A DNA stretch of 63,808 bases, the filler included, from Octopus bimaculoides (taxonomy: Eukaryota): NCBI RefSeq assembly GCF_001194135.2. It is 6 parts of 6 records of this genome, joined end to end, with 100 filler letters (N's around TTAATTAATTAA, not from the genome) between each part and the next. Parts side by side here need not be neighbours in the genome. Positions count along the whole stretch, not along the records: positions 1 to 14,204 come from NC_068981.1; 5 more parts are not named here. One strand, given 5' to 3'. The translations under genes and the position numbers were made by a program. Position 1 is the stretch's first letter; the number at the start of each line of letters is the position of its first letter. Positions 1 through 63,808 of this stretch are shown piece by piece. The notes beneath the pieces were generated by a model, which saw nothing but the letters and a program-made list of their open reading frames with translations, ran no database searches and was not told the origin of the DNA.

Positions 1-152
1 CAACCATTTGGTCTTCTGTTGGTTGTTTTTCCTCGCATTGGGTACTAGATGTGGTTATTTTGAGAAGTCCACTGTGTGGCGTTATTATTTTTCTGTAATA
101 ATGCCCTTTATATAAATATAAAGTATATATATATATATATAAGTATATATAC

Positions 153-370
153 TCTCTTTTTACTCTTTTACCCGTTTCAGTCATTTGACTGTGGCCATGC
201 TGGAGCACCGCCTTTAGTCGAGCAAATCGACCCCGGGACTTATTCTTTGTAAGCCTAGTACTTATTCTATTGGTCTCTTTTGCTGAACCGCTAAGTGACG
301 GGGACATAAACGCACCAGCATCGTTTGTCAAGCAATGCTAGGGGGACAAACACAGACACACACACACACA
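153..370 (-). mobile_element. SINE family A, 3' half
   Basis: Same sequence (tcatttgactgtggccatgctggagcaccgcc...ggacaaacacagacac) recurs at 25535, 30483, 56788, 60905, 61770 and inverted at 25200, 63640. Confidence 0.85.
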
Positions 371-429
371 CATTTGCTGAACAACCACACAAATGCTCTG
401 TTTTGCTCATTCCTCCATCCAGCTGACAT

Positions 430-597
430 TGCTTGTACAAGTTCCAGGTGTGCCACAAGTCAGATGTCGACATGATTGCAGAGCAACGTGAAATAAAGTG
501 TTTTGTTCTAGAACAACAATACACCATGGAATGGGAATCAAAACCACGATCTCACTATTCTGAGTGCCACACCCTAACCACTGGGCCATGTGCCTTC
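430..597 (-). mobile_element. Degenerate tRNA-headed SINE (different family)
   Basis: Minus strand reads ggcacatggcccagtggttagggtg...gtggttttgattccc: A- and B-box-like head resembling 62107. Confidence 0.6.
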
Positions 598-942
598 AAA
601 TACATTGATTGATTGATGGAGTCATTCATTCATACTTTCTTCCTTTCCTTCTTTCTTGTCAATTATTTACCAACTTCTTAAGTGTAATGAATTTAAATGC
701 ATTACCTATTGAGAGTTAAGTGGTTTGAGCTGATGACACCTTAATGTATTTGTCACTGGAATACACAACTCTGCATGCATTGTTTGGTTGGTGGGTGGGA
801 AATATGATACAGTGATAACTAATTGCATTGATGCAAAACTTACAAAGTGAATATATTGGTGCAACAATTACTGCGATCTTTACCCACTTTTTAAAACATT
901 ATGAATGTTATCTGAGAGAAATAATTGTGTATTATAAGTGCA

Positions 943-1100
943 AGCGTGGCTGTGTGGTAAACCGTTTGCTTTCCAACTAAATAGTTCCAGGTTCATTCCC
1001 ACCGTGTGACACCTTGGGTGAGTGTCTCCCACTATAACATGAGGTTGAACAAAGCCTTGTGAGTAGATCTGGTAGATGGAAACTGAAAGAAGTCTGTCGT
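943..1100 (+). mobile_element. SINE family A, 5' half (tRNA-like head plus core)
   Basis: gcgtggctgtgtggtaa (A box), caggttcattccc (B box), accttggg...aaagccttgtgagt...gaaactgaaaga, then a microsatellite. Confidence 0.8.
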
Positions 1101-1320
1101 GTGTGTGTATATATGTATATATATATATATATTTGATTAATAAATTCAAAAAGGGATAAAACTCTTTTACAAGAGTTTTATCAAGAAGCCAGTGTGTAAA
1201 AAAATTTCATAAGGGAAATTTCTATTCCCAAGAATATAATTATACGTTTATATTTATATAAGGGGCATTACTACAGAATAATAATGCTACACATTGGACT
1301 TCTCAAAATAAACACATTTT

Positions 1321-1357
1321 TTTTAGTACCGAATGCGAGTCGCATTCGGTACTAAAA
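1321..1357. repeat. Perfect 37-bp palindrome (18-bp arms, 1-nt loop)
   Basis: ttttagtaccgaatgcga-g-tcgcattcggtactaaaa read directly. Confidence 0.95.
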
Positions 1358-2139
1358 TATATATNNNNNNNNNNNNNNNNNNNNNNNNNNNNNNNNNNNN
1401 NNNNNNNNNNNNNNNNNNNNNNNNNNNNNNNNNNNNNNNNNNNNNNNNNNNNNNNNNNNNNNNNNNNNNNNNNNNNNNNNNNNNNNNNNNNNNNNNNNNN
1501 NNNNNNNNNNNNNNNNNNNNNNNNNNNNNNNNNNNNNNNNNNNNNNNNNNNNNNNNNNNNNNNNNNNNNNNNNNNNNNNNNNNNNNNNNNNNNNNNNNNN
1601 NNNNNNNNNNNNNNNNNNNNNNNNNNNNNNNNNNNNNNNNNNNNNNNNNNNNNNNNNNNNNNNNNNNNNNNNNNNNNNNNNNNNNNNNNNNNNNNNNNNN
1701 NNNNNNNNNNNNNNNNNNNNNNNNNNNNNNNNNNNNNNNNNNNNNNNNNNNNNNNNNNNNNNNNNNNNNNNNNNNNNNNNNNNNNNNNNNNNNNNNNNNN
1801 NNNNNNNNNNNNNNNNNNNNNNNNNNNNNNNNNNNNNNNNNNNNNNNNNNNNNNNNNNNNNNNNNNNNNNNNNNNNNNNNNNNNNNNNNNNNNNNNNNNN
1901 NNNNNNNNNNNNNNNNNNNNNNNNNNNNNNNNNNNNNNNNNNNNNNNNNNNNNNNNNNNNNNNNNNNNNNNNNNNNNNNNNNNNNNNNNNNNNNNNNNNN
2001 NNNNNNNNNNNNNNNNNNNNNNNNNNNNNNNNNNNNNNNNNNNNNNNNNNNNNNNNNNNNNNNNNNNNNNNNNNNNNNNNNNNNNNNNNNNNNNNNNNNN
2101 NNNNNNNNNNNNNNNNNNNNNNNNNNNNNNNNNNNNNNT

Positions 2140-2474
2140 GTTTTTTATTATGATATTTTAACATTAATAAAAAAAAGTGTAATGTTCATTAAGTTCAATT
2201 AGCACTTTCATACGTTCGTGGTAATCATCAGATTTCAAAATGCTATTAACTGACAGTTGATTTCTTGACAGCTGCATGTGGATTGGTCAAAACCATATTC
2301 CAAAAATTGAGCTTGCTGGAGCATTCTAAGAGGTGCTAAAGTTGTCAAGAACTCAGCTGTCAGTTAAATACATTTTAAAATCTGATGATTACTACGAACA
2401 TATGAAAGCTCTAATTGAACTTTATGAATGTTACAAAATATTTTTTTTAATGTTAAAATACCATAATAAAAAAC
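2140..2474. mobile_element. Fold-back MITE, about 130-bp imperfect inverted arms; left end lost in gap
   Basis: 2140-2272 is the reverse complement of 2341-2474 (e.g. gtaatcatcagattt / aaatctgatgattac). Confidence 0.8.
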
Positions 2475-2549
2475 GTGAAAACCAGACTATGTTTTAGCTT
2501 TATTCAACTGATTATTCTATTCACACAAATTCGGAAATACCACCTTACT

Positions 2550-2656
2550 GGTCCTCGTGCTGGTGGCATGTAAAAGCACCTACTACACTCTTGGAGTGGT
2601 TGGTATTAGGAAGGGCATCCAGTTGTAGAAACTCTGCCAGATAAGATTGGAGCCTG
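2550..2656 (+). mobile_element. SINE/LINE-tail family D fragment
   Basis: taaaagcacc-tactacactc...aggaagggcatccag-tgtagaaactctgcc, also at 5870-6070, 22990-23263 and 48472-48700. Confidence 0.7.
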
Positions 2657-5600
2657 TGGTTTTTGTCACTGTTTACAATGACCTTTAAAGAAATTTTTTA
2701 ATGTATCATATACATGTAACTTTTGACACTGAATCCGAATTTCTTATTCATTTATTCTAGAAAAATTTTGCAAAAATGTTTCAGGTATTCAAAGTGTGAT
2801 AATTTTCAGAATTTTCATTGGCATGTCAAAACATTAAACTAGAATTTTATAAAATAAATTATCTTTCTTGTATCTCCTCCTCCTTGTGCGCATGTGCAGC
2901 ATCTTTGGTTACTATGGAAACAGTTCTTCACAATCAGCTATGCAACACGTGGTGTTTCTTTGCTTTGGTTACTATGGAAATAAAAATTTTTGCCACAGTG
3001 ATATGTAAAATACTCACTTCTGATTGGCTAAAATACTCAAATTTTGAAAATTTTAAAGGCTAATAACTTTTTAATTATGGATTTATAGGAAAAATGAATT
3101 TCATTTTCATAATTAGTATACAAAACTTAATCCATATACCAAATTTGAAAACAATTGGAACAGGATTGTAAACAGAAGCGAAAACCACAAAGATCCAGAA
3201 ATGAATAGAATATGCATTTGTTATTGTAATAAATAAACAAATATTTATTGGTAGAAATTTATCAAAGGATAAATATTTTCATTAAGTAAACTTACAACAT
3301 ATAAAAGACGTGGAAGTCGGAAGGTAAGTATTCACCACATTCTCTTTTCCCAGCTTACTCACATCACCATCTCTATCGCTGAACAAGCCTTAATGTTCAT
3401 TCAAAAGTAATATTCTTTCATAATTTTGAAAATTCTCCTCCCACCCCCAGCGAACAACATTTACAAGTAATCCAGAAAATGCTCAGCGTTGATGTATAAA
3501 CAACTTTGGCATATCAAGCAGGAAGTTCTCTTTCTCACAATTTTCAATATCACAGGCTTGCAGACAATTCATTTAAAATAATGCTTTTCATTTGTGCACA
3601 CACATGCACGCGCGCGCGTGCACACACACACATGCGTTCCTTTGATGCAGGTGCATCCAGAATGTACCTCTAGTCGGAGGGAGAGAGGGCTGCATCAGCA
3701 CCCAGCAGGTACTCATGGCTGAGTGGACTGGACCAACATGAAAATGAAGTGATTTTTTTTTCAGGGACACAATGCACCAACCAGTTCAGGAATTGAACCC
3801 CCATGTTCTTCTGATCAAGACTCAAAGAAACTAACCACAAGGCCATGCAGCTTTAGGATTAAAAGTAGTCAAGCAGGAAACTAATGAGATTCGATGTTTA
3901 GCTCAATTTATCTCATCTTTGTGAAATAAACAAATAATGTATCTGTTTATCACTTGTCATATGTAGATAAGATATAATCAAGCTGATTAATTCTCTTTGA
4001 ACTGTTACTTCTATTAGGTTATGCAACCATCCTGCTTTCTATCAAATCAGCTCAGGATACTTCTGTTAACCCACATAATGGGTTCAATAATTATCCATCT
4101 TCAAAGGGGTCGTTAATGATTTCTATAAAAAGAATTATTTACATAAATCATAATGGTTACACACACACAGGCGTAGTCTTCCAGCATTATAGTTAATTCA
4201 TTTGAAATGAGTATTATTCTACATGAATCAACAAACGCCATTCATTTGAAGTTAATGTTAGTTGTGTATATGAATTTTCTAAAGAATAAGTCTCCCTATA
4301 TAGCGTTCACAGAAACAATTTGACAACCCGATTAGCATATCATCATAATCAACATAATCATTGTAATCATTATAATCATCATCATCATTGTTATAATTGG
4401 TTGTTGTTGTCATTGAAATCATTGTCGTCGTTGCTGTCATCATCATCATCATCATCACAATTTTTTCATTCTCATTGTAATTTTTAACATCAGCATTCTC
4501 CTCATCAGCATAATCATTATAATTTTCATTGTCATGATAACCATCGTCATTTCTATATTCAGCACAACTGATTTTTTTTTTTTTTTGTCTGTACTTCACT
4601 GCAATATCCACAGAATTGACTGATATTAGAATCTCAGCCTCGTCTTTGCTTCCATCATCCATTCTTTTCTAGGAAAGAAAGTCTATTGTCTCTTTTAGCA
4701 TGGTCATGAGACTGTTTTTGCTTGTAAACAAGGAGAGAGAGAGAGAGAGAGAGAGAGATAGTGTGTGTGTGTGTGCCTGTACATGTGTGTGCCTGTACAT
4801 GTGTGCATAATTGCAAAATAATATCGTGTATTAATTTGTCTTACATGATGTCTGTGTTGTCAATATTACATATGTTGTAGGTTTATGATTTCTCTTAATA
4901 CCTGGCTGCACTCTAATTTATTTATTTAGGTCAGTGTTTTTCAGTATAATATGTATGCATGCATGTATGTATGTATGTATGTATGCATGTATGTATGCAT
5001 GTATGTATGTATGCATGTATGTATGTATGTATGTATGTATGTATGTGTGTGTATATGTATACATGTATATACATATGAATATGTATGCATATGCATGTAT
5101 ATATGTATACATATACATCTGTATATAAGTGTATATATACATATAAATGTATATACATGTATATATACATATGCACACACACACACACACATATATGTAT
5201 ATATGTATACATATGTATGTATACAAATACATGTTTATATAATATATATATATATATANNNNNNNNNNNNNNNNNNNNNNNNNNNNNNNNNNNNNNNNNN
5301 NNNNNNNNNNNNNNNNNNNNNNNNNNNNNNNNNNNNNNNNNNNNNNNNNNNNNNNNNNNNNNNNNNNNNNNNNNNNNNNNNNNNNNNNNNNNNNNNNNNN
5401 NNNNNNNNNNNNNNNNNNNNNNNNNNNNNNNNNNNNNNNNNNNNNNNNNNNNNNNNNNNNNNNNNNNNNNNNNNNNNNNNNNNNNNNNNNNNNNNNNNNN
5501 NNNNNNNNNNNNNNNNNNNNNNNNNNNNNNNNNNNNNNNNNNNNNNNNNNNNNNNNNNNNNNNNNNNNNNNNNNNNNNNNNNNNNNNNNNNNNNNNNNNN

Positions 5601-5869
5601 NNNNNNNNNNNNNNNNNNNNNNNNNNNNNNNNNNNNNNNNNNNNNNNNNNNNNNNNNNNNNNNNNNNNNNNNNNNNNNNNNNNNNNNNNNNNNNNNNNNN
5701 NNNNNNNNNNNNNNNNNNNNNNNNNNNNNNNNNNNNNNNNNNNNNNNNNNNNNNNNNNNNNNNNNNNNNNNNNNNNNNNNNNNNNNNNNNNNNNNNNNNN
5801 NNNNNNNNNNNNNNNNNNNNNNNNNNNNNNNNNNNNNTCCTCCTCCATCTCCTTCCCTTTTTCCTTTAA

Positions 5870-6070
5870 TGTCTGTTTTCCATGCTGGAATGGGTTGGGC
5901 AGTTTGACCAAAACTAGCAAGCAGGAGAGTTGCACCAGGTTCCAGTTTAATTTGGCTTGAGTTCTACGGCTAGATGCCCTTCCTTATGCCAACCACTTTA
6001 CAGTGAATGTTAGGTGCTTTCAACGTGGCACTGGCATAAGTGCTTTTTGTGTGGAACCAGCACAGGGCTC
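5870..6070 (-). mobile_element. Family D fragment in the SRXN1 intron
   Basis: gagttctacggctagatgcccttccttatgccaaccac is the reverse complement of the family D core. Confidence 0.65.
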
Positions 6071-6182
6071 TTGCCAACCAATCTTATTCACCAAGGGAAG
6101 CAACATCAACACTTCTGCTGTGGAGAACGGGTCTTTATATAAACATACATACTCATGTGTTTTAATCTTTTAATCGTTACAG

Positions 6183-6392
6183 AATCCCAATACCAGGCAT
6201 CTTGTGCCACCCATTGATCTTTTGTGGATCACAGGATCAGAAGGTGGAAACTATTATTATTCATTTGGTGGTTGTCACAGATTTGAAGCATACACAGCTT
6301 TACAAGAGAAAAGCATTCCTTGTAAACTAATTAAAGGTACAGCAGAAGACCTTAAGGTTTACATGGGATCATCTGCTCCTGATCTTCGATAG
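6183..6392 (+). CDS. SRXN1: Sulfiredoxin, terminal coding exon ([69 protein letters not shown])
   Basis: Acceptor ttttaatcgttacag at 6168-6182, phase 0. Contains the sulfiredoxin signatures PPIDVLW-like and FGGCHR (catalytic Cys) and the C-terminal DLxxYxGxSxPDL. TAG at 6390-6392. Upstream exon not found in called bases. Confidence 0.93.
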
Positions 6393-6546
6393 AAAAGGTA
6401 AATATTGTCTTTTTTTAAGACGAAACATTTTACTCTATTTAAGTTGATCTTTTTAGCTTAGTGCTAGGTTACAAATTTCAGTTTGTATAGTCAGTTAAAT
6501 TAATTACATTATATTATTGGTATTATCTTATTGATTATCCATGGAG

Positions 6547-6552
6547 AATAAA
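6547..6552 (+). terminator. Candidate polyadenylation signal for SRXN1
   Basis: First AATAAA about 155 nt after the stop codon; the sequence is AT-rich, so chance occurrence is possible. Confidence 0.3.
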
Positions 6553-9500
6553 AGTTTTAATGAATCTCAGTGAGAGTTGAACTCATGACATATAGATATG
6601 TAACTAGAACTACAATGTGTTTCACCTGCATTTCTATTTCAGCCACGTGTTTCACCTGTATTTCTATTTTAGCCACACCACTGCTTGTATTTACTCCATA
6701 AACAGTGAAAGTGACTGTAAGTGGTATTCAATTGGCTAAAAACAGTGCCCCAGTCTTCTTTGAACCATGTTGTACAGTCTTAAAAAGAAAAAGTGAACCA
6801 ACTGAAAACTGTAAATACACTGTGCCTGAAAATTCCACAAAATAGTAAATTGCTGGAATACCTTTGACTGCAGGTTTCCTTGATCAAGGATGATCTTGGG
6901 TTAAAATAACACTAACAACTCCATAAACACTTCTGGATATATGTGTAGAAGTACATTAACCATCTGACCAAGTTAAACTTGATCTTCTCCTCCACCAGCC
7001 TGTCTCCCACTAACCTACAGTTATACATAATTAGACTCTAACCTACATTATAAATGCATAATAAAGTGGACTTTGTGATTTGTCAACCAATTAGAAGCTT
7101 TGTATATACTGTGTGTTGGATCGATTTGTTGAGCCAGATGTTTGATTGACTGCCTACATGCCATACTTGTATTTTACAAAGCTGACTGCAGCTATACAAC
7201 AACTACAATAATCAAAGCAAGTATTTAAATTATGAGAATCATCTAATATATTGTACTATTAAAAAAAAAATGGTGTCAAATTTTAAGTAAAAAAAACTTA
7301 CATAAATTAAGAAAAAATAAATAATGATCTATTAATTTAACTTAAAGCCGTAGGAATGTGAGATTAAATGACTTAAAGATGTATTAAGTATATCTTTAAA
7401 TAAATTTTTCTTGCCTTCTTGAGACTACTTTATTTTAGCTTGCCAGAGAACAATTTTTTCAACAGACAATAGTCTGATATATGAGCTGCATGTTCTGTCC
7501 TGCATAATTGGGAATGCATACGTATCAAAAGTTATTAGAAACTGAATAAACCTGCTTGGGAAGTAACTAGAGATTTAGAATCCAGTTAGTACTTTCAGGA
7601 GTTGAAGTTAGAATATAAAGCATTCTATATTGTGACGCATTTCTTAAATACAAGTGAAGGTAATTATATTGAAGAAGGACCAAGACTGAATTACAAAGAT
7701 GCCAGAAGCCTGTCTCCTCTTCATGCCATTTGCATTATGTATTTTCACTTTACATTAACACAAGACTACCACACTTAGAGAGGGGGTGTAATTGATAGAT
7801 TTTAATTTACTATGAACCATATCAGAACACCACCTTCAAAAGTTTTTATCCAACCATATTACCCCAGTATTCTATTTGGCACTTATTTTATTGACTTTGT
7901 AAAAGAAAAAGGCAAAGCTGATCTTAATGCAAGGAAACATAACCAAATACCTGAAGGTGATCTTGCCCAATAATTCTGCCTTGTCACATTGATGTACATA
8001 TATTTCCTAGGAGCATCTGTGCTGTTTCTGTCCACCAACTTTCATTCAAAAGGAATGCTCTGGTCAAATTGAAACTATGGTAGAAAATACTTGCTTAAGA
8101 TGCTGCACAGTCAGATTGGATCTAGAACCAAGTAATTATGAAGTGAACCTCTTAACCAAAGAGCTATACCTTCATTTATTGCTAACTTTGGTAAATCGCC
8201 ATCATAACCAACAATGCTAGATTTCATTCGTTCTCATGAACTAGAAAAGGAGAGGGCAACAATAGTAACTAGCTTCTCAACCTATTCTCTATTACTTTCA
8301 CTTCTTGGAAAATACAGTTGTTTGATGGTTGTGATTTTGTTTAGTGTGTAATAGTTTTTGAAGAATATTCCTTATGTTGCAGACTATCAGATCAAGATCT
8401 TTTACAAACCAGTCCAATACTACAACACCGTTTATTTTTTACTTCTGTTCTTTTAACATATTTTTCTCCACACTAACATTTGGTTGACAGTGTCTTTGAT
8501 TTTCCCTGACTCTTGTACCAGCTGCATTTCATCTGTCTTCCCTAACATTTTTAGGCCTATCACCAGTGCTAACAAACACAACTATATTTATAACATTGAG
8601 GACATTTTTGCTATCTCAGTAGGCTTGTTAGAATTGTTTTGATTTTGTTGAAATATCCATTTCTCATTCCTATTGTCTTTATATACAGTTTTATTCTCAG
8701 CTGGATACAAATACTTATAGAATACATAATTATTCAGTTCCTGTAATATCACTGCATGGCATCTTGGGCAAGTGTTCTGTTATAACCTTGAGCCAGCCAA
8801 ATCCCTGTGAGTGAATTTGGTAGGTGGAAGCTCTATTATGTATATGTGTGTGTGTGTGAAAGTGCTTGTACCTCCTTTGATAGGAGGGAAAACTTGCTTT
8901 CAATGCAGTTTCAAATCATCAGCCTAACTTGTCAATCTGTCTCTTGTGGTTAACTGCTTGTAGTTTTTCCAGTCCAAATTTTATTTTAATGTCTTTTCTA
9001 AACTGTTTCAAATCACTGAGGATACTTACTCTCAAAACAAGGACTGTTTGCTGTACATAAGGTCATCTACTTTGTGGAACAATTTATAAATTGCTGGGCC
9101 AGTAGTTTGATATGTCAGTAATTTGTTATTTGCTGTTGTTAACCTTAACCTCATATATGAAGCCATATATGTATTAAAGTAAACAGTAAGATCTGAGAAA
9201 ACTAGTGATGGTCTATGTTGGAAATTAGTGAGTTTAAGCAGTTCAAAAAGGGACTAAACAGGTTTCACTTGAGGAAGAAGGGAAAAAAATTAACATTTTA
9301 GGTGGTACCTAGTTTTGGTTTATTCATCTTGATGTAAGTTGGGGATATTGGGTTGTGAAGTGTGTTAAATGACAAATATCAATAATTTTAATAGTGATTT
9401 TAATCCCAAAGGTTTTCCAGTTGCCAAAACTAGTTGTGGGAACCTATGAAAAATCATTATGTTGGAATATATTTTTATTGATATAATTTTATTTAAAGCT

Positions 9501-9689
9501 AACTTTTTTAATTACTCATGAATTTTAAAATTAATAAATATGTAATTTAGATTTCTTGTAATTACTTGTTTAAGGTAACAAATAAAAATCTGAACAAATT
9601 CTAAGAAAATTAAAAATAAAATAATAGGGTTGCTTATTCTGAAACAATAACTTTTTTTTTCATATTTTGTTAGAACTTTTGATAAAATA

Positions 9690-10357
<668 letters not shown>

Positions 10358-10720
10358 TTTTCTTTCTTCAAATTTTCTTCCCTTTCTCGCCGAGTGTTTT
10401 CCGTACACCTAGGGCAGAGAAGCTCATTGTATGCATTCCCAGTTTACACATGCAAAATCACAGGTAAAATATGTATGTAAAAAAAATTAATAAATAAATA
10501 AATTCATGAATGGATGTTGTTTTCACAGCAATAATGCTCTTCTCAGTACATGAGTCGTTCCAGTTAACACGATTTTTTGCACTTCCTGTAGGGATGGTAA
10601 GCCTGGTATCATTTTCAAATAGGTTTCAGTACCTTTTTTTATCATTCCTAGAGATCCTACAATCACTGGTATGGTAGTTGCCTTGAGGTGCCACATTTTT
10701 TCAATTTCTATTAGTAAGTC

Positions 10721-10723
<3 letters not shown>
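10358..10723 (-). mobile_element. 5'-truncated R4/Dong-like LINE: C-terminus of the restriction-like endonuclease region plus 3'UTR
   Basis: 10723->10523 translates without stops to KDLLIEIEKMWHLKATTIPVIVGSLGMIKKGTETYLKMIPGLPSLQEVQKIVLTGTTHVLRRALLL*, matching the R4-clade KYxDL..E..xxW...PVxxGxLG...QK..LxGT..ILR pattern. Preceded by (TAA)n on its sense strand. Confidence 0.75.
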
Positions 10724-10779
<56 letters not shown>

Positions 10780-11269
10780 CATTATTATTATTTTTATTTA
10801 TTTATTTATTTATTTATTTATTATTATTTTTTTTACTTCAGGAAGAAATGGTTTGGAAGATGTGAAAGTCCTGTGGTTGAAGAATAAAAAAAAAACAAAA
10901 AAAACAGAAACTGCTTTTTTAGTCTGTGATGATATTGTAAATGCATTCCTTAAATTTCAAGTTTTATATAAAGGCAATTACTCTTTTCAAGATACATTTT
11001 CATTTAACCTTATTTGTTGAAACCACCCATCCTCCAATATATGTCAATATTTAACATTCCCAAGAAAAAAACTCTAGTACTGAGTATGAATGTTTGAAAT
11101 AAAATTAGAAAACAAATTTAGTTCATGGATGAGTTTTTCACATTTCAGAACTAAGGTGATTTTTAAACATAACAATTAGTGAGAGAAATATGGTTGATTA
11201 TATCAACTACATTACTTTTTAGAAACTGTGAAACGTAAAAAAAGAAAAAAAAAAAAAAGAAATAATAAT

Positions 11270-11485
11270 GGTCTTTGATTTTGGCACCAGGCAAGCAATT
11301 TTGAGGAGAGGGGGTTAGTTAGTGCAATTAACATCATTACTTAGATTGGTATTTTATTTCATTGACCTTGGAATGGTGAAAGTTGAAGTTGGCCTTGGTG
11401 GAATTTGAACTGAGAATGTAAAGAGCTGGAACAAATTCTACGAACCATTTTTATCCAATGCTCTAACGATTCTGCCAGCATGCCA
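11270..11485 (-). mobile_element. SINE family C, degenerate
   Basis: gctctaacgattctgccagc head and gaaagttgaagttggccttggtggaatttgaact core in reverse. Confidence 0.7.
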
Positions 11486-12789
11486 ACAATAAAACAATGT
11501 AGGAGCGCTATGTGGGTGCTTGACTTGCTAGACATAGTACCCAAATTTCCCTTAAACCATTTCCTAACACCTTTAAAAGGGATACATTAGCTACATTGGT
11601 GAGACATCTTTAAATTGTAGGACTGTTCAATCGGGGTGAAATTGGAGTTAAAGAATAAAAGGGGTATCTTGTTGACAATGAGAGTAAAAACTGGCTATAA
11701 AAGATGCATGGAGTAGTCTGAGAGTCTTTCAGTCATTTGGTGCCATAAGATGAAGAAGATGAGATGTAACAATTGAAAATGATTAAAGAATTGGCCATGA
11801 CTTGAAATAGCTGGAAGTGTTATCGTCACCAAATATTGTGTGTGTGTGTGCATGTTCACTGTTCTAAGTTACGGATCCATTTTTATATTTGTATATGTAC
11901 TAATTTTATTAATTACCATCTATAATCATTTTTTACATTTCTGTTTACAGTCTTGTATTTCTTAGTCTAATGATATTTATTTGCCACTTTTTAATTTTGC
12001 TGATACAGGTAAATAAAAATTGTAACTTCAATTGCACATGCATTACTTATTCATTTAAAATTTGAGAAAGTATCTTACAATATTCATGCAATATTCACAT
12101 ATGTATACTTAACTCTGAAAAACATACTTCAATAAATATACTTAACTATCTTGCCTTCCTGTAATACTTCTTTTGTAGGGAGCATGGTTACTAGTTTGTT
12201 GTGACTGCATCTTCTGAGGTCTTCTTTTTGATCTGCTTCTACAAAGAGGCACCATTCAATACTAGTTTACCGAATCTTTTGTTGGAAAATAAAGTCATAC
12301 ACACAATGTTAAACTTTAGTTAGTTATCTCCATTATTTTCCAACAACAACTTTGGTCTCCTTTTTGCCATGCTTATGAAATAAAAAAAACAAAAAAAACC
12401 TACCAGCATTGCACCCATGATTTTTGGAAACTTTTTTTCACACTCAGAATTAATGAAGCAGGGAATTAACTACCTGCACTAGTTAATTGTTAAAACTCTG
12501 CATTCCTTTGAAAATTCCAAGCTTCAGGAAATTTACCAACACTTCTACTGATGTTCCTATGCAGCCTTTCCTTTTTTATGGCTCTTTTACTGTGCACTTT
12601 TCTGTGCTTCATCCCTTTTTGTTTTACTTGACTTATTGCCATTTTTTAATCTCCTCTCTTGCCTTTTCCTGATGAGTTGAGCACTGTATTATTGTTGTTG
12701 TTGTTATTATTATTATTATCATTATTGTTAAAATTAAAAGAAGAGTGCCATTGTTATCTAGTGAATGATATTTCGACATCTTGTGTGTC

Positions 12790-14100
12790 TTCAACTGGTT
12801 CAAAAAATTTTGACTCTATCTTCAGGAAGAGTTACCTCAATCTCATTCTTGTTGAGGTTTCTTTTTGATAAATTTATGGTTTTTGAGTTTATATGTTGTG
12901 TGTGGTTAATTAAATTTGGTGTATTATTGGGTCCGGTGTGTGGTTTTGGTATTTTCTCCCTAAAAAAGAAATTGTGTTTCCACGTCTTTGTTGTCTGGTC
13001 TCGGTGTTCTAGTTTCCAGGTAGGTGAGAGGATGGTTCATGTCTTTTATACCAATTCCGTTGATTATAAGTTTTATTTTCTTCCCATCTTTTATGCTTTT
13101 TTCGTCATTCAGGATATTTGGGATTTTTGGTTGTAAATTGTGTTTCTTCAGTTGTCATGATTATTATTCCTATTATAGTATCTGTGCTGTCTGTATTTTA
13201 TTTGTTTTTCTTCCCATGTATTCATCCATCTGGAGTACATGTTATTACGGGTTGTTGGTTGTCTGTATGTTATTTGTCTTTCATGTCTTTTCCTTTTCAT
13301 TTATCCATCTATGGTGTTTGGACTTATGGGTTGATAGTTGTCTTCTATATTTCATTTATTGGCTATTTGCAGTGTTATGTCTTGTTGGATATGGTTTTCT
13401 AGTTTGTACTTGGAGTGAGATGGAGGTCATTTCCGCATATGTTTTTGGGTAATTAGAGGTTTGGTATCTCAGTTTGATTCTTCTGGGGTTAGTGTCTATA
13501 TTTGTTTTCGATTTCTTTGTATTTCTTTGTTGTTGTGGTTTCGTTTTCATAATGGATTTATCTCCATAGTTTTTTTCATAGTTAGTGAACCACTCTTGTT
13601 GTTTTTCCCACATTTTTATGGATTTCTCTTCTTCCCGCTTTGTGTCTTCTTTCCATGGTTTTTGCAGTTTTTCATGATATTGATTGTCGCTTTGCTCAGC
13701 AATTTCAGCAAACATAATTGCATCAATATTCTTCACCTTTTCTTCGTGTCTTACTTTTCGCGATTGTAGAAAAGCGATTTCTGTTTCCAATTGGCATAGA
13801 GCTAAATTCGCATGTATACTTGTCTCTCCCAGTGATTCATTCCTTATTTCTTTAATAAGAAATTTTCTGGGCAGGATTGGACTTTCTGTACTTTGCCAGT
13901 TTTGGTAGGTGTTTGCTATATTGTTGGATCGAATGCTCTTCCAATATTCACGTTTCCTTTGGTTCAGGAGTTTCTTCCAGAGATATGGCTTCAAGGTATT
14001 ATGCTGTTGTATTTCTAAAGATGTGGCTTCAAGTGAGTTTGTTCTTATTTCCTCCTTGTTGTTTGTCTCTGTTGTTGGAGTACCTTCTGTATGGGTATCA
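12790..14100 (-). mobile_element. Penelope-like element, 5' portion (212-aa upstream frame 13356-13994 up to the start of RT)
   Basis: Homologous to 39440-40180 (WEKQQEWFTNYEK vs WVKQQEWLTNYEK; agaaacctcaacaagaatgagat in both), which continues into PLE RT and GIY-YIG. Confidence 0.75.
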
Positions 14101-14102
14101 TT

Positions 14103-14140
<38 letters not shown>

Positions 14141-14204
14141 CATATATTTATATATATATACACATATATATATTTATATATACATATATATTTATACACA
14201 CACA

Positions 14205-14304
14205 NNNNNNNNNNNNNNNNNNNNNNNNNNNNNNNNNNNNNNNNNNNNTTAATTAATTAANNNNNNNNNNNNNNNNNNNNNNNNNNNNNNNNNNNNNNNN
14301 NNNN
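14205..14304. other. Artificial 100-bp scaffold join (44 N + TTAATTAATTAA + 44 N); same linker at 24338, 30427, 48745 and 62480
   Basis: Identical 12-mer centred in N runs five times; it carries stop codons in all six frames. Confidence 0.92.
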
Positions 14305-16668
14305 ACTCATGGTTTAGGAGTTCAGAGAAGTGTTCGATCCAGCGACCTGTGATTTCTGTTGATTTAGTAAACAGCGTGGAAGACTCTTTGGAAAGCAAAG
14401 GAGCTGATGTGGAGCTCTTAGGTCCATAAGCCCGCTTCATAAGATGGTAAAGCTTCTTTCTGTCATTTGCATCAGCAGCAGCCTGAACATCACGAGCAAG
14501 ATCCTCCCACCAAGTGTTCTGCATCTTCCTGAGAGATCGCTGCAGTAGTGATTTTACACTGTTATAGTGGGCAAGTGCTAGACTTCGCTGCACAGTAGAC
14601 AGTTCTCTGTGTAGCAATACACTGTGACCATGGCGCTTTACCACCAATAGTTGGTGAACTTCAGCATCATTCTCGTCAAACCAGTCTCTGTATCTGGCAG
14701 TAACATATCCCAGGCTTTCGGCTGCACATTGTAGAACGTGGTCTCGAAATTCCTCCCATGCTGCAGCAGTTTCAATGCTGGACAAGCGAGTCTGAAGTTC
14801 TTTCCTAACCACGTCATATACCTTGTGGATATTTAGACGGCGAGGAATGCTGACTGGTCCTCATCTCTCTTTTACTCTAATTACCATTCGGAACTTTGCT
14901 CGCACCAGACTGTGGTCTGTCCAGCATTCCGATCCATGGAAGGACTTGACATTACAAATGTCATAAATGTCGCGCTTGCGGATAATGACATAATCCAGCA
15001 AGTGCCAAACTCTGGACCTTGGGTACATCCATGTTGTTGTGTGATCACCTTTGTCCATAAAATGAGTGCTTGCTATGTAAAGTCCATGTTCTTCGCAAAG
15101 CTCCAATAGCATGAGACCATTGCTATTCATTTTCCCTACTCCAAAACGTCCTAGAGAGTTCCATGTTTGCTAGTCAGTTCCAACTCTGGCATTAAAATCC
15201 CCTAGTAGAATGACTTTATCAGAATTGGGGATTTTTCTAAGTATGGCTCTCAGCTGGGTATAAAAGATTGTTTTATCTTTATCACAGCTAGTCAAAGTAG
15301 GTGCATAGGCACTTATTAGAGTAGCAAACCGCTTACCTTTCAAGTACAACCGTAGCGTCATTATACGTTCATTTATAGGAACAGGGAGCTCTTCCAACTT
15401 CTTAAGGATATCAGATTGGACTGCAAAACCAACACCAGCCNNNNNNNNNNNNNNNNNNNNNNNNNNNNNNNNNNNNNNNNNNNNNNNNNNNNNNNNNNNN
15501 NNNNNNNNNNNNNNNNNNNNNNNNNNNNNNNNNNNNNNNNNNNNNNNNNNNNNNNNNNNNNNNNNNNNNNNNNNNNNNNNNNNNNNNNNNNNNNNNNNNN
15601 NNNNNNNNNNNNNNNNNNNNNNNNNNNNNNNNNNNNNNNNNNNNNNNNNNNNNNNNNNNNNNNNNNNNNNNNNNNNNNNNNNNNNNNNNNNNNNNNNNNN
15701 NNNNNNNNNNNNNNNNNNNNNNNNNNNNNNNNNNNNNNNNNNNNNNNNNNNNNNNNNNNNNNNNNNNNNNNNNNNNNNNNNNNNNNNNNNNNNNNNNNNN
15801 NNNNNNNNNNNNNNNNNNNNNNNNNNNNNNNNNNNNNNNNNNNNNNNNNNNNNNNNNNNNNNNNNNNNNNNNNNNNNNNNNNNNNNNNNNNNNNNNNNNN
15901 NNNNNNNNNNNNNNNNNNNNNNNNNNNNNNNNNNNNNNNNNNNNNNNNNNCAGGTCGCTGACTACATGCTTCCAACCCGTCAGATCTGCATGCTTCACCA
16001 CCTTCCCATTGCTGCAGGACTTCCGAATAAAAAAATATATATAAAAATAAAAATATATACTAAAAATGAAGAAAATATATACTAAAAATAATATAAATAT
16101 ATATAGGAAAAAAAACGCACATGTCGAGCAGAGGTCGGCAATGCCTGTGCTGAGTTTTAGGTCCAATGAGGCTTGCACAACGCCTCATAAACCCTCTCCA
16201 CTTTATTGACATTATCCAGAGACAAGCCGGAGCAAGATGTCTGGTGCCAATATAAGTCGCAGGCTCAGGGATGTGGGAGCGCCGTGATCTCTAGCACAAA
16301 CCAAAGATCCCCAAAATGTTCAAGCCATTCCCTGCATATTTGGTTTTATATCAGAGTGACTTTCTCCTAGAGACATGCTTCAACAAAAGTCGAGGGGCGC
16401 CTCACTCCCAGTGGTCTTTCAGCACGCCGGACACCATCCCGGAATTTCTGCGTACCCATGCTATTACTAGATAGCCGTTGAGCCTGCACTAGTTTCATCC
16501 GAGCTTTCAACAGGTCTTGTTTTTAATCCTGCTGGGTTTCTAACAACCCTCCTCACCAGGGTAGCCTGGTGGGGGTGCCAGTTTAGTCGCCGGCAACCCA
16601 ACCATACAACAGGTTGTACTGGATTACATGTTACCAGTAGCACTTATGAGAGCCTCATACGTGACCTG
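14305..16668 (-). mobile_element. RTE-clade (BovB-like) LINE: 5'UTR, APE endonuclease and linker; 3' part lost at gap
   Basis: NERIMTLRL..FATLISAYAPTL, ILLGDFNARVG, NSNGLMLLELC, WHLLDYVIIR, CWTDHSLV, DWFDEND. Frameshifted. 5' end abuts (ATGT)n at 16669. Confidence 0.9.
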
Positions 16669-16765
16669 ACATACATACATACATACATACATGCATATAA
16701 TTTTTTTTTTCAGAATGAGATAAAAAAACCCAAGGCTGTGAAGATTTTAGAACATTTATGAATAG

Positions 16766-16813
16766 GTCTTACAGCTGTTTCCAGGATATTTATTATATCC
16801 CTTCATCGGAGAC
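16766..16813 (-). ncRNA. Minimal type-I hammerhead-like motif (variant core)
   Basis: gtct-CCGATGA-agggata[taataaa]tatcctg-GAAA-c[agct]g-TA-agac. Stem I 4 bp, palindromic stem III; U4 is C and the first stem II pair is mismatched. Confidence 0.55.
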
Positions 16814-17785
16814 GGTGTGAGAAAATGGTTAAGCAATAGTTACTTTAGGTATTATACGAAATAGAGTGAAGTGGAGCAATGAAAATAGATGTGAGATATG
16901 CAGGGATATTGCATTTGTAGATCCATTATTTAGGCGGGATCGTATACATATATGATTCCATACATTGTGAGTAAAATCCAATAGTATTTAAAATTGGTCA
17001 TTCCAAGTATAAAGTTTGTACACAGTACTGTTGAATCAAGGGTTTTATTTAAAGTGACCTAAAAGTAGGGAATGTATTTGTAAGGTCAAATCGAAAACAG
17101 GGAAAGAAGAATAAAGAAAAGAGAAAGAAAAAAGAGAAGAAAAACACAGGAAGAGAGGAATAAAGGAAAGAAAAATGGAAAAGAAAAACGAGGAGAGAGA
17201 TAATAAGGGAAAGTGTACGAATTAGTGGTCAGTCTAGATAATTTGAAAGTAGGAATGGGGAGATAAGGGTGGTAGAGAGAGAAAGGTATTAGAGTGTAAA
17301 AAGATAGAAGGAATGGGGGTGATAGAGGGAGAGTGGTATAATAATGTAAAAGGTAAAGGAGTGTCAGTTATGTAGTGATAGAGTCTAAATGCTGGGGCAG
17401 AGAGAGGTGTAATAGTATGGAATGAAGAATTTAGGAATATAGATTAGGTGGTTGGACAGGTCGCAATTTCCTATTTCACTTAACCGGTTATTGAAAAGAC
17501 CGTTAGTTGAAAGGACCAATGAAACAAAACCATTTTCAAATGTCTATCTATCAAAGTAATTGTAGTTCTGCATATAACTTTATCTTGCGCCATTCTAACC
17601 CAAACTGTCCGATGAACAGGAACGTGGAACTGTTACTAACAGTTCTTGTGATATTTTTGCTGCTTTTTAATAAAGTGTGTGTATATATACAGTAAGTTTT
17701 AACTATTTTTCTAACGCGACTATCTCTATATCTATCTCCCCCTCTCATTCTTCCCTCTACTGTTCTTCGCCTCTCCCTGTCACTA

Positions 17786-17828
<43 letters not shown>

Positions 17829-19851
17829 GCTGCTCGTCCTTCGCCTCTCACTGTTACTACTACTATCTCTCTCCCTCTCTACCTCTCGTTGCTCATTTCC
17901 GTTCTTGGAATCCTCAAGCTTGCACGTACTTCTTTGCTCCTCCAGTTCGTGTCTCACAGCGTTCAATACATACACATTTCACGTCTGGCTGTACAGCCTT
18001 TTTGTTTGTTTATTTCACCGTTTCGTTTTCCTGTTTTGTTTTCCGTCCGCCACTACCCTCCACGAAAACAATTTAATTTGTGTTCGTGGGAAGAACCATT
18101 TTAACGATGCGTACTGCCTTAATTCTTCGAAACGCCGGGGTTTTAATGGTGGCAGCTGATGAAGGGGATGTTTCTATGTGGCCTGCTTGCATGTTGCACC
18201 TTGTTTACCGTTTTGTCCATGTTCTTTTGCCACGTCATGTACCCAGTTATGTATCTATATGTNNNNNNNNNNNNNNNNNNNNNNNNNNNNNNNNNNNNNN
18301 NNNNNNNNNNNNNNNNNNNNNNNNNNNNNNNNNNNNNNNNNNNNNNNNNNNNNNNNNNNNNNNNNNNNNNNNNNNNNNNNNNNNNNNNNNNNNNNNNNNN
18401 NNNNNNNNNNNNNNNNNNNNNNNNNNNNNNNNNNNNNNNNNNNNNNNNNNNNNNNNNNNNNNNNNNNNNNNNNNNNNNNNNNNNNNNNNNNNNNNNNNNN
18501 NNNNNNNNNNNNNNNNNNNNNNNNNNNNNNNNNNNNNNNNNNNNNNNNNNNNNNNNNNNNNNNNNNNNNNNNNNNNNNNNNNNTGAGAGAGTGGGGCGTT
18601 CCGTAATCTAAACAGATTTTCGAAATTGTGAACTTCAAAGTGGGAATTGCTATTTTTGCAATCTTTTTGTCCTGTTTGTTCTGCCATTAAAAAGCAACCA
18701 ATTGCTTAGACAGCCGGCACATACCATTTCACTAGCAACAAGGCGAGTACAGGATGATAATCAGCCAAGACCGTCGCTATGCTGTCTCTCTTCTTTCTTC
18801 TCTCTGTTTCTCTGTCTCTCTTATAATGTCCGATTCCACATGAAGTTGTATATATATTGTGTTAAGATTCGTTATCAATCAATTATCCTTACTGAGAAGA
18901 ACTAGAGAAAAGTAACGACCAAATACAATCACTGAACATCTCCACTACTTAACACCGTCTAAGTTAACCCTCTTCACCATTACAACTGACATAAAAAACT
19001 GCAAGTTAAAGGGCAACCATTTTAATTAAGCAAAAAAGGAGAAAAAGTTTATAGCTATTTAAACGCTTAAAATGTTGGAGCTAATAATCTTATTCTTTAG
19101 TTACAGTTTATCATTCAAACTACATAATAGGCAGAATTGTCGGATTAATACAGTAGGATTTTTTAGGGAGATTTGGCTACTATTTCTACCAGGTCTAGCT
19201 ACGTCTACCTACTATGTGGAGGTCCCCCTCACTGGCTTATACATTCATATATACATAAACTCGAAATAATATACTTAAAGTAACAGGCTTCAAGCCAAGG
19301 TCCATGCAGTGTCATGCGCCCAAGAAAATTTCCAACTTCTTGCCTAATGCAAGCCCAAAGCAATCTCTTATCTCTTACACTATTTCAGTATTACGTCTCT
19401 ATTGTAATGTGAGATAATACTTTCAGTTTGAAAGAAGTCTGTTCTATACACATATATATATTCCAGGTTATAATTATTTCTATACCAACAATTTAAAGGC
19501 ATGTTAAAGAGAATTTATTTTAATATCATGAATTGTCTGTGTAAGGAACCAAAAAAAAAAAAAAGGAAAAAAGTTGCAAGTTTTGTAAATAAGGGCAGGG
19601 TAAGGTTGAGAAAATTTGCAGCGTGTAAGATGTTTGTAAGTAATTGCAGAACAACAAAAGCCGTTACTGTCACTGCAAAATTTAAATTTCGTTTGTGTCT
19701 AAATATTTTCATTCTTTGAAACCATGGCAAACTCCTGACAAAAACTTGTACTGCATCTCTTTTGTTAGTAAACAAGTCTCGGTTTCAAAGCAACGAAAAT
19801 ATCGACATTGAAATGAGATTTAAATGTTGCAGTGAAACAACCATTTCTCTT

Positions 19852-19885
<34 letters not shown>

Positions 19886-20595
19886 CGTGTTCTTGATATT
19901 CGTACAGAGCAAGTTGTTTTACATCTATTACACTATTTTTCTTTTGTTTCTTGGCTTCGGTGAGGCGTCACAGAACATTCACATCGTGGATGTTCCGAGT
20001 CCTCTCCCCACCTCCCGTTCGCGAGCGCGCATTTTTTTTCATATTCGTTCACAAGTTGTTTTACACCTATTACACTAATTTTTGTTTTTTTTTTGTTTTT
20101 GAGCTCGGATCAAATGCTTTAGTTTAACCGAACCTTCTATGATTCAGTGGTATTGCTAAAAGGGACATAAATCTGCCATTCTTGGAAGTTTTCTAGAATA
20201 TTTGCCAAGGGAGGTCCCTCACTTCCAGCGAACTGTAAATAATACAATGACAGAATTTGTTTCAATTTAAGTCACATCTACAGTACTCCCCTTGCAGAAC
20301 CGGAACGGTCGATAAGGAAAGAACTGTAGGTTGAAGCAGAGGAGTAAACCAAGGCACAGAAAGCGACAAGACATATAAAAGAATGTGTGCAAACACGGAA
20401 CAAGGCAAAGCAGGAAGAAGGTTAAAGCATGTAAACAACGCATGTGAGAATACAAAAGCATGTAACCAAGAATGCAAAACAAACATAAGAAAAGTCTGTT
20501 TAAATGCACAGTTTGTTAACTAAAGACAGCTTGTAAAAAAAGTAAGCAGTTCCTGGACAGTTTTGGGGGCCAATGCACAGTTCTGCCACTGTGTT

Positions 20596-21590
20596 TTACA
20601 TAGGACACAGAAGATATGGAGGTGTTTGCACTGGTTGTTGTGTAGTATGTGGTGAAGTGTATGTGGGAGGCTTCGAGGTGTGTGCATCGGAAAATGCCAT
20701 CTTCAGTCTGTCTACCGAAACAGTTTCTTTCTTACCATTAAAGTCAATAGTGAAAAGCTTGTCTGTGTGTTGAAGGACTCCATAAGGTCCTGTATATGAT
20801 GGTGTGAGAGGGCCTCTCACAAAGTCATTTCGTAAAAATACGTGGGTCCACGGAACAATGTCCTTCGGAACGGCGGATTTTATGGTTTGCAAGCGAGTGT
20901 TCATCGGAGACAGATCCGAGAAGTATGACCGCAAACGGTTGACGCATACAGAACGATTCTGAGTAGCTGTATCCGTTGGTGCCAACATCTGATCGAGCAA
21001 TGATAAGAGTACTCCTTACAGCAGTTCAGCGGGGAAAATAGCCCAGATCCGTTTTAACGCCGGATCGACAGCCTAATAGAACAATTAGGAGATACTCAGT
21101 CCATCTTTGAGAATCTGGTGATGCACGAAAGGCTGCTTTCAGCTGACGGTGGAACCGCTCAACCAATAGGTGTGACAGTTCACGGAAAACATGAGACTCA
21201 CACTGCCGACCGCAGTCGGTAGTGATCCTTGAGGGAACGCCAAGGCGAGATATCCATCCTGAGATTAAAGCACGAGTTACCGATTCAGCAGAAATGTCGA
21301 CTAAAGGGATTGCCACAAGCCAACGAGAGAACCAACCAATGCAGGTAAGGATATAAGTGTATCCGCAACTGCTGGGCCAAGGACCAACTAGGTCGGTGTG
21401 GATATGGCGGAAACGTGTGTCAGGTTGGTCGAATCTTTCCAACGGAACACAAATATGTCGGTGGACCTTGGGACGTTGACACTGAAGACAGGAATGAGCC
21501 CAAGCGTAATACGCCGGCGTATGTCTGGCCAGAAGAAACGAGCTGTAATAAGCTTGACCGAGGATGCAACACCTGGATGAAATAAAGAAT
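20596..21590 (-). pseudogene. Gypsy integrase (Zn-binding, core, C-terminal), disrupted
   Basis: HSLFHPGV..LITARFFWP; CQRPKVHRH; FRHIHTDLVGPWP; ITTDCGRQ; VERFHRQLKAA; PSYTGPY; VSVDRLK. Confidence 0.9.
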
Positions 21591-22008
21591 GTTTTCTACT
21601 GTTGAGGCTAGAATCGATTACACATTGGACGGTAGCCTAGAGAAGAATAACTGTTTTACAAAGGAACTTTCTTCCGTGGAACCATCAGCCAACTCATGGA
21701 TACGGCGCAAAAATTCCGTTGGGGACCTGTCACCAAGATGTTCGTCTTACAGGAGCGTTCGGAAGCGGCTTCCGGAGGATTTGGAATTTTGACGAAGAAC
21801 TTTCGCCTTTATAGATGCGTAGGAGGCATCAGGTGGAGTGTCCACGATGAGGTCCTTTATAGAGAGTGCGAGCACAGAAGGAATGCCACTAATTACAATG
21901 TAAGCTTTTGCTGGACCGATTGAATGTTGTTTGCCATGAAATAAGACTCGAGTTGAGCGAACCACATGTGAGCATCACCGTGATAGCGGGTAGTGTTGTG
22001 TGACTCAT
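21590..22008 (-). pseudogene. Gypsy gag N-terminal region, disrupted
   Basis: DAHMWFAQLESYF; DLIVDTPPDASYASIKAKVL; HLGDRSPTEFLRRI; KQLFFSRLPSNV. Confidence 0.8.
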
Positions 22009-22989
22009 CTTCCGAAGAAAAAATATATGGAACCCACGTGTAAGAGGAACACGAGCCGATCAAAACCAATCCAGAAAATGTGATGGGGAAGAAAGTTCCA
22101 CAAGGTAGCGAGTATCCAGGAATTGTATCTACCAGTGAGAACGTGAGAATTTCAAACGACGAAGAAAGAATACTTGATGTCGACTTGAATAAACTTGGTT
22201 GCTCTTCACAATGACGATGCGTCTAGGTCGAAGTTCGGCAAACATCCAGACAGTTAGAGGGTACAAAAGGGGACAAGAAAAAACAAGGACGGGTCATTCT
22301 TTCCTCAGTCGTGTTCCAGATTATCTTTGCAATTTCGGCTGGTTATACTCGAGATTGCTCCGATCTTGCCAGCCCCGAGGAAAAACTAAGCTAAGAGCAC
22401 TAGATTCCTTGGAAGAAAGCAGCGAATGTATACGAAAACAAGGACAGGGGAAAAAACCGAGAAATGGTACACAAATATAAATGCAAATAACAGGACATTA
22501 ACAATAGGTGACTTTCGACTAAGGACGAATTAAAATACATATATACATACATACACACNNNNNNNNNNATATATTTATTTATTTATGGGTTTCAGCCAGG
22601 TGGCTGTGGTCATGCTGGAGCACCACCGTGACTTTCCGTCTTTATGCTGTGCTCTCTTCACGTTCCTTGCATGGCTCTTCTCCACCTGATATAGTCCAAT
22701 CAAGAGTTTTTATGGCACATCTGGTGTATAAGAGAATTTGACATCGCTGTCCTAAACTGTGTCTTATTTTGAGCCATTGGTTCGTCTGGTGTCATGAAGA
22801 GGACTAAACTCCACTTGCGAAGACCTGCTGAGGCAAGTGAAATCGAAATCGAGTTAAATTCGACGACTGGCACCCATGCCAACGTTGTCTCCTTCATTGG
22901 ACACGAAACTCAGCTTGCGAAGACTTATTGGGGAAAGCGAAATCGTGAAGGCACCTGTGCCCAGCGTCGTCTTTCTGGCACTTGTACCC

Positions 22990-23263
22990 GCAGCATGTGT
23001 AAGGACCTTCTTCGAGAGATCATTGCCAGTGCCCCTGGACTGGCTCTTGTGCGGGTGGCACATAAAATACACCATTTTGAGCATGGACGTTGCCAGTACC
23101 GCCTGACTGGCCTTCGTGCCAGTGGCACGTAAAAGCACCCACTACACTCTCTGAGTGGTTGGTGTTAGGAAGGGCATCCAGCTGTAGAAACTCTGCCAAT
23201 TGGAAATATGCTGTGCGTGAGAAGACCCGGCAAGCCAAGTGAGACCTAAATCTAAGGCCTCAG
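22990..23263 (+). mobile_element. Family D element
   Basis: gtgcgggtggcacataaaa-acacc...aaaagcacccactacactctctgagtggttgg matches 48600-48700 in reverse. Confidence 0.75.
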
Positions 23264-23882
23264 NNNNNNNNNNNNNNNNNNNNNNNNNNNNNNNNNNNNN
23301 NNNNNNNNNNNNNNNNNNNNNNNNNNNNNNNNNNNNNNNNNNNNNNNNNNNNNNNNNNNNNNNNNNNNNNNNNNNNNNNNNNNNNNNNNNNNNNNNNNNN
23401 NNNNNNNNNNNNNNNNNNNNNNNNNNNNNNNNNNNNNNNNNNNNNNNNNNNNNNNNNNNNNNNNNNNNNNNNNNNNNNNNNNNNNNNNNNNNNNNNNNNN
23501 NNNNNNNNNNNNNNNNNNNNNNNNNNNNNNNNNNNNNNNNNNNNNNNNNNNNNNNNNNNNNNNNNNNNNNNNNNNNNNNNNNNNNNNNNNNNNNNNNNNN
23601 NNNNNNNNNNNNNNNNNNNNNNNNNNNNNNNNNNNNNNNNNNNNNNNNNNNNNNNNNNNNNNNNNNNNNNNNNNNNNNNNNNNNNNNNTATATATATATA
23701 TATATATATATATTAATAGTTAAAGCCAAGCCAACATGGCCGTTCCCCAAAAATTGGGCGAATGCTGCCGTTGATTAGCTTCAAGAGGCCATTGCCTCTA
23801 GCTAGCTATGTGACACACAAATCTGTGTTCATTATAACCTTCGAACAGGAGAGGTCAGCCGCTTCCTCTTGCTGGTCTGGCA

Positions 23883-23924
23883 TCTACAGACTAGTTTCGA
23901 GGTATTGCCTCCTATCAATGTAGA
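23883..23924 (-). ncRNA. Minimal type-I hammerhead motif with U3-A8 core
   Basis: tctaca-TTGATAG-gagg[caata]cctc-GAAA-ctag-TC-tgtaga. Perfect 6-bp stem I, 4-bp stem II, palindromic stem III, GUC cleavage triplet. Confidence 0.7.
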
Positions 23925-24667
23925 GCAGCTGAACCCAACAGATGTAACTTTATAAATATAAGGGCAAAAATTATTAAATAATTATTTACCAGTGTCTAGC
24001 ATGCGTAATATGAATCAAAAGACAATTATTTAATCATTTTTACCCTTACATTTATAAATTTGAATATTTGAATTCTTCCGCCAGATGTATACGTTTGAAT
24101 TTATTCGCTGCTATATTACTCTGGTGTCGCACGTTGATTTGAGGGCATTCTGAGGTGAATCCATGATGTATAAACATGCAACTGAGTGCGTATGTTTTAG
24201 TTTGTGTTTGCGGTACATATTGCAGTTTTATGTTTATGCATTTAATTAACAACCTTACTGATGAGCTACGGATGATTAAATAGTCAATTAACTNNNNNNN
24301 NNNNNNNNNNNNNNNNNNNNNNNNNNNNNNNNNNNNNTTAATTAATTAANNNNNNNNNNNNNNNNNNNNNNNNNNNNNNNNNNNNNNNNNNNNAAACTAA
24401 AATTTTAATCACGGTTTATTTGAGATAACGATTCGCTCTTCTGATTATTGGCGTTAGCGCTGTTTCTGTTGGTGTTGTTGTTGTTGCTGATGATGACGAT
24501 GACAACGACGACGACGACGATGATGAGGAGGAGGGGGAAGAGGATGTTGGGAGGCATGTTATTGCTCTCCTGTCTCTTTCATGTAAAGCCTGGCACGTTA
24601 AAAGTGAAACTAGTCTTGTTAATTATGCGTGCATGTATGTCTTAGTGCGTGCGCGTGTGTGTCTGCA

Positions 24668-24700
<33 letters not shown>

Positions 24701-24703
<3 letters not shown>

Positions 24704-25165
24704 GTCGGCCTGAGGCTATAGTAGAAGACACGTGACCAAGGTGTCGGGCGGAGGGACTGAACCCGGAACCGTGTCGTTGATAGGCAAGCTTCTTATAACT
24801 CAATGGTGAACTCAATATACGTAAGGTTCTACGTAGAACACATTTATGGTTACTTAATTTGCATAGGCGTAGGAGTGGCTGTGTGGTAAGTAGCTTGCTT
24901 ACCAACCACATGGTTCTGGGTTCAGTCCCACTGCGTGGCCCCTTGGGCAAGTGTCTTCTACTATAGCCTCGGGCCGACCAAAGCCTTGTGGGTGGATTTG
25001 GTCGGCGGAAACTGAAAGAAGCTCGTCGTATATATGTATANNNNNNNNNNNNNNNNNNNNNNNNNNNNNNNNNNNNNNNNNNNNNNNNNNNNNNNNNNNN
25101 NNNNNNNNNNNNNNNNNNNNNNNNNNNNNNNNNNNNNNNNNNNNNNNNNNNNNNNNNNNNNNNNN

Positions 25166-25206
<41 letters not shown>

Positions 25207-25961
25207 GTGTGCATGTGTTTGTGTGTCTGTGTTTGTACCCCCTCCCCAACATCGCTTGGCAACCGATGCTGGTGTGTTTACATCCCCGTAATTTAGAGGT
25301 TCGGCAAAAGTGATCGATAGAATAAGTACTAGGCTTACAAAGAATAAGTCCTGGGGTCGATTTGCTCGGGCTTCTTTCAGTTTTCCGTCAACCAAATCCA
25401 CTCATAAGGCTTTTGGTCAGCCCGAGGCTATAGTAGAAGACACTTGCCCAAGGTGCCACGGAGTGGGACTGAACCCGGTACCATGTGGTTGGTAAGCAAG
25501 CTACTTACCACACAGCCACTCCTGCGACATATTCTTTTATTCTTTTACTTTTTTCAATCATTTGGCTGTGGCCATGCTAGATCACCGCCTTGAAGAGTTT
25601 TAGTGGAACAAATCGACCCCAGACTTATTTCTTAAGCCTAGTACTTATCCTATCGGTCTCTTTTGTCGAACCATTAAGTTACGGAGACATAAACGCAACA
25701 ACACCGGTTGTCAAACGGTTATGGGAGACAAACAGACACAAAGGCACATACACACATAGATATAAACACATACACACACACACACATATATATACATATA
25801 TACGACGGACTTCTTTCAGTTTCCGTCTACCAAATCCACTCACAAGGCTTTGGTCGGTCCGAGGCTATAGTAGAAGACACTTGCCCAAGGTGCCATGCAG
25901 TGGGACTGAACCCAGAGCCATATGGCTGGAAGGCAAGCTTCTTACCACACAGCCACGTCTG
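24701..25961. mobile_element. Cluster of four family A SINEs: 24701-24800(-), 24866-25368(+), 25369-25527(-), 25535-25961(-)
   Basis: Repeated heads ggagtggctgtgtggtaag / cttaccacacagccac and shared core ctatagtagaagacacttgcccaagg. Confidence 0.9.
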
Positions 25962-28171
25962 CACTGCTTGCTATTTCTAACACATCGGCCGACGGATGAG
26001 CTTTTTCTCATTTGCACTTTCTGTAGTTGTTGCTGTTTGAGTTGCTGTGACTTGTAGTATTCTTGTTGTTGTTGTTGCTGCTAGAGCTGCTGTGATTTGT
26101 AGTAACCTTGTTGTTGTTACTGATGCTGCTGTTATTGTTTTTGTTGTTGTTGATGGGTTATATCCCTTCTACTTAGTGTTTTTTTTTTGTAATGGTGGTC
26201 ATTGCGTGGCTTTTATTGTTATTGTTGTGGTTTTTGTTATTGTTATTATTGTTATTATTCGCGTCGTCGTCGTTGTTGTTGTTGTTGTTTAACCCTAAGA
26301 TGCTTCTTATTGAACAACCTTATGACCAAACACATTCTGGTCGCGACCACGCCGTCGTCTGAAACGCATCTAGGACAAATTCTATCTTCATACGCCATTG
26401 AAACCGGGAAACCGGNNNNNNNNNNNNNNNNNNNNNNNNNNNNNNNNNNNNNNNNNNNNNNNNNNNNNNNNNNNNNNNNNNNNNNNNNNNNNNNNNNNNN
26501 NNNNNNNNNNNNNNNNNNNNNNNNNNNNNNNNNNNNNNNNNNNNNNNNNNNNNNNNNNNNNNNNNNNNNNNNNNNNNNNNNNNNNNNNNNNNNNNNNNNN
26601 NNNNNNNNNNNNNNNNNNNNNNNNNNNNNNNNNNNNNNNNNNNNNNTATACAGATATATACACACACACAGACATATATACACACACACAGACATATATA
26701 CACACACACAAATATATATATAAGTGTGTGTGTATATGTGTGTGTCTGCGCGGGCGATTTCCAATTATTATTATCTTTTAAAAATGTATATTCTTAATAT
26801 TTATGTATACATCAATTTATTTTATACATTCATATTTATAATATATATATATATTTTTTTTTTCATAGATTTATTATAGGGGATTATTTATTCATTTGTT
26901 TTTTCTAAACGTCACGGCTGCTCTGTCGAATACCCGCAGATACGCATGGTCTGCGTTCGCCTCTGACTCTCTCACAACGACGTACAGAGCGCATGAAGTG
27001 AAAAATCCACGTGGAGGATGACTCACATTCAATGAAACCTAAACATCATATAAAACAAAGAATATTAGGTTTCCCGCCCATTTTTTTGGCAAGAACAACA
27101 AACTGAGTTCATACAGAAGCATACTGCTTGCTCCCAGAACCGGATGTCCCGAGATCGTTGTATGGTTTCTTCTCTCTTTTACGCTGTCTTATTTTTTTTA
27201 ATTGAGTGTTNNNNNNNNNNNNNNNNNNNNNNNNNNNNNNNNNNNNNNNNNNNNNNNNNNNNNNNNNNNNNNNNNNNNNNNNNNNNNNNNNNNNNNNNNN
27301 NNNNNNNNNNNNNNNNNNNNNNNNNNNNNNNNNNNNNNNNNNNNNNNNNNNNNNNNNNNNNNNNNNNNNNNNNNNNNNNNNNNNNNNNNNNNNNNNNNNN
27401 NNNNNNNNNNNNNNNNNNNNNNNNNNNNNNNNNNNNNNNNNNNNNNNNNNNNNNNNNNNNNNNNNNNNNNNNNNNNNNNNNNNNNNNNNNNNNNNNNNNN
27501 NNNNNNNNNNNNNNNNNNNNNNNNNNNNNNNNNNNNNNNNNNNNNNNNNNNNNNNNNNNNNNNNNNNNNNNNNNNNNNNNNNNNNNNNNNNNNNNNNNNN
27601 NNNNNNNNNNNNNNNNNNNNNNNNNNNNNNNNNNNNNNNNNNNNNNNNNNNNNNNNNNNNNNNNNNNNNNNNNNNNNNNNNNNNNNNNNNNNNNNNNNNN
27701 NNNNNNNNNNNNNNNNNNNNNNNNNNNNNNNNNNNNNNNNNNNNNNNNNNNNNNNNNNNNNNNNNNNNNNNNNNNNNNNNNNNNNNNNNNNNNNNNNNNN
27801 NNNNNNNNNNNNNNNNNNNNNNNNNNNNNNNNNNNNNNNNNNNNNNNNNNNNNNNNNNNNNNNNNNNNNNNNNNNNNNNNNNNNNNNNNNNNNNNNNNNN
27901 NNNNNNNNNNNNNNNNNNNNNNNNNNNNNNNNNNNNNNNNNNNNNNNNNNNNNNNNNNNNNNNNNNNNNNNNNNNNNNNNNNNNNNNNNNNNNNNNNNNN
28001 NNNNNNNNNNNNNNNNNNNNNNNNNNNNNNNNNNNNNNNNNNNNNNNNNNNNNNNNNNNNNNNNNNNNNNNNNNNNNNNNNNNNNNNNNNNNNNNNNNNN
28101 NNNNNNNNNNNNNNNNNNNNNNNNNNNNNNNNNNNNNNNNNNNNNNNNNNNNNNNNNNNNNNNNNNNNNNN

Positions 28172-28225
<54 letters not shown>

Positions 28226-28699
28226 TATACATATATATACACATACAGAGAGAAAGAGAGAGAGATACATATATACATACATACATATGTACGTACGTAA
28301 ATATATACAAACATGCATTTATACACGCACATATGCACGCACCTAGATGTATATACTATTATCATTTATAAACGCAGGTAAGCCGTTGTCTTTATTAGCT
28401 TTCGTTTCGAAGTAAGGCTCCATTATGCCCATACTCCAGGAAAGTCACCGTGTGCGTCACACTGATGCAGTTAATGTTCTTGAAGTGTTGCAAATCGATG
28501 CATGCAGGTAACATAAAGAGCCAATGTCTAATATAGATATTATAGGACGTAGTGGTTAATGCAAAGCCATTGTAACCAACACTGTGTGATGTGCTGAAGA
28601 CAGAGGGAATCGCCTTAATAATGACGTCAGAGACCGACCAGATACTGAATAATGACAAGGACCGACCTGACAACATGGGCTGTTTTAGTAATGAACTCA

Positions 28700-29412
28700 G
28701 CAACACTTGAACTCCGAACGTGAAGAACCAGAAGAGGTGCTGCTACGCATTTTGTCCGGCGTACTAACGATTCTGCTAGCTCGGTGCCTTAACAACCAGA
28801 GTAATAAACCTTTCTACAAAAGACACATGGTCTGAGAATTTTTCTTTTGGTGGGGGGGGTGTAAGTCGATTACATCAGCCCCAATGTTTCACTGGTACTT
28901 AATTTATCTACCCCCGAAAGGTTCAAAGGCAAAGTCGACCCCGGCGGATTTTGAACTCGGAACGTAACGGCAGACGAAATACCGCTAAGCATTTCGCTCG
29001 GCGTGCTAACGATTCTGCCAGCTCACCGCCTTTAATAATAACAATAATAATAATAATAATAATAATTTGTGAATTTCCGTGTGTAAACTGGGAATGCGTA
29101 CAATGAGCTTCTCTGCCCTAGGTGTACGGAAAACACTCGGCGAGAAATGGAAGAAGATTTGAAGAAAGAAGAAAAAACAACATAATAATGATAATCCTTT
29201 CTACTATAGGCACAAGGCCTGAAATCTTAGGGGAGGGGACTAGTCGATTACATTGACCGTAGTACTCAACGGGTATTTATTTCTTCGAAACTGAAAGGAT
29301 GAAAGGTGAAGTCGACATCAGCGACACTCGAACTCAGAGCGCAAAGCGCCAGAAGAAGCTCTGCAAATCATTTTGCCCGGCGTGCTGACGATTCTGCCAG
29401 CTCGCCGACCTC
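28700..29412 (-). mobile_element. Tandem array of three SINE family C copies separated by AT-rich/(TAA)n tracts
   Basis: Heads (aacgattctgc-agctc) near 28770, 29010 and 29390; cores gaaaggcaaagtcgac. Confidence 0.85.
29067..29178 (+). mobile_element. Second R4/Dong-like insertion, 3'UTR only
   Basis: gtgtaaactgggaatgc-tacaatgagcttctctgccctaggtgtacggaaaacactcggcgagaaa is nearly identical to the reverse complement of 10362-10455. Flanked by (TAA)n on both sides. Confidence 0.75.
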
Positions 29413-29778
29413 AACAACTAGAGTAATAATATCAGAAGAAAAGGACAACAATATCAACAACATTGACATCATATAACAACAACGTTCACGTAATACGCCC
29501 CAATCGTAAACTTTTTTCTCGTAAGAGCAACCTGCTTCCGTAAATCTTCACAATTCACCCTCACCCTCGCCCTCACCCACGGCCCACTTCCTATTTCTAA
29601 CACCATATTCCTGATGATGTTTCTTGTCGTTACTACTGAGGCTGTTGTTATCGTTGTTATTGTTGCAATTGTTGTTGTTGTTGTTGTTGCTGTATGGTCA
29701 TGGCAGTGGAGGCAGCGGCGCCGGCAGTGGTTGAGGTGGCGGCGTTGGTGAAAGTGGGCGGAGGTTCTGTGTCGTCGG

Positions 29779-29832
<54 letters not shown>

Positions 29833-30143
29833 GGGCGACGTTGATTGTGATTGCGATAGTGATACGCTTGATAGCCGATGGGTGGAGCAGCGTTATTGTT
29901 TGTCCACCAAATGGCGAAGGAACAGAATAAAAGAACCAATTACTGCCTTTGTTTCTTTGTTTCGACGTCGTCGACTCAATCAGGCCATCATCTTAACATT
30001 ATATGTATTTCATGCAAACAAACACTAGCGGTTCTGCGACCACATCAACATGTAAATGCGTATACATGTATGCGCATGAAAGTATGTATTTGCTCGTGCA
30101 ATTATAAATCGTGTCTGTTTGTGCATTATCTATCTATCTATCC

Positions 30144-30191
<48 letters not shown>

Positions 30192-30482
30192 GTCTATCTA
30201 TCTATATATCTATCTATCTGTTCCTCTCTATATGTGTGTGTGTATGTGTGTGTGCGTGTACGTGTGTGTATCTGTGTACATATATATATCCATATATATA
30301 ATATATATACTTATATATATATAGATATATATATGCACATACACACTATATCTTCATTATATATATATATATATATATATATNNNNNNNNNNNNNNNNNN
30401 NNNNNNNNNNNNNNNNNNNNNNNNNNTTAATTAATTAANNNNNNNNNNNNNNNNNNNNNNNNNNNNNNNNNNNNNNNNNNNN

Positions 30483-30816
30483 CCCAGGACTTATTTTTTG
30501 GAAACCTAGTACTTATTCTATCGGTCTCCTTTGCCAAACCGCTAAGTTACAGGGACGTAAACACACCAGCATCGGTTGTTAAGCGATGTTGGGGGGGACA
30601 AACACAGACACACAAACATATACCCACGACATACATATATATACATACATATGGCGGGCTTCTTTCAGTTTCCGTCTACCAAATCCACTCACAAGGCTTT
30701 GGTCGGCCCGAGGCTATAGTAGAAGACACTTGCCCAAGGTGTCACACGGTGGGACTGAACCTGGAACCATGTGGTTGGTAAGTGAGCTACTTACCACACA
30801 GCCACTCCTGCGCCTA
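30483..30816 (-). mobile_element. SINE family A, near full length
   Basis: Both halves plus internal microsatellite; head gccactcctgcgcct. Confidence 0.88.
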
Positions 30817-31020
30817 TATACAACTAACAAATCGTATCTTAAAGATGTAGTTTAGGCTGAATGCCTTATATATTGACGACTTTCATTTTTTATCTTGCCT
30901 TAATTCTGTCATATTATTAATAAAAAGTCTTCCTGCGTATATATAAAATAGTATCTGCATCATATCTGTTTCCGATACTGTCCTGCTTTTTCATTTTATA
31001 TAGAAAACGTTGATTTAATT

Positions 31021-31055
31021 AGTTTGATAAGTGCCTCTGCACGAAACTCTCAAAC
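31021..31055 (+). ncRNA. Hammerhead-like core, U3-A8 variant, stems I and III degenerate
   Basis: TTGATAA-gtgc[ctct]gcac-GAAAC-tc-TC. Confidence 0.45.
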
Positions 31056-31140
31056 CTTCAGTCACTATGTAACTTTCGCCGATCAATAAATCTATACTTA
31101 TTGAGACTAACTCAACATAAGTTTTATTTTTCATGTTTGA

Positions 31141-31190
31141 ACCACTACGCCTCTGATGAGAACCCAATAAGGTTCGAAAATCGATTAAAG
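31141..31190 (+). ncRNA. Minimal type-I hammerhead motif, canonical core, weak stem I
   Basis: CTGATGA-gaacc[caataa]ggttc-GAAA-a[tcga]t-TA. Confidence 0.6.
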
Positions 31191-32384
31191 TTGTTCATCT
31201 TTTTTTCAATCTACAGAGAAATGGCTAAATTTGCCCTCCTTATAAATATACGATATATATATAAATATGAATAAACCACGATAATCAGCTCGGGATTCTC
31301 CCCAATGACTTTACTAAGGTCACTTGGGGCCCCAATTCACCGTGAAACCATTTGGTAGCTAGTATCATTACGAGGTCTATTTATATTTACCCACTTCTCT
31401 ACCTGTAGAGTAAGTTCTCCTCCAGTTATATGGTTTTACCGTATATTATCATATATATATANNNNNNNNNNNNNNNNNNNNNNNNNNNNNNNNNNNNNNN
31501 NNNNNNNNNNNNNNNNNNNNNNNNNNNNNNNNNNNNNNNNNNNNNNNNNNNNNNNNNNNNNNNNNNNNNNNNNNNNNNNNNNNNNNNATTTGTTCAAATA
31601 AAAGACGGCGCTCTAGTATGGCCTATCGTCTTTTGAAGCATATGGGAGGTCATGTTGCTGGTTTTGCCAATAAAAACAAGCACTATGTTTTTGGTGTTCA
31701 CTATTTGTTTTTCAGGTTTTTGTTCAACCAGAGTTCTTTCGTTACAATTCAGTGGCCTTATACATGGTCCTTTACTTATTTTTTCTTTCTTGTGTCTGCC
31801 CTTTTTAATCATCTGCCATGTTGTATTCAACAGAAATTCAAAATCTTTATCTATCTCACTCTTTATGCCTGTGTATGTATATACATATAATATGTGTTCA
31901 CACTTAGCGGTCAACATTTGGCTGATATTGTTTAAATTTTCTATCCTACTCTTCTCGGCTTCTTTCCCCTCTTGTTTGCAAAAAATTCCCTATCTATTTC
32001 TACTTGTCTTTCTCTTCACATATCTGCTTCTTTTCTCTCTTTACTCATCTTCATTTCTTCCTCTTATTATCTCTGTCAACTATATCCTGTCTACTTTTAT
32101 TTCCTTGTCTCCACACTCCCTCTTTCTTCCTAATTGTTCTTTCTTCCCCAATTTTCTCTATTCCTCTGTTGATCTTCCTCTCCCTTCAATTTTTGGTGTC
32201 ACATGACAATCCAATATTTTTAACACTCCTTAAATTTGGTTAACCAAGACGTTTTTTTTTTTTCAATCAGCTTATTCTAGATGTTCTTTGTTGCCTAAAC
32301 ATTTCACTTGGCTCAAAGTTATGCTGTTTTTTATTTGATGGTGCAAGTACCATGAGTGGAAACATTTCAGGTGAATAAGAGATA

Positions 32385-32890
32385 ATCTAACAGTGGAGAC
32401 ACTCCTCAACACTTACTCTAAAGAAGGTCATCAAGATCGTTTAATCTGCAGAGAAGGTGGTGGCCTCAGTATTTTGGATTGCAAAGAGCATCGTGTTTAT
32501 TGACTACTTTCAAAAGGCTCTCACCATCAATGGAGAGTGCTGTACTGTGCCACCTTTCCAAGGCAGTTGCGAAAGGCTATCAAGGCCAAATGCAAGGAAA
32601 ACTGTCGAGTATGTTTTCTTTCATCAAAACAAATACTCCAGTGCACAAGTAATTGGTTTCGATGGCCGATGTGTGTGATTGGCTTTGGACTGCTAAGCCT
32701 CTCTCCCTACTTTAGTGATTTGACCTCATCTTATTATCTATATCCCCTACATATACAAAAAAAATCCTCAGTTTGGAACCAATATCATAGTGATGATGTC
32801 TTATCAGCTGTTGAAAACTTGTTTAACTAACAGGATAGCTTCTTTTCCAAGGCAATCGATGCAATGAATCGCTGAAAGAAGTATGTCGAT
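32385..32890 (+). pseudogene. Decayed mariner transposase fragment (catalytic domain)
   Basis: SAEKVVASVFWIAKSIVFIDYFQKALTINGEC resembles mariner SAGKVMASVFWDxxGIxxIDYLxKGxTINxxYY; later PYxxDLxxSxYYL-like remnant. Confidence 0.85.
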
Positions 32891-33416
32891 GAGCTTTTCT
32901 GTTTGATTTTCACTTTTCAATTGCCTCAATTTTATTCCAATTTCAAAAATGTGTATTGTTCACATGAATTAAACCAACAATATGTTTATCCAACATTTCA
33001 CAAAACTTTATCAAAACTTCCATCGTTGAATGTTTTAACATTGTAATGTTGTCACCTTATACAAAATGCCAGCTTCCACATCCTGTTCTCTGATGGAGGG
33101 GAAAATGATCAAACTTTAAACCTCTGTTACAGTTTTCTAAAGTTTTTCTGGAATAAGTGAATCGCATCAAATTCAACAGGAAAAATTACACCAATATATC
33201 AAATTTGAAAATTTTCGCTCAATTTTAAAATTTCAGAAGGTGAAATCAAGCAGAAAAGATCCTAATATTTAAAAATGAACTTCATTTGGTCACATTCTAT
33301 GAGAATATATTGGTCAGCCTGTTAACTTCCCAGTCGATCTTCATAATAATAAAAGTTATTATTATTGAACATTTGTTTGTTTTGATACCCAAATTAGAAA
33401 ACTTCACCTTGTTTGT

Positions 33417-34121
33417 AAAAATTTTGGGTACTACAGAAGTGTGGACCTGAGTTCTGAGAGTGCGCATGTTACAAATTTGCACGTGCACGCGCTTTAATTG
33501 TAAGTAGTCAATTTTAGCTCACAAGGCAAATGACAAGATGCGTGGATTCGCGCTACTAGTTTAATTTAGCACAGCGGTAAACAACGAGACGCACAGACGC
33601 GTGCTACTTGCCGTAAAAGGAGCGGGGTTATCCATGTAATACAAAAAGGAAATTGCAGATAAGTTGAATATAAGAGTGAAAACTAATCATTGACTACTGA
33701 AAAAACATTCATCTCCCCTAACTTTAAACCCTAACTCTAAACCTAACCCCTAACCCTAAACCCTAACCCTCAATCCTAACCCTAATTCCTAACCCTAAAC
33801 CCTAAACCCTAACCCTTAATGAAATATGGGAAAAGCTGGAGATGAATGTTTTGAAAACATTCTGAACTATCTTTCAGAAGGGTTTACTTTTCAATGAAAT
33901 ATCATTTTGTTATTTTTCATGTTTTTATTCAATTTATCTGCAATTTTCTTCTTGTATTAGATGGATAACCCACCCTCCATTTACAGCAAGTAGCGCGCGT
34001 CTCGTTTTTTTACCTGTGTGCTAAATTCAACTACTTACAACTAACGTGTGCGCATGCGCAAATTTGTGACATGCACACTCCCAGAACTCGGATCCACACT
34101 TCTCCAGTAGTGCCAAATTTT
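33417..34121. mobile_element. Fold-back MITE (about 290-bp arms) with central telomere-like (CCCTAA/CCCTAAA)n array at 33716-33817
   Basis: 33417-33716 pairs with 33838-34121 (agaagtgtggacctgagttctg / cagaactcggatccacacttct; aaacattcatctcc / ggagatgaatgtttt). Confidence 0.85.
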
Positions 34122-34576
34122 GGAACTAAGTTTGCACCCCCTAAGCAAATTTTGTTCCCGGGCCACTGATGATGAGTGTCATTTTTCCAAGAAAAATTGC
34201 AAAAGAATTCCAGTTTGAAATAGTAACTGAATTATGTTCACTATTCAGCGTGTTGGTAAGTTGTTTTCACTCATTTTCATTTAGACTTACTTTCAGATTC
34301 TTCTATCACATTTATCAGACAATATTTAATTCAATCCTTCCCAATCCCTTGACTGCCCTTGGATTATTCAACTACTAGCATATCTATGTCATTAAAAATG
34401 CCAACAGTTCTATTAGTGATAGAAAATGGTACAACAAAACAATGGGAGAAACTATTGATAAATGTCAGCAATCGAGTAACTATATGTATATACACAGAAC
34501 TGAAGAATTTGAACATATGAGATACAGTTGCAATGTCTCAGTTCAAAATATAATCATCCAGGATAATACATATATA

Positions 34577-36002
34577 CCATAAAAACCTATGTAATTTACG
34601 CACTTTTTTTCCACAAAAATAAAAATAAACTTTAGGGGTTGTGTAAATTACATGAGTAGATCATTTACAGAATTTTTTTTAGAAATTTTTTTGTTGAAAA
34701 ATGATGTACAAGTGTAAACATTCATACTGAAAGTTGATTCATTTAATGTCAGAATAGGTTTTTATAGAAAAAATATAATGAAGTTGACTTATACCATCAA
34801 GTTAGCATTATGCCATCCATGCTGGATGATATAATGCTAACTTTTTCTGTATAAACTTACTAAAACCATTAAATGGTTAACTACTTTTTGAAGTTTGACT
34901 TTCATACTGGTAATCACTGTCCGGGCCATATTTAACTGCATTTAATGCTGACGACAACATCATAATTCATCCTTGCACATGTAAACTCACTAAGTGAATA
35001 TGACTTAGCATTCCTACAGACACCTTCATTTACCTTATACGATGTTTAATGTCATTTCACATTCATGTTGATTTATACAGCAATCTTATGTTCTCTTTAT
35101 AAAACACTTGTAATGTATGTATTACCAGTTGTTTTAACATAGTAAATTTTTGCTATTCTTGTTTATGTGTCCACAGACGTGTTATTCTAACAAGTTGCTT
35201 CTTAAATTTCACACCTCTCTTGTTCAATAAACACTGAGTTAAACTTGCAAAGCTGTTTATTTTCTCCTTTCGATTTTTAATGTTTATCTTAGCAGGTTAC
35301 CGGGAGTTTGGTCTCCCGGCTAAAATGGTAATTATAAATTTTTAAGTTTGCTTGACATTTTATAAGTTTGAAAGGGATTAAAATTGTGATACTCCGTATC
35401 AAAGGTTCTGAGAAGAATAGGTGGAAAATCAAAGCTTAACACAAGAAAACACCTTCAACCAATCAGAATTCTGTTTACATAATCAGTTTGATTGGCCACC
35501 TTCCTCAGTTGGATGAGTAAAGTGTCATCCAAGCTGATGTTTATTAGTAATTAAACTTATTTTGCAACACTTGTGCATATTTATCAGCTTTGTTTTTGTT
35601 GATAAGAACTATCAACAACTTTTCTTGTGATCATGATTTGAGAAGACATACAGAAGTATGCTAAAGAGCAGACATAATCTCTTGTGGGCAAGAAATGTAA
35701 AATAAAATTTATTGTAAACAACACAAACACTTCGTAATTTAATAGCTTTCAATGTGAAACCTGTTAAACAAATTGTTTTTATTTAATGAAAATTTAATAA
35801 AATCTAATCATAAGTAAGTGAAAATATGTTAAATACAACTAAATTGAAAACCGTTTCCCCCTGGCCATATCAGCAATCCTGAAAACTTTTGGGTGAGAAT
35901 TTTACACGAGTAGAAGCTTTTTTTAACAATTTTTATCCTGAAAATCACCTGTGTAATTTACACAGGTGATTTTCAGGATAAAAATTACATTGGTTTTTAT
36001 GG
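34577..36002 (+). mobile_element. Tc1/mariner-type (pogo/Tc2-like) non-autonomous element, copy X
   Basis: TIRs ccataaaaacc-atgtaattt at both ends, TA on both flanks; homologous to 37241-38757 in reverse. Confidence 0.8.
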
Positions 36003-36335
36003 TATATATATATTTACGTTTATCAATTTGTTGCATGATACCTGATGTGAAATCGTGTCAAAACAGATATTGCTATATTTCAGGATGGTTACATTTTTTT
36101 TGCCATATGCACTATACATGCACTATACATTTGTTCTTCACTTGTTTATTACTTTTCTTATTTTTTTATTTTTTTATTTTAACTCATACCCATTGTCCAG
36201 AAATCTTTCATCACACAACTGTGACCTCTTCAGCGACACTTTTCGTTTTTGTGTATGTCCTTGCTTCACTTACTCTATTCCATTCTTCTAAGATGTGTAT
36301 CCTTAAGTGCACGTGCATTTGCATCTGCATTTGTG

Positions 36336-36388
<53 letters not shown>

Positions 36389-37240
36389 ATGCACACACAC
36401 ACAAACATGGATGCAATACATTAAATATAAAATAAAACTAAAATCTATGGATTATTCTTTCTAGTTTAGTGAGAGATACATATATGATGTGATCATAATA
36501 GAGGATGGATAAAAGTTTAAAAAAGAGCCATTATTATGCAAGACAGTGGGACTTACTTATTGACCATTATTGATTAGGGTATGTAAATGCATATTTAAAT
36601 GCAGATTTGAGATTAAAGAACTTGTATGTTTGGACAAGAGATGTCGAGTACATAGTGGCTCATATGTTTTAATTGAGCAAAATAAACATGCATAGTCACA
36701 CATATATCTACATGCAGACAGGCATGTATATACATAAACACATACATACACATACACAAAATATATGCAGACATATACATATGGATATACAAACACACAT
36801 AAGGAGGCATATAAACTGGCATGGGTAAATTTAGATAACATGTATTAAAGTATGTATTTGGCATATATATATTTTTCATTTAGGATAAAAGAAAAAACAT
36901 AAGCTAGTTGACTGAGGAAAAAATAAAGAATAACAAAAGTTTTAGAGTACAAAAACATATTTTAATAGGTATCTAATTTATAGATAAAGTATTAAGCTTA
37001 GTGAATTAATAGTAGATGTTTAAAAAACAAATTAGATGTGATATTAATAATACCAGACAATAAGAAAACATAATGAGGACATATCAGGGTTCTCATTAAA
37101 GTATTGTTTACCGTAAAGAAAGATATTTAGCAATTTGATGTGTATTGGGTATGATGTCTATATTTTATATATTTCAAATTAACTAAAGGGATAAGGAAAA
37201 AAATATGAAGAATATGGTCATTAATTATCTAACTTTTTTA

Positions 37241-37645
37241 CCATAAAAATCCATGTAATTTGTGCACCTGTGTAATTTACACAAATGATTTTCAGGATAA
37301 AAATTGTTAAAAAAGCTTCTACTCATGTAAAATTCACACCCAAAAGTTTTCAGAATTGCCAATATGGCCAGGGGAAAAAAGGTTTTCAATGTAGTTGTAT
37401 TTAGCATAATTTCACTTACTTATGATTAGATTTTATTCAATTTTCATTAAATAAAAATAATTTCTGTTTAACAGGTATCACATTAAAAGCTATTAAAAAT
37501 TACAAAGTGTTTGTTGTCTATATGAATAAAATCAGTTTTGCAGGACTGACACATGTCAGTCCATTTTACTCACTAGGTATACGCTCCTTCTCCCTCAACA
37601 TTAGTGTTCCAATAATAAAAATAAATAAAAGAAAAATATGATGCT

Positions 37646-37695
<50 letters not shown>

Positions 37696-38757
37696 ATGCA
37701 TGTAACTATATGGGATTGCTTGTTTAAGTGTGTTTGTGCATGTATGCGTAAATGTGTGAGATTGTGGTTGCTTGTATGTGTACGTAACTGTATAAAATTG
37801 TGCATTTGTGTGTGCGTGCACACACATACCTGTATGAGACTGTGTGTTTATGTGTCTCTGTGTAACCGGAAATAACCAAAGTATTATTTTACAAATTGTG
37901 ATCATGAAGGAAATTGTATACAGTGCTCAAGTGCACTACAACTAAAAAAAAGCCATCAGGTGTACTGTTGGTGTATTTCAGGAAGCATGAAAGTTTTGAA
38001 GGATGTAGTGTCTCAACAGCTAACAAGTGATGTGGGTAGTTTATTCCATGCTTCAGCAATTCTGAGCATGAAAATTGTTTCTGAAAGTCATGGGTGCTGT
38101 GTTGTTTTTTGATTTTATAAGCATGTCCATGAGTGTTTGTCATATGGAATTCAAAAAGGTGCCCAAGGTTGTTGTTGGAAAGATGGTGGATAATCTTGTT
38201 TATAATAAACTTTATTTTACATTTCTTGCCCACAAGAGATTGTCTGATCTTTAGCATACTGCTGTGTGTCTTCTCAAGCCATGATCACAGGAAAAGTTGT
38301 TGATAAGAATTATCAACAAAAGCAAAGCTGATAAATACATACAGGTGTTGCAAATTAAGTTTAATTAGCAATAAACATCAGCTTGGATAACACTTTACTC
38401 AACCAAGTAAAATATATAAAATATGGCCCGGACCAGCATGTACATCAGACTTCAAAAAGTAGTTAACCATTTAATGGTTTTAGTAAATTTATACAGAAAG
38501 AGTAAGTATTATACCGTCCAGCATAAATAAAAGTCAACTTCATTATATTCAAGCACTTATTTTTTTCTGTAAAACCCTATTCTGACATTAAATGAGTCAA
38601 CTTCTGGTACAAGTGTTTACATTTTGTACATCTTTCTTCAACAAAAAGAAATTTCTAAAAGAATTCTGGAAATGATCTACTTGTGTAATTTATACACCCA
38701 CTGAAGTTTATTTTTACTTTTGTGTAAAATGTGCGTAAATTACATGGGTTTTTACAG
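37241..38757 (-). mobile_element. Same family, copy Y, inverted, with nested insertion at about 37530-38200
   Basis: 37241-37525, 38195-38405 and 38420-38757 are reverse complements of 35700-36002, 35510-35720 and 34577-34930. Confidence 0.8.
37890..38200 (-). mobile_element. CR1-like LINE 3' fragment nested in copy Y
   Basis: KIIHHL..THGHAYKIKKQHS; in a shifted frame RIAEAWNKLP..TTSFK (CR1 TRGH..KL / WNxLP / SFK motifs). Confidence 0.75.
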
Positions 38758-39254
38758 CATATTAAATATGCATTTACATACCCTAATCAATAATGGTCCC
38801 ACTTGTCTTGCATAATAATGGCTATTTTTCAAACTTCTATCCATCTTCTATTATGATCATGTCATATATGTATCTCTCACTAAATCAATAAGAATAATCC
38901 ATAGATTTTAGTTTCTTCTTATATTTAATGTATTGTATTTTAATTTTATATTACTTTTTATTTTTATTTTTATGTTATTTCATTTTATTTCATTATATTT
39001 ATTATATTGGCGTACTTTATTCATCTTTTTATTTATTTTTCTATTTATCTGTTTCCTAATTATAATATATTGTATATAATATATTCACAAATATTCAAAG
39101 CCTACCAATCAAATAAAATCTCAATACATAGCTTTTAACTTTTAACCTGCTAATACTATACACTTCCCTCAAAAGATTACCGAAGTTGCATTAGCTCTTT
39201 TCAAATATGCAAATAAATCAGTAATTAAATCCCTTTTTTCCCCTTATTTTCCCT

Positions 39255-39292
<38 letters not shown>

Positions 39293-39439
39293 AGAAAAGA
39301 GGAAGTCACCAGAATTTTTGAAAAAGAAATTTTTTATTTAGTCATTATTATTAGTGTTTTCATTTGTTTTTCAAACTTGTCAAATAAAATTGTTTTGTGA
39401 ATGTACAAACAGGTTGTTTATTTAAAAATCCATTAAAAA

Positions 39440-41890
39440 AAAACTGGGTAAAACAACAAGAGTGGCTCACTAACTATGAAAAAATTATGGAGAAAAATCC
39501 ATTACGAAAACAAAGCAACAACAACAAAAATATAAGGAAATCAAAAACAAACATAGACACCAAACCCAGAGGAACTGAACAAAGTGCTGAACCTCAAGTT
39601 ACCCTAGAGCATATGCAGAAATGACCTCCATCTCACCCCGGGTGCAGACTATAACACTGCAATAAGCCAACACATGAAATATAGAAGCCAACTATCAACC
39701 CATAATATCAAATGCCCTAGATGGACAAATACATGAGAAAAGAGACATGAAAGGCAAATAACATATAGACAACCACCAACCCATAATACCATGTACCCTA
39801 GATGGATGAATACATGAGGAAAAAAGACAAAAAGAATATGGCAATACATAATATGAATAACCGCCATGATAACTCAAGAAACCCATGACTTACGACACCA
39901 TATATCCTGAATGGCCCAAAAAACATGGAAGATAGGGAAAAACAGAACCTATAGACAATGGAATTCATACAAAAAACATAAACCATCCACCAGTGTACAT
40001 AGAAACCAGAACCCCAAAATCAGAAAATGGAGACATGGTAACACAATTCCATTTTTAGGGAGAAAATACCACAATCACACACCAGACCCAACACAACACA
40101 AAATTTTTATGAACACACAGAACATATAAACCTGAAGGTCATAAATTTGTCAAATAGAAACCTCAACAAGAATGAGATGAACCTCCCATTAAAAGGTTTC
40201 ATGTTCACCCCAACACCCACCCCTAATCTCATTGATATGAAATCTGATATTGAACATTTCAACCATCACCTCCAGCTTATAGAATTCTTCAGCAATAAAG
40301 ATATAAATGATGAATCAATAGTCAGGAATAAATCCCACTTCACCCCCTACAAGAGAAATGACAAATATTTAGATGTGTATATAGACACAATTTTAAAATT
40401 TCTCCTAAATACCTACAGATGCAAGCAAAAACTTTGTAAGAAGAAAAGGAAGCCTTACTAACACTGAAGAATGACAACTCAATCATCATAAAAGAAGCCG
40501 ATAAGGGAGGGGTGATAGTAATCGTAGAGAAGGACTACTATAAAGACAAAATAATTGGAAATTTTAACAAATCAAACCTACTACAAGGAATATTGGAAAT
40601 TTTAACAAACCAAACCTACTACAAGGAAGAAACCAGAAAAAATAATAATGAATATAATCAGAACACTAATCAAAGAATACCAAGATTCCTTCACAGACAA
40701 GGAGAGCAATTTCTACAGATTGCCCCAAATCCACAAAAGCTCTGAAATACAGAGTGCCATAAATAAGCAGAAGAACCAATATATAAAAATACTAAGGCCT
40801 GCTGACCTCAAACTAAGACCAATAGTTGCTGGACCTCAAGCACCAACACAACAGCTAAGGCACTTTTTAGATATACTCCTAAAACCTTTGTGCCTTTTAA
40901 TACCCAGTTATATATGGGATAGCATAGATTTCCTCCAGTACATCCAGCCCACCATCCCAGAAGGTACTATACTTACAAGTTTTGATGTCACCAATCTTTA
41001 TACCAATATACCTCATGCTTTAAGCCAAGAAGCAGTCAAGCACTTGGTAGAGAAACATAGAGGATGGATAAATGAATTTTATTGCCAAAGCCACATGCCT
41101 GGTATAAGAAGAAAATACCTTTAGATTCAATAATAAAACATATCAACTGATAAAAGGCACAGCTATGGGGATGTGGTTTGCACCCTCATATGCGAACTTA
41201 GTCATAAGATACTTGGAAGAAAAACTTTATGAGGAAGTAGAGAAAACTTGATCAGGAGTACAAGAAATATATCATTAAAAAGTGGAAAGGCTTCCTTGAT
41301 GATTGCTTCAATTTTTGGGACAGATCAAATGAGGACCGAAGTATATTTAACAATATACTGAACACACACCAACCATAAAATCTTAAAAAACACCTCACAA
41401 GAGCAGAATTCACATCAGAGAATGAATAAGAATTCTTAGTAAAAGAATGTGGAGATAGATGTGAAACATGCAACAACAACAACAATAACTTAGGAAGTGG
41501 TTCCCACATAAAATTCAAGGGCGCATTCAAAATAAATGCAGATGTGTACTGCAAAATGCAGGACCTCATATACCGCATTACTTGCCCAAACTGCAAAGAA
41601 AATTACATTGGGGAAACAAATAATTTCCTCTGCTAACATGCAAGAATACACAGGCAGCATATCTGACAAGAGGAATTACGTAAGATTCTGTTAAGCAAGC
41701 AACTAGAAATATGCAGTGATGGAAAATTAAAAATCTTTCCCTTCTACAAATGTTCACAGGAAGACCCGTAATACTGAAAAGTAATGGAGCTACACTTCAT
41801 CAAAAAATTCTCTCTAAAATTGAATGTCTGAAAGAAAAGCGGAGAATTTGCATTTTTTATTCTAAATGTACCTCCAATATTGGAAACATG
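39440..41890 (+). mobile_element. Penelope-like element (RT, Cys-rich linker, GIY-YIG), 5'-truncated and disrupted
   Basis: FYRLPQIHKS, LRPIVAGP, SFDVTNLYTNIP, KGTAMG..FAPSYANL, WKGFLDDCF, ECGDRCETC, LIYRITCPNCKENYIGET. Confidence 0.92.
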
Positions 41891-41914
41891 ATACTTGTCT
41901 CTATAAATATTCAG

Positions 41915-41953
<39 letters not shown>

Positions 41954-42443
41954 AATATATATATATATATGTATATATATNNNNNNNNNNNNNNNNNNNN
42001 NNNNNNNNNNNNNNNNNNNNNNNNNNNNNNNNNNNNNNNNNNNNNNNNNNNNNNNNNNNNNNNNNNNNNNNNNNNNNNNNNNNNNNNNNNNNNNNNNNNN
42101 NNNNNNNNNNNNNNNNNNNNNNNNNNNNNNNNNNNNNNNNNNNNNNNNNNNNNNNNNNNNNNNNNNNNNNNNNNNNNNNNNNNNNNNNNNNNNNNNNNNN
42201 NNNNNNNNNNNNNNNNNNNNNNNNNNNNNNNNNNNNNNNNNNNNNNNNNNNNNNNNNNNNNNNNNNNNNNNNNNNNNNNNNNNNNNNNNNNNNNNNNNNN
42301 NNNNNNNNNNNNNNNNNNNNNNNNNNNNNNNNNNNNNNNNNNNNNNNNNNNNNNNNNNNNNNNNNNNNNNNNNNNNNNNNNNNNNNNNNNNNNNNNNNNN
42401 NNNNNNNNNNNNNNNNNNNNNNNNNNNNNNNNNNNNNNNNNNN

Positions 42444-42483
<40 letters not shown>

Positions 42484-42870
42484 CCAGTTGTATACTGTCA
42501 ACTAAATGTGACAGTCCCAATAAGAGAATCATACTGCTGCTATTTAGCCCTAGGAAGCTGGAGTGGTTCCTATCGGCCTTGACACATTTCCTGTGCCCTT
42601 ATATTAGCGAGGGGGAGACAAGCACCCCCACCCAACTCAGTGTGCATTCAGGGACATGTTTTTGAGTCATTACTCATCATCAGCCTGAAGTAGCAACACT
42701 AATTCTCTTTATTATGATAATACAATCAGACATAGAGGGGACAATACAGGACACTACAAACATTTAATAAGAGTCATTTATTGAGTCGATGTTTACGATT
42801 TTTTTAATGAAAATATATTATGTCAAAAATTTTTTAATAAATTTTATGCAACTTGGAAAATTCCATTAGT

Positions 42871-45800
42871 TCAAATTAACTTACGGTACAGTAGGCTACA
42901 CCTTTGGATTTTTATCTGGAGAGGTAAAGTCAGGCCACTCACTCCCAACTTCCTTCCCACTTCCTTCCATCTTTCCTCATATACTCTTCTAGACAGGTGC
43001 CTTCTTTCCAGCCCTATCTTGCTTTTCAGGTGATACCTGAAATAGTAAAACATTCCAGGGCCGGAGATGAAGGTTCCTGTCTTCATACCTTGCATTCTAG
43101 TTTTCCATGCACACTCTTTCATAACTGCAACTGTACATAAAAAACAAGCCTCACCTTCCTTCGGTAGTCCAGTGGGCGGTACACTCTAAATCACAGACTC
43201 AGCCAATAGCTGTACTCTTCCTAGGTATGACAGCAAATGTTCAACGTAAATTGTCATCTCCGAAAGCTGGGTGCACTGAACAAGAGCTTGCAGGATAGTT
43301 TCTTTCTCCTACCCACATCTTGGACATTCGGGTGGCACTGAAATCCCATGCCTGGACAATTTCTCATGGACAGTTAACGCATTCCTGAAACACTGCCAAG
43401 TCAGAGATCTTTGGTAATTATCCAAATACCCTGCCCTGAAAGTGTTCCGAAACAAGNNNNNNNNNNNNNNNNNNNNNNNNNNNNNNNNNNNNNNNNNNNN
43501 NNNNNNNNNNNNNNNNNNNNNNNNNNNNNNNNNNNNNNNNNNNNNNNNNNNNNNNNNNNNNNNNNNNNNNNNNNNNNNNNNNNNNNNNNNNNNNNNNNNN
43601 NNNNNNNNNNNNNNNNNNNNNNNNNNNNNNNNNNNNNNNNNNNNNNNNNNNNNNNNNNNNNNNNNNNNNNNNNNNNNNNNNNNNNNNNNNNNNNNNNNNN
43701 NNNNNNNNNNNNNNNNTCCTAGAACGTCGTCATTTTTAGCCTCTACCAACCCTTTGTAAAATGCAGAGGTGGTATTCCCGCAGTCGGCCTTGCCTGCCCT
43801 GTGGATTAGTGCAAGTGCCTGCTGTCATTCCTTTTGTCATTCAGTCGTTTTTAGTCTTTTAATCAAACCGAGTTTAAATTCCAGAGAGGCTGGTCGTGGA
43901 AAGAATTCCTCGGTGAGCGAATTCCACACCTGACCACCATCCAGGTAAGACCAGAGATGCCTTAGTCTCAGTGCATGTTTGCACATCAACAACCACGGCA
44001 TCCCTAGGCCACCCTTTAACAGTTCCTGGTAGTAGACGGAGCACCCCACAAGCGGCTTTTCCCTCCACAAAAAGCGGAAGAGAATCAAAACCAGCTTGTT
44101 TAGCCACAAATCGGGTCAAGGGATGATGGTCAGGCGGTAGGTGATAACTAACGCAATAAACATCTGCACCACCTCCGCCCTTCCTTTCAGGGACAGTGCC
44201 CTTCTAGACCAGGTCTGGGTTAGCGCTTCTACCCTGTTCGCCACCTCACTCCAATTCTTCTCCGTCTGGGAGTCCAGACCAAACCAAACTCCGAGCAACT
44301 TAACAGGACCATCTGTCCAGTGTCTCACAACACTAGACGTTATCGGCTTGCTGCTCCAGGTGCCGAGCCGCAAACCGACAGACTTGTCCATGTTAACTTT
44401 TGCCCCTGCCAGCATCTCGTATCTTCTGATTGCCTCTGCTACACAAGGTAGCTGAGTCATCTTGGATACAGTGATGGTGACGTCATCCGCATGCGCCGAG
44501 ACACCTTTACCACATCCGATTTCATTAGTGGTGCTTCCCAACTTCTCCAACTTCCGCAGCAATGGCTCAAGAGACAGTACATACAGAACCAGAGACAGGG
44601 GGTACCCTTGACGGACTGAACACCTAATCTCGAACGGCTCCAACAGGTAACCGTTCAACTGAACCATGGATTTGATGCCACCATAAATGGCCTTCATCCA
44701 ACCGCAGAAATCCGAGCCTAGCCCAGCTACCTCAAGGACTGCCGCCAGATATCAATGGTCAACCCTATCGAAGGCCTTACTTTGGTCTAAATGGACCAGT
44801 GCCCCACCTTTACNNNNNNNNNNNNNNNNNNNNNNNNNNNNNNNNNNNNNNNNNNNNNNNNNNNNNNNNNNNNNNNNNNNNNNNNNNNNNNNNNNNNNNN
44901 NNNNNNNNNNNNNNNNNNNNNNNNNNNNNNNNNNNNNNNNNNNNNNNNNNNNNNNNNNNNNNNNNNNNNNNNNNNNNNNNNNNNNNNNNNNNNNNNNNNN
45001 NNNNNNNNNNNNNNNNNNNNNNNNNNNNNNNNNNNNNNNNNNNNNNNNNNNNNNNNNNNNNNNNNNNNNNNNNNNNNNNNNNNNNNNNNNNNNNNNNNNN
45101 NNNNNNNNNNNNNNNNNNNNNNNNNNNNNNNNNNNNNNNNNNNNNNNNNNNNNNNNNNNNNNNNNAGTTCATGTACATGCAAGCCAGCAAGTGTCCGAAC
45201 AAGTCTGGCATACTACTATAAAACTCATAGGGCAGACCATCCAGTCCCGGCGACCCGTTCCGAGAGCACTCTGCCAGTACCTCTTCGACCTCCACAGCTG
45301 TGATCGGCCCTTCACAGCACCTCGCCTCACTTGCCAAGACTCGCGGTCCGTCAGCCAGGATATCCCTTAAGGGCTCCCCATGGTCCAACGCCTTGTTCGT
45401 CCCAAACAACCGTGCGAAATACTGATGAAAGGCCTTCTGCATCTCCTCCTCTCCTTCAATCCGGCGCCCCTGTTCGTCAATTAAAGACTGTACAGAAGCT
45501 TCTCTGCCTCTCCGACTCTCCACACGACGGGCCCATCTGGCAATGTTAATACCTTCTCTGCCCACCATGCGTAAATTAGCCCTGACTCTACTACCTTCCT
45601 GTTTGGCTTGGGGGTGACGGAATAATACCAATCTCGCCACCAACATTCTGGATGCAGAGCCTGATGCTGTGGCCTCCTCTAACTCCTTAGTTAATTACCC
45701 TTCTACTCTAGTTCCCTCTATACTTAGCTCTTTGCTAAATCTAAGAGACTCTAAATGTATGGATCTTTTGAGGGCGCACCACCATCTGTTATTCACGATG

Positions 45801-46772
45801 GCTCTGCATAATGCCCTCTGCACTAACTCCTTAACCCGAGCACAGAAGACTTTACTAGTCAAATTAGACTTGTTCCTCTTCCAGTACCCGGGTCCCTGTC
45901 TATGACACTTAGCTAACTGTATCTCACACGTCACAAATTTGTGATCTGTGAAAGAGGTATAGTGAAATTGTGGACAACTAACTATATCACTATGACTATC
46001 TTTTATAATAACCCTATATAAGTAAGACCTTTGTGAACCGTCATTATTAGACCACGTCCACTGTGGAATGAGCGGTTCATCCAGTCTGTAGAGGTCTACT
46101 AGTTTATAGCTTGCTAGTAGCCTTTTTAGACCAGGGCTTTCTCTTCTATTCGTCGAGCCACCACTATCCACTCGCACATTGAGAATAGCATTGAAGTCTC
46201 CTGTTAAAACTAAAGTTTTCGACATCACTAGGAAATTTTCCAGGTCTCGAAAGAAAACCGTTTGTCTATCCTCCTGTGGAGCATAGACTGCCACCAACCT
46301 AAAAGACTGCTTACTCACATGTGTCACATCCAGAATGACCAGCCTACCTTCTGGGTCTAGAAAGACTGTACTTACCTGTACATCCAAGCTTTTTTTGACT
46401 TCAATGCTATTCTCAATGTGCGAGTGGATAGTGGTGGCTCGACGAATAGAAGAGAAAGCCCTGGTCTAAAAAGGCTACTAGCAAGCTATAAACTAGTAGA
46501 CCTCTACAGACTGGATGAACCGCTCATTCCACAGTGGACGTGGTCTAATAATGACGGTTCACAAAGGTCTTACTTATAAATTTCTCGTAGTCATTCAGAA
46601 GAGGCAAGAACGACTGTGAGCCATTCAGCTTGGACTCAGTCACAATGCATATATCTAATTCACGTGACCTGAGGTCGTCTTGGAGGCATGTCTGCTTCCA
46701 TTTTGACCCCAGGCCACGTACATTTATACACCCTAACTTAACTTCCCTGATAAAAAGCAGTTAATTTACCAT
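42871..46772 (-). pseudogene. L1/Tx1 ORF2 (endonuclease, reverse transcriptase, C-terminal Zn finger), disrupted
   Basis: CINVRGL; LVAVYAP; GDFNAIL; FTDHK; GPGYWKxN; SPGLDGLPYEFY; VRQGYPLS; SAHADDV; VKLLGV; CPRCG. Confidence 0.92.
46017..46578. repeat. Identical 182-bp inverted duplication (46017-46198 / 46397-46578, 198-bp spacer)
   Basis: Base-by-base reverse-complement comparison showed no mismatch. Confidence 0.95.
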
Positions 46773-47317
46773 TAAATTTGCAGGAGGGGCTTCACAACTT
46801 TCATCGTCCCCTCCCCCTGTATCGTCTTTGTCCGGTGTAGCCATTGGTGTTAGAATTAATTTTTCCTTAACTATGAATTGACTCACGTTATGTATATCGT
46901 CTTTGTATCGCTGCTTGAATTGTTCGTCATGTTCTGCAGTAATCCTAGCTAACCGTATGTATGACGGTTTGCCTTCAATCGAACCCAACACTGTGTAATT
47001 TGTTTTTGTTATAATCCCGTGTAATGTTTCGTTTTTTGAATTGAATGAAACAATTCTTTCTTGTGGAGGTTTAGGCGCGGGTTTCGATTTGGGAGTGGAG
47101 GGGTGGGTATTTTTTTTTGTGTGTCTTGTATTTTGTCTTTTTTTCTGGAAGGGGGAGGGGAGTCTGGGCCACGGGTTTTTTTCCTTTTGTTTGTTACCAC
47201 TCTGAACTCCATGTCTTCTTTATTTTCTTTTTCTATGCTACCTTCCAGCTTTTTATTCTTTCCTTGGTTGTCATTGTCTTTTTCTGGTTGAGCTTTTTCA
47301 GTTATTTTTTCTCCCTG

Positions 47318-48208
47318 TTAGGGAGCATCCTCTACTTTTTTTTTCGGTTTTCTCACCTTTTCGCATTCGGAGCGGACATGGCCCTTTTCACCACATTTAA
47401 AGCATCTGGGCTGTCGTCCCTCCACCGACACTCTTGCACTGAGTCCCTCCCCTATGAATATCCTGTCTGGTCTGCTTTCGAGTGTTTCATTAGAAGCTTG
47501 GACCAAGAGTTCAAGCGTCTGTCCCTTCCAATTTAATGTGTCTCTCTTTCTCATGGAGAGGATATTTACATGCTCTTCCACATCATAAATTAGTGCAGCT
47601 ACCATCCAGAATACGTCATACTCGGCTGGGATTTCCTCAATTGTAATTTTGGCTGTTCTCCAGCTGAGGTATGTGGGTAACAACATTATTTCTTCAGTTT
47701 TTAGCTTAACAGTTATTTCTTTAGCTACATCAGCGTTTTCAAATTGCGCCTCAATAGTAGCATTACGTGGTCCTCTTCTGACATAATTTATTTTTTCCCA
47801 GACAGGGGCGAGGCACTTTTCAATAATATCTGTTTTCATCATCATGATGTGCTTCTCCTTTCTATTATATACCTTATATACAACGGTTTTAACTGCCAAA
47901 TCTTGTAGGATTTCTTTTGGCAGAATTAGCCTGGTTTCATTGTCGGTATGTTTTATCAGATTCCTGTATTTAAACAACTGTTCTGGCACGATATCTATTT
48001 CTTGAAATTGTCCGCCAACAACGGCAGAAAAATTGTTCACTTTTTTCACTTCTTGGGGTACTTGCTGGTTTACTTGTAGTTGTGGCACATTTTCTTCCTG
48101 TAGAATTGGGAAGTTTTCATTGCAGAGTAGAAAGTCTAGGCGTAACGCCATTTCATCCTCCATACTGAATAAATTTCCTTTCATAGGAACAAAAAAGACA
48201 GTTCGCAA
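47318..48208 (-). CDS. L1/Tx1 ORF1 (296-aa open portion, gag-like zinc knuckle)
   Basis: RCFKCGEKGHVRSEC (CX2CX4HX4C) upstream of ORF2; a K-rich tail continues in other frames. Confidence 0.8.
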   Translation of the reverse strand: MRTVFFVPMKGNLFSMEDEMALRLDFLLCNENFPILQEENVPQLQVNQQVPQEVKKVNNFSAVVGGQFQEIDIVPEQLFKYRNLIKHTDNETRLILPKEILQDLAVKTVVYKVYNRKEKHIMMMKTDIIEKCLAPVWEKINYVRRGPRNATIEAQFENADVAKEITVKLKTEEIMLLPTYLSWRTAKITIEEIPAEYDVFWMVAALIYDVEEHVNILSMRKRDTLNWKGQTLELLVQASNETLESRPDRIFIGEGLSARVSVEGRQPRCFKCGEKGHVRSECEKVRKPKKKVEDAP

Positions 48209-48471
48209 TTTTTTTTCTCTTTAAAAAGAGAGCAGAAAAAACAATTTTTCGCACCGCAGGGTGAAAATTAATGTTATACAACGTTTAACAGTTCAAATTA
48301 CAGTATAATAAACATCAACATAAACAGTAACAATAATAATAATGTACGGAAACAACTCATTAAATATGGTAAAAGCACCGAAGACCAAGCGGAAGTAGCA
48401 ACACTAGCTGGTTGAAAATGCATGTCAAACCCTCGCAAATATATATATTTTTAGTGAAAACACATTCAGTC

Positions 48472-48700
48472 ATCATCATCGTTTAACGTCCGCTTTCCAT
48501 GCTAGCATGGGTTGGATGATTTGACTGAGGACTGGTGAAACCGGATGGCAACACCAGGCTCCAGTCTGATTTGGCAGAGTTTCTACAGCTGGATGCCCTT
48601 CCTAACGCCAACCACTCAGAGAGTGTAGTGGGTGCTTTTACGTGTCACCTGCACGAAAACGGCCATGCTCGAAATGGTGTCTTTTATGTGCCACCCGCAC
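48472..48700 (-). mobile_element. Family D element with (GAT)n tail
   Basis: catcatcatcgtttaacgtccgctttccatgctagcatggg...agctggatgcccttcctaacgccaacc. Confidence 0.8.
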
Positions 48701-49864
48701 NNNNNNNNNNNNNNNNNNNNNNNNNNNNNNNNNNNNNNNNNNNNTTAATTAATTAANNNNNNNNNNNNNNNNNNNNNNNNNNNNNNNNNNNNNNNNNNNN
48801 ATGCATGGGCGACGGCTGGTCTTCCATAAACGACCTTGCCCGGACTTGTGCCTTGGAGGGTAACTTTCTAGGTGCAATCCCATGGTCAGTCATGACCGAA
48901 GGGGGTCTCAGCTCAGTGTGTGTGTGTTGGTAATGTTGAAGTAAAGTTAACATTCTTCGTGTGTTTTTGAATGGCTAATATGCGCGTCTTCCATGTTGTA
49001 ATTATTTGTTTCAATTCACGGGACTCAGATCAAATCCCTCTCCTAGCAAGTCCATCTCCAAAATACTGCATTGCTTTTCGAGTTCGTTTATTCTCGGACC
49101 GCGCTCTTTCCTCGTGAACTTCGTAACATCCGCGATTTAATTCCTGTATTTTTAATACACCTAACATGAAACCAATTAGCAATCATTATTCGATGTTTGT
49201 TAGTTGGTTTTTTTTTTTCATTTTCTTTATTTATTTTTGTTTTCTTTTGCTATTCGATGAATATAAAGTTAATAGGTGAAAGGTAAAGCAAGAAGAAAAA
49301 CAAGTCTTCTATTCCATCGTAATTGATTGAAACATCTTCAACAAGAGACAAAAAAGTAACAAGCAATCTGTTTCAAGAANNNNNNNNNNNNNNNNNNNNN
49401 NNNNNNNNNNNNNNNNNNNNNNNNNNNNNNNNNNNNNNNNNNNNNNNNNNNNNNNNNNNNNNNNNNNNNNNNNNNNNNNNNNNNNNNNNNNNNNNNNNNN
49501 NNNNNNNNNNNNNNNNNNNNNNNNNNNNNNNNNNNNNNNNNNNNNNNNNNNNNNNNNNNNNNNNNNNNNNNNNNNNNNNNNNNNNNNNNNNNNNNNNNNN
49601 NNNNNNNNNNNNNNNNNNNNNNNNNNNNNNNNNNNNNNNNNNNNNNNNNNNNNNNNNNNNNNNNNNNNNNNNNNNNNNNNNNNNNNNNNNNNNNNNNNNN
49701 NNNNNNNNNNNNNNNNNNNNNNNNNNNNNNNNNNNNNNNNNNNNNNNNNNNNNNTATATATATATATATATCCCAAAACGAAATATATATATATACATAT
49801 ATATGTATATATATATGTATGCGTGCCTACATATATATATGTATATTTATGTGTATAAATATAT

Positions 49865-49898
<34 letters not shown>

Positions 49899-50516
49899 GA
49901 TAACACATATATACATACATATATATACTTATATATATATTATTTGAAATAATACCAAAAAATCATGAAGATTGCATAGTTTTGCAATTTTCTACTTGAG
50001 GCCAAATAGCTGAAATCTAATCAGAAGCTGCTATACGAAAAAAAGTACTAAAAAAAAAAGAACTTAAATAAAATAATATTTGTAATTGGTTCAGTATTAG
50101 ATGTTGTGGCATCCTCAAACACGAAAAATCCAAAATAACATTTGTATGTAGATATACGAAGATATATTAAATCACAGAACAGAATTATATAATTACGAAT
50201 ATACAGCAATTACGGAGTTGACACTGTACTTACCAAATATCAGAATCACTCTTCAGTACATGATCTCATTTAGTCGTTGCTCGGTTTGAATTCTGGAATT
50301 ATCTTCCTTCAATTTCTTGAAAAAATTTATCTAGATTTTTGTTTTTTCATTCTCAATAACGGGTGTCATTTTTAGCATTCTCGTTTGTGAGAGCAGTCGA
50401 GTATATTTCAGATGTTCTCATTAAAAAATAATCATCTCTGGCTAATCGTTGAGAGGACGTTGGTGTTGCCTTGGCGGAGGTTTGCGCTCTCAAGCGCTCT
50501 TATTATTATTATTACT

Positions 50517-50557
<41 letters not shown>

Positions 50558-51371
50558 TACTACTACATATCAGAAATTAAGTTTTTCATGTAAGTTTATC
50601 AGTTACCAATTGCGACGGAATTGTAAATAAAATGAGACTTGAAACTATTCACGGAAAGAAAATGTATTTGTGCCACATGAATAACCGCATTGCATCTGAA
50701 AGAACGGAATGCCATTACAAGCGAGTGGAAACAATGGTTACAATGATGAAGAAATACAGTAATGACAAAGTAATGAGTAGAGTTAGACAACGATCATCCG
50801 AAAGGTGCCGGTGGGGAATATTCTTTCCAGATTACTGACCTGATCGTAAACAAAACAAACTGTTTTGATCGTAATTAAGAGACCTTGAGGTCTTGTTCCG
50901 ATGATTCAAAATTGGATAATTGATGGTCGGAAAACCGAGCTTTGACTATAGTTAAGGACTGTTGAGCACTGTACAACATTTCAGTGATTCAGTGTTCAAG
51001 GTTAACAGAAAGATATTTCTTAATAAACATTCTGTTGTTGTCATATTTAGAAACAAATAATTCGTGTTGTTGAGATATTACACAGGAATTTAATACCAAA
51101 GTCAAATTTGTTTTCATCTGACTCGATTGATTTTGATGTTTCCTTAAAAACTGGTTTCTCATTGTAACTTCACTGGTGTAACATTACTAATTCTGCAATT
51201 ACAAAGATGAGGCTTTTGGATGAGGTACTAGAAAGTTTTTCAATTACTTAATTGATAACATTTCAAGAGTTGAAATGTTAGTTCAACTTGCACAAAATGC
51301 GAAATTACGGCAAGGCAAACATCTCAAGTCATATACATTATTATTATTATTGGAAAAAAATTATATATATA

Positions 51372-51530
51372 TAGCGGGCTTCTTTCAGATTCCGACAACT
51401 AAATTCACTCAGAAGGCTTTCGTCGACCAGAGACTATAGTAGAAGACACTTGCCCTAGCTGTTACGCAGTAGGACTGAAACTAGAACCATGTGCTCAGAA
51501 AGCAAACATCTTACCACACAGCCACGTCTG
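51372..51530 (-). mobile_element. SINE family A, 5' half
   Basis: gggcttctttcag...ctatagtagaagacacttgcc...cttaccacacagccacg. Confidence 0.8.
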
Positions 51531-52120
51531 AGAAAAAAAAATACTCTACTACCGAGAAAAAAATAATAACAAATATATATATATATATAAATAAGGTCAA
51601 CAAATAAAATATTTAGCGGATACGCAATCCTTTTCGAGGTCGTTTATCGAAATAGTTCTTTTTATGTAATGTAAGAAACGTAGATAATACCTTTTTCTGA
51701 CTTGGAACTGAGCCAGCTTTATACTCATGTCTGTAGGAATGCACTGGAACCGCATTTCTTTTTGAATTCTTGTAATTTATTTTATCGACTCGCCCCGAGG
51801 GAAAAACAAGACAAAGTCGATGCTCGATGGATTTGAAAACTAAAACCGAATACAGAGTTTTTGGAGCGGAGTTCAAATATATTAAGGGAACTGCTACTTT
51901 ATTAATTCTTTTTATATAGAAAATTTATATATAAACATGAGCATGTAGACATATGTGTGTGGGCTTCCGTGTGTGAGTACAAATACTATGTATATATGTG
52001 TGTGTATGTATATGTGTGTATATGTGTGTATACATACATTTCCAAAATGTAACTATATGTGGATTGTCGGCGATTTCTTTCCTCCGTCTTCCTTTTCTCT
52101 TGGATTTTCCTCTGTCTCCT

Positions 52121-52155
52121 GTTTCTGAAGAAGAGCTTTGCTCGAAATGTTAAAC
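52121..52155 (+). ncRNA. Minimal type-I hammerhead-like motif
   Basis: gttt-CTGAAGA-a-gagc[ttt]gctc-GAAA-tg-TT-aaac. Stem III would be the palindrome AACGTT before a CpG-to-TpG change. Confidence 0.55.
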
Positions 52156-52492
52156 CATCTTTCTTTCCTTCCCTGAACCTCTTTTAATATTTTGCATATA
52201 CCACGTCCTTGCAATGTTATTTTTTCTTGNNNNNNNNNNNNNNNNNNNNNNNNNNNNNNNNNNNNNNNNNNNNNNNNNNNNNNNNNNNNNNNNNNNNNNN
52301 NNNNNNNNNNNNNNNNNNNNNNNNNNNNNNNNNNNNNNNNNNNNNNNNNNNNNNNNNNNNNNNNNNNNNNNNNNNNNNNNNNNNNNNNNNNNNNNNNNNN
52401 NNGTGTGTGTGTATTTGACTGTCTAACATATGCATGCATATACACATACATTTGTATACTCACACACGTAGGTATGTGCGTATATATATATA

Positions 52493-52650
52493 GGGCGAGC
52501 TGACAGAATCATTAACACGCCGAATAAAATCCTTACCAACATTTCGTCCGCCTTTACGTTGCACCGGAATCAAGTTTGCCTTCCATCCTTTCGGGGCCGA
52601 CATAATCGCCAAGCACTCATCTACCAAAATTTCAGGCTTTGTATCTATAG
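52493..52650 (+). mobile_element. SINE family C, degenerate
   Basis: gggcgagctgacagaatcattaacacgccg...gccttccatcctttcgggg...aaatttcaggc. Confidence 0.7.
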
Positions 52651-52724
52651 TAGAAAAAATACGTATGCATGTATGTATGTATGTATGTATGTATGTATGT
52701 ATGTATGTATGTATGTATGTTTTT

Positions 52725-53393
52725 TTGAAAGGTCGGATGAACCTAGTGCAGGCTCAACGGCTATCTTGCAATAGCACGGGTACGCACAAATTCTGGGATG
52801 GTATCCGGCGTGCTGAAAGACCAATGGGAGTGAGGTACCACTCAGCTTCTGTTGAAGCATGTCTCTAGGAGAAGGTCACTCTGATATAAAACCAAATATG
52901 CAGGGAATGGCATTGGACATTTTGGAGATCTTTGGTTTATGCTAAAGATCATGGTGCTCCCATATCCCTGAGCCTGCGACTCATATTGGCACAAGACATC
53001 TTGCTCTGGCTTGTCTCTGGATCATGTAAATAAAGGGGAGAGGGACTGTCAGGTGTCGTGCAAGCCTTATTGAACCTAAACTTTGCACAGGCATTGCTGG
53101 CCTCTGCTCGATATGTGCCTTTTCTTTCTTTTTTCTTTTTCCTAAATATATTTACACTTTTGAGAGAGCACGTATTTAGCAGGAAGAACTTAAGCGGCTG
53201 CTCGAAAGCACACTGCTGGGTTGATGAATGGGGAAAGCTTGGTCTGCAATGTTTGCAGTCGTGTTTGCTTGTTATGAGCAGGGCTCATTAGCCACCAACG
53301 GAGCCGCAAATGCAAAATATAAGTTAGTCATAGAGCGCACAATGTTCCTGAAGATCAGCAATAGTCTTCCTCGGTCACGAGTGGACGGCCATC
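52725..53393 (+). mobile_element. Internally deleted RTE derivative (5'UTR fused to the extreme 3' end), flanked by (ATGT)n
   Basis: 52725-53154 is homologous to the reverse complement of about 16090-16510 (RTE 5'UTR). 53155-53322 encodes FERAR..EELKR..RK..LVCNVCSRVC...GLISHQRS (RTE C-terminal Zn finger). Confidence 0.8.
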
Positions 53394-53454
53394 ATGTATG
53401 TATGTATGTATGTATGTATGTATGTATGTACGTATGTATGTATTGATGCATGCA

Positions 53455-53620
53455 TGCACGCAACGATTTCAAAGAGCCTTTTGATACAACCCACCAAGGA
53501 ATACTCCTTTGCATTCGGAGGGTATATTTTATTCTTGAGAAACTATTACAAGCTATCAACAGATCATACAAGTACAGAAGAACTAGGGTGATCACTCTTG
53601 ACGATAAAACACAACACTCT
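53455..53620 (+). pseudogene. Degenerate non-LTR RT fragment
   Basis: NDFKEPFDTTHQ..ILEKLLQAINRSY resembles RTE-type VDFKKAFDSIH..IPEKLxxAIxxxY. Confidence 0.6.
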
Positions 53621-53695
53621 CTAGAGAGGTGTCATCTCGAGCGCTCTACTCGTCCCTTTGGCTTCGACTTGATCCCATACATACTTACACGCGCG

Positions 53696-55594
<1,899 letters not shown>

Positions 55595-55814
55595 CCTCTT
55601 CCATTCTCTGTGTCTCTATTCTCTCTATTCTCTCTATTCTCGTTGTTAAGCATATAAGATACACTCTTCAACGTGTGAAGAGATCTTTTTAGCAAATGCA
55701 ACAAACGGCAAGTGCATAAGAACTTGCGGTGCGCCTTTGTGCAGAGAAAAATAACGACGCTGTAATTCTACAAATTTATAGATTACGTAATCTATCTTTA
55801 TATTATAATTTTGC

Positions 55815-55985
55815 TTAAGACGGCGAGCCTAATAGAATCTCTAGCGCGTCGGACAAAATGCTGAACAGCATTTCGTCCATCTTTACGTTTTGAGTTCAAC
55901 TGTCACTGGGTTCCACTTTGCCTTTCACCCTTCTGAAGTCGATAAAAAAAGTACCAGTTGAACATTGGGGCCGATGTAACTGAAG
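55815..55985 (+). mobile_element. SINE family C, degenerate
   Basis: ggcgagc..agaatc..agcgcgtcggacaaaatgc...ctttgcctttcaccc...gtcgataaaaaaagtaccag. Confidence 0.7.
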
Positions 55986-56787
55986 GCAATATGGCCGATC
56001 AACTATCGGTGGGTACAAACGAATAGCAAGAACCAAGCAACTGCGTCTGTTTAACACACTTATATGACATAAATATACATTGATTTCTTAAGACTATTCA
56101 AAAGGCCAGTTTTTCTCTCTTTTCAAATAACAATTTCCTCTAAACACTCTGATAACGAAAGCTGGTAAAGTATATTTTCATAAGATGTAGTCATACCGGA
56201 AGTAAGTTGAACATCCATACCCCTCACATAACTATTACCGCCAACCGTCTTTCAGCTACTATCGACTTCGCGTATTCCGCCAAGAGCTGCGGCCATTGAT
56301 GCACGTATTGAAGTCCACAATTGGTCTCCGGTCCAATATGAACCCTGAACGGTTGAGCAAAGTAAATGTAGCTAATATTCATAATATCTCAGACGAGATA
56401 AAAACTGATAAGATTCGTCATATAGAACTAAAAGAGAAGATTAGAAAACGGAAGAGTTAGTTTAACGTTAAATCTTGTACTCATGCCAGAAACAAGATAA
56501 TTGGTTTAAATACACTCGCCAACCCAGTCATAAACTACAGCTTCAATATAATAAATTACTTAGGCAAAGAAAAGACTGATTACTATATTCAGAATACCAT
56601 CTTAAAGTTGATATAAATAGGATTTTCCCGGTATACGTACGACATGCAAGACAATAAAGAAGTCTCATGCCCCTTCATCAGTCATAGAGGCTCAGCAACG
56701 AGCACTACTTTCCTCACCGAGTAAAAGATGTTTAAAAAATGCCTTGTGGTTCTTTACGATCTGATTTGAAATATCGCCGATATTTTA

Positions 56788-57145
56788 TTTGACTGCAGCC
56801 ATGCTGGAGCACCGCCTTTAGTCGAGCAAATCGACTCAAGGACTTAGTCTTTGTAAGCCTAGTACTTATTCTATCGGACACTTTTGCCGAACCGCTAAGT
56901 TACGGGGACGTAAACACACCAGCATCGGTTGTCAAGCGGTGTTGGAGGTACGAACACAGACACACAAACACACATATATATATATATATATATACATATG
57001 CATATATACGACAGGCTTCTTTCAGTTTCCGTCTACCAAATCCACTCACAAGGCTTTGGTCGGCCCGAGGCTATAGTAGGAGACACTTGCCCAAGGTGCC
57101 ACGCAGTGGGACTGAACCCGGAACCATGTGGTTGGTAAGCAAGTT
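56788..57145 (-). mobile_element. SINE family A, near full length
   Basis: Both halves and internal (TA)n. Confidence 0.88.
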
Positions 57146-57204
57146 AAGATCCGTTTTAACCTAAATTCTGAAGCTATCCGTTATATAGTTGATCGTAATG
57201 TTGG

Positions 57205-57350
57205 AAACCTCTTCAAATTCTGTCGAGGGTTGGCTTTGCCTTTTATCCTTCTTGGGATTAATAAAATAAATACCAGTTAGACACTGGGGATCGATGTAAT
57301 CGACTCAACCCTCCACCCATCAAATTACTTGCCTTGTGCCAAAATTCAAA
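57205..57350 (+). mobile_element. SINE family C 3' part
   Basis: ggctttgccttttatcctt...taaataccagtt...gatcgatgtaatcgact. Confidence 0.65.
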
Positions 57351-57585
57351 ACGAATGTTGGAAACCTTGAAGTCGCAATCGCCTGATTAATGAGTTATGT
57401 AACCCCAGCCCAGACCTGGTCAAGATAGGCGGTCGACCACACGACTAGATGCGATCCACAGAGCCACAAATTCCTCACTTCCACCTGACTGGGAACCACG
57501 AAGTATATGTAGTTGTTCGTCGTATGCAGTGTAATGTATGACAAGATAGGTCCGTTGTATTTTCTCTAATTGTTCTCATAACTCT

Positions 57586-57650
<65 letters not shown>

Positions 57651-57794
57651 TGTTGTTGTTATTGTTGTTGTTGTTATTGTTGTTGTTGGTTAGTACTAGG
57701 TTAGTCCTGGTCGGACCGATGTTCAAAAGGTATTCCAGCCATGAACGTCCTGCATGATATTGAGACTTAACGTGTTTTGGACTATTAGTTTATG

Positions 57795-59087
57795 CAATGT
57801 GCGCGCGTATCAGTAAGTCTATGTATGCACGTCCGTATGAATATGTGTATGTCTGAGTTCATATTTGTGCTTGTATGCGCTGTCTGCGTACGTCTGTGTG
57901 TGTGTGTATGCGTATGCGCATGATAGTGCACGTATGCTCTGAATACATCCGTGTGTGTGTGTGTGTGTGCGCGCGCGCGAGTATGTATGTGCTTGTACGC
58001 GCTGTCTATGTCTGTGTGTGTGTAGATGCATAACTGTATGTGCATGTATGTCTGTTTATGGGCATGCCTAAGTGTGCATGTCTACATTTATGCGTATGTG
58101 TGTATGCACGCCCGTGTGTATATGTCGTGTATAGACACATGCATACATACATACATGCATGCATATATGTTTATGTGTAGGTGCATGTGGTTGCGTATGT
58201 CTGTGTGTGCATACATCTATTTATGTTTATATGTGTGTGTGCATGCTCGTGTGTGTGTATGGTGCGTAGACAAGCACATATACGCATGCGTTTGTGTGTG
58301 TAAGTGCACGTCTAAATGTGCATGTGTGCGTGTATATGTTTGCTGTATGCGTACGCCTGTGTGTTCGTGTGTGCATGTTTATGTCTGTCTGAGTGTGCAC
58401 GTGCGCGTGTAGGTATGTGTATGCCTACACCTGCATGTCATTATGTGCATGCGTATGCATACGTCTTTATGTTCGCGCGTGCATGTGTGTGTGTGTGTGT
58501 GCGTGCATGCATGCGTGTGTGTGTGTGTGAGTGTGTGTGTGTGTGTGCGTGCATGTGTGTGTGTGTGCGTGCATGTGTGTGTGNNNNNNNNNNNNNNNNN
58601 NNNNNNNNNNNNNNNNNNNNNNNNNNNNNNNNNNNNNNNNNNNNNNNNNNNNNNNNNNNNNNNNNNNNNNNNNNNNNNNNNNNNNNNNNNNNNNNNNNNN
58701 NNNNNNNNNNNNNNNNNNNNNNNNNNNNNNNNNNNNNNNNNNNNNNNNNNNNNNNNNNNNNNNNNNNNNNNNNNNNNNNNNNNNNNNNNNNNNNNNNNNN
58801 NNNNNNNNNNNNNNNNNNNNNNNNNNNNNNNNNNNNNNNNNNNNNNNNNNNNNNNNNNNNNNNNNNNNNNNNNNNNNNNNNNNNNNNNNNNNNNNNNNNN
58901 NNNNNNNNNNNNNNNNNNNNNNNNNNNNNNNNNNNNNNNNNNNNNNNNNNNNNNNNNNNNNNNNNNNNNNNNNNNNNNNNNNNNNNNNNNNNNNNNNNNN
59001 NNNNNNNNNNNNNNNNNNNNNNNNNNNNNNNNNNNNNNNNNNNNNNNNNNNNNNNNNNNNNNNNNNNNNNNNNNNNNNNNNNNNNNN

Positions 59088-59153
<66 letters not shown>

Positions 59154-59175
59154 GTGCGTGCGTGTGTGTGCGTGT
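57795..59175. repeat. Long degenerate alternating purine-pyrimidine (GT/AT/GC) tract spanning a gap
   Basis: Mostly RY-alternating over more than 750 called bases. Confidence 0.9.
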
Positions 59176-59469
59176 GTAAAGATAGAAATAATGTCTTCTG
59201 TAGGTAGGTATGCATTTAGGTACGTATGTAGAAAGTATGATCTCATTCTCCATCAATTTATCTCATCCTGTTTTCTTTTGTCTTTATGTTTTTGTTTTTG
59301 TTTTGTTTTTTATAACCGCCTCCCCTACCTCCTGCCTGTGTTCCTGTTTCTTCCTTCCCCCCCTCCCCGCATTACCTTAGCTCCCTATATTTACCTATGT
59401 AGATAGGTATGTAGAGAGAGAGGGACAACGAGAGAGGAAAACGGAACGAGAGAGTGTGAAAGAGAGAGA

Positions 59470-59505
<36 letters not shown>

Positions 59506-60622
59506 AGGATGGATGGATGGATGAATAAAAATCTGTGTCGTGAACATGAGTCACAGCAGAAAAACCTAACGTCTTCGCAGCAGACCGTCCCGACTGTGGC
59601 ATGCAATGTTTGGTGAAGAATCAACAACCGATTTTAAAGCTACTCTCATCAAATGTCTAACAGAGAGCCTGACACCATTTTTGCAGGAGTGAGAAAAGTG
59701 AGTGAAGGGAGGGAATGAGTGGAAGTTGAGCGATAAAAATCACTTGTACTTTATCCCAACCTCCATTTCTTGTACCTTTATCTCGTCTGTACAGCGTTTT
59801 GAGTCCATTTTAATCATTTCCGTTTTAATATCATTTACAAACAATGCCTTACTTTTTCTTCTTCGTCTTCATCTTTGTTTTGTTTTTAACTACAAGCATG
59901 ATTAATGGTATAAGGGAACTCCTAAGATGTTTTCAGCTCTCTGATAATCTGTCTGTTTATCTGTCATCACAAACGGGAGTGACACACACATACAGAACGG
60001 GGGAAATGAAGGAAAGATAATAGAGAGAAAGAAAGGAAGGAAGAAATTCTATTGTTTGTAGATCTCCCCTTAGGACTTCTTTTTCTCTCCCTGTTTGTGT
60101 GAAGCCCTTTCATACTTTAAAGGGTGAAAGAACGTAACATAAGTCCAGTTTAATACTATTTAAAGGGTTTTTTTTATGAGTAAAGTGTAATATTTATTTT
60201 ATCTGTTTTGCTCTAGCACTCATCGTGTTTATTAGATGAGAACAATAGAGAAAATAGTGACGTTTCTCTTTTTCAATAGTTGTTGGTCTTAATAACCTAT
60301 CATTATACTTCCATTCACGTCTGAGATGTTTTGTACTAATATTAAATTGACCCCAGTATTTAGTTGTTATTCTCTTTCATCAGCCCAGTAGAAATTTAAG
60401 GCAAAGGCCTCGGCGGGATTTGATTTCGCAAACACAAGGCCCGAAATTTTTGGGAAGGGGACCAGNNNNNNNNNNNNNNNNNNNNNNNNNNNNNNNNNNN
60501 NNNNNNNNNNNNNNNNNNNNNNNNNNNNNNNNNNNNNNNNNNNNCAGTTATTTTGTCCAACGCTCTAACGATTTCGTAAACTCACGGCAGTTTGTTGTTT
60601 CTGTTTATTATTATTATTATTA

Positions 60623-60694
<72 letters not shown>

Positions 60695-60695
<1 letters not shown>

Positions 60696-60790
60696 TGTTG
60701 CGTGTAGGACGGATCCCGCTATCAGCTGAAATCATAGTGAAGATTGCTCCGCTGCCCTCCTTTGGCCGGGAGGGGCAGGCAGTTTTTATT
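60695..60790 (+). mobile_element. Short L1/Tx1 ORF2 C-terminal fragment
   Basis: LLRVGRIPLSAEIIVKIAPLPSFGREGQAVF aligns by eye with LLSYLGRVQLLAESVI..PPTGLPKEGEACF at about 43140-43240. Confidence 0.6.
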
Positions 60791-60904
60791 TATTTGTTTA
60801 GCCCCCCCCCTCCCGTGGGCAATAAAGAAAGAAATATAGTCGCATCTGATTGGCTAAAATTCAAAAAAAATTTCAGTATTTAAGTTTAAAATAAAAGATT
60901 ATAT

Positions 60905-61312
60905 CTTTTGTTTCTTATTCGTTTCAGTCATTTGACTGCGACCATGCTGGGGCACCGCTTGCAAGGGTTTGGTCGAACAAATCAATCCCACAACTTGTGT
61001 TTTTATGTCTATCTTCAAAATTTGATACCGGTTATATCGGTGTCTTTTGTCAAACTGCTATGTAACGGGAACGTAAACAAACTAAGACCGTTTGTCAAGC
61101 GGCGTGAGCTTAGATGGTGACAAGCACAGACGCAAAGACACACACATAGACACACGCGCACACTCACACATACACTCACATACGACAGGCTTCAACACAG
61201 TTTCTGTCTATCAAATTCATTCGCTGGTTGGCCTAAAGCTATAGTAGAAGACACTTGTCCAAGATGCCACGCATGGAACTGAACCCGAAACCAAGAGGCT
61301 GCAAAGCAAGCT
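60905..61312 (-). mobile_element. SINE family A, degenerate full length
   Basis: gtttcagtcatttgactgcgaccatgctgg ... ctatagtagaagacacttgtccaag. Confidence 0.8.
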
Positions 61313-61769
61313 TAGAAATTTTCAGGGAAAAAAGAGAGAAGAAAAATAAAAAAAAAATAAAGAAAAATAAGAAAGAAAGAAAAAAATCGGATATGGCGTG
61401 TGAAACCGATAAGATCCCTACAGTTATATGAATAATATTTACTCTTCAAATAAATTTTGCCGGCAAAGTAACGAAAATCGTGAGAAAAGACAACTGAATT
61501 CCTTATTTATAAATTTCTCATACGAAGCACTGAAACTATGAAATTCCTGCTTCATGATAAATCAGATCGCTGCAAGAATTATGTGATAATGAAATTCCGC
61601 CCTTATGATAATGAAGTCGCTTCAAAATTCCTGCAAATAAGTTCGTAAATTCCACTCATGAAACAATTACTCATACAACGTACAAACATTTATTTCATAA
61701 CCTTTATCCAACTTAAACAAAGAGCGGTCTTCTTAGCATCTTTTTCTCCCTCTATCTTTCATCTTTTAC

Positions 61770-61970
61770 TTGTTTCAGTCCTTGGTCTGCTGCCATGCTG
61801 GAGCATCGCATTGAAGGGTTTTTAGTGAAATGGACCGATACCTAGTACTTATTTTTTTTTTAAAGCCTGATACTAATTCTGTCGGTGTCTTATATCGAAC
61901 TGCTAAGTTACGGAGATGTAAACATACCAACATGTGGCTTGGGGACAAACGTCTTACCACGCAGCCACGC
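61770..61970 (-). mobile_element. SINE family A, internally deleted
   Basis: 3' half joined to the head remnant cttaccacgcagccacgcct. Confidence 0.7.
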
Positions 61971-62106
61971 CTATCTAAAATATCTGTTTTCTCATTAAGC
62001 GAGGCAAGACGATGATGAAGCCTATACGTGGTCGCTGGTAAAATGGATACTTTGTACTGATGTTAAAATGTTCCAATGTTTGTATCATCGTGACAGTGGC
62101 AGGTGT

Positions 62107-62435
62107 GGAGGCGCAATGGCCCAGTTGTTAGAGCAGCGGACTCGCGATCATAGGATCGCGGCTTCGATTCCCAGACCGGGCATTGTGAGTGTTTATTGAG
62201 CGAAAACACCTAATGCTCCACGAGGCTCCGGTAAGCGATGGTGGCGAACCCTGCTGTACTCTTTCACCACAACTTTCTCTCACTCTTACTTCCTGTTTCT
62301 GTTGTGCCTGTAATTCAAAGGGTCAGCCTTGTCACACTGTGTCACGCTGAATATCTCCCGAGAACTACGTTAAGGGTACACGTGTCTGTGGAGTGCTCAG
62401 CCACTTGCACGTTAATTTCACGAGCAGGCTGTTCC
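62107..62435 (+). mobile_element. tRNA(Arg)-like headed SINE, truncated by gap
   Basis: ggcgcaatggcccagttgttagagcagcggactcgcg...gcttcgattccc, followed by a non-tRNA body. Confidence 0.75.
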
Positions 62436-63384
62436 NNNNNNNNNNNNNNNNNNNNNNNNNNNNNNNNNNNNNNNNNNNNTTAATTAATTAANNNNNNNNN
62501 NNNNNNNNNNNNNNNNNNNNNNNNNNNNNNNNNNNAATCACTGGAACTAACGTTTTCTGCGGCCATTCTTCAATCGCCTAAAATTTTTCATTGGCTCTAC
62601 TGTCCCACATACACGAAAAGCATGGATATTCGGTGTTGCCCCAGGAGAAAATTGATCATCTTCAAGTCCTAACATCTTATCCACTGATGATTGAGGGTTT
62701 GGGTATCTTGAAATCTAGACGTGACGGTGAAAAATGGATTCAATTTTTGGATTCAGCATATAAGAAAACCTTTTAAACCAGGCAAAACGTCCCGATAACA
62801 ACATAGCTATTGGATTGTGTTATTTTCAGTGGAGTGAAACAGAACTGAACCTGTAACAATTTCTCATTGTAAAAACAGGAAATTTAGCTCTCATTTCCTC
62901 TTCGCACATGCTTCGTCTCACCGACACACTCTTAGGTCTTGGAACACAAAAATATATACAATTATTCGAATATCGACAGGTCAACAGAATGGATGCGTAA
63001 TACACAAACCTTTCTGATTTGTTCTTTGAAACCATAGTGAAGATTTCTCAGGTAACATTTCAATACACTTGTTATTATTGTATTTAATATTCTACCTGTA
63101 TGGTGCTCACATTCATTCAGATAATGATTTTCTAAACTAAAAAAAGAAGAAAAAATTTACTAAACGGTCGACGAATCATAGATATACAATAGAGAATATC
63201 GATTATTTTTTTATTTTAGCCGCAAGCGTAGCTGTGTGGTAAGGCCCATCAAATATTCCAACCATTACATTTTTTACTACCTAAACCGGGAAATATGTTG
63301 AATATATAGTGAAAGCTTGGTCTATTTTTATCCAAAGCTTTAAGAAACTGTTTCATAATGCCAAGCTTGATATGGAGCGAAGGA

Positions 63385-63808
63385 AGCTTGTTTCCAAACT
63401 ATATGGTTCGGGGTTTAGTCCCACTGCATGACACAGTGGGCTAGTACATTCTATTATAGCCTGGGGTCGACCAAAGCCTTGTGAGTGGATTTGGTAGATG
63501 GAAACTGAAAAAAGCCTGTCGTATATATATATATATATATATATACAAAAATAAGTGGAATGACCAGCAAAAGTGGACTCCTATATGCTAGAAATAGATG
63601 CCGAATCATCTAACCACGAAAGAATATATATATATATTTGGGTGTGTCTGTGTGCTACCACCCGCTTGAAAACCGCTGTTAATGTGTTTTTGTCCCCGTA
63701 ATTTAGCAGTTCGGAAAAAGAACTGATAAAATAAGCACCAGATGTATTCGGCTAAAAATTTCGAAGGTGGTGTCCCAGCATGGCTGCCGTCAAATGACTG
63801 AAACAAAC
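63385..63808 (+). mobile_element. SINE family A, degenerate, with expanded middle
   Basis: 5' core aaagccttgtgagtggatttggtaga and 3' end ccagcatggc..gtcaaatgactgaaac. Confidence 0.8.

What the first reader, a model, noticed from the sequence alone, without database searches (positions are those of the whole stretch)
10358..10790. R4/Dong-like LINE inserted in (TAA)n tracts beside SINE arrays (two independent copies)
Seen: an intact 66-aa C-terminus typical of restriction-like-endonuclease LINEs plus 3'UTR at 10723->10358, 5'-truncated exactly at a (TAA)n run. A second, shorter copy at 29067-29178 has (TAA)n on both sides. Both read (TAA)n on their sense strand and lie antisense to adjacent family C SINEs. 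Known: Dong of Bombyx mori (R4 clade) targets TAA repeats. Inference: a microsatellite-targeting site-specific retrotransposon uses SINE (ATT)n tails as renewable landing pads in this genome. The open frame and the high identity between the copies suggest recent activity.
Basis: partly seen in the sequence, partly recalled or inferred. Interest (0 to 1): 0.72.

Follow-up and report, generated by a model that had tools for sequence, protein, structure and literature searches.

The report
Dead Dong-type LINE fragment in SINE tail
This is a short, dead-on-arrival tail fragment of a Dong/R4-type jumping gene that specifically lands in TAA repeats, here most likely the (ATT)n tail of an octopus SINE; both the family and its TAA targeting are already known, so the finding is real but ordinary.

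Summary
Window 10723->10526 (- strand) encodes 66 open codons ending in TGA. A 165-nt 3'UTR follows, down to 10358. The 5' break abuts a ~107-nt (TAA)n tract. The peptide is the extreme C-terminus of a single-ORF LINE with RT, a CCHC motif and a PD..D..K restriction-like endonuclease, related to solved R2 proteins (E 1e-30).

Across 80 related loci from metagenome contigs (source organisms not identified here), (TAA)n lies in sense orientation 3' of the element in 31/48 copies. It lies at the 5' break in 25/49 truncated copies. TAA:TTA runs number 103:14. So the family does target TAA repeats as Dong does.

The window is octopod. Dong-R4 LINEs are already reported as abundant in octopus, and TAA targeting by Dong is published for molluscs.

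The copy keeps only the last 5% of the ORF, with no catalytic residue, so it cannot move on its own. Its 3' end joins directly to a SINE body that lacks its last ~13 nt and its tail, with no TAA there. Insertion into the SINE tail is therefore likely but atypical. Recent activity and the second copy could not be checked.

Side result: a covarying 3'UTR hairpin is conserved across the family.

The parts
10526..10723 (-). 66-codon remnant of the C-terminal tail of the LINE ORF (region after the restriction-like endonuclease K-x-x-K-Y motif); corresponds to residues 1159-1222 of the intact 1222-aa relative in L010
10523..10525 (-). stop codon TGA of the LINE ORF
10358..10522 (-). 3'UTR, 165 nt, complete to within about 10 nt of the point where the closest relative (L001) meets its (TAA)8
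10386..10415 (-). conserved 3'UTR hairpin (GCCCUAGG-stem-CGGAA loop-stem-UCGGC); proposed RNA element recognised by the element's protein to start reverse transcription
10722..10833 (-). (TAA)n then (TAAA)n tract on the LINE sense strand, equal to (ATT)n/(ATTT)n on the + strand; the target microsatellite at the 5' break, probably the displaced tail of SINE C
10161..10357 (+). tRNA-derived SINE copy C, lacking the last ~13 nt of the body and the (ATT)n tail that copies A and B carry; abuts the LINE 3' end
9800..10158 (+). SINE copy B with (ATT)8 tail continuing into (GTT)40; shows the intact 3' end and tail of the SINE family

Best explanation
The feature is a severely 5'-truncated, non-autonomous copy (366 bp: 198 coding nt, the stop codon and a 165-nt 3'UTR) of a Dong/R4-type LINE in an octopod genome. 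Full-length relatives encode one ~1220-aa protein with four parts: an N-terminal region without zinc fingers, a reverse transcriptase, a CCHC motif and a PD..D..K restriction-like endonuclease. They carry no AP-endonuclease domain. By analogy with R2 (inferred), the protein binds its own 3'UTR, for which I propose the covarying hairpin about 30-38 nt from the 3' end. It then nicks one strand of a (TAA)n tract and uses the nick to prime reverse transcription. Copying often stops early, which gives truncated copies joined to the TAA tract. In the window the 5' joint shows ATAAA microhomology. Because insertion is orientation-specific, the element always reads (TAA)n on its sense strand. It therefore lies antisense to any retroelement whose (ATT)n tail supplied the tract. 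Here the tract was most likely the tail of SINE copy C. The priming nick, or a later deletion, removed the last ~13 nt of the SINE and the near part of the tail, so only the 5' side keeps the repeat. Shown: the homology, the domain make-up of relatives, the family-wide TAA flanks and strand bias, and the hairpin covariation. Inferred: the TPRT steps, the role of the hairpin, the SINE-tail origin of the tract, and Dong/R4 clade membership.
For: Identity: the 66-aa peptide finds 22 relatives, best E 3.4e-27. The closest, L001, continues upstream into CRFC-x8-H-x4-C, KPD-x14-D and E/DKLxKY motifs and an RT domain. Homologue P0024 aligns with solved R2 proteins from the RT through the endonuclease (E 1.3e-30). 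The intact 1222-aa ORF in L010 has RVT_1 and zf-RVT only, no AP endonuclease, and a single Cys in its first 480 residues. Target: across the 82 loci held (L001, L002 and the 80 metagenome loci), 103 TAA-sense runs against 14 TTA runs. Among assessable copies, 31/48 have perfect (TAA)>=4 within 300 nt after the stop, 25/49 truncated copies have it within 120 nt of the 5' break, and many of the rest carry degenerate TAA. Near-full-length L007 starts directly after (TAA)17. L002 and several other loci hold tandem same-strand copies separated by TAA. 3'UTR hairpin: 90.4% of cells paired against 20-44% when the partners are slid, and covariation 0.565 against 0.05-0.12. Host and literature: a window ORF matches only Octopus proteins. 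Dong-R4 is abundant in octopus (PMC13282606, PMC9115989, PMC8967140). The Dong target is (TAA)n in insects, molluscs and cnidarians (PMC7998251, PMC3812793). SINE tail: copies A and B end in (ATT)n, while C stops ~13 nt short exactly where the LINE 3' end begins. In L001 the LINE's 3' (TAA)8 is also the (TTA)8 tail of an antisense CR1-like LINE. A copy of that CR1-like LINE with an (ATT)n/(GTT)n tail sits at window 12368-12730.
Against: The window copy has no TAA at its 3' junction, so canonical priming from a TAA nick is not what the sequence shows. A later deletion or an off-repeat nick must be assumed. Clade placement rests on architecture, target and literature, not on a tree with Dong, R4, Hero, NeSL and R2 references. 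Rfam found no HDV-like ribozyme at the 5' end of L007. Pfam found no Myb domain in the N-terminus. Only one copy from this genome could be examined.
Confidence: 0.85

Rival explanations
1. The LINE carries its own (TAA)n 3' tail, as the Drosophila I factor does, and inserts without target preference. On this reading the TAA run at the 5' break in the window is a coincidence.
For: Most copies show (TAA)n only a fixed distance after the 3'UTR, which an element-encoded tail would also produce.
Against: Half of the assessable 5'-truncated copies (25/49) also have (TAA)>=4 at the 5' break, at many different truncation points. TTA-orientation runs, a rough background, number only 14 in about 270 kb. 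Full-length L007 begins right after (TAA)17. Tandem same-strand copies are separated by TAA.
Confidence: 0.04
2. The element is a restriction-like-endonuclease LINE of another clade (Hero, NeSL or an R2-like lineage) that evolved TAA targeting independently, so 'Dong/R4' is the wrong label.
For: No reference Dong or R4 sequence was available, so no tree was built. The only solved relatives are R2 proteins. Hero and R2 families are also reported in octopus (PMC13282606).
Against: TAA targeting in sense orientation, a zinc-finger-free N-terminus and homologues in Exaiptasia, fish and a likely insect host (termite-gut metagenome contigs, my reading of the sample names) match the published description of R4/Dong-like elements (PMC7998251). 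In O. vulgaris, recent Dong-R4 insertions (1129) far outnumber Hero (13) and R2 (1).
Confidence: 0.08
3. The LINE fragment is of the Dong type, but the TAA tract was an independent microsatellite and not the tail of SINE C. The contact with the SINE would then come from a later deletion or rearrangement, so the locus says nothing about SINE tails as landing pads.
For: There is no TAA between the LINE 3' end and the SINE. The SINE is truncated at its 3' end, which retroposition does not produce. The tract (107 nt plus a TAAA extension) is much longer than the tails of copies A and B (24-28 nt).
Against: The LINE sits exactly where the SINE C tail should start, in the one orientation the tail allows. 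The same geometry is seen in L001 with a CR1-like LINE tail.
Confidence: 0.25

Closest known systems
Dong (Bombyx mori) and Dong-like elements (DongAg, DongBg of the snail Biomphalaria glabrata); R4 clade of non-LTR retrotransposons
   Same: Single ORF with RT, CCHC and restriction-like endonuclease. Inserted in (TAA)n with TAA on the sense strand at both ends. No N-terminal zinc fingers. Frequent 5' truncation. Already annotated as 'Dong-R4' in octopus repeat libraries (PMC9115989, PMC13282606, PMC8967140).
   Different: Nothing in kind. This copy is a 366-bp remnant with a non-canonical 3' junction. Clade membership was not confirmed by a tree here.
R2 (28S rDNA-specific LINE; solved structures 8GH6, 8IBW, 9DOU, 9NL3)
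   Same: The RT, linker, CCHC and PD..D..K endonuclease align over about 700 residues. The presumed target-primed reverse transcription starts from a 3'UTR RNA bound by the protein.
   Different: R2 has N-terminal zinc fingers plus Myb and targets one site in 28S rDNA. This family has a Cys-free N-terminus and sits in TAA microsatellites. Identity to R2 is low.
Kibi and Koshi, LINEs that target (TC)n and (TTC)n in fish
   Same: Microsatellite-specific LINEs, grouped with Dong among microsatellite-targeting elements in PMC3812793. Their R4-clade placement is from my memory of Kojima and Fujiwara 2004 and was not checked here.
   Different: Different repeat unit as target.

Membership tests
Restriction-like-endonuclease (RLE) LINEs (R2/R4/NeSL/Hero/CRE group) | Reverse transcriptase domain in the same ORF | tested here: met
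   Met in relatives only: RVT_1 in L001, L002 and L010 and in P0024 against R2 structures. The window fragment itself holds no RT.
Restriction-like-endonuclease (RLE) LINEs (R2/R4/NeSL/Hero/CRE group) | CCHC motif followed by a PD-x(12-14)-D ... K endonuclease, C-terminal to the RT | tested here: met
   L001 and P0024 carry C-x2-C-x8-H-x4-C, then (K/R)PD-x14-D, then E/DKLxKY. This region aligns with the R2 endonuclease region. The window copy begins just after the KY, so it keeps none of these residues.
Restriction-like-endonuclease (RLE) LINEs (R2/R4/NeSL/Hero/CRE group) | No AP-endonuclease domain | tested here: met
   Pfam scan of the intact 1222-aa ORF of L010 at E<=5 gives RVT_1 and zf-RVT only.
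Dong / R4 clade | Insertion into (TAA)n, sense-strand TAA on both flanks | tested here: met
   Family: 31/48 copies at the 3' side, 25/49 at the 5' side, 103 TAA runs against 14 TTA runs. Window copy: 5' flank yes (10722-10833), 3' flank no.
Dong / R4 clade | RT-domain phylogeny groups with Dong and R4 rather than R2, Hero, NeSL or CRE | not testable with these tools
   No Dong, R4, Hero or NeSL reference sequences were reachable. The Dong paper (PMC309301) is not held. Only R2 is in the structure library.
Dong / R4 clade | N-terminus without zinc fingers, with a diverged Myb/SANT-like domain (PMC7998251) | tested here: inconclusive
   L010 residues 1-480 contain one Cys, so no zinc finger. 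A W-x2-E-x5-L... stretch looks Myb-like by eye, but Pfam gives no hit.
Dong / R4 clade | HDV-like self-cleaving ribozyme at the 5' end (PMC3774820) | tested here: inconclusive
   Rfam finds nothing in L007 30-240. A hand fold of L007 55-151 has the right helix order (P1 CCACG/CGUGG, P3 CCAG/CUGG, P2 AGGUCUU/AAACCU), but it was not validated.

The most novel reading that the evidence does not exclude
Two linked readings are not excluded. First, the covarying 3'UTR hairpin (CCNNAGG, a 5-6 bp stem, an NGGWW loop, then YCGG), held 30-38 nt from the TAA junction in every lineage sampled among the metagenome loci, may be the so far undescribed RNA handle by which Dong-type proteins pick their template. 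Second, in octopus the (ATT)n tails of the hugely amplified SINEs and CR1-like LINEs may be the main supply of landing sites. That would tie Dong-R4 copy number to SINE and CR1 bursts. It would also allow nicks just outside the repeat, as at this locus.
Probability: 0.3. Interest if true: 0.35.

Novelty: already known. Interest (0 to 1): 0.15.

Why it matters
It matters little as a discovery. It is a correct spot of a known TAA-targeting LINE family in a genome where that family is already annotated as abundant. It is useful as annotation: it explains the open 66-codon frame, the long TAA tract and the truncated SINE at this locus. The conserved 3'UTR hairpin and the use of other retroelements' (ATT)n tails as targets are small leads on how R4/Dong-type elements choose template and target. 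They could interest people who study R2-like elements as site-specific insertion tools.

Tried and rejected
Rfam scans of L001, L007, L010 and window 9600-11600 returned only low-complexity artefacts (CrcZ, snoRNA-like) and no HDV ribozyme or R2 element.

ARAGORN found no tRNA in the window, so the SINE heads are too diverged to be called.

Pfam on the N-terminus of L010, on the CR1-like ORF of L001 and on the window ORF 13356-13994 gave nothing.

The original Dong paper is not held, so no reference sequence or tree was possible.

The supplements of the octopus LINE paper hold no Dong consensus.

Folding the whole 165-nt 3'UTR gives no unusual stability (z = 0.03). Only the local hairpin is supported, and that by covariation.

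A host-gene exon or domesticated protein was rejected. The frame is cut at a microsatellite, covers 5% of a transposon ORF and is flanked by repeats.

The open frame was rejected as evidence of recent activity. dN/dS of 0.075 against L001 reflects selection on active lineages before insertion, not the age of this copy.

Full report
OBSERVATION. On the - strand the window reads a (TAA)n(TAAA)n tract (10833->10722). Tandem Repeats Finder scores it as period 3, 33.7 copies, 94% matches. An open frame of 66 codons follows at once (10723->10526): KDLLIEIEKMWHLK...HVLRRALLL. The stop TGA lies at 10525-10523, and 165 nt of non-coding sequence run down to 10358. Three copies of a tRNA-derived SINE lie next to it on the + strand: A at about 9679-9799, B at 9800-10041 and C at 10161-10357. 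A fourth lies on the - strand at 11283-11479.

WHAT THE ORF IS. The 66-aa peptide finds 22 relatives, the best at E = 3.4e-27 and 86% identity. These are short gene calls. Their contigs show that they are the tail of a much longer frame.

In the closest contig, L001, the same frame continues upstream through KPDIVV-x-LLIDMS-x-DKLRKYKDL, CRFC-x8-H-x4-C and a reverse transcriptase domain. Longer homologues such as P0024 (765 aa) carry RT, CCHC and (K/R)PD-x14-D...EKLSKY in one protein. P0024 aligns with the solved R2 retrotransposon proteins from the RT through the endonuclease, at E = 1.3e-30.

Contig L010 holds an intact 1222-aa ORF. Pfam finds RVT_1 and zf-RVT in it and no AP-endonuclease domain. 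Its first 480 residues hold a single cysteine, so there is no zinc finger.

The window fragment matches residues 1159-1222 of that ORF. It begins just after the K-x-x-K-Y motif. It therefore keeps no catalytic residue and cannot be autonomous.

IS THE FAMILY TAA-SPECIFIC? I fetched 80 loci from metagenome contigs that encode the C-terminal domain. I did not identify the organisms behind these contigs. From the sample names I read many as host DNA of corals and termites, but that is a guess. Separately, named protein relatives come from corals, a shrimp, a hydrozoan, a sea anemone and a fish.

Perfect runs of at least four TAA units in the element's sense orientation number 103 across the 82 loci held (L001, L002 and the 80 metagenome loci). 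Runs in the opposite orientation number 14. Among copies with at least 300 nt of sequence after the stop, 31 of 48 have such a run within 300 nt. Most lie 55-190 nt after the stop. Many of the remainder have short or degenerate TAA at that position.

Among 5'-truncated copies with upstream sequence, 25 of 49 have a TAA run within 120 nt of the first detectable homology. Often it is within 0-7 nt, and the truncation points differ from copy to copy. Near-full-length L007 starts directly after (TAA)17. L010 ends in more than 90 nt of TAA. L002 and several other contigs hold two to four same-strand copies separated by TAA runs.

An element that merely carried its own TAA tail would not show TAA at variable 5' breaks. 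The family is therefore inserted in TAA microsatellites in one orientation. That is the published behaviour of Dong in insects, molluscs and cnidarians (PMC7998251; PMC3812793, which lists DongBg of the snail Biomphalaria).

HOST AND PRIOR KNOWLEDGE. A 212-aa ORF elsewhere in the window (13356-13994, - strand) has only two relatives among 5.8 billion proteins, both from Octopus (O. sinensis 65%, O. vulgaris 51%). The window is therefore octopod.

Dong-R4 LINEs are listed among the abundant LINE families of coleoid cephalopods (PMC8967140). A full-length Dong consensus was noted in O. bimaculoides, without evidence of recent activity (PMC9115989). A 2026 annotation of O. vulgaris reports five recently active Dong-R4 families with 1129 insertions (PMC13282606). 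The finding is thus a correct recognition of something already known.

THE LOCUS IN DETAIL. Aligned with L001, the window 3'UTR is complete to within about 10 nt of the point where L001 meets its (TAA)8. In the window, however, the next base belongs to SINE C. SINE copies A, B and D continue for about 13 nt past that point (...GCC-AAAAT-AGAAAGG-like). Copies A and B then carry (ATT)n tails. Copy C stops at ...GGCCTTGTG.

On the + strand the order is therefore as follows:
- the SINE C body, minus its last ~13 nt and its tail;
- the LINE, antisense, with its 3' end first;
- (ATT)35(ATTT)n.

The simplest reading is insertion into the tail of SINE C. The distal part of the tail would have been left at the LINE's 5' break. 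The proximal tail plus 13 nt of SINE would have been lost, either at insertion (a priming nick just outside the repeat) or by a later deletion. The sequence alone cannot separate these two.

The 5' joint shows ATAAA microhomology between the repeat and the LINE's own AAA-TAT-AAA codons. This is what end-joining of an aborted cDNA to a TAA target would give.

A second case of the same geometry is L001. There the LINE's 3' (TAA)8 is also the (TTA)8 tail of an antisense CR1-like LINE. That CR1-like family shares the 3' terminus ...TGAGCACTGT and also occurs in the window at about 12368-12686, with an (ATT)n/(GTT)n tail at 12687-12730. Retroelement (ATT)n tails thus do supply TAA tracts in this lineage. 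Two loci, however, do not make a genome-wide rule.

A SIDE RESULT: THE 3'UTR HAIRPIN. The 3'UTRs vary in length and are otherwise unalignable. They share one block, CCNNAGG, then 15 nt, then YCGG, placed 30-38 nt before the TAA junction.

I picked 26 distinct sequences by those flanks alone. In them the 15 nt form a 5-6 bp stem with a pentaloop, usually NGGWW. In the named structure 90.4% of cells pair, against 20-44% when the partners are slid by one to three columns. All six stem pairs show changes on both sides. The covariation score is 0.565, against 0.05-0.12 for the slid controls, and 0 of 500 shuffles reach it.

The window copy keeps the hairpin at 10386-10415, and it appears in the minimum-energy fold. 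The 3'UTR as a whole is not unusually stable (z = 0.03). By analogy with R2, whose protein binds its 3'UTR to start reverse transcription, I propose that this hairpin is the template-recognition element. That role is inferred, not shown. I did not find it described in the papers I read, but I did not search the literature for it specifically.

WHAT IS NOT SUPPORTED. Recent activity cannot be judged from this copy. The closest available relative differs by dS about 1.1 with dN/dS 0.075. That reflects selection on active lineages before insertion, not the age of this copy. Two nearly invariant residues are changed in the window copy (VGSLG for VGALG, ALLL for ALS-).

Placement in the R4 clade could not be tested by phylogeny, because no reference sequences were available. 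Rfam finds no HDV-like ribozyme at the 5' end of L007. A hand fold has the right helix order but was not validated.

VERDICT. It is a dead 366-bp remnant of a known TAA-targeting Dong/R4-type LINE, most likely lodged in a SINE tail, in a genome where the family is already annotated.

Noticed in passing
window 10386-10415 (- strand); L001 1807-1836 and matching sites in 24 other loci: A conserved 3'UTR hairpin (CCNNAGG, 5-6 bp variable stem, NGGWW loop, YCGG) lies 30-38 nt before the TAA junction. Covariation across the family is strong: 90% of cells paired against 20-44% when the partners are slid.
   Followed up: yes
window 9679-10357: Three SINE copies form a head-to-tail array. The (ATT)n tail of A runs straight into the head of B at 9797-9800, and B's tail into the head of C at 10158-10161 (both joints read TTAAGGTGGTGAGC). 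This suggests that the SINE's own partner LINE also prefers existing tails or a TTAA-like site.
   Followed up: partly
window 10018-10158: The tail of SINE B switches from (ATT)8 to a perfect (GTT)40, 119 nt with 100% matches. The CR1-like tail at 12687-12730 mixes ATT and GTT units as well.
   Followed up: no
window 12368-12730 (+ strand); L001 1898-2601 (- strand): The 3' end of a CR1-like LINE carries an (ATT)n/(GTT)n tail. Its terminus ...TGAGCACTGT is shared with the antisense LINE in L001, whose tail is occupied by the Dong-like element. It is a candidate partner LINE for (ATT)n-tailed SINEs, although the SINE 3' end is not similar to it.
   Followed up: partly
window 13356-13994 (- strand): A 212-aa lysine- and glutamate-rich ORF has no Pfam hit. 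Its only relatives are uncharacterised proteins of Octopus sinensis (65%) and O. vulgaris (51%). It is probably a transposon-derived ORF specific to octopods.
   Followed up: partly
L002 2342-10464: Four same-strand copies of restriction-like-endonuclease LINEs lie within 8 kb, three of them followed by a short (TAA)4 run (the third instead lies just after the TAA run of the second) (two are about 39% and one about 68% identical to the query). This looks like repeated insertion into one TAA locus. L039, L063, L069, L075, L076 and L078 also hold two copies each.
   Followed up: partly
L007 53-151: The 5'UTR directly after (TAA)17 can be drawn by hand with the nested helix order of an HDV-like ribozyme (P1 55-59/90-94, P3 74-77/86-89, P2 60-66/146-151). 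Rfam gives no hit.
   Followed up: partly
window about 1360-2160 and 5260-5850: Runs of N (assembly gaps) sit next to long TA/TATG/TATACA-type simple repeats at 4950-5258. A similar AT-rich repeat lies at 14106-14196.
   Followed up: no
window 2166-2273 and 2340-2447: An inverted repeat of 108 nt, 82% complementary, 66 nt apart, lies just after an assembly gap. It may be a foldback or MITE-like element.
   Followed up: no
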